In this document: positions 1-62,552 of the stretch, piece by piece
Layout of the letters: each line of letters opens with the position of its first letter
Position numbering within the stretch: the stretch's first letter is position 1
Source of the DNA: Schmidtea nova
Lineage: Eukaryota
Reading direction: 5' to 3'
Assembly: GCA_044892505.1 (NCBI GenBank)
Contig: CM097882.1
Coordinates: forward strand, 514,477,449 to 514,540,000
DNA length: 62,552 bases
Made by a program: the position numbers and the translations under genes
The notes under the pieces: generated by a model
Told to the model about the DNA's origin: nothing
Seen by the model: the letters and a program-made list of their open reading frames with translations, nothing else
Databases searched by the model: none

Positions 1-12100: not shown

Positions 12101-13544
12101 TTCCGCGGCCCTGAATTTCAAGTATTATACTTGGTCTACCTTGCATTTCATGATAAGTCATACGAGGTCTTCTCCATTCGTCTTTTGTAAATATATTTTG
12201 TTCCATTTTATTCTTTATACTTTCGGAAATTTCATTAATCCACATAATCTTATCTTCATTCATATCAAATCTCTTTTCTAGGAATCTATATACTTTTTCT
12301 CCAGTTCTTTCATCGCTACACGTTATTTTTCTGTTTTCATTTTTCTGATCTGTACTGCCACTTTTATAAACATTAAAATTAGTTTTATTATCAATATTAT
12401 TACATAAATCTTTACTGACAAAATTAAAATTATTTACATTATTTAAATTATTTACATTATTCAAATTATTTACATGATTCAAATTATTTACATTATTATA
12501 ACCAGCATTTTCATCAAAATCAAAATTACCTAATAAATGGCTCCGATCATCGCCTCCTGTGATGGAGCTTCCTCGTTTGGGTATTGCATTTCTTCGTATT
12601 TCTCTTCGGCTTCACTTGAATAATTTACTTGATAGTTTGCATCTTGATTTCCAATTGCTGCTACCTCTCTTCTATTATACTGATTGTTTTGTTGAAATCG
12701 GTCCCTTTTATTTTGATATGCTGCATTGTTCCTTCCATGTTGGCTGATTTTCGGCCTAAATCTTTCTAAGTTTGTATAGCATTCAGTTTCTTTGTGACCT
12801 CGTAGATGACATCTCCTACACTGGATGTTTGGACATTCTTGGCGTACGTGTCCAAATAATCCACATCCAAAACACTTAATCTTCCTCTTTATAGTACATT
12901 CCAGGCTTATATGGCCTGGTTTCTGGCATGTCCAGCATACGGCGTTTTTAGTCACTTCCAGTGGTTTTGACATCGGAATCACATTTGTCTGTGCAGGTCT
13001 TTAAACGGCGTCTCTGTAGCTTTTGACAGGTTTCGGATATGCTATAGGTCGAATGGTGTTAACATCGCTTAAAGCTTTATTCACTTTCTCAACTTTTCTA
13101 ATTGTGCATTTAATTTCTTCTGACGTCTTTAGTTCTTGCATTTCTATTTCTTTTTTAACTTTTTTCTCTCGAGTCCCATTCTTCTTCGTTCCACTCATGT
13201 CGTAATAATCTTTTTGGTTAATTTCTCCACTTTTTCGATGAATCGGTCTGCTGAATCGGATCCTTGTTCATAATTAAGAGCTTCCTTTAAGTCTTCAAAT
13301 AATAATTTTGGCCTCGAAAATGCTGTTCTGAGATTTTCTTCGAATGTTTTGACTTCTGCTTTTTCATATTCATCATATAAAGGTTTATCCAACATGTGGT
13401 AACCAGAATCATCTGCATTTTGACAGATATTTTCGTGATATTAAAGAACTGTTGACATTCTTTGATGAATTCTTCCAATTCATCGTCTCTGGAATCTTTC
13501 TGGTAACATCCTGCTAATCAATAGGTTTGTTTGTGTGGTCACCA

Positions 13545-13851
13545 TATTAGCAGCAACGATATCAAATTCATTTTTGGTATCCATTAAAAAAATCAAATCA
13601 GCTACAAAATTTATTAAATTTAAAAACTACGCTTTTTCTCCTAATATTTAAACAAAAACTTGAAGACTATTCTTCTTTAATTCTGATGTTGATTTAAATG
13701 CTGGCTAATTTTTAAATAAGATATAACATATATTTTAAGGTTAATTTAATTAATTAATTTAAGATGTTTCAATAAAAATTTATGAAATCTGACAAATACA
13801 ATTAAAATGTTTATTAGCAATTTTAATTTAAACGTGAATTCTACCCTTTCA
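13545..13851 (-). repeat. 5' LTR
   Basis: Direct repeat of 8860-9166, followed on the minus strand by a TGG-starting PBS. Confidence 0.95.
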
Positions 13852-14512
13852 ATGAGAATCATCAAAAGTTTCAAATCTTAATTTTCCTTCTAAATTGTTA
13901 CAAATACCCATAACAATTATCAATGATTTATTTGATTTACTTTGACTACATTGACATCACTCCTCAACAATTCAATAGTTTCATCATTTTTCAAATCATT
14001 TTCTTTTAATAATTCAATTTTTGATTTATTTCTATCAATTTTTTCTTGCAATTCATTCAATTCTTCCATCAAATTGGGAATTAAATTCATTAAAATTTTA
14101 TTGTCACTCTCAATATATAATGTGAAAAGCTCATTTGTTATATCATTATATAATTTGCTACGCAAAAATTTAATATCGTTGGGCATATTTGTTACAGTTC
14201 AATTTAAACATAATCTTAAATGCTCATCCATCTCAATGAGAATACATTTGCATTCACACATCTAACTATAATTTTAGATATTTCACAGTTCAATTCATTA
14301 TTGGGTATTAATTGTGATAAATCCACCAAATTACATGAAGGACATTTATCGGAGTCGTTTTCAATTAATTAATTTATGCATTTATGACAAACATTGCATC
14401 CACAAATTGCATTATTGATAATATATTTACAAATGCCACATTAATTATCATCATTAATATTATTGACAGTAGTAAATTTGTGATTTGATAACAATTGAAA
14501 AATGTTATCCAT
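13852..14512 (-). pseudogene. TRAF-like pseudogene (RING, zinc finger, coiled coil), abutting or cut by the Gypsy insertion
   Basis: Hand translation MDNIFQLLSNHKF...*CGICKYIINNAICGCNVCHKC...KCPSC...ISKIIVRC...EMDEHLRLC parallels the TRAF at 20075; several stops and frameshifts. Confidence 0.75.
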
Positions 14513-15639
14513 GAAATTAATTAAAATTATTATCCATATATTTCCAAATTAAATTTCAATTATATATTTTAAAATATTTCACAGAATATTTATTCAATGT
14601 AAAAATATTAAATAACGGCGTTATCATATAAAATTGAAGTATTTAAACAAACTGTTAAAATAAAAAATTAATTATTAAGAAAAGCATAATATAGCAAAAC
14701 GAGACAGGATAATAGCTATTTAAGCAACAAATTTAAGTTAATTACCATAATACAGTAGACAATTTTCCTTCGGATTCGTGAAGTATTAATAATACATTAA
14801 ATCGATTTTTAGCTGAGTCAATCAGAGGTTTCAATTTGCAGCAAATTTTTAACCAAAAACATAATTGTTTGACTTTGAATCTTCAATCAAGTGTATTTTT
14901 ACTGAGTTCTCTTATAATCAAGTAATTAATATTAATAAAGATAAATGAACACAACTAATTTTTGTTTGAAATAAGCAGTAATATATTAAGTAGAGACAGC
15001 GTTAGAAGTATATTCAAATAATTGAGCCAAATAAAAAGTAAACAGAAGTCATTCAAAACACAGGAAAAATTAAATAAAACAAAAATTATAATTAAAGTGA
15101 ACAAAGAAGCAAGAAGTAAACATGGAGAAATATAAATATAACTGTTGGGTTAATAGGAGCAATAAGAAAATAACCTAGAGTAAAATAGTTGAAAATATAT
15201 AAAATAAAAAAGGAAAAGGAATTAATATAAAAATATAAATAAAAAAAAGAATGAACAGAAAAATAATCAAACACAATAAAATAACAAGGAAAGAAATAAA
15301 AGGAAAAGAAAACCAATTAGAGGAAGACCATTAATTTAGCCCCTAGAACAATAAAAAAAAGGAAATAATTAATAAACAACCAAGTTAATTATAAAATTAA
15401 TTAAGAATATTTAGAAGATGAGAAATAAATTAAGAAAATATTAGTTATTTAATTGGCTAATACAAATACAAAAACTTACTTAATTGAGATGACGGACTCA
15501 CTCTGATTGGCTAGTTCCTAAACAAAATTTAGTACAAAAGAAACTAATCAAATCAGTTACTTTAACTTTTAGCACCCAACTTATTATGCAAAGTGTCAGA
15601 TAAACGCGGATAATAAATGTTGGCACTATCATTCAATCG

Positions 15640-16040
15640 TTATATAAATGCAAATTCATCGAGATAGATTTGAAAAATGAAGAAATAACAATCTGGGAAT
15701 TTGAGGATGTCCCAGTTATTGACGTCCATCTGCACAACCTATAACCTTGGGCATTAGAGAATTCAACCGAACGGCTGCTGCTACAAATTGAAAAGGAGAA
15801 ATCACTGTCCAAATTGTCTCGTTGGTATGAAAGGAGTCGCCAGAAAATTGTCTGGCGATGGATCCAACGATTACCCATTAATTTGGAGACCACTGAAGGG
15901 AACCTACCGAATTTCTTTTTATAAGAAGAAGAAATTCCGACATCCCAGTTTATCGAATTAGGAAGATTTATCTTCCCACAACGATCACCTCAGAAGATGA
16001 AGGCTGGAAACGGAGGTAATAATGAGCCAAAGAACATCTA
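15640..16040 (+). pseudogene. Decayed orphan ORF (two in-frame TAA), possibly a remote paralog of ORF A
   Basis: Long + frame KFIEIDLKNEE...NL*PWALE...FFL*EEEIPTSQFIELGR...; EEIPTSQFI resembles ESLPIEQFI in ORF A. Confidence 0.35.
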
Positions 16041-16424
16041 GTCAACTACCTGTATCTTGTGATAATTTTTGTGTCATTAGTGAATAAATGTTTATCAATA
16101 TCATGATTGAATATATGTTACAAATGAGCATTTTATTAGAGTGTGAGACAGATGTAGGTATTAACGGAAGTAAATCTCCTACGGGGAATTTGGGATAAAA
16201 AGATCTTGATTTAGGATGATATCGACAAAAGGATTTGAAAGATTCTTCTGAATGGTAAGCCAGAATCTGAGAATCATATTCATGAAAAAGCAAGAATTTA
16301 GGGTATAGCGCAATAGATGAGGATTAGAATACTCGTAAGATAACCTGAGTAAGGAGATGCTTTTTCATAAAATATGAATAGACGAACTATTTTAAATAAA
16401 ACAGACATCGTCCTACGCTAACCA

Positions 16425-17264
16425 TCAATTTACTAAATATTTAATTTTCGGATCATCCCGATCATCTCGGCAATTTTCTTTTATACCCCGCATTTCTTTT
16501 ATCTTTAACTTTACTTTGTTATTGTAACTTTCGATGTTCTGGGTGTGAACTCCATTTTTATAATCCATGAATTTATATTTTTGAACAATTGATTTGTGTT
16601 CATAAGATGCTTTTTTATCTACTTGGCTATAGATTTTTGCCTCGTCTGTATGGATAATTGAATCTTTTCTAACATATTTCTCTATAATTGGTATTATAGT
16701 TTCAGCTTTCTTATCAGGAACAAGGCACATGTAGCCTTTCGCTGGTGAAAAAGAACAATCAACAATACCCAATGCCAAAATTTGTTTTTTTTGGGGCTCT
16801 TCCTCTGTGTGCCTTCACCTTGTGATTTAGCATGGTTTCGTCTACCTGCATGAGCTTTCCTAGACCTCCTAACAGAAAAGGATGCGCTTCATTATGGTTT
16901 TTGATTGCTGAAATAAGCAATCGTCTTAGCTTTCGTATTGAATCTTCTTTAATTTTCACAAACCTCAAAATTTCAGCACTTTGCAACCCTTTAGACCAAT
17001 AAAATAGAAATTTTAAAATTTCTTTGAGAGATATCCTCATCTTCTCAAAAAAACTATTTCCTCTAACCAAAACATAATAATCTCGTTTTCTACACTCAGA
17101 TAATCGGCATCTCTATCACATACCCTCATAATTTCTTTTTGTCTTTACTAGTATCATTTCTTTTTGGCAAGAAGAGCATTTTAATTCATTCGCTAACATG
17201 TCATTGTCTTTCATAAAATATATGAGTTCTTCTCCATCGATATTTTTCTTCTATCGATATTCAT
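16425..17264 (-). mobile_element. Merlin (ISXO2/IS1016-like) DDE transposase remnant
   Basis: LGGLGKLMQVDET, IIHTDE and GVHTQNIES motifs; N-terminal CxxC...C region; stops and frameshifts; 3' end truncated. Confidence 0.9.
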
Positions 17265-17459
17265 TTTAAGGGGATTAAAAATTAATTAATATGTATTTTG
17301 CCCTGTTAAAATTTCAATAAATATCATTTTTATTTAATTTTTATCCAACCCGGTTTTTTGACCGAATGGGTCAAATAAACAGGTTGGTCCTAATTTTCTT
17401 TTACAGTCAATTTCTCACTTATGGCAAGAAAACTCCAAACAAAAAGCTTAGCGTGTACA

Positions 17460-17880
17460 AGTGTTCTCGCCAACAAAACGCATGGGATCGGAAATTAGAT
17501 GGGATTCTGGAGTGGAGAATATTAGAATGAGAGGGCACATATTTCTCTCCCGTAGAAAAAACAATGTGCAACAGAGCGAACCAGATGATTCGAGAGTTGA
17601 AATTAGAGCTAACTGCAACCAAGATCAAGATGAAACACTGCCGCAAAGTGCTAACACAATCTTTTGTTGACAAGGAGTTTAAAGGAAGATAAAGAACTTG
17701 ACATACGAGGCCTGGAAACCTGAGAAAATCTACGAGATTCCTCAGAAACAACTACAGAAACTCAATCCATACCGTCAAAAAGTAGAGACGATCTCACCTG
17801 AGTGCTAAACAGTGGCGGAAATTAAAGAGAAAAGGAGAAAATGAATCCGATTACCAGCTAACCTGACAGTTAGAGTACCT
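17460..17880 (+). pseudogene. Decayed paralog of orphan coiled-coil ORF B (3793-4398)
   Basis: YFSPV...RANQMIRELKLELTATKIKMKHCRKVLTQSFVDKEF...IKNLTYEAWKPEK versus WFAPV...RAQRTADEYRVEWEATKIELRKCLHSVTTSFIDAEL...IRPVTYQNWVTEK. Confidence 0.65.
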
Positions 17881-18492
17881 GAATGATCTGACAGAAATTG
17901 ATTTGTTACAAAAAATTGTAACATTGTAAATAGTGTGTGAATAGTGCGTGAATAGTTTGATTAAATGGGTTTATGTGTGTTACTAATTGATTAATGGATG
18001 TGATGAGTTACGGTACTCGGATACTTACTGTTACAGGCAGTAGTTATTTTTATTGTATGAGTAAGGCTAATGGAATGTAGGGTACTGTATTGCACTGATA
18101 ATGTTAAGATTTGTGACCAGGGTTATCAACGAATAAGAACCTAAGTTCTTCTGTCGACCATAGTGAACCCGAAATAGAAGTGATTAATATGGAAAAGTCA
18201 CACTAATTCAGCTCGCCTTCCTATTAGCGTTCAACGGCCGCGATGTACATTACCAACATGATTGTCTAGAGTGATCGTGGGTACATGCGAGAAGGAAAGC
18301 TAAATAAAAATAGTTAAAATTAGCATAAAATAGAATATTTTATACGAATAAAAGTTTATTTACGTAAAGATTTAATTTTTCGTAAAAATATAAAATTATT
18401 TTACAATTAAAATACGGTTGGTTATTAGGAATACGAAAAAACAAATTATCGTGGCTCTATCTTCAATAACCTCACAAATACACATTGGAAAA

Positions 18493-19131
18493 TCATATTG
18501 TTGTCCTGTAACAAATGGGTGGACATTCATAAAACGTGAGCGCTGACTGATTCAGAAATATAATTCTATCCGCTGCTTCGAATTCTTTACTAATCTCGTT
18601 ATCTTTAATTGTGATATCAAGAGTCGATTGCATTTCTATCAGAAATTCCACAATGTTGCACGAATCTTNNNNNNNNNNNNNNNNNNNNNNNNNNNNNNNN
18701 NNNNNNNNNNNNNNNNNNNNNNNNNNNNNNNNNNNNNNNNNNNNNNNNNNNNNNNNNNNNNNNNNNNNNNNNNNNNNNNNNNNNNNNNNNNNNNNNNNNN
18801 NNTCAAAGACATTACTATTTAACCATCGGAAATTCCTTTTTTCACACATTGCATTAACTTGTCAAAACAGAAATTAAAATCATGATTGCCATACACGGCC
18901 AAATTGATATCGAATTCATTCAAAATTTCAGGTTTGTGATCTCCTTGGGTTATTGTACTAATCATGGACGGACTTAATCTATCTCCAGAAAACAGCGTTA
19001 ATGATTTACAATTTTTTTCAAGATTCTCGAAGAGCAGTACAAAATTGAGCAGCACCGGCTTTCGGTTCATTGGGATAACTTTCGACGTTGTAAACATCAT
19101 TGAAATGTAATAAGATCAATTCTGAAGTCAT
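18493..19131 (-). pseudogene. 5'-nucleotidase-like calcineurin-fold metallophosphoesterase, frameshifted and spanning an N gap
   Basis: MTSELILLHFNDVYNVE..EPKAGAAQF, LFSGD.LSPS, AVYGNHDFNF and FRWLNSNV; at least two frame changes. Confidence 0.8.
18669..18802. other. Assembly gap (134 N)
   Basis: Run of N. Confidence 1.
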
Positions 19132-20074
19132 TCATAAAGAAATTTCAGCACAAATTCGAATAAAGCTATATTCATTTTCAAAAAAAGCAATTCAAAACAA
19201 AAATCAGTTTTTTCCAAGTGAATCGATAAAACAACTCCAAACTCAATAAATCCCTAATAAATCGCAAAACAATTTGGGCCCTCCTCTCAAAATTTTCCTT
19301 TGTTTTGATTGGCTACAAACGCGGTATGACATCATTTTCTTTGTTGTGGAGTCCACACTTCCTCCTACTCAATAAAACTCCAAACATAACGGCACTCAAA
19401 ATTATTCTCCAGAGAATTCAGTCAAGAGAAGTTCGAGTTGATAAGTCAAAAAAATAAATTTTGCGAACATTCTAACTACTTCCGAAATATTTCCAACATT
19501 GCTTAGGCGTCAAGTGGTGAGCAAGGTTATATGGCAATTGATGGGTCGTCGAGCCTAAGAATGACGATAGCAATCCGTCGTTCGGTCAGTTTTAATAATT
19601 TTGCAATGTTTAATGATTGTTCATGACAACTGCTTTTATTATACAAGCTTGATGCACCTGCTCCAATTTAATGTTAACTGATGCAAAATATGTGTCTGAT
19701 CAAATATTCGGTAACCTTTTAAACAAAACTACATAAATTTCTAAATATAACTGCAATATGATAAAACTATGAACACAATATGATAAAGAAAATCAAATTC
19801 CTAAAATTTTATCATCTTTTACTAAAATAATTTTTAAAGAAATAAACAAAAAATTAATTCGCATTTATTAAATTATAATATCAAATTATTTTATTTACAA
19901 ATTCATTTCAAAACTAAAAGACAATTAAATAAAGAAAAGATTTAATTATTTTCACTATTTATTAATTATAAATGTATAATTCCACAATTTTGTTTTAAAA
20001 TATAAAAATATTTTATTATAATTCGTAACATTTTTAAAAGTCTATAATTTTTTTTCATTTAAAATTGAAAAAGA

Positions 20075-21472
20075 ATGAAAAATTATTTCCACATGATAGA
20101 CATATTGAAAAAATATACTTTCAAATTCGAGTCGTCAATATCATTGGATATTAGTTGCGTGGTTTGTAAAGATTTGTTGAAAGATGCTTGCCAAGGTCCT
20201 TGTGGATGTTTGTACTGTTTGCAATGCATTGAGAACTACCTCGAGGATAATAAAAAGTGCTGTCCTGGAAATACCCCATATTGTACGGGAGATGAAATAA
20301 TATTCGGAGTGAATATCAACAGAGATAATAGTGCCAATAGGAAAATAGGAAAATTGAAGGTGAAATGTCCACTAGATTCATGTGAATTCCGTAGTGAATT
20401 AAGAGAAATGTCTGATCATTTGAAAATGTGTGGTAAAACTGAGCTTTGTTGTCCTTACAGAGAATTCGGTTGCAGCATTACTGCAATAGGAAACACAGAA
20501 TTGTTGGAACATGTCCAACAGAGTTCCCTTTGTCACAACAAAATGATAATTAACTGGATGATGAACATGAGAATTGAAATGATGGCACAAAAACGATTGG
20601 AAGTTCTTGAAATGAGAGTTTCTCGAATCCTGATAGACGTTACTCATGCAAACGAAAAGAAACAAGTAAATAATTGTAATCCCAATATAATAAGTTGACC
20701 CCTTCTTCCTCTTTCTCTTTATCAGTCGCTTATCGATCAATTGCGGGAACAACTAAAATCCGTCAGAAACGATAATAAAGATCTCAACAAACTGCTTTCA
20801 CAAATGCAAGGGGAAATTTTCCAATTGAAACATTCGATTTCCCAACAATCCGAATTGAACGATTCGACTTGCCGACTATTGAAATCGGAATTGGAATTGT
20901 TAAAATCAAAAATTTCAACAACCAATCAAATTGCGAGACCAAGCGATATGAAATTCGATATCCCAATCAAACTGTTGCCTGTGAAAACCGAGAAATGTTT
21001 GGATCTGGCACCGCCAGGGGATCTCGATAATGCAGTAGCGACACTTGAATGGGTGATTAATGATCTCGGCCGGTTGCGTGCAAATCGGGAAAATCTATGC
21101 AGTGATTGGTTCAATTCTGCGTTATTCGATTACAAAATGCTGCTCTGTTTGAATCCCGATGCAATCCGTGGCCAATCGGCGATGCAGATCACGTTCAATG
21201 TTTGCGATTTCAATGCCGCATCTGGTCGAGCGCTCTGGCCATTTTCTGCCCATGTCAAGCTGGCAATTTGCAGCCAATCACAGTCGGGAGCACCTTGTCA
21301 ACGGATCGATCGACACGTCAACGCAGACAACCCAATTGCAACATTGACAGTTGATCCGTTATGCAAATTTGATTTCCTTTATTCAGATTTGCAATCGATT
21401 GGCATAGATATTTCCCAGCCGATTCTCATTCGATGTGCCGTTGACAGCTTTAATTGTCAGCTTAAGCATTGA
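20075..21472 (+). CDS. TRAF: TRAF-like protein (RING, TRAF zinc fingers, coiled coil, divergent MATH); exons 20075-20665 and 20726-21472, about 445 aa
   Basis: RING CVVC..PCGCLYCLQC..CP; KVKCP..DHLKMC; CPYREFGC; MATH-like TLEWVI..DYKMLLCLNPD..WPF. A 60-nt GT-AG intron (20666-20725) joins the two ORFs in phase 0. Confidence 0.88.
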
Positions 21473-21791
21473 TTGTTATTATTTTGCGCACAGATTTATG
21501 TTTTCTTTTTTGTAAATAAATTTTAGTTCTGATTTGATAAATTATTTAAATCGGTTTTTTTTGACTTAATTATTAAATACCTTTTGAATTTATTGCTCAT
21601 ATGTGTTTTATTCAGGGATTCTAGTGACTTCATGCAATTCACAGTTAGGAATAAGTAGAACTCGAATAATTGAAATGCCGCCCATCACATTATTACATGA
21701 ATAGGCACAAATATTATAAAATAATTTTAGTTTAAAAATAGAAATCATTTCCCTAAAATTAACCGTTATTATCTTGGAATTAATGCTCCAT

Positions 21792-21860
21792 CAGTGGCGT
21801 AGATAGGAGTAGCAGGGAGAGTAGCCGCTTTCCGGGACACAATCCTCAACAAGTGTCTCC
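21792..21860 (+). mobile_element. Probable hAT-type MITE left end
   Basis: CAGTGGCGTAG...CCGGGACAC resembles the termini of the hAT elements at 24160 and 55760; no partner end found. Confidence 0.35.
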
Positions 21861-24159
21861 TTTTCAGGACAGGTAAAATACTATAAGTATCGTAGCAAAA
21901 TAGCTTGAAACATCTATATAAAGATGCATTCAGGGTATTTTCTTTTGAGACTTGAGAAATTAAATATCTTTTCATAATCAAATATGTTATCATTTGAGAA
22001 AGAAATTATCAGAGTACATGAATAACATGGTTATTTGATCTGGAGTGAGACCTTTTATGTTCTTGCTCTCATTAGTGTGGGAATCTAGATTTTCCTTCAT
22101 CTTGCGGTAATGAAATACACATATTCTCTCTTCATCCTATTTATGTAAATAATATTTTATATCTGTATTAAAGTATTATTTTTATTTATAGGTCATTTAA
22201 TTGGTTTATATTTTGTTTATATCATTGTATAAAAAACTCAGTTTAAACATATATAAAAAGAATTTAACGACAGCTCATTTACTTCATCATTCCTATCAAA
22301 TATTCATTGCCAATTATCATCCAATTACAATTCAGTATGACGAATAATTCCATTTTCAATCAACCAATGACAAATTTATAAATATTAGCTATAAACTGAT
22401 GAGAAATGTCAAATGTGGTGTTGCAGCATTTAATCTTGTAAATCTGAGGCTTGAATCTACGCTTCCAGAATAGGGAAGTATTTATATAAACTCTTAGGTA
22501 AATTTTAATCATTACAGTTGTCATATCCGAATTTGACTAAAAATCGCCATTAAATGTTCAACCCGTATTATGTCGTAATCAGATTTACATAATCATTACA
22601 TCTGTCACATTGCAACTATTAGTGCATGATGACATAATAAATGTTCTGCTAGCATTTACGTATAAATTTATGAATGAATATTTGTATAACATTTTATATG
22701 AGACTATTGAAACACTCAATCCATGATTAGGTAATCTTTTTCGGTTTGGTTATGTAACTAACTTTGAGATTATTACGCATTATAAAATCCAGTGATAACT
22801 AAATATTTTGCATCTACTCGTTTTGTTCACAATAAAATGTGGTTCGATCATTTGCAGTGATAAGAATGATAGTAAAAGTTGATCAACAATATAATGGTGT
22901 AAGTGTATAATACACTAGATGTATTAATGGAGTATTCATATATTCAAATCAAGCTTTAAGTATTCTGTAATGTCGCAGGTTATGTAATTATTGTTTAGAA
23001 CTAAAATATAATAAGCACAATTTTTTATATAAAATTATGAAATTTTAAGTTAATATTCTGTCGTACTTTGTTCCATCTTTACACGTGCTTAAATTACTGC
23101 TAATATTTCCGTTTGTAGGACAAGAAGTATAATTGTCACTGATAATCCACTAAAAGTTTTAATTGACAATTTTAGGAAGGAGCCACAAGCATAAATTATA
23201 ATATACAAAGGTAGCTTTTGCTAGTTGTGGAAAGTACTCCGTAAAACAGAAATATATTATAAAAAAAGACAAATCAAATTTTTTTTAAATTTCAGGTTTT
23301 CGGCACTGCCTTTTTCAAGAAAGACTTGAAAAAAGAAAAGCCAGTGTCCATCCATCTTGTTTTTGGTCGCCATCTTGGGCACCATGATAAATTTTATTGC
23401 TAATTTCGTATTTTTAGCTGTTTTTAATTTTACTAATTATTATTTATTATACTTTTTTCTCTGCTTTTTACTATTTTACCAATTAATTTATTGAAGTGAC
23501 TATTATATTTCTTTTTCTTAATTACTACACATGTTTACCGAGTTTTTGGGACCTTATGAATTGCGTATCGACCATTTTTATTTTTATTATAGATATGCTA
23601 AAACGCTAGAAACACACTAAAAATTAGTTTTATATTAATAAATCAACAAAAATCAATATTTGAAGATGTTAAAAACACTAAAAATAACATAAAAATTTGA
23701 TTAACATAAGATATTTTCAAATTAGGTGAATTATTTTTAATTTTCAAGAAATAAAGCAAGAAAAAACAAAAGAAAACAATTAAAATTAAATTTATCTATA
23801 TAATATAAAAATCTTAATTAAAATTATTATTCTGGAAATAAATTAATTTTAATAACAATAAATATTTTTCATAGAAATAAATGTTTAATTTTTAATAAAA
23901 TAAAAAAGTTAATCGAAAAAAAGCAAAATTTTACTTTAAAAATTTGTTTCACTACATCAATAACAATAATTAGCTAAATCAAATATATAAACTGCTACAG
24001 GTTTTACTGAAATAAAATTGAAGAGTAGAATAATAGTAAAACACAAGTAGACTTGTGCTGATTAACTTTTCACATAAATTTTACAAATATCCTACAAGAT
24101 ACTTTTCAAATTATTCACCGATTTCTGGAAAAAGATAACTAATTCATTTGTCTTGCCCA

Positions 24160-25087
24160 CAGAGGCGTAGCTAAGGGGGTCGAGGGTACATATGTTCCCG
24201 GGCATCAAAATGAGGCTTACAACGTAACATTATAATAAGTAAACAAGGGTAATAAATCGGTCACAAGATCGCTGAAGCGGCTCAGCAGACGTGTCATCTG
24301 ATACGTCTGCCTTCCACAGTGATGATGTTGTCTGCCAACCCCTGCAGCCAGCCGAGATACGGATTCTGTGTACAGCTGGTTCCGTCTGCACACGACTTAA
24401 AGACCTGAACACAAAATTTGGGTTTCTGCTGGATGTTAAGACTCTTCTATCCGACATAGATGTCGATGAAATTCGCATAAATTGCACAGATTTTGAAAAT
24501 TTCTACGACACGAACATCAATGGCCACGAACTTTTCACAGAAATTGGAGATTGCAGAATGCTGCTCAGTAACCGGATTGAAGTTCTACTAGAAACTCCTT
24601 TGGATCTTCTTGGCTTTATTGTGTTTTATGGAAACGACATATTTCCGAATCTGCGAATTTCACTGCAAATTTTATTAACAATAGCAGTTTCAATTGCAAG
24701 CTGTGAGCGGTCGTTCAGCAAATTAAAACTTATTTTGTCGCATTTGCGTGCGTCAATGGGACAGGATCGTCTTAGCGATCTTGCTCTTCTTAGCGTTGAA
24801 AGAGAAACATTGGAAAAACAGATTTTGATTGCGTAATTGAACAGTTTGCGAAAGTGAAATAAAGAAAAATAAATCTTTTCTAGACTATGTAAACCAGTCT
24901 ACGACAGTGAATGAGTGGGTCATGTACTATAATTTCTATAAATATGCTTCTTTAAATACAATGTTTTATTAAAATTTAAATTGTTTACCTTATTTAATGT
25001 AATATAAAAACGTGATTAAAGGGGAGGGGCTGTGGCACCAATTTTATAGTTCGTCCCCGGGCGCAAAATATCATATATACGCCTCTG
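24160..25087 (+). mobile_element. Non-autonomous hAT element retaining the C-terminal dimerization domain
   Basis: TIRs CAGAGGCGTA/TACGCCTCTG; 8-bp TSD CTTGCCCA/CTTGTCCA; ORF 24291-24836 with FPNL..ILLTIAVSIASCERSFSKLKLI...RLSDLALLSVE. Confidence 0.93.
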
Positions 25088-26459
25088 CTTGTCCACCAGC
25101 TTAAACTTGGGTAATTTAAAATTGAACTAATGCTTTTTTATACTTAAAAGGCATTCGACTATACCCCAACGTCATATTTTCTTACCATTATTTATTTTGT
25201 TTTTATATTTTTATTGTTAATTTTTTTAAGTAAAATCGAAATTTTACAATAGAAATTGTGTAATTTTGTTAATGCATTGCTCTCGAAAACTTAAAAATAT
25301 TTTTTTGTGATCAGCTAGGCCGTTCGAGTCAGAATTGATTGTGTAAACTGTATCTGGTCTTGATGAAGATAGTTCATACGAGTAAATGAGAAAAACATGA
25401 TACTGTTTTCCAGGCCCTTGGTATAAAAAGTCTCAAACCTTCAACACGAGATGTTCACATCGTACCGTGCGTAGATGACGGAGATGGTTACTTGAACAAG
25501 TGCAAGATTTGTTTATTTATTTTTATCGATTATATGGTAATTATCAAAGACTTTCAAAACAGCAAGAAATCAAAGCATACAAACGACCCTAAAGCGACTT
25601 GACAATTAAAGAAATCACTCACGTTATTAACTTTCACCGATTATAAATAAAGAATAATTCTTGATTCATGAAAATGTTGTGGTGTTAGTCAATTTCACGG
25701 GTTATGCCTCCATCCTAATTACATTTCTATCAAACTTCCATCATAAAAATTTTTACTTTATTACTCGCATGATTACCCACAGTCACCTCCGTTTACAGTG
25801 TTGGTATTGTATGCAGAGGAATCGTGTTAATATGCAGGTGAACATCGTTGCCACGACTTTTCCCTCATAATCCAATTGTATTCTGTATTCTGATTGGAGT
25901 TAGATATTTGAACAGATCTTAAACGAACAAAATAACCCAACACTTCAAAGAAAAGTAATTTTAAAAATTTGATTTAAAAAACTAAAAACGAGAAGAATTT
26001 CTAATAAATGTCCGCTTAAAACTAGTCACACAGAATCAAAAGAGTTTCAATTATTCAAAAAAACCTAAGGAATTCAAAATATCTAGACAAATCAACATTT
26101 TAGCGAGTTTACTGTATTTTACTTGGTTGCTAAAGGCTCCAAAACCACCGAGAATGACAATTTTACAATCATTTCCTACATTTGTGATTGATGATTTACT
26201 TAACATTATAATGAAAGTTGTATATGCCAAGATAAATATCAGTAATGCAAAGAAACAAATTTTAAAAATAGCACAAGAAATCTCTTTTATCTCTTCTAAA
26301 TAGAAAAAATAAGAAACAATTAAGAAAGATTAAGTATAAACAATATGATGGATTTTTAGCTTCAATGCTGCCTCTTGCATTATCTTTTTTAGATAGAGCA
26401 GATTTATCTGGAAAACTAAGTTCATAAATTTCAAACTTGATTTAATTCAAATTGTCGTA

Positions 26460-26750
26460 ATGGATAAAATTTGGACCAATCCGGAAGACCCAGTATCTTT
26501 TGGCCGAGTCTACAGATTTCAGAAATCAGCCAAGAAATCAAAGAAAGAGACTCAAAATTGGTTGTCGAGTTCGCTTGCATATAGTCTAAACATACTTATG
26601 TTTAAAAGATTTCCAACAAGAACCAATAAATTATTTAGCAATTGACGATTTGTGGCAATCGGATTTGATAAAAATGATTCCATATTCGAGTATCAACAAA
26701 GGTTCCAAGTATATTTTGACATGAATTGACGTATTTTTAATCTACTAATG
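26460..26750 (+). mobile_element. Maverick/Polinton-type retroviral-like integrase remnant (N-terminal part)
   Basis: IWTNPEDPVSFG..NWLSSSLAYSL..KRFPTR, then after a frameshift IDDLWQSDL..INKGSKYILT*IDVF, matching the Polinton integrase N-terminus pattern. Confidence 0.75.
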
Positions 26751-26950
26751 AAATGACTAAAGCAATCAAGACTTTATTTAAAACATTCTAAAAGAAAATC
26801 ATGTTAATCACTATGTAATCAACACTTGTTATTGTTGATTTTTATAGTTTCTTGTTGTTTGAATGCATTATTAAGAAACCGCTCGGAAACAAGGAATGTA
26901 AAAGGATAGAAATTTAATAAATCCATTTAAAACCTCATTACAATATTCAT

Positions 26951-29900
26951 TAGGGTGGTCCTTAGACCAATGGTAATATTTTTTTCTCACAATTGGATGT
27001 CTCCCACCCTTTTAAAATGTTCCATTTGATGCCATAAGATACTGTGCAAATTTTTTTAATGATCAGATAATGTTTAGAGGTCGCCCAACAGCTCACAATT
27101 TATTAAAATGACCAAAAAATTTGACTTGAGCATAGTATAGTATTTTTATTACTAAACTGAAATTGGTAACGTTTTATTATGTTATTAAATGACTAGGAAA
27201 TATGAAACTCCGTAATGTACAGAATCTATTGTTAAGATTTATTTATAGGAATAAATGTTCTAGACTGTCAGTGTCAGTCGGTCCAACCAAAGACGATGTC
27301 CGCACTCCGCATTCCGCAACTAAGTCAATGTAATAACGACTTCTGACAGGTTGCATACTGACGACGATGGTCTGCCACAACTTGCAGCAGAAACTGAAAC
27401 TGGTCCTCATCGTATGTGATACACTTGTTTAGCTCCTGAACAAGGGCAACTCCACGTTCTGCATTATCATTGGTGACTAGTAGCTTAGACACGATCAACA
27501 TGCCATCTGTGTACTCCTGTCGAGTTTCCCAAGTGTCAGGATCGTAATTCAAGAAGTCTTGAGAAATATGGAGCTTATCAAAGAATTCCTGAGATCTGAC
27601 AGTTATGAAATCCTCCAAACTGTAGTTGCATGCACTGCTTGCAGACATTGTGATGCGTTTCAGACCTTTTGGTAGAAGTACTTTGTCGACGGCATCCTTG
27701 CTACAGTATTTCAGTGCTTTCACCATTTGACGTTTTGTATCGACCGGTACATCGGGATCGAAGAAGGCAAGACCCACTAAATCTTCCGACAAATACCAAA
27801 GATGATGCTCAAGTTTTTTGGATGTTGCGATAGAGATTTTCTCATTGTAACGCTTGTAATTGTGCAAATCTTGAAGCAGTTGCAGATCATTTCGAGGCGC
27901 ACTGGAAGCCAGTGGTGCAGTGAACCAGGCCTTGAGGTATATAACCACTGCAAAGATGCACATGTGGAGAAGTCCTTTCTCCTCGAACGATGTGAGCTTG
28001 AATTGTGAGCGAAACATCCACACTTTGAGTGAGTAGATCACTTTCGACATCCATCTCGCATGGTGCATTGCACCAGGTGCCATAAAATGAATCCCACGAT
28101 GGGGTAAGCCACCAAGAAATATGATAGATAATTCAATGAATTCTCTGTAGTCTTCTCGGACGTTGTCACGAAGCAGCTGCCTGTGTGCAAATTCCATTAC
28201 TTCGTTCTTCACCACGTCAGGTATTTCATTCAAATTAGCTCCCGTCTGGTAGTTACTGTGGTCGACGATTGACCACTTTTGTTGAAATCTCTTGAACAGA
28301 AGGACTTCAGGAGCAGATGATGGTGCAAGACTTACTGTAAATGCGGCTCCTGCCAACAGTTCCATAATGTGGTGGCGACAGGCAAAGTGTAGTAAGTCCT
28401 TGCCTAGCTTCTGTTCTATCAGAACACAGGCACCGTTGTGGATACCAGTGTTGGAACTAGTTGTATCAAAGCACAATCCTACCACACGATCCTGCACATT
28501 CCACTCATTCAGTGCCTGGACCACTGCAGATGACTGGTTCTCACCTGTTCCACCAGACATCTTGCTCACCTTCAATAGCTGACACACCCCAAAGCCGGTC
28601 ACAATTATAGGGAGGCGATCAACGTGATCCTTCCCAGTGAGATCGACCATTAGTTTGCCATCCCAATGTACCACCAAAGGAACATCACTAGACAAATCTT
28701 CCTTTAATGCAGCTGCCATTTCAGCTCTGTATTTCTCGCGGTGACGCTTTATAGAACTCCGATTTATATTGAGTTCATCAATATCATGCCCAAGGCTCTG
28801 AGCTGCCGCAGCAATGACAAACGTAGCCTTTCTGTCACTCAACTTGGTACGATCCAAGGCAGCTGCTAACTTTGGGGTAATCACATTTGTTGCTGCTCTG
28901 CTTTTCTTACGGCGAGGTGATGAGAACTCAGCAGGCTTATCTGTGTCCGATTCAGGTTTATTGTCATCTTACTACTGCTGCCAAATCCTGCAACCATTGT
29001 GCTAACGGATGCCTCGCTTTCTGCTCTTTCACGTCTCTTCCTCTCCAAGTTTATTCTGACTGCTTTTCTCTCTTCCTTTTCAGCTAATGCTCTATCAACT
29101 AATCCAAGGTAACCTCGTCGTCCTGGTTCTCGCTGTGCCTGCAGAAATTCTCTATCTTCCTCGATCTTCATAGTCGTTAGGGCGTCGGCATGTGCAATGT
29201 CAAAAAGATTCTTCATTTTGGCGCAAAACTCATCTTCTCTGGCAACATGGAGCTCTGTCTTGCGATCTTTGTGCTTTTTTAGCTGTGTCCAATCTTTGAA
29301 TAGTTGCTCCAGCTTGGTGATTGCATGGTCTTTGCGACATGTCGGTATGCGGGCCTTGTTCCAAATTCCAGTCACCTGTTCGATCACATGTGCTGATGCC
29401 TGTCGTGTCTGCAGACCATGGGTTAGGTGGTGATGGAAAAACAAACCCAATGCTTCACCATTTGATGCAAGTCTGAGAGTAGAAAGCACAGTAGTGGGTT
29501 GACCCAGTAGATAAACTGCAGTTTGACTTCGTGTTGTTATATCAAATTCTTCACTACATCACAACAACAACATATCATACAATACAATATTACACTAACA
29601 CTGGTGTGTCACTGTGTCTACATGTGGAATGTTTACTTTCTGGCCTAAAAAATGGCAAATAGTGCATAATAACTGAATGTTCTGAATGGCAAAGCAGCAG
29701 CTAAAACATACAACACATGAAAAAGTTTACTCACCAAAAAGATGACGCTATTTCATAGAAAACTTAATAAAACTGCAAATTCCTAATCAGACAGTATTAT
29801 TGATCAACAAAGATTATTTATTAGAGGTTAAATTAATTGTTTGGGATCAACTAACTAACAGAACTGACCAAAATAAGTAGTGAGAAAATAAAAAATAGTT

Positions 29901-30074
29901 TCTAGAAGCTCATTTGCAGCGATTTTGATGAATTTCCAATTCCAAAGCTTGGGCGACCTCTAAACATCATCCAAAAATAAAAATAAAATTAGCACAGCAT
30001 CCTGTCATAATAACAAACAATTCTATGAGGTGGGAGCACAGGATTTCAACTTTTCAAAATTAAGGACCACCCTA
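26951..30074 (-). mobile_element. hAT-superfamily DNA transposon (hATm-like), near full length, one frameshift
   Basis: TIRs TAGGGTGGTCCTTA; perfect 8-bp TSD ATATTCAT; transposase ORFs 28881-29489 and 27325-28884 with VHWDGK, CFDTTSSNTG, ACRHH, HHARWM and NDNAERG. Confidence 0.9.
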
Positions 30075-30761
30075 ATATTCATTATAATATTTACTACAAT
30101 AATTACGAACTTTTTTACTGATGAACTGATAAAAAAGTGTCAGAAGTGAGATTTTCTCTGGAAGTTATAAATATGAACCTATCGTACCAGTTACATTAAA
30201 TAAGTCAACACCAATGATCAGCCAAAAATTCAATATTTCGGATGCTTTTGTTCGGCTTGATGCATGAAATCCAATGCATTTAGTAGTCATTCATGATCAT
30301 TTCGATTGTCATAAAATGCTAATTAAAGAAGTTAAAGTTTTTATAGAATCTCCATCAGTTATTATGTCGATTAGAAACTGTAAATTTTCTTCTAGAATCA
30401 GGTGCAAATCCAAATTCTCCATTGTTTTATGCTGTTTCAAGAGGTCACGATCACATGGTAGGATTTCTTTTGAAACATTGAATAACTCCTCTTCATGTTT
30501 CGTGTATATCAAACAACTTCGATAATTTAGCAGCTCTTATTCACTTGATTAAATCAGCACCCGATGTTGTTGATTAGAAATAAACACAGGGTAAATGAAC
30601 TACACGAAGTCAACTGTTTTTGTTAACCATTTTTAAATCTGCAGTTTGAGTGGATGATATACAATTCAATTACCATATCAAGAAAATTAATTATCTCTTA
30701 GGTGAACATAAAATAGACGTTAATTCTGTATGTTTTGTAGACGGTGTATCGATTGTTAATA

Positions 30762-31795
30762 CACCGTGTTTCACTGAAACGTATCACCTATAATAATCAG
30801 TAAGCTTATACTATAGAAAAATACACGCTTACCTGTACCTTATCTATTGCTGTTTTACCCAATCGTATCATTTATAATGTCGTAAACAAAGAGATAGGGA
30901 AAACAGATGTAAACTTTCAAATGCTTTAATTGTTTCATTCTATAATCTCACACAAAATTTAATCATCAAAAACATTGAAAATTAAAATGGCGGATAAAAT
31001 TTCTTTAAATGAATCTGAGGAATCTACCTTAGTTTTCGTGAAAATGATGAAATATCATCGTAAAAAATATAATTTAAATTGTGATAAATATATTTTTTCA
31101 AAGAATTTCAGAAAATTCTTCACTAAACAATTATTACATTTTGCGAAGTTGAGGAATTATTTTTAATTAAAAAAATATTTACAATGTTTTTAGCCTTTCA
31201 GATATTCCATGTACGTCTACCGATTACACAACATTTGATAGCCGAAAAGTCTTTTCGAAAATTTTAATTTGAAATAATCTTTACTTAAAAAATTATTAGA
31301 TTGTGATCAGGATTTCAGATATTGACAAAGCAGGATGATAAATTCCATTTAAAACAATCAAGAAGTTCATTTGGAATATCAAAAAATTCGATCAGAAATA
31401 TAATTTATAAATATAAAAATATGATGATCTGTGACACGGCAGAAAAAGCAATAGGAAGCCTCGAATATTAGTTTTATAAATAAATTTTAATTAAAAAAAT
31501 GATTTTAACTCACTTTTTAAGAAAATAATTCCAGAAGCATAATTTCCTACAAACTAATTAAAAATAAATTTGTAGTAAATAATTAATCTTTTAAAGCTTT
31601 TATAGTGATCTCATGTCATCATGGGATCAAAATAAAAGCCTTAAAAGTTGTCCTAATAAATAAAATCACCTGAAAGCCATTTTCAAATGGCTAATGCCAA
31701 AGAATTTCTAAAAATGAATAATAACCCTGAGTAATAACCCTGGACGCGTCTCACTCACGTGTATTATAGGTGAAAAACGTCAGTGAAACACGGCG
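30762..31795 (+). mobile_element. Tc1-like non-autonomous element, copy 1
   Basis: TIRs CACCGTGTTTCACTGA/TCAGTGAAACACGGCG with TA flanks; internal segments shared with 31862-33168 and 54038-55101. Confidence 0.75.
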
Positions 31796-31861
31796 TAATT
31801 AAACAATTTCAAGTACCTCTTCGAAAGGAATTGATTGATATTCTATTATCTCATTGTATTA

Positions 31862-33168
31862 CACCGTGTTTCACTGGATATGGCGACCTATAATAACCAA
31901 CTAGCTTATATTATAGAAAAATAATGGCTTTCAGGTAATTTTTGTATTTAGGATAACTTTTAAGTCTTTTATTTTGATCTCATAATGATATGAGATCACT
32001 ATAAAAGCTTTAAAAGGTTATCTTTATTCATCAATTTTATTTTTATTTAATTTTTAAATAATTAGTAGAAAATGTTTATGATATTATGGAATTATTAACA
32101 TCAAAGGTAAGTAAAAATTCAATTCTAACTAATATTTATTTGATAAACACATTAATCTCCAGATATTTCAATTTTCCGAAAACATTTAGGAAAAAATCGG
32201 CGAACATGTAAGAAAAAGTTTTCCAAATCTTTATATTCATCTTTGTTTAATTCGTCTTCAAGAGCTGTTTTCACCAAACAAAATCTGTCTTGGAAAGACA
32301 TTGTGGAGAAGCCATTTGATCTTGATATTGTCTTCCTTAAACTGCATTTGATTTTGCTAAATTATTTTTCTTATAGAATTTTTTGATAGGCCAAGTAAGC
32401 TTCCCAAATGGAAGTAATCTTGTTTATTTTCCTTTGCGTTTATGATTCTGGCTTTGTCGATATCTGAAATCCTATAAAAATCAAATAACTTTTTAAATAT
32501 TTATTATTTCATCTTACGATTTGCGAACATTTTTTCGGATATCGAATGAAATGCAGTTGTACGATGTCCCTGGAATATCTGAAAGGCTAAGCCCATAATA
32601 AATATTTTAATAAATAAAAAAGGTGATACCATTTTCCTAATTCATCTTCACGAAATGCCATTGTTTCCAGTGAATTTTCTGAAATTCTGGGAAAGTATAA
32701 AAATTTTATGACTTAATTTACATTACTTACGATGATATTTCATCTTTTTCACGAAATGGTATTGTTTCCAGTGATTTGTCTGAAAAACTGGGAAAATATA
32801 AATTTTTCCATACTTAAATTATAACACTTATGATGATATTTCATCATTTTCGCGGAAACTCAATGTAGATTCATCAGATCCAATTATCGAAATTTTATTT
32901 TCCATTTTAATTTTCAATTTTTCTGCTGATAAAAATTATATATGGTAGCCATATTGAATAAAACAAAACACACCCATGAAAGTTACCATCTGTTTTTTTC
33001 TATGTTTTGTGTTTGTGTGTAATTTTCTTTTTCTTACTCTTTGTCTACGACATAATAAATCGCCATTTTCAGTAAAACAGCAATGAATTAGGTACAGGTA
33101 GGTGTGTATTTTTCTATAATATAAGCTATTTGATTATTATACGTCGCCATATCCAGTGAAACCTGGTG
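31862..33168 (-). mobile_element. Tc1-like non-autonomous element, copy 2, with HTH remnant and internal ~100-bp tandem repeats
   Basis: TIRs CACCGTGTTTCACTGGATATGGCGAC; minus-strand ISDIDKARIINAKEN...LLGLSKNSIRKII resembles a Tc1 N-terminal HTH; repeats at about 32640-32860. Confidence 0.75.
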
Positions 33169-33170
33169 TT

Positions 33171-34450
33171 GCGATTTGTTAGTGAAATTAAGAAGCAATA
33201 CACAAAGACTGGAACGAAAACATCACATCCTTCTTTACAACATTTCGTTTTTATACTCATCTACTGTCTCGACCCTACTGACGAAATGTAAACAACAGGG
33301 CCTTCTTGGTTTTTTGAGTCTCAATATTATGTATGACTGGGGCTATCGATTCCTCTAATCTGTCATCGTCTTCTTCGTGTTTACAGTACACTCTTCGTTC
33401 CAGTCTTTGTGTATTGCTTATTGATTTCACTAACAAATTGCAATTTCTAAATGAATGACCTTCTTTACCGCATATTAAGCATTTATCCTTCAAAGTAAAC
33501 TCAAATCGCATATGGTCCACAACAAAAGCATTGACCAGATTTTAACCTTTCTTCTGCTGGCTCAGGTAGACCACAACATCTATTATAAACTGTCCTTGCG
33601 ATATGTTTCATTGAAACTAATGGTGGTGGTCTACGATCCATAGTTGTCCTCTCATTATATTGTTCTACCACGGGTTTTATTCTATCGATTTGTCTTTCGC
33701 TTCTTTCGTTTCTATTTTGATAACTTATTTCTGGTTGACGACTCGAATACATTCTATTATTAAAAGATGTTTTTTAGTCCATTACTTCTGTTTATCTTGA
33801 GCAACGTTTGCATAAGTTGATTTCACTACTGCCTGAACTTCTTCAAATCTTTCTTTTGCATCGTAGCCTTCTCGTGCCTCGTATACTTTTGCTAAATTTC
33901 TAAGTTCTTCCCTCGTGATATTAGCCTTCTTTCATATATTTTCTTTCAAACGGTCGTTCTGAACTCTGCTGCACAAAATCAGTTCAACAATATTTTCTCT
34001 TGAAATTCCACAGTCAAAAACTTTGTCAACAAGTTTCTTTATTCGTATCTCGAATGTAATAAATCTTTCAACGTTATTTTGTTTTACTGCTGATAAGTCA
34101 CAAGTCTTATCCATAATGAACTTCTTTTTGGTAAATGTTTCATTAAACCATTCATGAGCTTTTTATTCGTTGTGCCAATGCTCTTAAATTCTTTCCAAAG
34201 AATAGATGCCTCTTCAGACAATAATAAATCAAAAATACTTACTAAATTTAGATCATTTAGTAGCATCCAATCTTCAATATCCTTGAGTCATTTCTCTGCT
34301 TCTACCGTGCTTCGGCCGTCGAATCTTCTGACATTAAAATTTAAAATGTCTTTTGCCTGTTTAGGCAAAGATTCCATAATCCTCTTTCTATGCTGATTTC
34401 TTGTAACCAGGTGAATCAACTCGATTTTTTCGTTGTGGTCGCCAGTTACA
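33171..34450 (-). mobile_element. Gypsy gag remnant with PBS
   Basis: PBS TGGCGACCAC at 34444; ATG 34377 MESLPKQ..RRFDG; zinc knuckle CLICGKEGHSFRNC; many stops. Confidence 0.8.
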
Positions 34451-36337
34451 ATCTCTTCATAATTCATAATAACAATTTAACCAATTAAAATATATATTTT
34501 TAAAACAGTGCCAACTTGATAATATTTAAACAAAGTTAATTATTGAACATTACTTTAAATAATAAAGAAAAATAGTTATTAAATATTATACAAATTATTG
34601 AAATAAAAAATATCTATTAGCTACTTTCTTTTAATAAGTAATATAGAGTTGAAAAGTGAGTTGGTGGCATTCATTTCCAATACTTGAATCATCAAAAGAT
34701 AAAAACTTTTGTGGGTAATCATATGTTTGACTTTAACTTTCGAGCGTGCGTACTGCCATAAAACTTACTGCAAAATTATTATTTTTGTAATGAAATGTAT
34801 GTACACGTGCAATTTTAAGAATAACCGTACCTATTCCAGGAACAATGTTTATTGGTTATATGGGTGGGTATTTTTTGTTTTTGTGACACAACATTTGCTC
34901 TGCATCGGGTCATATGTAAATGAATGTGTTTAGAATAAAGTGTACGGCGCCAAACTACTAGTGTAATTATATTGATATTTGCTAGTTTTTTAAATATTTT
35001 TCCTTCTTGTGAATCAAAAAACTATGTATATATAATGTTTTAATAAATTTATATATTTATTAATATTTCTTGTAGATAAGACAAAATGTCACATAATAAA
35101 AAGCCTCCTACGGAAGCAGAACTTGAAAATATTGTTCAGAGTATTGTTGGGCTGGTGAAATCGAAAAAAATAAAACATGTTAAAATTTATCAAAAATTAA
35201 ATATATACAAAAGGGAACAAGTTTAAAAACGCACGATAAATAATTAGCAGTAAAATGACATGAAATATTATAGAACATACGAACCGCATTCCAAAAGTTG
35301 GTTGAGATAAGGTGAAACGTTAGAAAAGTGGCATCTCAAAGGAGAACCCACAATTTGAGTGCAGCTCCGATTTACATACGAAAGACAGCATGAGAAAGGA
35401 ATAGGGAAGATCATTGCTTATATAGGGAAAACGCAAAGCATGATTAAAGGATAAAATTGAAATCAGAATAAAGAAAATAATTTATTAATAATTACAGAAA
35501 AATCCCCATTTAAATATCGTAAAAATAACAGATATATCAATAAAAAAGTGAATTAAATTAAATTTGATTGTTTTAATCAATCAATTAATACACAAAAACG
35601 ATGGATACACACATCATAACACAGAATTAAAAACATATATTTTAAGAAATAAATAAATCGAACTATAAAATTAAATTTACAAAATATAAATAAATACTCA
35701 TTTATTAAAACTAATAAGTAAGTTTAAATCATTATCGGTCAATTCTAAATTAATTTCAATTCTAAGTTATGTAATTGCCTATTAATTTTTATTCGAATTT
35801 TGAAGTTACAGATAAGTTATAGACAGAAGTTATAGACAATTCTAAATTTTTATTAACATTAATATTCTGAAATAGTTATGATATTGATGAATTTTATGGT
35901 TGTTTAAATATTTCAATTTATGATGGAAATTCTTGAATTATTTTTGGATTTTTGAGTTTTTCGAATTGTGTTAAGTACATTTTTAAATAAAATAAACTTT
36001 TCTTCTGCTGGAGTTGTTTGTTGAGATTAGACTTAAATTGGTTATTGTGGAATCTGCGTTAAAAACTTACTAAATGGGTAAAATTGATTGCAATGTTGTA
36101 TTTGTTCCTGGTAATCGCGTAACAATGAAAAACTATCTTATTTGGATGTTTTATGGCTCAATGGGAAGCAATTTATGAAATGAAACCGGTACTGGACGGA
36201 TTGTGACAGTAATTCGTTAGAGTTCAACGTTGAAGAATATATGAAAAAGCCACCGCAAGTTTCATTCGTAGATGTCATGGGAATTCCCTCAATATAAATG
36301 AATCACCACAACGAAATCGTTATCAATCAAATATTTC

Positions 36338-36600
36338 TTTCTTTATCGATATCTCGGCAGTGGAGCTTTTGCAAAGCTTTATCTAGCAAATCACGTCGAA
36401 TGAGAAAAGGTTTTATGCGATTAAAAAATTGAATAAAGAAAAGGTTGTTGCCGATTACCAGTTGAGGAATCATTCATATCTCCTAGATAGCATCGCTCGT
36501 TTCTATGCCGGTCAAATCGTGTTGGAATATTTGCATTGTCTTAAGGTTGTCGATAAGTTTTTGAAACCGAAAAATCACAGAAAATCAAGGAATCCGATAA
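36338..36600 (+). pseudogene. AGC (PKA-like) protein kinase pseudogene fragment with internal deletion
   Basis: YLGSGAFAKLYLANH, FYAIKKLNKEKVV..QL, then directly ARFYAGQIVLEYLH..KFLKPKN; subdomains III-V are missing. Confidence 0.75.
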
Positions 36601-38329
36601 TCGCATTAGTTCTTTCGTTTCTCAACACCATACAAAGTCACAACTGGCCTGGATCTAACAGTTATATTATTATTTAAATAACAACATATGTGAGCGTCAG
36701 TAGATTTAGTATAAATAGACGCTGAGAAATCATAATCTAAACTTACTTGGCATTAATTTGCAGTGAGTAAAATTTTTTATTTCGACAGCCATTCGAGTGC
36801 GTAAGTATGTTTTTGTTTCATTTTATGTGATGATAAAAATTTTCATTTGTAATGTGTATTATTGTAAATCGTGAATAATAAATATTTGATTTCATTGCGT
36901 TTATTTACATTTATTTGCGGTAAACCCTCATGACATCCGGGGTAAAATACATTAAGTGCGCCACGGTGATTGTTGACCCCGAAACTTTTAATAAATTGAT
37001 ATAATTTTTTGAGGATGAATTAAGGTAGATATGTGATAGCAAGGGGTAATAAATAATTAACATATAATCATGTGATAAAACTGAAAAGTAAGCAGAAGCG
37101 TAAGTCCTTCTATCGGACACAGGAACCAGAAAAGGAGGATATAGTGAGGAGTAGTTTCTGCAACGAAGGTCACCTGGTAACTAGATTCTCGCCACCGTGT
37201 AATGTACTAACATAGTTAGTTAGGGAATAACTATGGGTACACGAGTGAGATAGATTAATATTTATGTTGCGGGATAGGTTGTATAAATCCCTAGAAATCG
37301 TTATTAATTTTTATAACAACACCCATACTTCCCAACAGTATTTTTGAAAAAGACGAAAGTGACGATGAAAATGTGGAAAGCGATACTGAGTTTAGTGAAG
37401 AGAATATAGACACAAATGATTTTGACAGTTTATCCATGTAGCCAAATCAATTAAATAATTATTTTAAATACCATAGGTATTTATAATAATAATATCATTA
37501 AACAAAGTTTTGTTTTAATATGTGATATAAATAAAGATTTACAAATTTGAATATTATATTATTTATATTGTATTCTATGGCAAACTCCGAAAAAGACAAT
37601 CCAAACAAAGTATTTCAGATTAAATAAATGAACAAAACGCTCTTTGTGAGATTTTTTATGTTGGAAAAGACAACCAAACCGTATAGATATGGAAAAAAAT
37701 GTTTTAAAAATAAAGAATTAGCGTAGTAGAAGAAGCCATTGGTCTACAGTAATGTGTCAAAGATATCCATAATAAATTATACGAATTTCCGATAATTATC
37801 AACCTCAAATTGTAACATTTACAAATATGTACTGCTCAAATAAGAACTTTTCGTTGAAATTGTTTTTTCTTTAATTTTTCTCTTAATTATGCCACTCTGT
37901 TTGCATAAAATAGTGAATATTTGCTGTAAACTGTGTGAAATGTATGTATAAAATTGACAGTGCGCGTCCACTCGAAGGTGTAAGAAAATAAATAGTAATC
38001 GCATAAAATTAAACTCAATCTTTTGTATAAATATAAGTGGATAAAAATATTGTTAATAATCAAAAATTGAAAAAAATCAAATTAATTTTCAATTTATTTA
38101 GCGAATCATAAGAAAAAGTGCAAAATAGAAATTTCTTGACTTCATTCAAAAAAGAATCATGAAATTGTAGATCTCGATTCAATCAAATCAAGTATTTGAA
38201 AAGCACAGCTGATGAATTCCTGAAATAATTCATAGTTTTGCAGTGTTCTGTAAATATTCTTACTTCGATACGCATGAATTTTGTGTCGGGATCAAGACTC
38301 TGCAAATTAAAATAAATTAATGAATTCTA

Positions 38330-38585
38330 GGAAAAATATCAACTGGGAAAAAATACCAACTATAAAAAATACCAACTATGAAGTATAATTATTGAATACC
38401 TTTCAACACCCCTAACCCTAACCCCTTTCTTTGGGAGGGAACGAGCAACATAAATTGGGATTGATGCAATGAATAAGCAGAATAAAAATAATTATTTTTG
38501 TGAGTATGCGTAACGTCCTTTTAATAATAATACACAGTTGGTATTTTTTATAGTTGGTATTTTTTCAGAGTTGGTATTATTTCCC
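38330..38585. mobile_element. Unclassified MITE with modular TIRs and internal CCCTAA repeats
   Basis: Each end has three AAAAATACCAACT-like units in inverted orientation; CCCTAACCCTAACCC at about 38410. Confidence 0.75.
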
Positions 38586-39270
38586 AAAGCCAAATTAATG
38601 TACTTTCAACAAATAATTATACATATAATAAAGATCTTCAAATATTCGACTGAGAATTTCAATCTCAGATTCTTAAGAAATTAGTTAAACATTTTAAAAC
38701 GAACAGCCAAATAATATTTCGGGAAAATCTCTAATACAATCAAGAAAGTCTTGCAGATCATAAAAATAAAAATAAACACTATGCCTATAAAGCTCGTCAA
38801 ACGACAGTCAAAGTTTTTGAATTTATATATAATTATATATTAAGGAACAGATTAATTGTCACCCTTAGAGTTTTTAACAATATTTACAAATAAGTCTAAG
38901 TTACATTCAGTTATTTGAAAATACAGGATATAAATCCTTGCAGTTCAATAAAAGAACAGTATGGGAGCACAAATCATGTAATAAATCAATCGAGCAAGGC
39001 CATACAAGGTTGGAATCACGAAGTTCAATAAGTTTAATACAGGATAAACCAATAAGTTTTGTCCGGTGCTCATACTCAGCTTTCCAATGCTGTAATGAGT
39101 GTATAGGTCTGCAACTTCGTGTATTTATGTTGTAGATTTGTAAAATTAAAAAAAATCACATATTAATAATTTTTAACATTGCTATTAACTATTACATGGA
39201 TTAAGCACTTTTAATAAATTTTTGTTTGACTGAAATACTTTTTGTTTTCATTAGAATACGTCGATTTGAA

Positions 39271-39735
39271 ATGAATTTCGCACGAGAGGATATCCGCAAG
39301 TTAATCTACTACAATTGGAAACGTGGATTAGTGCCTTCCTAGATTGCAAATGAAATAAATTTGACACTGGGGAAGGACACAACAAATGAGCGCACTTGTC
39401 GACGCTGGGTTGCAAACTTCAAGGAAGGAAACTTTGATGTTGAAGACAAAGAGCGATGTGGGAGGCCCTCTCTTGATATCAACGACTAAATTCTAGCTCT
39501 CTTGGAGGAGCACAACAGTACTGTGAAAATGAGCGTGGAGCTTGGAGTTTGTCAGCAGACAATTCGAAATCATCTGCTTGCAATGGGCATGCATTACCTT
39601 TGCAACCACTGGGTCCCACACAAGTTGTCCGAGCAACAAATGGCCAACCGTGAGAAAATATGCAACGATCTGCTGTGCAAGTATGCTGCTAATGACTTCC
39701 TCAGTCAGCTCATTACAATGGACGAATATATGAAA
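39271..39735 (+). mobile_element. Mariner transposase remnant
   Basis: IRKLIYYNWKRG..RRWVANFKEGNFDVEDKERCGRP, WVPHKL and LITMDE; in-frame stops. Confidence 0.9.
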
Positions 39736-42700
39736 AATCACTAATATTGTGTGTCCACCTCTTGCCCATATCACTGTACTCGATCAGGCAACGATCCCAC
39801 AAGTTTCCAGAATGTCTCAGCTTGTGAAGTATCCTTCAGCCAAACATCTACAATGAAGCATTGATATATCTCATGGACTACTTAGACAAGGGGCCTCCTA
39901 TTGAATAAACACAAATCAACTTAATAAAACAATTTCATGGCCTGTGGTATCATTCACTGCTGTAGCACATCCACTGTGCAGAATTCATAGCCTTTTCAAC
40001 AAAATAGAGACGATTGGCGCCTTTTGAACATATCATGACCTTTGAGGGAAATTTTACGGTGGCCTTTTTGATTTATATTATACTAAACGCTATTCCTTAT
40101 TTTAGGGCCACTCGACAATGTTGGGATTTTTCATCTAAATTCAAACAAGGACTGTTTGAGGCTTTTCACGTATCTCTACAAGATTTGGTAAGCCACAACA
40201 TTAAATAAAAGCTTTTAAATAGCTTGAATGCTAATAATTTATAAGTGTAAGTTATGATAATATATACTAGAGAGGTGTCACTATTTACCATTACGTAATT
40301 ACTGAATATGACAATCCAGCTGACACTAATTTTATAAAGTCTAGGAACGATTAGAAGGAACATTAATTCATTGGACTTTTTCTACTAAGTATTTTACTGT
40401 GGAATAAATGAAATGGCAATAAGTTCTGTTGTCAGTAACTTTATCCCATTGACTTCTTTCTTGGATTCTTATATTATTAGGTCCAACTGGAGTCTCTCCG
40501 CGCGTCGTCATTTGAAACTCCAAACATTGGATCAGTTTAATTTTAAACTATTTCACAGTTTATATTGAATGATAATTATGAATGAAAAATTGAATAAAAT
40601 TTCCCAATTGACATCAGAGCACAAATTTACAATGGTCAATGATATTAATGATGTGTAAGGTACATATTTTACTATGACGGATTACATCTCTGTTAATAAG
40701 GAGAAGTCATTTTTTGTTATAATGAGATATTTAAAGATTTGAGTTAGAATAAATTTAAAAATATTGATAATCTCTACCAGCAAATTGTTGTGTGTTTTGT
40801 AGTCATAGGATTATTATAATTGGTAATTATAATCCAGCAATGTTTATAAAGGTGTCCGAAGAAAATAAAATGTTGACATACCAAAGAAAACAGAAGGTAA
40901 ATTTGGAAACTCAAAAGCAAACTTGAAAGATACAAAAAGATTTGAAATTTGAAAAAATAGAATAAAAAAATATTAAAGAAATTTAATAACATATTTGAAG
41001 AAGGATCATTTTACATGCTATTCTCGCAACACGTAGCCGCACGGTATTACATAATTCATAATATAATTTCTATATACAATGTTGTATATAATTATTATCA
41101 TTAAATATAAATATGGCATACTATACAGACTTAGGTATGACTTCTAGCTTGACAAACAGTACATATTTACTTTTCATACACCCCAACCTTTTCAATGACT
41201 CCAATATTGGCCAAAAATATTAAGCTTGACAAAAGAACCAATTAACCTGTAGAGAAATAAACTTAACTATAGAAAAATCGCTCATCACATCTTGTATAGT
41301 ATATATATCTTTCTTGTTTTTATTAAATTTATATCTGTTGATACGTGATACAGATTATATTTATAAATCGGATTGAGTATCTATATTTATATACTTAGAT
41401 TTTTTATATTTATTTTTATTGTGATGTACCCCTTTTAGTGTATCCATAAGTGTATTAGCATATAACAGATTTTTCTATCAATCCATAAATGCCTCTTTTC
41501 TATTTCATTCTTTTGAAGGTTTTACTTATCTCTATGTTATCCTCTTCTCTAAACTATAACATACATCGTCTACCACTTTTAAAATCAACATTATCAGTTT
41601 GCCTTTTAATAAGGTTTTCACCATATTTTCTGTATTAATTTAATTAATTATTGTTTTCTGCCTATTATCTAGTCATATCTCTATGGAAATAATCAAACCC
41701 GCGCGACATTATATACAATTTAATAAAACAACTTAAAATACCTAACTATATAAATAAATATAACTAAGGATTTAAATTTAAATTAACTATATATAAATAC
41801 ATATAAATTAATATTACAATTATTAAATCTGTCTAACATAAACTTTTTAAGTACTTTATTTACGTATTTCTAAAAGATTGAGCACCTTTAGGAGGATTAT
41901 CACATGGTCAAAATAACATTTTATAATCCTTATAAACTAAAAATTTTGTTAATTACTGTAAACCATTAACTAAACCATTACTATTACTTCAATGTTGAAT
42001 ATTTCGTATTCCATCGCAATAGGTCGTCGACCACAAATCTTGATTTGCCGCCATAAGATGCGGATAAGGGAACTCTAGATTTATATTATACCGTTCCCCG
42101 ATCTCAGAAATTTGAATTCATGAGACCCCACAGTTGTTGTAAAGATAAATTAATCATTTCAGAGATTTAATATACTTTCTTCCTGTGATCCTCATAATAT
42201 TCCACCTAATCCGCCTAGGAGCTAATTGCTTGTGACTCTACTGGAGCGTCATTTGTTGTTCCCGCATCAATTGTTGATATAGTATTTGAAATACCTTTGC
42301 AATGCAAAACATCTTGATTATATATGGCTATAAGGTCATTTTAAAGATTATATTTTTATGATATTTGTTGCAGGCTTTTTTCCTTTTCCTTTTTTTGATT
42401 TAATATTTTTTAAATTATGAAATTCAAAATTCAAAATTTTAAAATCAATTCCTATAGTAATAAATTAGCACAATGACAATGAAAAATTTAAAGAAAGATT
42501 GGAAAATTGAATAATCAAAGACAAAGGAAATTGATTAAAAAAAGAAACTGAAAGATAGGAAAACCAAGAAGGAAAATTATACAATATTAAACACTAGAAT
42601 TCAATTATTTTTTAATTTAATTAGTGAGTACTAGTTTTGTTATTTTACTGTTTTTGGAAGACTCTTTCGGGCTCGACAATATCTTAACATACACTCGAAA

Positions 42701-43729
42701 TTAATAAACCCATTTACCAACGAACATAATAAAGTGGTGTCAGAAGGCAAATATACAATATACAATTTCAGCAAATTCTCGTGTTCTTCAAACATTAAAT
42801 CTTTTAGCATACCTAATATAGAGGTATAAAGATTAACGTCTCTGTTAGCCGAACACAGTAGGCTATATCCTTTATATACACTCATTTTTTTACATCAACA
42901 AGCAACACGATAAATAAAAGCAATGGCATCGAACCAACAAAGCCAAACAAATATTACTCAAACACCCAACAAAAGAACCGTCTACTCACACACAATCACC
43001 GCTTTCCCCAGCAACATACTAAATGAGATAGCAGACCGAATAGGCGATATTTCTATAGACGACAACCCTTTCGAAAACCTATACAATACGTTAATAAACA
43101 GAAATAAAGTCAACAGACGGGAACTTCTTGAATCTTGCCTTAAAGATATTCAACTGGGCAACGATAAACCCTCTGAGTTCCTAAGAAACCTCAAAACAAA
43201 ACTTTAATATCTTCAGCCCAAGATAACAAGTACAGGTTCAAAAGAATTCATCAAAGAACTGTTCATGCTTGCAATGCCCCCAGAAATACGGCGTATTTTA
43301 GCTGTCAGCAATTGCACAGACCTGGAAACCCTGGCAAACATAGCCGAAAAAATTAATGATAAAATATATCCAACAATATGTAGGACATATAAAAACAAAA
43401 ATTTCTCTTCTAACAAAGAACACAATAAATCTACAGACAACAATCCAGAAACTATGGAAACGAACAAACTCATCGCAAATCTATTAACTAAAGTCAACGA
43501 AATAGCGACCAAAAACAAAAGACATAGACGGGTTACAAAGAAGAGAATCCAGAACACAATTCTATAAAAACAGGCAAAATTACTCCAGACAAAATACAAG
43601 ATCTGGTAGCCGAAACCGCTTAGATAGAAACAAAATATGGAATAATCCAAATAAAAATAAAAATCAACAATACTGCTATTATCACAACAAATTCGGGAAC
43701 AATGTTTGATGAACCAGAAACCACACCAA

Positions 43730-44672
43730 GGTATTCAGATTTTTGGCGTGGTTGCCGATTCATCAATTTTATATTTGTTCCCTCGCTTATTATTTTACAT
43801 AAATTTGTAAAATAATTTGGCCTTCCAACTTTGGCCAGCATTTGGCCTTCCAACTTAAAACATCTACTAGAAGAATCACTTTTAAAAGGTTCGAGCAATT
43901 CCCGGGCACTTAAACTCAAATTGCCATAACTATTCACTGAAACCTGATAACGGGGACCTTTAAAGTCACTCAAGCACATTTTTGGAGTCAAAATAAGCTA
44001 GTGATCCACCAAGAACTCGATCCTTATTTCCCACGGAAGTTGATTAAATATCAAGTTTAAACGGAGAAATATTTTCTGTACCCATATTTCGATCTTTATA
44101 AATTTCTCTCTTTCAGTAACAAATTCAATGTTATCACTAAGATTGACATAAAAGTAAGGCCCAATAACAACTTTGGCATAGCATTGTTTATTAAAAATAT
44201 TTAGTTTTAAAGTTTTAGATAGTTCCATAAATTCCTTCGTTTCTAAGGCAACTATTTCTGTGATTTCAGACAGAATAATCGCTGGCGCGTTAGCGATGTA
44301 AATCGGTTGATAGCGCTTATTATGCGATTCAACCAATCCGCTGATTTCATATTTATCATTGATGCGGAAATATCCCAACATTGATTCATTGGACTCCGTA
44401 GTGATGTATCCATAGGAATTGATAAGAACCTCCAAACGTTTACCGTTAGCAGAAACTTTCAATGGTCTGACATCTTGAAAGTATTTGTAATAAAAGGCAT
44501 TTGTTTTCCACTTCATGTTGACAAATTCAACAATATAAGTTGCCGTAGCATTAGCAGATTCAATATTCCTGGCGCTGTCTGTCAGTCTAATATCGGCTTG
44601 TAACAATTTGTATGTAAAGATACTGTGGATATATTCAAAAATATATAATAACTTTATCATTATGAAAATCAT
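43730..44672 (-). pseudogene. Secreted/surface-type protein gene (signal peptide, internally repeated NSYG motif), one in-frame TAG, 3' end truncated into antisense gag
   Basis: ORFs 43998-44672 and 43620-43991 are in frame across a single TAG; hydrophobic N-terminus; several N-glycosylation sequons. Confidence 0.6.
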
Positions 44673-44854
44673 TTGATCAATAATTAACCGATAATTAACC
44701 GATCAATAATTAACCCGATGGTTTCGATCGATCTTTGGTTCGACCTGGAATCCTTCTTTCCCTGCTATTTGGCAAGACTAAGTACATGTTAACCAATGGC
44801 CGTCAGCCGAATACCGACTACGGACATTCGGAAACTAAAGTATATTTATATTTA

Positions 44855-44958
44855 TTTGTAAATTTATGTAAAATAAAATGTATGTAAAATATGTGTAAAA
44901 TATGTAAAATATGTAAAATATGTAAAACATGTAAAATATGTAAATTTATGTAAAATAT
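44855..44958. repeat. 9-bp tandem repeat (TATGTAAAA)n, about 10 units
   Basis: Directly visible. Confidence 0.9.
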
Positions 44959-46591
44959 AAATGCAATAAACCGTGCTCTTTCGATAATGAAGAGTCGGGA
45001 AACATATAAAGTCACCAATGATAGCACCGACAATTGGTGACAGCCAAACATTCACGGTGCACAGCAACGGTATTAACTTTCTCGTTGATACCGGTTCTAT
45101 AATTTCATTGTTACCGAACTACCTTTACAAAAACGCAAAAACAGAAACCACAAGTTTATGTGTAGCAAACGGCAGCCCTATTAAAACGTTCGGCAAACAA
45201 AACATCAACATTTCCGCCAATAATATACAGTACAATTGGCATTTCACCATCGCTGAAGTGAAACAAGCCATTTTAGGAGCAGATTTCCTCGCAAAATTCA
45301 ATCTACTAGTAGATTGCAAAAATGGGAAAATTATACCAAACAATTCAAATAACATAATCAACAAAGGTAATAAAAAAAACAACAAAACAAATCAACTACG
45401 ACATTGGAGTAATAATAGCGGAACACGGTGAAATAAAAACAAATGAACAGAAACTAAAAACAGAAAATAAAAACGAGCATATACCTTACGAAATCATAAA
45501 ACTGATAAAAACAATGCCAAACATAACAAACAAACTACAAACAAATAACGAAACAAAATGCAAAACTGAACACGCAATAATTAGCAACGGAAAGCCAGTT
45601 CATGCAAAAGTCAGGCAGTTGGACAAAAATAAACTCGAAATAACAAAAAATATATTCGAAGAACTATTAGAAAATCAAATCGTCAAACATTCTAATTCAA
45701 ATTGGTTTGGTTTTCGAAATGCAGCAACAACATTTCAATGTTTTATAGACCAAACTCTGAAAAATAATTAGAACACATTACGACGACATCCTGATAGCAA
45801 GTCCAAACAAAAAAAACAATTTAAAAGATAGCGAAAAGGTTTTTGAAACCCTGAATTCAGCAAACTTCAAACTCAACATTCAAAAATGCGAATATTTAAA
45901 AAAATAATTTTCTCGGGTATACACTACATGAAAAAGACACAAAAACCAATTGACAAAGAAAAAAGCTCCATACAACAGTTCAAACTGTTAAATACAAACC
46001 GAGAACTCAGTCGATTTTTGGGAATGGTTAACTTTTACCATGATGTAGCAAACCTTTAACTACTTTATATGATTTAATAAACCAGAAGAAACATTAAAAT
46101 TAGCTGGACTTAACAAGTAATTAAACAATTTGAAAAAGAAAAAACAAGGTTTTTCCAAGTAACATGACTTGGATACCCAAATCAAGAATTAGAATACAAC
46201 TTAGCAACAGACTGTTCTAGATTTGCAATGTGTGCAACATTATACCAAGACAGTGAATACAGTAAACAACCGATTGGTTTCTTTTCTAAGAAGTTAAAGA
46301 CACATCAGACAAGATACTCCACTTTTGATCGAGAACTACTCGCAATTCATGAAACTATAAAACACTCGGAACACTCATTGGAAGCAATGAACTTCAAAAT
46401 CTTTACAGATCATAAGCCACTAACAAATGCAATTCAAGTGAAAAAGCCGTCACCAAGACAAATAAGACAATTAAATAATAAATCACAATTTAATTGTACA
46501 ATCAGTTATATGACTGGAGTCACAAACATAGCAGTAAATACTCTATCAAGAATAATCTAAAACTCTATCAAGAAATCTAAAAGTTATTTTA

Positions 46592-46595
<4 letters not shown>

Positions 46596-46677
<82 letters not shown>
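46596..46677. repeat. (TA)n microsatellite, about 41 units
   Basis: Directly visible. Confidence 0.98.
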
Positions 46678-46680
<3 letters not shown>

Positions 46681-47230
46681 GTGTACTCACACCAGATATA
46701 TTATAATTGTTTATTTTTATCGTTGACTGTGTCCGTATGGGCAGTTTGGATTCCCCCTTTATATTTTTCCCCTTTTTGTTTAATGTGTAGAAGGGGGCGA
46801 GTATTGAATCGGTGATAATTGTATTTTTATAGTAAAAATAATATTATTAAAATAATAATTTAAAAATTAAATTAAAATCAATAGATTAATTTCTATAGTT
46901 AACTATAGAAATTACTAAGGCTCAAAAAATGAAAATAAAAGAAATTGATTAAAAAATATAAACAAAAGAAACAAAATTTGCAAAATTTTAGAGAAAATTC
47001 GTGATTATGTGAGTACGGGTTTGTTTCGATATAATAAATTTTGTAAAAATTATTTATTGTTAGTTCTTTATTTATTATTGTTGTAAACAAATACACCTAC
47101 AAGTATCACATATCAAAATATACATAACACGCACCCCAACAGTCCCGACACAAGTTTTACTGGTGACTCTGTTGGGCTTCTCAATCTTCCTCATCAACAC
47201 CACATTACAATTAATATTCATAACAAGTTA

Positions 47231-50200
47231 GGGATCGTCCATAAAGTACGTACGCCAAAAAATCTTAAATGCTACCCCCTCCCTCCCCATGTTGCAGTGT
47301 GTACTTTTTCGGCCCTACCCCCCCCCCCCCCGGTACATACACTTTACACCCCGGAAAAGAATGATTAATCTTTAGACAAAGATGGACTTCTATGAATGTC
47401 ATGGGTCGTTTGTTTCAGTTTTTTAAAACCATGTCCTAACGATAAGAATCTTCTTATTATCGCCAGCGAACTTACTTAATCCCAGGAATTCGGCCGCATT
47501 TAACATTATTTTCAAATGAATTTCCAAATAATACCGAAATAGAATAGCAAAATATAAAACTATAAACTACAATTATCAATGCGACTGTTTTAAACAACCT
47601 ATTGCACGATGAGAGAAGTGAAACGGAATATAAAGAAAATTTGCCATGCTATAACGCCAACTTTAAATTTACCATGCACACCTGTAGGTTCTTACAATAT
47701 CCACGCACTAAAACATTTTTCTTTAAATTAATAATATGACGTTTCGTGAAAGTCATTTTAATAATATTTCATTTTAACACATGTTTTAATATTATGGTAC
47801 GCCTTTAAGAAAAATTTTAATATATAAAAACTATGGATTTATTGTCTTTTTTCTAAGGAAAGTCAATTAATCCAAAATATTCCTCAATATTTTAAAACTT
47901 GCATTGGATATTTAAGAAAAAATATTTTACCCCAATGGACAATGCGCAAAAATACAAAAACATTTCTCAACAGGTCTGCAAAGCAATGCCACACACAAGC
48001 AAACAATGGCAGCAGAAGGAAAGTAATAGGCTGTGGCGAAAAGTAAAAAACAAAGAAGCTACATACGAATCCGTTATTGATGAATTGGGACGGCAAACAA
48101 TAGCAAACAAATGTCGGGTACTTTCCTTTTGGTCTCGAGCGAAAACCCCCTTACAGCCATCGCCCACATCAACTGTACAACTTGCTGAAAGTATGGACCG
48201 AGGGACAGCACTCGATATTATAAATGTCGAAGAAAGCAAATCCATCAAAGCATTAAGTTCTCAAAACAAAGTCGATTTAGGTAAGAATATACAGGAGACT
48301 GTAGGTTCAACACCTCGACAAGATAAGCTCCGTGTGGAAATAGTGCAGTTACAGGAGCAAATGTTAGCTTTGATAAACGTGCGTCGTGCAGGATTGATGA
48401 CAGTAGAACTTTCAGCAAAAGAAACGCATGTAGGCAAACAATTACAACAAAAACAATCATCTTTAAAGCGATTACAGCGTGAGGCTCTGCGCCAGCGACA
48501 ACGACGGGCAATTTTAAAACGCACGCTTGAAGATATAGTGGACGAGCAGCCTAATTTAGCAACAAAGCTTAAAAAATTTACTAGAGTAAATACAGGTAGA
48601 CCAGCTGTAAACGAAGATCAACCAGATATTCTTGATGCTATTGTCAATATCACATCGATTGGAGCAGCTGCAAGCGACAGGCGCAGATCAGAAGAACTGC
48701 GTTCATGCAAGACACTTGATGATTTGCAAAAAAATTTATCGAGACAAGGATATCATCTGTCACGATCAGCAACATATTTGAGACTGCAGCCCAAAAGATC
48801 ATGCTCTTGTGAAGGAAAACACCACGTCAAGACAGTTCCTGTTAAATTAATTAAGACTGCAAACACGGCTCGTGATAGGCACCGAGACGCAGCATTTGCA
48901 TTCGCATCAATGCAATACATGGATGAAATTTGTTCAATTTTTGGTTCGGATTCATGCTTTTACCTCAGTATAGATGACAAGGCCAAAGTACCGTTGGGAT
49001 TGGCAGCTGCAACAAAACAGGCTCCGATCTTGATGCATCTTGACTACGAGGTACGTTTACCTGATCATGATTTTGTTGTAGCTTCTAGGCATAAACTTAT
49101 ACCTTCAGTATATGCAGCATGCAATATCGAGACAGATAAGTTTAACGATGATGTATCCTACTCTGGGCCTACATATATTGCTATCAGATCTATGAAACAT
49201 GATAGCAGTACCCCTTTTACGCATGGTCATGATTTAGAACGTCTAGTTTCGCTGGAACATTTTAAGACTTTAATGTGCACTCGAGAAGGACCCGTCAAAC
49301 CGATATTTGTTCTGGCAAGTGACGGTGGACCCGATGAGAATCCAAGATTCCCTAAAACATTACAAGTTGCTGCTAGCAGATTTGTAGCATGGGATTTGGA
49401 TGTGTATTTGTCAGGAACTCATGCACCACACTATTCTGCATATAATAGGGTGGAACGGCGCATGGCGCCACTAAGTCGAGAGCTGACAGGTTTGGTGTTG
49501 CCGCACGATCATTATGGCACCCATCTTAACGCGGCTGGAAAAACCATTGACTTGGCCTTAGAGAAAAAGAATTTTGTTAAGGCCGCCGAAACATTAGCAC
49601 AAGTATGGTCCGATGTGGTAATTGATGGTTTTCCAGTTCATGCTGAACATGTCGAGGCAGCAGAACATCCTGCGACATTTGAACCAGATGCAAAATGGGT
49701 GGCAATCCATGTAAGACAGAGTCAATATTGTCTAAATATTGTTAAGTGCGATGAGCCCAGTTGTTGCAGACCTTGGCGCAGTTCGTGGAAGCAATATTTC
49801 CCACAGCGTTTCATACCAGGCCCGGTTGTACTATCTCATGCTTTGGATGGAATCGGAATTCCCGACCCCGAAATTGCGCGCAATATCGTAAAGCCATATT
49901 TTTCAACAATGGCACAACGTTTAGGATATGTGGGGGAAAAAATTCCAATTGACTCTTGTTTTGATCTGTATTGACCTTCAATATCCACAATGGAAATTGA
50001 GAAAAGAACTTGCGAAATCTGCAACATTTACCACGTATCACAGGCGAGTATGAAACGCCATAAAAATGCACATATTCAAACAGTTGATAATACGTCAAAT
50101 ATTTCTGTGCGAAGGGAAAAGATTCAATGTGATGCTAACAGAAAACAAGAATGCGCTGAACTTATAACTGATATTGGAAATGAACATGTTGGAAATTTCA

Positions 50201-50784
50201 TTGGCGGAAATGAGGAAATTGACGACATCCCAGTAATTCAAAACTTATCCGATTGGTTTAAATCGGCATTTGAATGAATGTGCATTTTTTCACATGTATG
50301 ACCGTTTCTTTGTTTTTTTTCATTATTAAATCAATAGGTTTAATGAGTGGCATTTATGTGTTATTTAAGTAAATTAGTGACCAACTTGAAAGGAGTATTG
50401 TAGTTTTGGTACTACCAAAACTACAATACTCTTTTCAAGTTGGTCACCAATTTACTTAAATAACACATAAATGACAATGCCACTATCTTATTTCGTTTTG
50501 ATATGCTCAAGAGACTGTTTGTTTGTTACGATTAGTATTGACATTTTTAAAAATGATTGTTATTACATATCAATTAAATGTCTAATTGTTAAGCCTCATT
50601 GCTGTTTTTAAAAACCGAAATTTTCTTTTAACCATCATTTTTTAATCGAATCATACTATACTCTGCGGCTATATTTACTAGTTTTGTATTTATTTACCGT
50701 GTTTTACCCCCCCATACATACCAATACGCTTTTGGCCTGACACCCCCTACCCCCTAAGTGCGAACATACTTTATGAACGGCCCC
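47231..50784 (+). mobile_element. Zator-like DNA transposon, near intact (one in-frame TGA at 49972)
   Basis: 25-bp imperfect TIRs GGGATCGTCCATAAAGTACGTACGC / GGGGCCGTTCATAAAGTATGTTCGC; flanks TTA/TTG; transposase 47899-50277 with SIDDKAKVPLG, LPDHDF, DGGPDENPR and AYNRVERRMAPLS. Confidence 0.8.
50351..50473. repeat. Near-perfect palindrome (61-bp arms, 1-nt spacer)
   Basis: 59 of 61 positions complementary. Confidence 0.97.
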
Positions 50785-51232
50785 TTGCCTAAAAATTCGC
50801 ACAACGAAAAAATTTAAAACAAACAATCAGAAACTCTAAAAGAACTGAAAATAAAACAGAGCCTAAAATTAGAGAAAATGAACTATTTCTGGTTCGACAT
50901 CAGTCATCCAGGAAACAGAGCTACCTAGGAAATAACACACAATTAACTTATATGGCCAAGCATGAGAAAAGAAATCGACGATTTCCTCAAAACTTGAAAA
51001 ATTATTTTTTTATTCAAAACTTACTTGCATGCCTATAAAGAATGATATTAAATTCAAAGACTAATTAAATGTTATTTCAGTTGTGATTTTTCAGTTACTG
51101 CGAGGTTTTTTATTTATTTATTTATTTTAAAACTATATAAAATAAAATATGTAAATCTATAATTTTCATAATAATAATTGCATGATTAAAGATCAAAATT
51201 TATTTTGGTTGTTAGGTACTCGATATTTTGGC

Positions 51233-51415
51233 NNNNNNNNNNNNNNNNNNNNNNNNNNNNNNNNNNNNNNNNNNNNNNNNNNNNNNNNNNNNNNNNNNNN
51301 NNNNNNNNNNNNNNNNNNNNNNNNNNNNNNNNNNNNNNNNNNNNNNNNNNNNNNNNNNNNNNNNNNNNNNNNNNNNNNNNNNNNNNNNNNNNNNNNNNNN
51401 NNNNNNNNNNNNNNN
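51233..51415. other. Assembly gap (183 N)
   Basis: Run of N. Confidence 1.
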
Positions 51416-53283
51416 ATGAATGCTGTATATATGAAAATTTGTTGTATGAAGTATGAACAGTAACTACTTATATGTTTTAATATAAATAAATAGAGAATAT
51501 AATTGTATTGCATTCAGGTATAACGTCTATGTATACTGCGTGTATCAAAAGTTTTAACAAATGAAATAAAAAAGAATTACATGCATAGTGCTTTTACACT
51601 AAGCCCCTAAAGATAATTGGTGATAACACCAAGCATGTAATTCCTTTTCATTGAAGTTCGGTTCAACACGCACGAGACGTGCGTCGTACGGTAATTCAAT
51701 AATTAACTCTCTTAAAACATAAACTGTTGTTGTACATATCTTTAAACACAACAAAGTATTCTCTATATAAAGGGTAAACAACAACCATATAAATGTTTAT
51801 AAAAAACTTCAACAATAAAACTACGGTAAAACAATTCAGCTTAACACTTTAGCAATAAATCCTGCAGTACATTAGGATCCATGTGTATAACAAACGGTAT
51901 CTCATTACAAGTACGCATTTTAACACTTCTAGCCCTTTAAGCTTTCGAGACAGAATTCACAAGTTATTTCACAAGTGTTGTATCGTCTTCCGCACCGGCC
52001 TGCAAACCGCTCGATTCGAAAGTGTTTATATGAAACTACTTTATTGGAGAATTCGACCAAAGATGAGAATATCCCGAACAATCCTTCTCAATGCAAAGTT
52101 ACCAATGGTCCCAAAAAGCGTGATTTCTGTTGTTAATACTGATATTTTATACACACGTAAACGATATCGAAGTTTTCGCTTCAGCTTCCTAAAAGTGACT
52201 TGGTTCAAGAGAAAATTTATTTGAGACTAAATTGACTAATATATGCGCCTATACCTTTTGCAAGGAGGAGCTTAGTGAAAATGAGCACGAGCACCTAGAG
52301 CACATTATTGTGCTAACCTATTCGACTGCGTATACCAACCTACGATGTAAACTAAATATTCACTTTGTTACTCTGTTTCATATATGTAAATTATGAAAAT
52401 TTTGATTACATGGATTATATGGACAAAACCGTGAATCGGGAATAATATTTTCCCATGATTTCCAAACCGCAATTAATGATTCATTTTGGACCAAGTCTTT
52501 ATCTTCTTTTAATGCAGAGTAAGTAATAGAGTTAATCAAAGAGAAGTAGCCTTTAGAATATATCAAGATGCATATAAAGCTTCAAGTTACCTTTAAGCGC
52601 AAGATCGGCCATCCAATGGAGCACGTAATAATAATTGTGGAATAGATCCCATGATAATATATGATCGTACATTAGGTGGTAACTGGGACGGGAAGTCCAA
52701 CTTTGATTTATCTCACTTCAAAGAACCCTTCACATTACAATTAGAAATTTCAAGACAGCCGTATTAATATCTTATATTGCCTTTAAATCCAAATGAAATG
52801 AAATATTTAATGAATAATAGTAAAATTAATTTTAATAAAGCCAATGAATGTTATGGCTCATAAAAGTATTTTATTTTGTATATTTTAATAAAAGAATTTC
52901 TAAAAAAATTATTTGCTCTTAACTTATTTTTAATAATATTTATGAATATTTGTGTGATGTTCGATTTTGTGTGATTTTTTGGTTACTAGTAATTTATATT
53001 CCCCCTTTTTGTTGTTAATTTTTTAATTGTTGGATCTTGAATTAGAAATTTGAATTTGGCTTGCTATAGCAAATTGCTATAGTAAGCCAAATTACAAATA
53101 TAAAAAAATCAATTCCCACAAAAATAAAATTATTATCATGATTATGCTAATAAATGAAAGTTTCTGGCAATTCCTTTTAGGATAACTTTATATAATTAAA
53201 AAAAAATATTCTACTCCAGGAATTTGGGAAATAAATTTTCTTACTGGCTCCAGTCCTACAACCAATTATCCATTATTTTCCAT

Positions 53284-53430
53284 TCCACCGATATTAAAGA
53301 TTTACGAATCCGTTATTCATCAAGACAATCCACAAAGAAATATTTCCACCGATATTAAAGATTTACGAATCAATTATACATCAATACAATCCCCCAAAAG
53401 AAATATTTCCTCCTATATTAAAGATTTAAT
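53284..53430. repeat. About 62-bp tandem repeat, about 2.5 copies
   Basis: TCCACCGATATTAAAGATTTACGAATC unit repeated with divergence. Confidence 0.8.
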
Positions 53431-54037
53431 TAAAAATCTGATATTTATCCCAGAGGATCGGAAAGTAAATTGCTAAGTCAATACCCTAAGAAATAATTCC
53501 ACCGAATTAAAGTAATGTTTCGTGGTTTTAGAATTTCGATTTTCCCTAAATACGATTTTTTGTAAAAAATATAGTTTATTATTTAAATTTTGTTATTCAT
53601 TTTCAGATTTTGAATTGCTGTAGAACCCAACATCATACAATCACACACCCCGAGTGTCTCCACACGATTCGTTTTTTTGGAAGACTCTCGGGCTCTACAA
53701 GTTCTTATTAATAAACATTAACGTTAAAAGCATTAAAATTTGTATAATAATTGTAATGCCATTACATAGGTGGACCAAAATTTACAAAAATTTGGGATAT
53801 TTTCCTTAACCAAAAATTGGCATTTAATTTTAGATAGTAGAGATTGTTATAATTTCATGATTATGTTTGTTTAAAATTGTAACTAACGAACGTAAATCTG
53901 ATATCGTGCAAAGTTAAAAACAATGATTTAAAAATTCGAATAAAGATTGTTTGTAAATTATGATTATATTCTCATCACGAATGATAATATATAACCAGCG
54001 CATTTCTACAATAAAAACACTCTATATAAAGGCAATA

Positions 54038-55101
54038 CACCTGGTTTCGTAGTTTAAAAGTAACTAAGATACAAATAGGTGTGTACATCTACTTGTTACT
54101 CATAGTTACTTCGAATTTTTTATTTATTCATTTAGCCATTTTTTTAAAATGGCTATCAGCTAAGTTTATTTATTAAGATATCTTTTAATGCTTCTATTTT
54201 GATCTTACAATGATATGAGATCACTATAGAAGCTTTGGAAGATTATCTATAATCTTCACTATTATTTTGATTTTATATTTATTAGGTTTTTAGAAAAATA
54301 TGATTTTTTATGAAGTTTTTGGGAAGTATTTTACATTAAACTTAAGTAAAAATATTTTTTAACAATAGTTTATTAATGAAATTAGTAAGTCTCCAAATAT
54401 TTCCATTATAATTGTTCTACACTTATCTTTATTTAATCTTTAAATACTTTCTAGGAAATCATTATTTTTTAAACATTTTTTGGGAATTATTTTCATTTTA
54501 CGTAAATTAAAAAATCATTATTATTAAAAAGAATAATTATTATTATTAAATAAAAATTTTTTATTCTGAAATATTTTTTTTTGAATATTCCAAATAATAA
54601 CTTTATTGTTAAATTTTATTTTCCTGAATTAACTGAGACTTCAAAATGATTTTAATTGTAGGATAAATATGTTAAATTGTCTATAATTTGAAAAACATTA
54701 GACGGAATTATTTTTTTAGTACTGAAAACGAAAAAAATTTCCAAAAAAACTTTTGGAAATTTATAAAATTTTACATTAAAATAAAACTTACTATGGTATT
54801 TATCCATTTTCTTGACAAATCCCTTAGGAAATATTCCAAATATTTACCCAAAAACCATATTTGAAAAATAAATAAATTTATTATAGGACTTTTAATCGCG
54901 TAACAAGATGTACCCTTAAAAGTTTGCATGCAATTTTCATTATGTGTTGTGTGTATTATTTATTTTTTCTTACACATTGTCTATCACAAAAAAATCTTTT
55001 AAACTACGAAATATCAAAATTTAACACCAACGAAAGTTTTCATTTGCTATTGGTTATTTTTAATTTATATTATAGAAACTTTTAATGTATGAAACCATGT
55101 G
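54038..55101. mobile_element. Tc1-like non-autonomous element, copy 3
   Basis: Ends CACCTGGTTTC/GAAACCATGTG with TA flanks; shares GATATGAGATCACTATA.AAGCTTT with copies 1 and 2. Confidence 0.7.
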
Positions 55102-55759
55102 TAGTATTTAAGTAATATTTCCAAGTTTTAAAGGAGAATCTTCTGGGTTCTACAAAATAAAATCAACAAAGCATAAATTCGCATGCCTCTACAATTAGAA
55201 TAACAAACTGACAAAATTAAAACTTAATACGGTTATTTAATATATTTTAAAATAGAATTTAAAAAATTTGTTGCTAATTTCTTATGAAAAAGTTTTTTTT
55301 TGAGTTTCTTTTTAAAACTTTTAACATTTATCATAGAAAATTAAACTAAATATTTACGAAAATTCAAATTTGTAAATTCAAACTCATAATTCACTTTCTG
55401 TGCATTTTATATATTTTCTATAATATTTTATAGGCTCTTAACAAATGGAATTAATATATGTAGAAAAAGACCAAAATACTTTATTTCAGCATCTTTGCCT
55501 CATTAAGGAATTGTGCTAGAAATTGACGATTAAGAATTATTTTCGAAAAAGATTTATTTAATTTGCTTCAAAATAATTAAAAAAAATTAAATAAATGAAA
55601 CGCTTAATTTGTTTGCAGAATGTTTTTTACACCTGGTGAGAAATCCAAATGAAAATTGTTAGTGAAACAAGATTTTCAACAGATGTATAACTTGGTGTTA
55701 CAATTTTATAGAATTTTATATAGAAAAAGCAAATGATTGGAAAAAACTGTATTACAGAT

Positions 55760-56209
55760 CAGTGGCGGAACTACTGGACGCAGGACCCTGCGTTGCGGGG
55801 GGGCCTACCAGCTATAGGGGGCCCTCATATAAAAAAATTATACTCTCAATAATATTTATACTATAAAACTCTTTTCCGCAGGTATAGTGGGCCCTAAAAT
55901 ATAAAACTTGGATAAAAAAATGTCATCCATCGTATTAAAATATATTGTTCAAAAATTTATTTTTTATTGGAGTGCGTAGTTTACATTTAAACGAAAAGTT
56001 TTAACCTTTTTAAAATTACATACGCAATTGAGAAATAAAGTACGATTATCAGCTGCGAGTTTCGTTTTTAAGTTATCTTTATCTTTATTTAATTTTTTGT
56101 TTTTAAATATGATATATGAAATAAATATCTATTTAATATGTGAAGCTTTATTTTTTTAAAAAAAAACATTCTTTTGCGGGGGGGCCCAAATTTTGAAGTT
56201 CCGCCTTTG
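55760..56209. mobile_element. 450-bp hAT MITE
   Basis: TIRs CAGTGGCGGAACT/AGTTCCGCCTTTG; perfect 8-bp TSD TTACAGAT. Confidence 0.93.
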
Positions 56210-57099
56210 TTACAGATAAATCTTAACGAATGAAAATCAATTTCATTCATTTAGTGTGTTTGCGCTATGCACCCAGGAATTTCTCATCCATGCATAACTG
56301 ATATGAGCCAATCAATTGCACCAAAGTAGAATTTATTATATAATTACAGGTATATACAGGTGTAAGACGGGTTTGGTTCCAGACCACCGCCATTTGGCGG
56401 AAATCGCCGTATGGTGAGTCACTTGCTTTTTTTTCACTCGCTCCCACGGTGCGGTTAAGCAACGGGCCAATATGTTTTTATATAATTAAAAATTTAAAAA
56501 CCCCTTTTTAAATATTTTGTTTTTTAAATATGGGGAACCAAATTTTTTTAGGGTCCCCAACTGAAACTGCTGGAGTTGAACCTAATGTTTATTAATACAT
56601 TATAGTCCATTACACTACAGATTAAAAATATTAAAAACAATAATTACAAAACAATTAACAATAAATTAATACTGACCCTTTGCTCTACTAGACCCCGCTA
56701 CCAAATTTAAACACCTTTGAAACTTTTTTCAAATTTAAACACACATTACCATCAACTTTTTTTTTGAAATCGACCCTTAATTGGCGACTTTATTGGCGAG
56801 ATTTCATGAAAGAATACCATCTTCTATAATATTAGTCGGTGATATGTCAAATATTACTCATGATTTTTAACTGGATAAAGTAAGAAATTTACATTAATTT
56901 ACAATTTAAATATGACTTTTATTAGTAATTTACCAACGTTATAATGGATTTATATTCACATAAAGTAAGAAACTAAAGTAAAATTTATTATTTTATAACA
57001 TTAATAACATTAATCTCTAAAGATATCTATTTTTTGGAGGATTTTGAAAAAAACTAATGGATATGATGAAAACAATTTTTAAGATTATTATATCGATAT

Positions 57100-57790
57100 T
57101 TTTCTAACTCATTTTGCAATGCTTCTTTTATTAGGCCAATTTTTTTCTACTGAAATATTTTTGATTTAATTGTCTTTTTTTGGGATTTCTTTAAGTTTTT
57201 CAAATTGTAGGTAATCCTCCTCATGACATTGTCGATTTTGGCTTTGTCAGCCTCTGAAATTCTATAACATTTTTAAAATTCCAGCCAATAAAACCTACAT
57301 TTCTCTAGTTTTTCTTTGTAAATCAAGCACTTCAGAACTTTATTGTCCTTTATTAAATGATACTCCATGAAAATTTTGATTTAATTATATATTGAAAATA
57401 ATCTTTACAAATTTGACCTATAATTTTCCGGAAAACTTAACGTTGTTCCTTTAAAAATATCAGAATTGCTATAAAAAATTTTACTAAATTATAAAATGAA
57501 AAATAAATCTTAAAAAATAATTTCTTTCAAAGATTTTGCATTTAAAATTGGTTTTATTTTGAAAATCGATAAAAAATAATTAAATTAAGGAGATACTCCA
57601 ACTTTTTTGTGTGTAAAATTTATTATTGATTTTTATTGATTGATAAAATTTGCAGTTTCTACTATATAATGCCTTTTTTGGTTTACAAATATCTCTACAC
57701 CTTTGTCTACCACATAATAAAAAATGCTATTCATTGTTAGCACATCGATAACACACAGGTGAGTGTTTGCAATTTCTATAGTATAATTTA
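57100..57790 (-). mobile_element. Tc1-like family remnant, copy 4
   Basis: 57640-57790 resembles 33000-33130, and about 57240-57270 resembles the HTH-coding segment of copy 2. Confidence 0.55.
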
Positions 57791-57810
57791 TTTTTATATT
57801 ATAGGAGGAG

Positions 57811-57979
57811 CAGTGCTTCTCAAACAGCGAGCTACAGAACGTTAGAGAGCCTCGAAATTCTCCAAGTATGCTGCAAAATCTTTAAAAGAATTGTGTGTAA
57901 ATGTTAATTGTAGATTGTCAATTCACTTTTCTGTTCGTCATGGCTTCTACCAAAATATAAAAAAGTTAACTAGGAACTG
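57811..57979 (+). mobile_element. Degenerate hAT (Charlie-like) MITE next to the viral insert
   Basis: Starts CAGTGCTTCTCAAAC; right end degenerate; no TSD match. Confidence 0.45.
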
Positions 57980-58290
57980 GGTACCCCCCCCCCCCCACGT
58001 ACCCCCCGTTACCCAAGTGTTATAAAACCCAACCGACTGTTCCAGACTGCCTACGGCAGATTACTCAGATTATTGTTAAACTTTTTATATAGGGTAAGTA
58101 AATAGGATCATTCCCCAAGTAGAGTTAAGTAAATTGGATTACTCTATATAAAAAGGTTATAGCTGAGTTGAGTAAATCAATAATAATTCAATTTAAAATA
58201 TTTATTAATCTTATTCAACTTAACTACAAGCAAGTAAACAGTTAATTATGAAAAATAACAAGGATTAATCAAATTTAGTGTCACAGATTC

Positions 58291-59767
58291 CTATGAAGAT
58301 TCGATTAGGTCGTCCGCAATGTTTACAGGTGATGCTGCTGAAGGATCTGATTGGTTTGGTTCTAGGGAGCTCCTGAACAATCTCGTCGTGTTCTGATAAG
58401 GGTTCTCTATCACCTGAAGAATAATAAGATAAAAATTATATATAATAATATACTTCTAATTCATTTATATAACATTTGTATAGAGGCTCTTTAAAATGAT
58501 GAACGACAATTCGACGATTAATCGCTGCTTGAATTTCAGGCGATATATTGTCAGGAAAGAAGTTATCAAAGGTATTAATGCAGAATATCCGCGGGCAGCA
58601 TTTTGGGATGATTGCAACGCTATATTTAATATTAACACAATTCTCGAATGCCAGATCAATTAGACTCAAAAACTCAGAAGCTGAAAATTTATTGAAATAT
58701 AAGTCGTCAAAGACAACGCCATCTGTCTTGGAAACATCTGATGATATTCGACCTAACATCTGCATGTGCTTTACGTGTACAGGAACTTTGAAGTGGTTTA
58801 GCGCGAAATTGGTCTTGCCGATGCCGCTCGTACCGATAAATATATGACTGCGCATATCATGGACATTAATTGAAGCCCTAGCAAAATGAATAAAATTGGC
58901 ATTCGCAGGCTTTCCATATTCAGAAATCAATGATTCGATAATTACTTTGCGCTTGGTTAGATAATGAAACGGTTCGTGGTCCTTGATAACTTTAAGTGCC
59001 TCGTCAAAAGAAGTTGCATTAAGAGATTGTTTAAAATGATTATCATAATATTTCTTACCCTGTTCGCCATAACATATATTGAGGCCTCCTGGAACTCTCG
59101 ACTCCTGTTTTGTGGCGTATTGGTGAACCTCAGATCTCGCAGAAGCTGGATGCCCTTTAACATAGGGAATAAAGAAGGTCGATCTGACAGCGGAGATAGT
59201 GTGATTTCGAACTGTCTCCAGCATACACTGCAGATGGCGGAAATCATTTTCGCCAATTTCCTCCTGGCATACAAAGTACTTAGTAGGCTTAGAGTCACTC
59301 CATATTGCTCTAAGTCTGGCTTCATTTTCTCTAAAGTAGGCCATGCCGATGTTGAAGCTCCAAAGATAATATCGTTTCCGAAAAATGTTATCGTTTGCAT
59401 CGTTGACTCTATTTCCCAAACAGGAAGAAGAGTAGCGATTAATCTCTGCCGCCACTGCGTCAGTCTTCACCTCTCGAAGTCGTTCAAGGTTTTTTCTTGA
59501 ATCATCCATTGAACTAACTTTAGACTGTTGCGGAGCATTATGCATACTGTGCACAGGTGTGGCTGGCATTGAGGAACAAAGCTCGTCTCCCCCAAGAATA
59601 GGTTCTTCACGTGGCCGCTTAGATGATGTATTGGAGGATTGTTCCGCAGTGCGTTTGTGTACGATTCTAGAGTCTTTAATTTTTTGATAAATATATATAT
59701 AAATAATTAAAATTTTACGTTTAGCTCTGCCCAACGAACGTTTGTTTGGCGACTTATCCAAGGACAT
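58291..59767 (-). CDS. rep: CRESS-type Rep (HUH endonuclease + SF3 helicase); unspliced ORF 58436-59767; predicted exons 59767-59719, 59673-58454 and 58413-58291 (463 aa)
   Basis: Motif I LWSFN, motif II RHLQC, motif III QYATK, Walker A GTSGIGKT, Walker B VVFDD, motif C IFCIN, Arg finger INRR. Two AT-rich GT-AG segments of 45 and 40 nt; AATAAA on the minus strand at about 58200. Confidence 0.92.
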
Positions 59768-59922
59768 TCTTCGACCGTGTTGTATTTTTCAACAAGTAAG
59801 GTTATTTTCTTCACCAATAACGAGTGTTGCCCAACTAATAAAATATTAAATTGTTTTAATGCTCGGGTATGATCTTCTATCTTAACTATTGTTGTTGTGG
59901 ATATAACTCCGTCGTCTGACAT
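59467..59922 (-). CDS. Predicted spliced accessory protein overlapping Rep (exons 59922-59719 and 59673-59467, 136 aa)
   Basis: Removing the same 45-nt intron joins the 71-aa ORF in phase 0 to a 68-codon open alternative frame (CQPHLCTVC). Confidence 0.55.
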
Positions 59923-60005
59923 TAATGATAATTATTGCTAAGATGCAATCTATATATATAATAAATTCAAATTCAAATTCAAATTTATAATTCAAATTAA
60001 TTGCT
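59923..60005. promoter_or_regulatory. Putative bidirectional viral promoter
   Basis: Symmetric TATATATATA at 59951-59960, 29 nt from the minus-strand ATG and 45 nt from the plus-strand ATG; AAATTC repeats. Confidence 0.55.
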
Positions 60006-60593
60006 ATGCCTAAATTCAAAGGAGAATTTCATATCCCAAATTATAATTTTTGTGGTCCTGGAACTAGGACAGACATTCGGCTAGATAAAAATAATATTCC
60101 CCATAAATTTTCTGAGCCTATTAATCAAATAGACGAGCAGTGCTTAAAGCATGATATTGTTTACGGTAGTACCAAAGATAGAACCAAAAGATACCATTCA
60201 GATAAAAAACTTATTATGGATATTAGGTACTTACGAAATAAAACCAGAGAAGAAGATGTAGTAGGAAACCTTATAATATTTGTATTCGAATTAAAAAATT
60301 TAGTTGAGTCAAAACTAGGCCTAATTAATAGTAACAAAATTACCCCCGAGGAACGCCAAGCTATGAAAAATTATGTTAATAATTTAGAATATGCTACATC
60401 TCTAACAAAGTTTCTCGGAACTGGGCATGATCTAAAAAAACTAAATGCTAATTGGTATCATGACGCCTTATTGTTTGTATATCGTATATACAGTACCCAT
60501 ATTAGACCTGCTATACACAAAACAGTTATGTCTTTTGAAAATAAATTAAGGACTAATCCGTATCATGCGTTATTAATGAGCAATAATCTCTAA
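60006..60593 (+). CDS. Viral phospholipase A2 domain protein (VP1u-like)
   Basis: Ca-binding loop YNFCGPGT, PINQIDEQC, catalytic KHDIVY and downstream SDKKL. Confidence 0.9.
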   Translation: MPKFKGEFHIPNYNFCGPGTRTDIRLDKNNIPHKFSEPINQIDEQCLKHDIVYGSTKDRTKRYHSDKKLIMDIRYLRNKTREEDVVGNLIIFVFELKNLVESKLGLINSNKITPEERQAMKNYVNNLEYATSLTKFLGTGHDLKKLNANWYHDALLFVYRIYSTHIRPAIHKTVMSFENKLRTNPYHALLMSNNL

Positions 60594-60613
60594 GAAGCGA
60601 CGTATTTAAAGAA

Positions 60614-62552
60614 ATGGGATTGAATTGGAAATTTAATACGCGGGCTATAAACTATGCTTTACGAAATTATGTGAAACCTTCATGGCGTGCTACAAGGCGA
60701 TTTATGCATACTAAAGGAGATGTTCTGGGACAGACCTTTAATGATCTTGTTATGGCTGCAATGGAACACATGAAAGTAGGAAGATATGAGAGTACTAGGG
60801 AATTTATGTTTAAATATAATAAAGACGAACATGCATTTTTTGAAATGGTGAATTCAGATGACTTAATTGATGTATTTAAGATGTCAGAATTATACAGTAA
60901 GATAGACTTACGAGAATTATTTCGATATAATCACCAAGATAGATATACCCTACAATCAAGATATCTAGATGAGCATAAAGAATTAGATATGTTTGCTAAA
61001 GATAAATCAGAAGCATATAATAGATATGGCCATGATATTATTAAACGATGGTTTGATCACTTATCAATACAAGAAGTTGCAAATATTATGAAAATAAAAT
61101 CAAAATACACAGACGAAGAAATTGTAAGTCATCAGTGGTGGAAATATTATAAATATATCCCGAATTTAATAAAAGGAAATGAGTGGTTATATGCTTATTT
61201 TTTTCAACGAAGATATGACTTGCCGTTATATGAACGTTTAAAACAAGCCATCGGAAATACTCTTTATCAGTTAGAAGGTATTCACGGATATCCATTTAAA
61301 GCAAGTATTAATTTTGAACACAACGAACTTCCGAAAGAAGATGAAGATTTAACAGAAGAAAGAGTTAAACGTTCCGCTCCTACAGTTAAACAATATAGAA
61401 CGACGGAACAGTTACATGATAAATTTGAAACGTTTTTGCATAAACTAAGACATGAATCTTATACTAATAAAAATAATCATTTTGAAATTGTTCAAAGAGG
61501 AAGAGTATTAAATTACTTGAGGCAATATAATCATCATAAATCGCCTACTCATGCTGCTTGGAGCGCTGCATATACAGCCGAGATGGTAGCCTACGAGGAA
61601 CGCTTATCTAAAATGTATGCTGATAGGACAGATCGTATAGTCGTCGATCATTCGTCAATTGTTAACGACAATCACGACCTATATAATAAGGAAGTTTACA
61701 AATATCAAGGCATTAATACAGTTACAGAAGCTTTGAATGAAATGGCAAATGCAGGAACAACAGGAGCTCCTTCGACTGACCCAGGAACCAGTAGCTCAGG
61801 TGGCGGAGGGGGAATTTTACGAGGAAGTCAAGGAGACCATAGACCGCCTCTCGAGGCAAGTCGACTCACTTTTACCACCACCAACTGCGGGGCCTCGTGC
61901 ATCCAAACTACTGAGATCACGACTGGTATAATATCAATCTCGAGTACCCTTATCCTCATATTGTGGCTTCAAATCCGGACTTTTGGTCGGCGATTAATCG
62001 TTACCTGTGGTGGAAACCGATATCTATGCACTACGAAATCTTTAATATCCAAGTCATTGGTGAAACTAGCGCCAATAATTTCAACGGTTTACAACAACAA
62101 GCGGAATTTTTAGTTTATAAAGATACGAAACAGATATTTGGACCATGTGCTGCTCCTCCTACAGGTGCGAAATCATTTAAGGATATGTGGTTGGGTGAAG
62201 CAACATTACACAATGGATTTAAATTGGATGGCGGACTAGCATTATTAACACCTTGTCCTTTAGAGAAAGCAGGCTGGAATTACATTACAGAGACATGTGC
62301 CGAAGTTGAAATAATAAACTGTAATACTGACAGTAGTTATACATATGATTATGAAGCGAGTAAAAAAAATGCACCAAGATATATAAGAGAATGGCAAGAC
62401 CAAAATATAAATCTAAAAACCCATCCATAAAAAAACGTCGTTCCTTGGTATAGATTTGATTACTTTGGATGTCGAAAAATAAAACCGTTTTATCAAGTAT
62501 TAGGTTCGATTGGGCGAATGTGTTATACAGCTGATAAACGGAAATGTCTGTA
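60614..62552 (+). pseudogene. Parvovirus-like capsid gene with long unique N-terminal region; frameshift at about 61915, in-frame TAA at 62428-62430, continues past the window end
   Basis: MANAGTTG...SSSGGGGG at ATG 61742 (VP2-like start). After the shift, DWYNINLEY..FWSAINRYLWWKPISMHYEIFNIQVIGE..NN matches the parvoviral pattern DWQRLINN.WGFRPK.L.FKLFNIQVKEV. The frame reopens after the TAA (KNVVPWYRF...). Confidence 0.8.

Follow-up and report, generated by a model that had tools for sequence, protein, structure and literature searches.

Organization of the integrated element

The window analysed here, a stretch of 62,552 nucleotides from Schmidtea nova, ends inside an element in which a CRESS-type Rep gene is combined with a parvovirus-type PLA2 and capsid gene. 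The full element is 6.1 kb long, extending from 57,970 to 64,069 in window-equivalent coordinates. The window edge cuts it, so that its left three-quarters lie in the window and its right end is found 1.5 kb further on, at contig position 514,541,517. A first-pass annotation had placed the left end at 57,980, 10 nt too far inside, and had given a length over 4.5 kb. The element has a set of four genes, namely a spliced CRESS-type Rep, a conserved overprinted ORF, a PLA2-bearing VP1/VP2 and a stand-alone NS1/Rep40-type helicase. The features are as follows, with L016 positions lying beyond the window.

57970..58202, plus strand: left terminal inverted repeat, 80.6% match to the right repeat, bounded by a host repeat flank at the junction position
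58014..58037, plus strand: conserved repeat box CAAGT..AAACCCA..GA, with 15 invariant columns among 22 termini
58047..58059, plus strand: small stem-loop adjoining the box, its pairing kept by compensatory changes
58291..58413, minus strand: predicted last Rep exon of 40 codons, conserved in 10 copies, with an invariant acceptor upstream
58414..58453, minus strand: predicted intron 2, 40 nt, GT-AG
58454..59673, minus strand: main Rep exon, HUH endonuclease and SF3 helicase of CRESS type, frame open in this copy
58957..59922, minus strand: overprinted ORF of ~300 codons, spliced from exon 1, in the +1 frame over the N-terminal half of Rep
59674..59718, minus strand: predicted intron 1, 45 nt, GT-AG
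59719..59922, minus strand: exon 1 of the non-structural unit
59923..60005, no strand: AT-rich spacer between the divergent start codons, from sequence and start codons
60006..60296, plus strand: N-terminal parvovirus-type PLA2 domain of VP1 (PF08398, E 1.8e-13)
60297..61741, plus strand: long VP1-unique region, ~480 aa, median dN/dS 0.07 (21 of 66 pairs)
61742..62552 and on past the window to L016:6575, plus strand: VP2, parvovirus-type capsid with a Gly-rich start
L016:6606-7274, minus strand: stand-alone NS1/Rep40-type SF3 helicase, frame open
L016:7277-7518: right terminal inverted repeat, ending inside a hairpin arm

Rep and the overprinted ORF

The Rep open frame covers 58,436-59,788 of the minus strand and contains motif I (WSFNI), HLQ, YATK, GTSGIGKT, VFDD and IKY..IP...IFCIN, among which are all the CRESS-style motifs named in the first-pass annotation. 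The ESM Atlas matches it to Cressdnaviricota Rep (0.97), a profile search against the PDB matches it to Rep endonucleases (E 5e-6), and its relatives are found on 33 IMG/VR contigs of 2.1-6.9 kb; it should be mentioned that the profile included P0001, which tilts the PDB and environmental profile searches towards typical CRESS Reps, while the ESM Atlas match and the single-sequence PEVE ranks described below are free of this tilt. All three sources give a CRESS-type Rep. A word-indexed protein search returned one relative for Rep and none for the capsid or the helicase.

The donor GTA is invariant in 10 of 10 copies for each of the two predicted introns, and the AG acceptor is kept in 9/10 copies for intron 1 and in 10/10 for intron 2. 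The overprinted ORF holds an NS2-like position, shows no family match and, in the copy studied, contains a single premature stop near 59,467. Across 10 copies its frame has 4 stops over Rep codons 1-150, as against 86 over codons 191-340. The AT-rich spacer upstream of Rep and VP1 would likely serve as a bidirectional promoter.

The capsid gene and the second helicase

The PLA2 domain displays the FCGPG loop and the HD..Y dyad, and VP2 begins with a Gly-rich segment followed by KPISM..IFNIQV; the parvoviral hallmarks noticed earlier on the structural side are therefore all present. In other copies VP1/VP2 is a single continuous frame of ~1,040 codons, with a VP2 of 463 aa where uninterrupted. 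The copy in the window carries a frameshift near 60,590 in the VP1-unique region. Its VP2 shifts frame near 61,918, meets a stop near 62,430 and is broken once more close to its end. VP2 is assigned to PF00740 in the ESM Atlas (0.96) and matches VP2 of PDB 9n5m with E 9e-4, and a Pfam search of the element ORFs found no PF00740 match for the capsid and no family match for the VP1-unique region. Structural comparison of the capsid, as had been suggested, agrees in kind, the Foldseek matches listed being parvoviral capsids, and is weak in degree (TM ~0.25) because both AlphaFold models are of low confidence (pLDDT 25 and 32, the latter for the model compared in Foldseek). The capsid thus appears parvovirus-like from its sequence, with the fold search in a supporting role only.

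Beyond the window, the second helicase matches PF01057 (E 2.5e-13) and AAV Rep40 (E 3e-6). It has no nuclease domain, and its ORF begins right after the terminal repeat; ~170 nt separate its start codon from the repeat box. The earlier statement that parvoviral NS1 motifs are missing holds for Rep but not for the element as a whole. There is no need to assume that Rep and helicase are fused across a circle junction, which would be impossible in the family where both genes converge. No viral or metagenome contig gave a hit in pattern scans for the capsid, the helicase and PLA2, and there is no phage match.

Terminal repeats and hairpins

The terminal inverted repeats are ~200 bp long. The left repeat of the window copy is truncated at the hairpin base, and hardly any of the arms is left. 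Both hairpin arms are kept in 10 of 30 termini; their order is the same in 6 of these and reversed in the remaining 4 (flip and flop), one of which is the L121 hairpin seen from the opposite side. In 11 of the 30 no arm is kept. Two-arm T structures at the termini give folding z values of -6.0 and -7.3, and the fully extended terminus (L121) folds at -80 kcal/mol. In the stem-loop adjoining the box, 93% of cells are paired and double changes occur in 6/6 pairs, with a covariation of 0.58 vs 0.16 when shuffled and 0.04-0.11 for slid controls. By their conservation, the box is a candidate Rep binding or nicking site and the stem-loop a candidate terminal-resolution-type hairpin. The CRESS nonamer origin NANTATTAC is found in neither terminal repeat; the element has two matches to it, both inside genes. 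A motif hit ~340 nt inside the left repeat falls in the last Rep exon and was discarded as fortuitous. As judged from the integrated copies, the viral genome is likely linear with palindromic hairpin ends.

Chromosomal setting and host

The element lies in a chromosome-scale contig of 612 Mb, next to a host repeat that has 1,724 candidates. An innexin gene is also present in the window. Among assembled contigs of four public runs from one study, the left junction is strictly bridged in one run (X2), by a contig of 297 nt that covers 57,779-58,059 and differs in an allele-like manner. Two of the four runs (X3 and X4) have no cover just left of the junction, where absence proves nothing. An assembly chimera, or a contaminant joined to the contig, could draw on this thin bridging. 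The bridging contig itself already largely refutes it, however, and with the setting in a 612-Mb contig and the same architecture at 12 loci it is hardly credible. The proposal of an integrated chimeric ssDNA virus is accordingly borne out. None of the contigs of the four runs reaches across the element, and the joints listed for them include no episomal one, at a depth that can neither show nor exclude an episome. Neither a virion nor an episome nor a transcript came to light.

COX1 in the same assembly reads AAA as Asn at two conserved sites under mitochondrial code 9 (flatworm or echinoderm), and we take it to be flatworm rather than echinoderm. The host of the virus is likely a flatworm.

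Copies, insertion sites and selection

At least 12 near-complete copies with unrelated flanks are present in the same genome, and one gene order is found in 12/12 fetched loci; the genome search gave 99 matches for Rep, 58 for the helicase and 41 for the capsid, which count pieces and not copies. A divergent family departs from the usual order in that the helicase adjoins Rep. Comparison of 253 flank pairs from 23 termini yielded two matching pairs, neither of which points to a common insertion site: one joins the two flanks of the same copy, both AT microsatellites, and the other is a similarity 80-330 nt out from the element. Junctions are ragged, with ends broken at differing hairpin positions among copies, and no target-site duplication exists at the junction in the three two-ended copies tested (3/3). 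A 6-nt word common to the flanks of the window copy was rejected as such a duplication, as it is not at the junction.

With saturated dS pairs left out, the median dN/dS between copies is 0.088 for Rep and 0.070 for VP1u (both from 21/66 pairs), 0.073 for VP2 and 0.058 for the helicase. All genes of the element diverged under strong purifying selection. The nearest copy pairs have dS of 0.04-0.10, and a near-identical pair is absent among the 12 copies.

The number of loci, which runs to dozens, their terminal inverted repeats and the many Rep frames that are open could also be read as a transposon of ssDNA-virus descent that mobilises itself, with Rep cutting and re-inserting and the capsid as a passenger. 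This is how Liu et al. 2011 framed PIVE, and such elements are termed transposons in PMC3198968. We consider this reading unlikely for the present element. The hairpin break points vary and more than a third of the termini lack any arm, the junctions show no duplication, no near-identical pair is seen, and purifying selection acts on the capsid as it does on the rest of the genes. DNA transposons with terminal inverted repeats differ from the element, which has no fixed ends, no target-site duplication and, among its ORFs, no transposase.

A second alternative concerns the free form, which could be bipartite as in PEVE, with Rep and capsid on a large segment and the helicase on a small one, or a CRESS virus accompanied by a parvoviral satellite, so that the single unit would be a joined or reassorting form. 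The PEVE records comprise a large and a small segment, and the helicase adjoins Rep in the divergent family. For mostly the same copy pairs the median dS is 0.45 in the helicase vs 1.2 in VP2, as if the helicase end were exchanged more often, and the right repeat of the window copy is 96% like the left repeat of another copy but 81% like its own. However, recombination in a one-piece genome yields the same dS gradient, the order is fixed in the 12 copies, and capsid and helicase end ~30 nt apart with no repeat between them (measured in L016 and L019). A bipartite free form is thus quite unlikely.

Proposed origin and replication

Copies in unrelated flanks, flip and flop ends, the lack of target-site duplication and purifying selection together fit a linear ssDNA virus captured repeatedly in the germline. 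We therefore regard the element as probably a 6.1-kb integrated copy, broken in its capsid gene, of a likely linear ssDNA flatworm virus of the PEVE/PIVE kind, with rolling-hairpin replication and accidental capture. Replication would be started by the CRESS Rep, with the host polymerase priming from the terminal hairpin. Rep would nick at the box or stem-loop inside the repeat, resolving the ends and producing flip and flop. The NS1-type helicase may be driven from a promoter within the repeat. Having no nuclease, it likely works as the motor by which the parvovirus-type capsid is filled with DNA, by analogy with AAV Rep40/52, described as a packaging motor (PMC12713660); the roles suggested for the two helicases rest on such analogy. 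PLA2 likely acts in escape from the endosome. Integration likely happens by accident, when host end-joining in stem cells or germ cells captures opened hairpin ends, and likely involves no encoded transposition step.

It is conceivable, although we would lean slightly against it, that the element represents an unclassified family-level lineage of flatworm ssDNA viruses, its activity recent enough for many strain-distinct copies to remain in the germline, in which the two jobs of parvoviral NS1 are split between genes of two virus phyla, the CRESS Rep resolving the AAV-like T hairpins and the NS1 helicase without nuclease being a dedicated motor for packaging into a parvoviral capsid. If true, the lineage would link Cressdnaviricota and Cossaviricota naturally, and in a group of animals amenable to laboratory work. 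PEVE and PIVE were noticed about twenty years ago and have hardly been studied since. The independent copies described here let the architecture be read directly, including hairpin isomers, the covarying stem-loop, spliced and overprinted genes, capsid and helicase. They make it possible to test whether a CRESS Rep can run parvovirus-style rolling-hairpin replication, and whether a stand-alone SF3 helicase acts as a dedicated packaging motor, a question also posed for the small Reps of AAV.

Comparison with known systems

Among known systems, the planarian element PEVE/PIVE, which has the same two-helicase gene set, comes nearest as a precedent, and PHV/NIH-CQV does not. PEVE Rep is 31% identical to the element Rep over 272 aa (E 4e-40), and in the reciprocal search with PEVE Rep the element Rep stands at rank 6 of 173 rows, PEVE itself counted. 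In a quick tree of 71 rows PEVE Rep falls in an 18-row group with the element Reps (support 95), with a warning of long-branch attraction; in a careful tree of 28 rows it shares a broad 21-row group (100/100), which also includes Reps of small circular CRESS viruses, and is not resolved as sister. PEVE and PIVE share with the element a likely flatworm host, inverted repeats and a circo/gemini-type Rep, and PIVE shares the many integrated copies. PIVE has been a Repbase entry since 2008 (PMC3198968, available portion). According to the same portion, the PEVE small segment falls with parvoviral NS1, as does PIVE_1p, and the PEVE large segment and PIVE_3p form their own group apart from that cluster; the separate NS1-type helicase of the element would correspond to the former. 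PEVE differs in being filed as two segments and in not being found integrated, and PIVE is compared here through its published description. The lineage, earlier supposed to be undescribed, is thus of a kind noticed before, but the flip/flop T hairpins, parvoviral capsid, introns, overprinted ORF and selection are without description in the portions of the PEVE/PIVE literature consulted.

With small circular CRESS viruses the element shares its Rep motifs, and its nearest environmental Rep relatives are of this type. It differs from them in being linear with hairpin ends, and NANTATTAC is present in the contigs of 18/33 Rep relatives vs none in its terminal repeats. None of the 33 contigs has a match to the PLA2, capsid or second helicase.

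Parvoviridae such as AAV and the ambisense densoviruses have T-shaped terminal hairpins in two isomers, a PLA2-bearing VP1 and a Gly-rich VP2 start; densoviruses and AAV also provide the ~6-kb ambisense genome, the overprinted non-structural ORF and the NS1-type SF3 helicase. The element has all of these, together with a parvovirus-like capsid. In contrast, its initiator is a CRESS Rep instead of an NS1 with HUH and helicase in one protein, its VP1-unique region is ~580 aa long, and its NS1-type helicase is a gene of its own without nuclease, whereas AAV Rep40/52 is made from the rep gene.

The first-pass annotation had taken PHV/NIH-CQV as the precedent, to which the element might give a host. 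These viruses are now Oomyviridae (Lineavirales), with stramenopile hosts likely, as stated in the available text of PMC12451638. An endogenous member of this family is a very unlikely explanation, even though Oomyviridae have the same combination of linear ssDNA genome, CRESS Rep and PLA2-bearing capsid (PMC13426907, available text) and one parvo-like hybrid capsid appears at rank 47 of the capsid fold search, made with a low-confidence model. The additional NS1-type helicase goes without mention for Oomyviridae in these texts, and the element is integrated at many loci of an animal genome. Of 30 Rep relatives looked up by name, 27 are nameless and none is named as a parvo-like hybrid virus or a member of Oomyviridae; the named ones are PEVE, a CRESS-DNA virus and a hypothetical protein, planarian PEVE being the only one from an animal-associated hybrid. 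The element shows that hybrids of CRESS Rep and parvoviral capsid originated in animals separately from Oomyviridae, or at any rate that they also occur outside that family.

Extent and gene content of the element

The first-pass annotation had described an endogenous virus with a CRESS-style Rep and a parvovirus-like capsid at the right end of the window. The Rep motifs that it listed are present in a minus-strand frame at 58,436-59,788, in which WSFNI, HLQ, YATK, GTSGIGKT, VFDD and IFCIN occur. The proposed PLA2 is encoded by a plus-strand frame starting at 60,006, which matches the parvoviral PLA2 family PF08398 (E 1.8e-13), and the Gly-rich VP2 start is found at 61,742, followed by KPISM..IFNIQV. 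Because the window's right edge cuts the capsid gene, the neighbouring DNA was fetched, as had been proposed, and was found to hold the right part of the capsid gene, a fourth gene and the right repeat. The element spans 57,970 to window-equivalent 64,069 (6.1 kb) between terminal inverted repeats of ~200 bp with a mutual similarity of 80.6%. Read from the left, it comprises one repeat, the leftward Rep, the rightward VP1/VP2, the leftward helicase and the other repeat. The fourth gene lies in L016, the stretch of the same genome holding the element and its right neighbour:

L016:6606-7274, minus strand: SF3 helicase of ~222 codons; matches Parvo_NS1 (E 2.5e-13) and AAV Rep40 (E 3e-6)

This gene lacks a nuclease domain and begins at a distance of ~170 nt from the repeat box. 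Conservation among the copies predicts two introns (45 and 40 nt), with an invariant GTA donor (10/10 copies each) and AG acceptors in 9/10 and 10/10 copies, respectively. A second frame overprinted on the N-terminal half of Rep contains 4 stops in 10 copies, compared to 86 where this frame is read further along Rep. Of the frames in the window copy, those of Rep and the helicase are intact and the overprinted ORF is interrupted by a single stop; VP1/VP2 carries several breaks. Since other copies keep PLA2 and capsid within a single frame of ~1,040 codons, these breaks are lesions of the window copy.

Integration and the copy family

The element is integrated and belongs to a multi-copy family in this genome. 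Its locus lies within a 612-Mb contig, adjoining a host repeat. A misjoined contaminant had been considered in the first-pass annotation; the left junction is spanned by a contig of sequencing run X2 whose differences are allele-like (by the strict rule one of four runs, all from a single study). The feature is real, and even with the bridge confined to one run an artefact is extremely improbable. Matches in the genome number at least 99 for Rep, at least 58 for the helicase and at least 41 for the capsid, counted as pieces and as lower bounds. Near-complete copies in the window element's gene order occur in 12 of 40 fetched 10-kb stretches. Comparison of flanks (253 pairs from 23 termini) gave 2 matching pairs, neither pointing to a common site. 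A transposon, which so many copies with inverted repeats would suit and the lack of a target-site duplication in 3/3 two-ended copies would not, is unlikely. On genome contig C101, COX1 has two conserved positions where AAA must be read as Asn, as in code 9, and the window holds an innexin gene; the host is taken to be a flatworm, not an echinoderm.

An old remnant of the capsid family is located at window 41866-42153 (minus strand; 46% identity over 107 aa). A second copy, which is partial, starts 530 nt past the element (L016:8047-10000 and L017:1-1333); identity is 81% for the 5' part and 94% for the capsid, and the copy terminates at a hAT transposase ORF (PF05699). A third remnant, in L018, consists of Rep flanked by two terminal repeats. 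Stretches L105-L112 (e.g. L106:1419-5632) hold a divergent family with Rep pieces at 28-60% and helicase at 55-65%, in which the helicase converges on Rep, not on the capsid. In L028, L106, L115 and L017, several copies adjoin or interrupt ORFs resembling, by eye, Polinton protein-primed polymerase genes; in repeat-rich DNA such proximity may be due to chance. The window also contains two intronless frames outside the element:

6107-7831, plus strand: innexin, PF00876 (E 2.9e-44)
20069-21472, plus strand: TRAF-like frame split by one stop; weak Pfam matches to RING, zf-TRAF and MATH

The ~185-aa C-terminal extension of the innexin has no Pfam match and, by eye, may resemble a Ulp1/C48 protease in which the catalytic positions are changed.

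Terminal hairpins

Several copies carry, outside the repeats, two palindromic arms with a T-shaped fold (z -6.0 and -7.3); the fully extended terminus in stretch L121 folds at -80 kcal/mol. Among the 30 termini found, 10 have both arms, 9 one arm and 11 none. Six of the both-arm termini show one arm order and four the other (one of these being the L121 hairpin from its other side). Both orders are seen at both ends, and L121 carries one at each. Such flip and flop orders are the pattern of rolling-hairpin replication. The repeat box has 15 invariant columns across 22 termini. In the 6-bp stem-loop after it, double changes occur at 6/6 pairs, and covariation is 0.58 versus 0.16 in shuffles and at most 0.11 in slid controls, for a structure selected from the same sequences as were scored. 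The CRESS nonamer is absent from the element's terminal repeats. The divergent family likewise keeps hairpins of two arms at its termini (L105, and the capsid-bearing L115 and L117), the apex being mostly the same, and L123:7540-7800 is a rearranged head-to-head terminal-repeat array resembling a replicative-form or concatemer junction.

Relationships of Rep and capsid

The top ESM Atlas matches of Rep are Cressdnaviricota Reps (0.97). A Rep profile containing one outside Rep found 3,912 relatives and solved Rep endonucleases (E 5e-6). Relatives are encoded by 33 viral contigs of 2.1-6.9 kb, none of which carries the element's capsid, PLA2 or helicase. In the careful Rep tree, the genome's Reps form one clade (100/99), to which P0002-4 and P0012 from public-run contigs are nearest (88/97). 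The Rep of PEVE, a planarian virus-like element, belongs to the wider 21-row group that includes them (100/100), and a sister relation to the genome's Reps was not recovered. A search from PEVE Rep placed the element Rep at rank 6 of 173 rows (31% identity over 272 aa). P0002, P0003, P0004 and P0012, on contigs of 2.1-4.3 kb, are closer than PEVE to the element Rep (33-40%) and are possibly free relatives in other hosts.

The capsid is consistent with a parvovirus type, short of proof. Its top Atlas matches are PF00740 parvoviral VPs (0.96), with recognition under the tool's threshold, and its profile matches VP2 of PDB 9n5m (E 9e-4) over two separate stretches. Two AlphaFold models are of low confidence (pLDDT 25 and 32). 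The second has a strand order compatible with a jelly roll; the PDB matches that Foldseek lists for it, at E 1e-5 to 1e-4 and TM ~0.25, come from capsids of AAV and bocavirus, and those in the viral library are mostly parvoviral proteins.

Selection and a proposed replication scheme

Across the 12 copies, dN/dS has a median of 0.088 in Rep, where 21 of the 66 pairs could be used, 0.070 in the VP1-unique region (21 pairs), 0.073 in VP2 (64 pairs) and 0.058 in the helicase (66 pairs), and the closest pairs have dS of 0.04-0.10. It follows that the copies were functional, as strains, during most of their divergence and entered the genome independently. The helicase has the lowest median dS (0.45), with a higher value for VP2 (1.2), and the window copy's right repeat is 96% like the left repeat of another copy; taken jointly, these findings point to recombination among strains.

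The gene set, ends and selection are observed components of a scheme that, as a whole, we consider probable. Replication would be primed from the hairpin, and the CRESS Rep would resolve the termini where the conserved box and stem-loop lie. PLA2, an aid to viral entry, would serve that role here, and integration could proceed via host end-joining at opened hairpins. The nuclease-less helicase may act in packaging, as AAV Rep40/52 do: losing these lowers encapsidation 20-fold, and their rings dock at the five-fold pore (PMC12713660).

Comparison with known systems

By the NS1 test the element is no parvovirus, nor is it a circular CRESS virus. The parvo-like hybrid viruses (PHV/NIH-CQV), described in PMC4419787, had been named as the precedent. 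They are now Oomyviridae, with stramenopiles as likely hosts (PMC12451638 and PMC13426907). Membership of the element in Oomyviridae, for which its mixture of Rep and capsid might speak, is very unlikely.

Two helicases and inverted repeats are reportedly described in the Rebrikov papers. PIVE, the integrated planarian form, has inverted repeats in Schmidtea mediterranea (Liu et al. 2011, PMC3198968). Fig. S7 of that paper lists PIVE_3p together with the Rep of the PEVE large segment; PIVE_1p stands with the small segment of PEVE, close to parvoviral NS1. The element carries this same set of two helicases. A bipartite or satellite form, which the two PEVE segments would suit and the single gene order of the near-complete copies would not, is likewise unlikely, slightly more so than a transposon. 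PEVE is merely cited in the available text of 10.1101/551184, PMC6186406 and PMC9241645, and nothing describing the hairpins, the capsid or selection in PEVE/PIVE was found in the literature searched, which takes in few subscription papers and not Repbase. The most likely reading is that the element adds a new member to this neglected PEVE/PIVE kind, PIVE being compared by published description only. We tentatively suggest, at somewhat below even confidence, that it represents a family-level lineage in which the two jobs of NS1 are split, a CRESS initiator taking one and a parvoviral motor the other.

Follow-up and report, generated by a model that had tools for sequence, protein, structure and literature searches.

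Probable reading of one viral unit in two frames through shared introns in an integrated PEVE/PIVE-like element of Schmidtea nova

Introduction

Can one very short intron serve two overlapping viral proteins, and what kind of virus would carry it? The question is raised by a stretch of 62,552 nt of the Schmidtea nova genome (contig CM097882.1, positions 514,477,449 to 514,540,000), referred to here as the window, near the right end of which an earlier note, made from the letters alone, had recognized a Rep gene with two short introns, the first of them apparently shared with an upstream open reading frame. This Rep region belongs to an endogenous virus of about 6 kb that has 38 DNA matches in the same genome, at 64-100% identity, which makes it possible to follow splice sites and reading frames through related copies. 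The reading preferred here, with a probability of about 0.7, is that the locus is an integrated copy of a virus of about 6 kb, likely with linear, hairpin-ended ssDNA and of the PEVE/PIVE kind, whose left unit would use two short introns and a predicted long one to read the same DNA in two frames.

The locus and its copies

The genome (G000) comprises 1.25 Gb; at the protein level, Rep is matched in it 97 times and a second helicase 58 times, figures that count pieces and not copies. Fifty-two loci were fetched, many of them one place at two extents, and 34 non-redundant sequences, the window included, were analysed. Since the copies are mutually related, the copy counts given below describe non-independent events. 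Exon edges were placed using exon sequence only, and intron 1 was located by protein-guided mapping in 25 of the 34 sequences, leaving nine unmapped. The helicase, capsid and Rep genes stand together in one unit, in constant order, in 13 of the 32 extended loci (L021-L052). A second lineage (L044 and L046-L051, n=7), with a Rep about 40-55% identical, was excluded from the counts as too diverged; there the helicase gene lies after Rep and convergent with it, not after the capsid gene, and in two loci a palindrome is found 5' of the helicase. The copies form diverged lineages and are not the product of a single burst.

Several copies are also arranged in unusual ways. A second copy, partly deleted and of another sub-lineage, lies directly after the window copy (L021:4500-8340); L041 is a rearranged copy with the helicase and the capsid end upstream; and L026:6921-7428 is a head-to-head palindrome of terminal repeats of about 500 bp. 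The L026 palindrome and the L041 rearrangement look like replication intermediates or concatemer junctions.

Elsewhere in the window, an intronless frame of 574 codons (6107-7831, plus strand) carries an innexin domain (PF00876, E 2.9e-44); the roughly 180 residues after it have no Pfam match and presumably resemble, as judged by eye, a Ulp1-type cysteine protease. At 9164-13000, 27325-29558, 44991-46560 and 47896-49974 lie degraded remnants of Gypsy-like pol, together with two long frames that resemble transposases; the two frames tested among these pieces gave no Pfam match.

Layout of the element

From left to right the element consists of a repeat, the Rep/X unit transcribed toward the left end, the capsid gene read rightward, the helicase gene read leftward and a second repeat. 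Its parts outside the Rep/X unit are the following:

57990 to 58200, no strand: left inverted terminal repeat, its hairpin tip lost in the window copy
60006 to 62552, plus strand: capsid gene with an N-terminal PLA2, extending past the window to L021:3575
L021:3606-4280, beyond the window, minus strand: stand-alone parvovirus-type SF3 helicase ORF of 225 codons
L021:4279-4480, beyond the window: right repeat, related to the left one and 80% identical to it

The four loci in which both ends are present measure 5.7-6.1 kb, with inverted repeats of 190-238 bp at 90-98% identity. An intact tip (L032:1725-1880) folds as a T with two palindromic arms at -77 kcal/mol, and both orders of the arms are found among the copies as well as at the two ends of one copy. 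Parvovirus termini are known to exist in such flip and flop arm orders.

The capsid gene of the window is broken at three places (near 60590, near 61920 and at 62430), and among the 12 loci scanned two have a frame of 1,042-1,066 codons with PLA2 at its start (domain match E 1.8e-13). The last 462 residues reach an Atlas feature score of 0.96 to clusters of PF00740 (parvovirus capsid) at a recognition value below the reliable range. The best PDB comparison gave E 0.06 to a VP2, the predicted fold failed (pLDDT 27), and a word-index protein search gave no match for the C-terminal region; on these data a capsid of parvovirus type is a plausible assignment of modest reliability. In eight of the same 12 loci, where the major capsid region begins, a second frame holds an overlapping ATG-started ORF some 125 codons long (61737-61931, plus strand, cut short in the window; L022:4435-4809, L025:3717-4091 and others), a position that, as we take it, recalls AAP of AAV or SAT of protoparvoviruses.

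The stand-alone helicase matches PF01057 (E 2.5e-13) and AAV Rep40 (E 3.5e-6) and has no nuclease domain, and only four weak matches were returned for it by the word-index protein search. It is the most conserved gene of the element, at 90-98% identity among six aligned copies as against 57-92% for Rep. No ORF for a protein-primed family B polymerase, as expected of Bidnaviridae, was found between the terminal repeats, and an Rfam search gave no match.

Intron 1 and two overlapping starts

The Rep/X unit of the window is made up of the following parts, the third intron being a prediction from sequence:

59719 to 59922, minus strand: exon 1, with the ATG of ORF X at 59922 (68 codons) and that of Rep at 59767 (16 codons plus 1 nt)
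59674 to 59718, minus strand: intron 1, 45 nt, GT...AG, phase 0 in ORF X and phase 1 in Rep
58454 to 59673, minus strand: exon 2, the Rep core with HUH motifs I-III, central domain and SF3 helicase; its first 615 nt are also ORF X
59467 to 59469, minus strand: premature TGA in ORF X, a lesion of the window copy, with a stop in one other copy too
58414 to 59058, minus strand: predicted third intron, 645 nt, from a GTAAG donor at 59058 to the acceptor of intron 2
58414 to 58453, minus strand: intron 2, 40 nt, GT...AG, 88% AT, phase 0 in Rep after codon 438
58267 to 58413, minus strand: last exon, with two conserved open frames
Phase-0 frame of the last exon, minus strand: 40 codons to a TAG at 58293, the Rep tail reached through intron 2
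Phase-1 frame of the last exon, minus strand: 48 codons with a CxxC, stop in the region 58267-58269
58201 to 58206, minus strand: AATAAA, the likely poly(A) signal of the Rep/X unit, 85 nt beyond the TAG

The coordinates and lengths that had been proposed for introns 1 and 2, 45 and 40 nt with GT...AG ends, were confirmed. Intron 1 is 93% AT, has no stop in the Rep frame and contains, at 59709, the TAA of the upstream frame that its removal would skip, in line with the earlier note. Among the 25 mapped copies the GT is kept in all and the AG in 22; 23 of the introns measure 38-48 nt, the two others being one of 70 nt (an AT expansion) and one of 11 nt (a deletion). Their lengths fall 15/5/5 by remainder modulo three, so that 10 of 25 are off multiples of three. 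With intron 1 left unspliced, only 2 of 24 copies have an X frame that is still open and in register, and only nine have such a Rep frame, so the intron's freedom from stops in the Rep frame of the window is incidental. Across the paralogous copies the interiors of both introns drift while the splice dinucleotides stay, and their GC content is 13-14% versus 36-47% in the flanking exons. AT-dinucleotide expansions occur within intron 1 of L005 and intron 2 of L050, with the splice ends intact.

In the 19 copies whose first X exon has 67-70 codons, the Rep frame has an ATG 49-55 nt ahead of the donor, and in 18 of them this is the next ATG after that of ORF X, which is the pattern expected of leaky scanning. 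Because the splice ends are kept, retention breaks the frames and two ATGs precede the donor, the comparison supports one intron common to two overlapping frames, the central claim of the earlier note; the conservation of splice sites and of the alternative frame, which that note had proposed as a check, was found for both in the paralogous copies. Retention of intron 1 may all the same matter for Rep in some lineages, since 15 of 25 copies, and not just a third of them, have an intron 1 whose length is divisible by three. The contigs from four public runs, of unknown kind, contain no joint at any of the three introns and were counted neither way.

ORF X

Between 59922 and 58959 the X frame meets only two stops, the TAA at 59709 inside intron 1 and the TGA at 59469, and once intron 1 is removed it is open in the window for 68 codons to the latter (68+68 = 136). 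A protein of 136 aa had been predicted on this ground. It did not survive the comparison: in 29 copies examined, six of them unscorable at this codon, the position is a sense codon in 21 of the 23 scored and a stop only in the window and in L045, and in undamaged copies the frame runs for 217-238 codons after intron 1. Over the 600 nt before 59058, of 25 copies, 15 have no X stop, six have one and the remaining four are frameshifted or carry two, and in unshifted copies the unused frame has 11-20 stops over the same distance. Under a null model that keeps the Rep protein, zero X stops have a probability of 0.001-0.014 in each of the four copies tested. Given the sense codon and these low stop counts, ORF X is inferred to encode an overlapping, putative accessory protein of about 300 aa (some 306-313), rich in Cys, His and Trp, and the 136-aa protein is, as read from the copies, a decay product. 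Nine aligned copies share invariant C, H and W columns, among them an unpaired invariant CxxC. No credible Pfam match was found for ORF X, and its predicted fold (pLDDT 51) had no Foldseek match at E<=0.001.

Intron 2 and the two-frame last exon

Intron 2 was mapped in 24 of the 34 sequences, with GT in 23 and AG in all 24; its length varies between 35 and 41 nt (11/5/8 by remainder modulo three), and 13 of the 24 are off multiples of three. Introns 1 and 2 are almost certainly real. The last exon that follows is open in two frames at once. In 23 of 24 copies the phase-0 frame runs for 35 codons or more, and in 23 of 24 the phase-1 frame runs for 39 or more; both persist through in-frame indels, whereas the third frame is shut within six codons in all 24. 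Shuffling of the last exon left both frames open in 1.4% of shuffles. The head motif of the phase-0 tail is present in 24 of 24 copies with synonymous variation, and 23 of 24 retain the CxxC of the phase-1 frame, whose Cys, Gly and Arg codons vary synonymously. If the phase-0 protein is held constant, the probability of a phase-1 frame open by chance is 0.5-3.6% in the five copies tested (five of five). In the other direction the test is weak, the phase-0 frame being open in 18-43% of cases given the phase-1 protein, so that support for the phase-0 tail comes from its conserved head motif. Antisense coding was considered as the cause of the conservation and rejected, the antisense frames being open in 0, 6 and 2 of 24 copies. 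Conservation of the last exon in two frames is shown by comparison of the copies. In three of the seven second-lineage loci, intron 2 and both frames were recognized by eye.

The intron that replaces the Rep stop with a 40-aa tail therefore stands as it had been described, on GT in 23 of 24, AG in 24 of 24 and the invariable head motif. The AATAAA beyond the tail is likewise present, 85 nt after the stop where about 90 had been given, and 15 of 24 copies have such a signal after the last exon, some of the scanned segments being short.

A predicted third intron

The phase-1 frame of the last exon calls for a route of entry. The best candidate is a donor within exon 2, at 59058, joined to the acceptor of intron 2. 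In Rep this site corresponds to residue 237, past the nuclease motifs and shortly ahead of a Gemini_AL1_M-like stretch (241-280). Its phase is 1 in Rep and 0 in ORF X, so that one 645-nt splice would take Rep into the CxxC frame and ORF X into the phase-0 frame. The donor reads GTAAG in 28 of 30 mapped copies, and among eight conserved GT columns of exon 2 it alone has GTRAG above 5% (20/20). The Lys codon of Rep at this place is AAG in 20 of 20 copies; none of the 14 other conserved Rep Lys codons is fixed, with at most 13 of 20 copies using one codon, and the preceding Rep codon switches between Gly and Ser yet the GT is retained. Beyond 59058, X-frame stops appear after 8-38 codons, scattered, in 29 of 30 copies. 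The third-position diversity of Rep has no sharp step there (0.46-0.48 before, 0.43-0.59 after), and the GTAAG could in principle reflect coding constraint in two frames at once. On balance, it seems probable from the aligned copies that this intron exists.

Alternative explanations

It could be argued that the AT-rich blocks are low-complexity linkers and not introns, since no spliced reads were seen and the Rep frame of the window passes through block 1; such an idea is scarcely tenable, given that 10 of 25 copies of block 1 and 13 of 24 of block 2 have changed in length so as to break the frame, while both flanking exons are conserved, and that GTA opens the block in 24 of 24 copies for intron 1 and 23 of 24 for intron 2. 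Nor does it help the 136-aa protein as a normal viral product via intron 1, a very improbable reading, that a TGA also stands at the corresponding codon of L045, a distant copy: single X stops occur elsewhere in other copies, and two at one codon are therefore unremarkable. Besides the sense codon in 21 of 23 copies, the 140 codons downstream of TGA 59469 keep invariant Cys and Trp, and the contigs of all four public runs carry another letter than the window at 59467. A more serious competitor, though still an unlikely one, accepts introns 1 and 2 without a third and has the CxxC frame reached through a donor that escaped detection, by frameshifting of the ribosome or by re-initiation. One CxxC by itself makes up only half of a zinc site, and ORF X has an unpaired invariant one, so that in this variant the CxxC tail would perhaps complete a four-cysteine zinc site with that of ORF X; moreover, retention of intron 2 takes Rep into the CxxC frame in three of 24 copies. 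Against this, no GT column in the phase that would lead from X to the CxxC is conserved in at least 90% of 20 copies, a Met precedes the CxxC in only one of 24, and retention is not a general route because the length of intron 2 varies modulo three.

A different objection concerns not the splice map but the nature of the element, which might be a self-replicating, transposon-like family and not the result of repeated insertions of an infectious virus. Such a family would fit the numbers found in a single genome, 38 DNA matches and, at the protein level, 97 to Rep and 58 to the helicase, and PIVE and similar repeats have been treated as transposons (PMC3198968). In this case, however, the ends, inspected informally, break off raggedly inside the hairpins and show neither a common terminal base nor an evident duplication of the target; head-to-head repeats and tandem and rearranged copies occur; capsid and PLA2 are kept; the lineages have diverged; and PEVE is described as extrachromosomal (PMC3198968). 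The objection is accordingly regarded as improbable, and insertion of a virus with two short introns and a predicted third remains the preferred reading.

Rep and its relatives

With HUH motifs I-III and an SF3 helicase, Rep is of CRESS type (Atlas 0.98). It has 949 matches at E<=0.001, the best of them unnamed and at 34-45%, and among the 26 matches looked up, virus names occur in two clusters, a bird-associated CRESS virus and PEVE. Rep groups with CRESS Reps and has no Parvo_NS1 match; no match was found in PDB sequences or in the word-index protein search, and a pattern scan of IMG/VR or JGI metagenomes with the Rep and helicase alignments and P0001 gave no relatives.

PEVE, a planarian virus seldom treated in the literature searched, has been known since 2002. 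Its Rep is 31% identical over 272 aa (E 3e-39) and is placed, in a tree of 91 sequences, as sister to the clade of the present copies with a support of only 0.73. The PEVE contig (L053) has 5,699 nt, 243-nt terminal repeats, an ambisense arrangement and an ORF over the 5' half of Rep, and its capsid ORF is matched by the capsid profile of these copies (i-E 1.1e-10; hhalign 76%). Candidate short introns at 3542-3589 and 4028-4083, each in both overlapping frames, are predicted from that single sequence. The deposited 272-aa PEVE Rep begins at motif II, and for this reason it likely lacks a spliced N-terminal part.

The element therefore shares with PEVE a CRESS-type Rep, an ambisense unit flanked by inverted terminal repeats, a homologous capsid and an ORF overlapping Rep. 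A parvovirus-type helicase is present here, and a parvovirus-like one is reported on the PEVE small segment and on PIVE_1p (PMC3198968). The same source describes PIVE as integrated in a planarian, and PIVE may be closer than PEVE to these copies. In contrast, PEVE has large and small segments where Rep, capsid and helicase form one unit here; L053 has no detectable PLA2, which the present capsid has; the overlapping ORFs have no detectable homology, the intron positions are unlike and the terminal repeat sequences are unrelated; and L053 has no counterpart of the two-frame last exon. A search with an ITR pattern did not bring up the PEVE small segment. PEVE and PIVE are the closest known relatives, and the element is best filed as a monopartite, PLA2-bearing variant of their kind. 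In the literature searched there was no account of this splice map, of the hairpin shape or of the two-frame last exon, part of which the original PEVE paper, its supplements and the Repbase entry may cover.

Comparison with parvoviruses, CRESS viruses and flatworm introns

Parvoviridae have linear, hairpin-ended genomes of 3.6-6.2 kb, which the element would fit with its 5.7-6.1 kb and T-shaped hairpins. Their NS1, however, joins HUH and parvovirus-type SF3 domains, a fusion that the element lacks, its Parvo_NS1 match being the helicase-only ORF of 225 aa. With ambisense densoviruses it shares size, T hairpins with inverted terminal repeats, the N-terminal PLA2 of the capsid, the glycine-rich start of the major capsid region and overlapping frames like NS1/NS2. 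For the segmented densovirus of Acheta domesticus (AdSDV), a spliced NS1 isoform is reported to stop just before SF3 and to take its tail from an ATG-less ORF (PMC10267136), and the predicted helicase-less Rep with its tail resembles that isoform. The difference from densoviruses is that the initiator here is of CRESS type and not of NS1 type, and that the parvovirus-type helicase has its own gene at the genome end.

Cressdnaviricota share the Rep family, and the predicted third intron has a parallel there in splicing that takes out the central part of Rep, isoforms without it being reported for geminiviruses and porcine circovirus (bioRxiv 10.64898/2026.02.19.706752; PMC7468197). CRESS virus genomes are described as circular (PMC6668415); here there are hairpin ends, a form deduced from integrated copies only, and a second helicase. 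Oomyviridae are reported to pair a CRESS Rep with a PLA2 capsid (PMC13426907), a likeness of gene content. Swazi bat megaparvovirus was set aside as kin, being described in the same source as NS1-based with PLA2 on a separate ORF. The element works like an ambisense densovirus, yet it departs from Parvoviridae in NS1 and from Cressdnaviricota in the form of its genome.

The size of the introns had been taken to match the host and to suggest adaptation to its spliceosome, on the model of a 60-nt intron of a TRAF gene. That intron exists (20666-20725, GT...AG, in frame) in a TRAF-like gene at 20069-21472 (plus strand) whose RING, zf-TRAF and MATH domains all score below the Pfam cut-offs, but the viral introns, at 35-48 nt, are shorter and lie at or below the short-intron peak of 45-85 bp given for a planarian (PMC13594981); for a fluke a peak of 37 bp is reported (PMC6530080). 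Introns of 35-48 nt are plausible for a flatworm spliceosome, from which adaptation does not follow.

Proposed expression and replication

Based on the reading frames and splice sites described, the following scheme may be proposed. Ribosomes would initiate either at the ATG of ORF X, which comes first, or, by scanning further, at that of Rep, and removal of intron 1 would be needed for both frames. Splicing of intron 2 would yield a full Rep of 463 aa, by arithmetic, with the phase-0 tail. The 59058 splice would instead end Rep where its HUH nuclease domain closes, leaving out the central and helicase domains, and add the CxxC tail to give 270 aa; in ORF X it would add the phase-0 tail. The short Rep may act as a nicking or origin-binding regulator, like Rep' of circoviruses or the helicase-less NS1 of the cricket densovirus, and the full Rep may resolve the terminal hairpins by rolling-hairpin replication. 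AAV Rep40/52 is a packaging motor, and the separate parvovirus-type helicase could serve the same end. What is put forward here on the function of the short Rep, of X and of the helicase is by analogy only.

Implications

Taken together, these copies and PEVE may represent an unclassified flatworm virus family between Cressdnaviricota and Parvoviridae, a tentative proposal to which we give somewhat less than even odds. In such a family a circular-virus Rep would have taken over the rolling-hairpin replication of a linear parvovirus-type genome, NS1 would survive only as a packaging helicase, and one transcript in two frames would give, via three shared splice sites, a full Rep, a nuclease-only Rep with a zinc tail and an accessory protein. 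It has been proposed that parvoviruses descend from CRESS viruses with circular genomes, their Rep having ceased to re-join the genome (PMC6668415), and a CRESS-type Rep on a hairpin-ended genome beside a helicase-only NS1 makes this step of parvovirus origin testable; if the proposal is true, the family would be a natural test case for the interconversion of linear parvoviruses and circular CRESS viruses. The copies also constitute, in the lineage of a regeneration model, a rare comparative set on two subjects: viral micro-introns of 35-48 nt, and coding in two frames at once across splice junctions.
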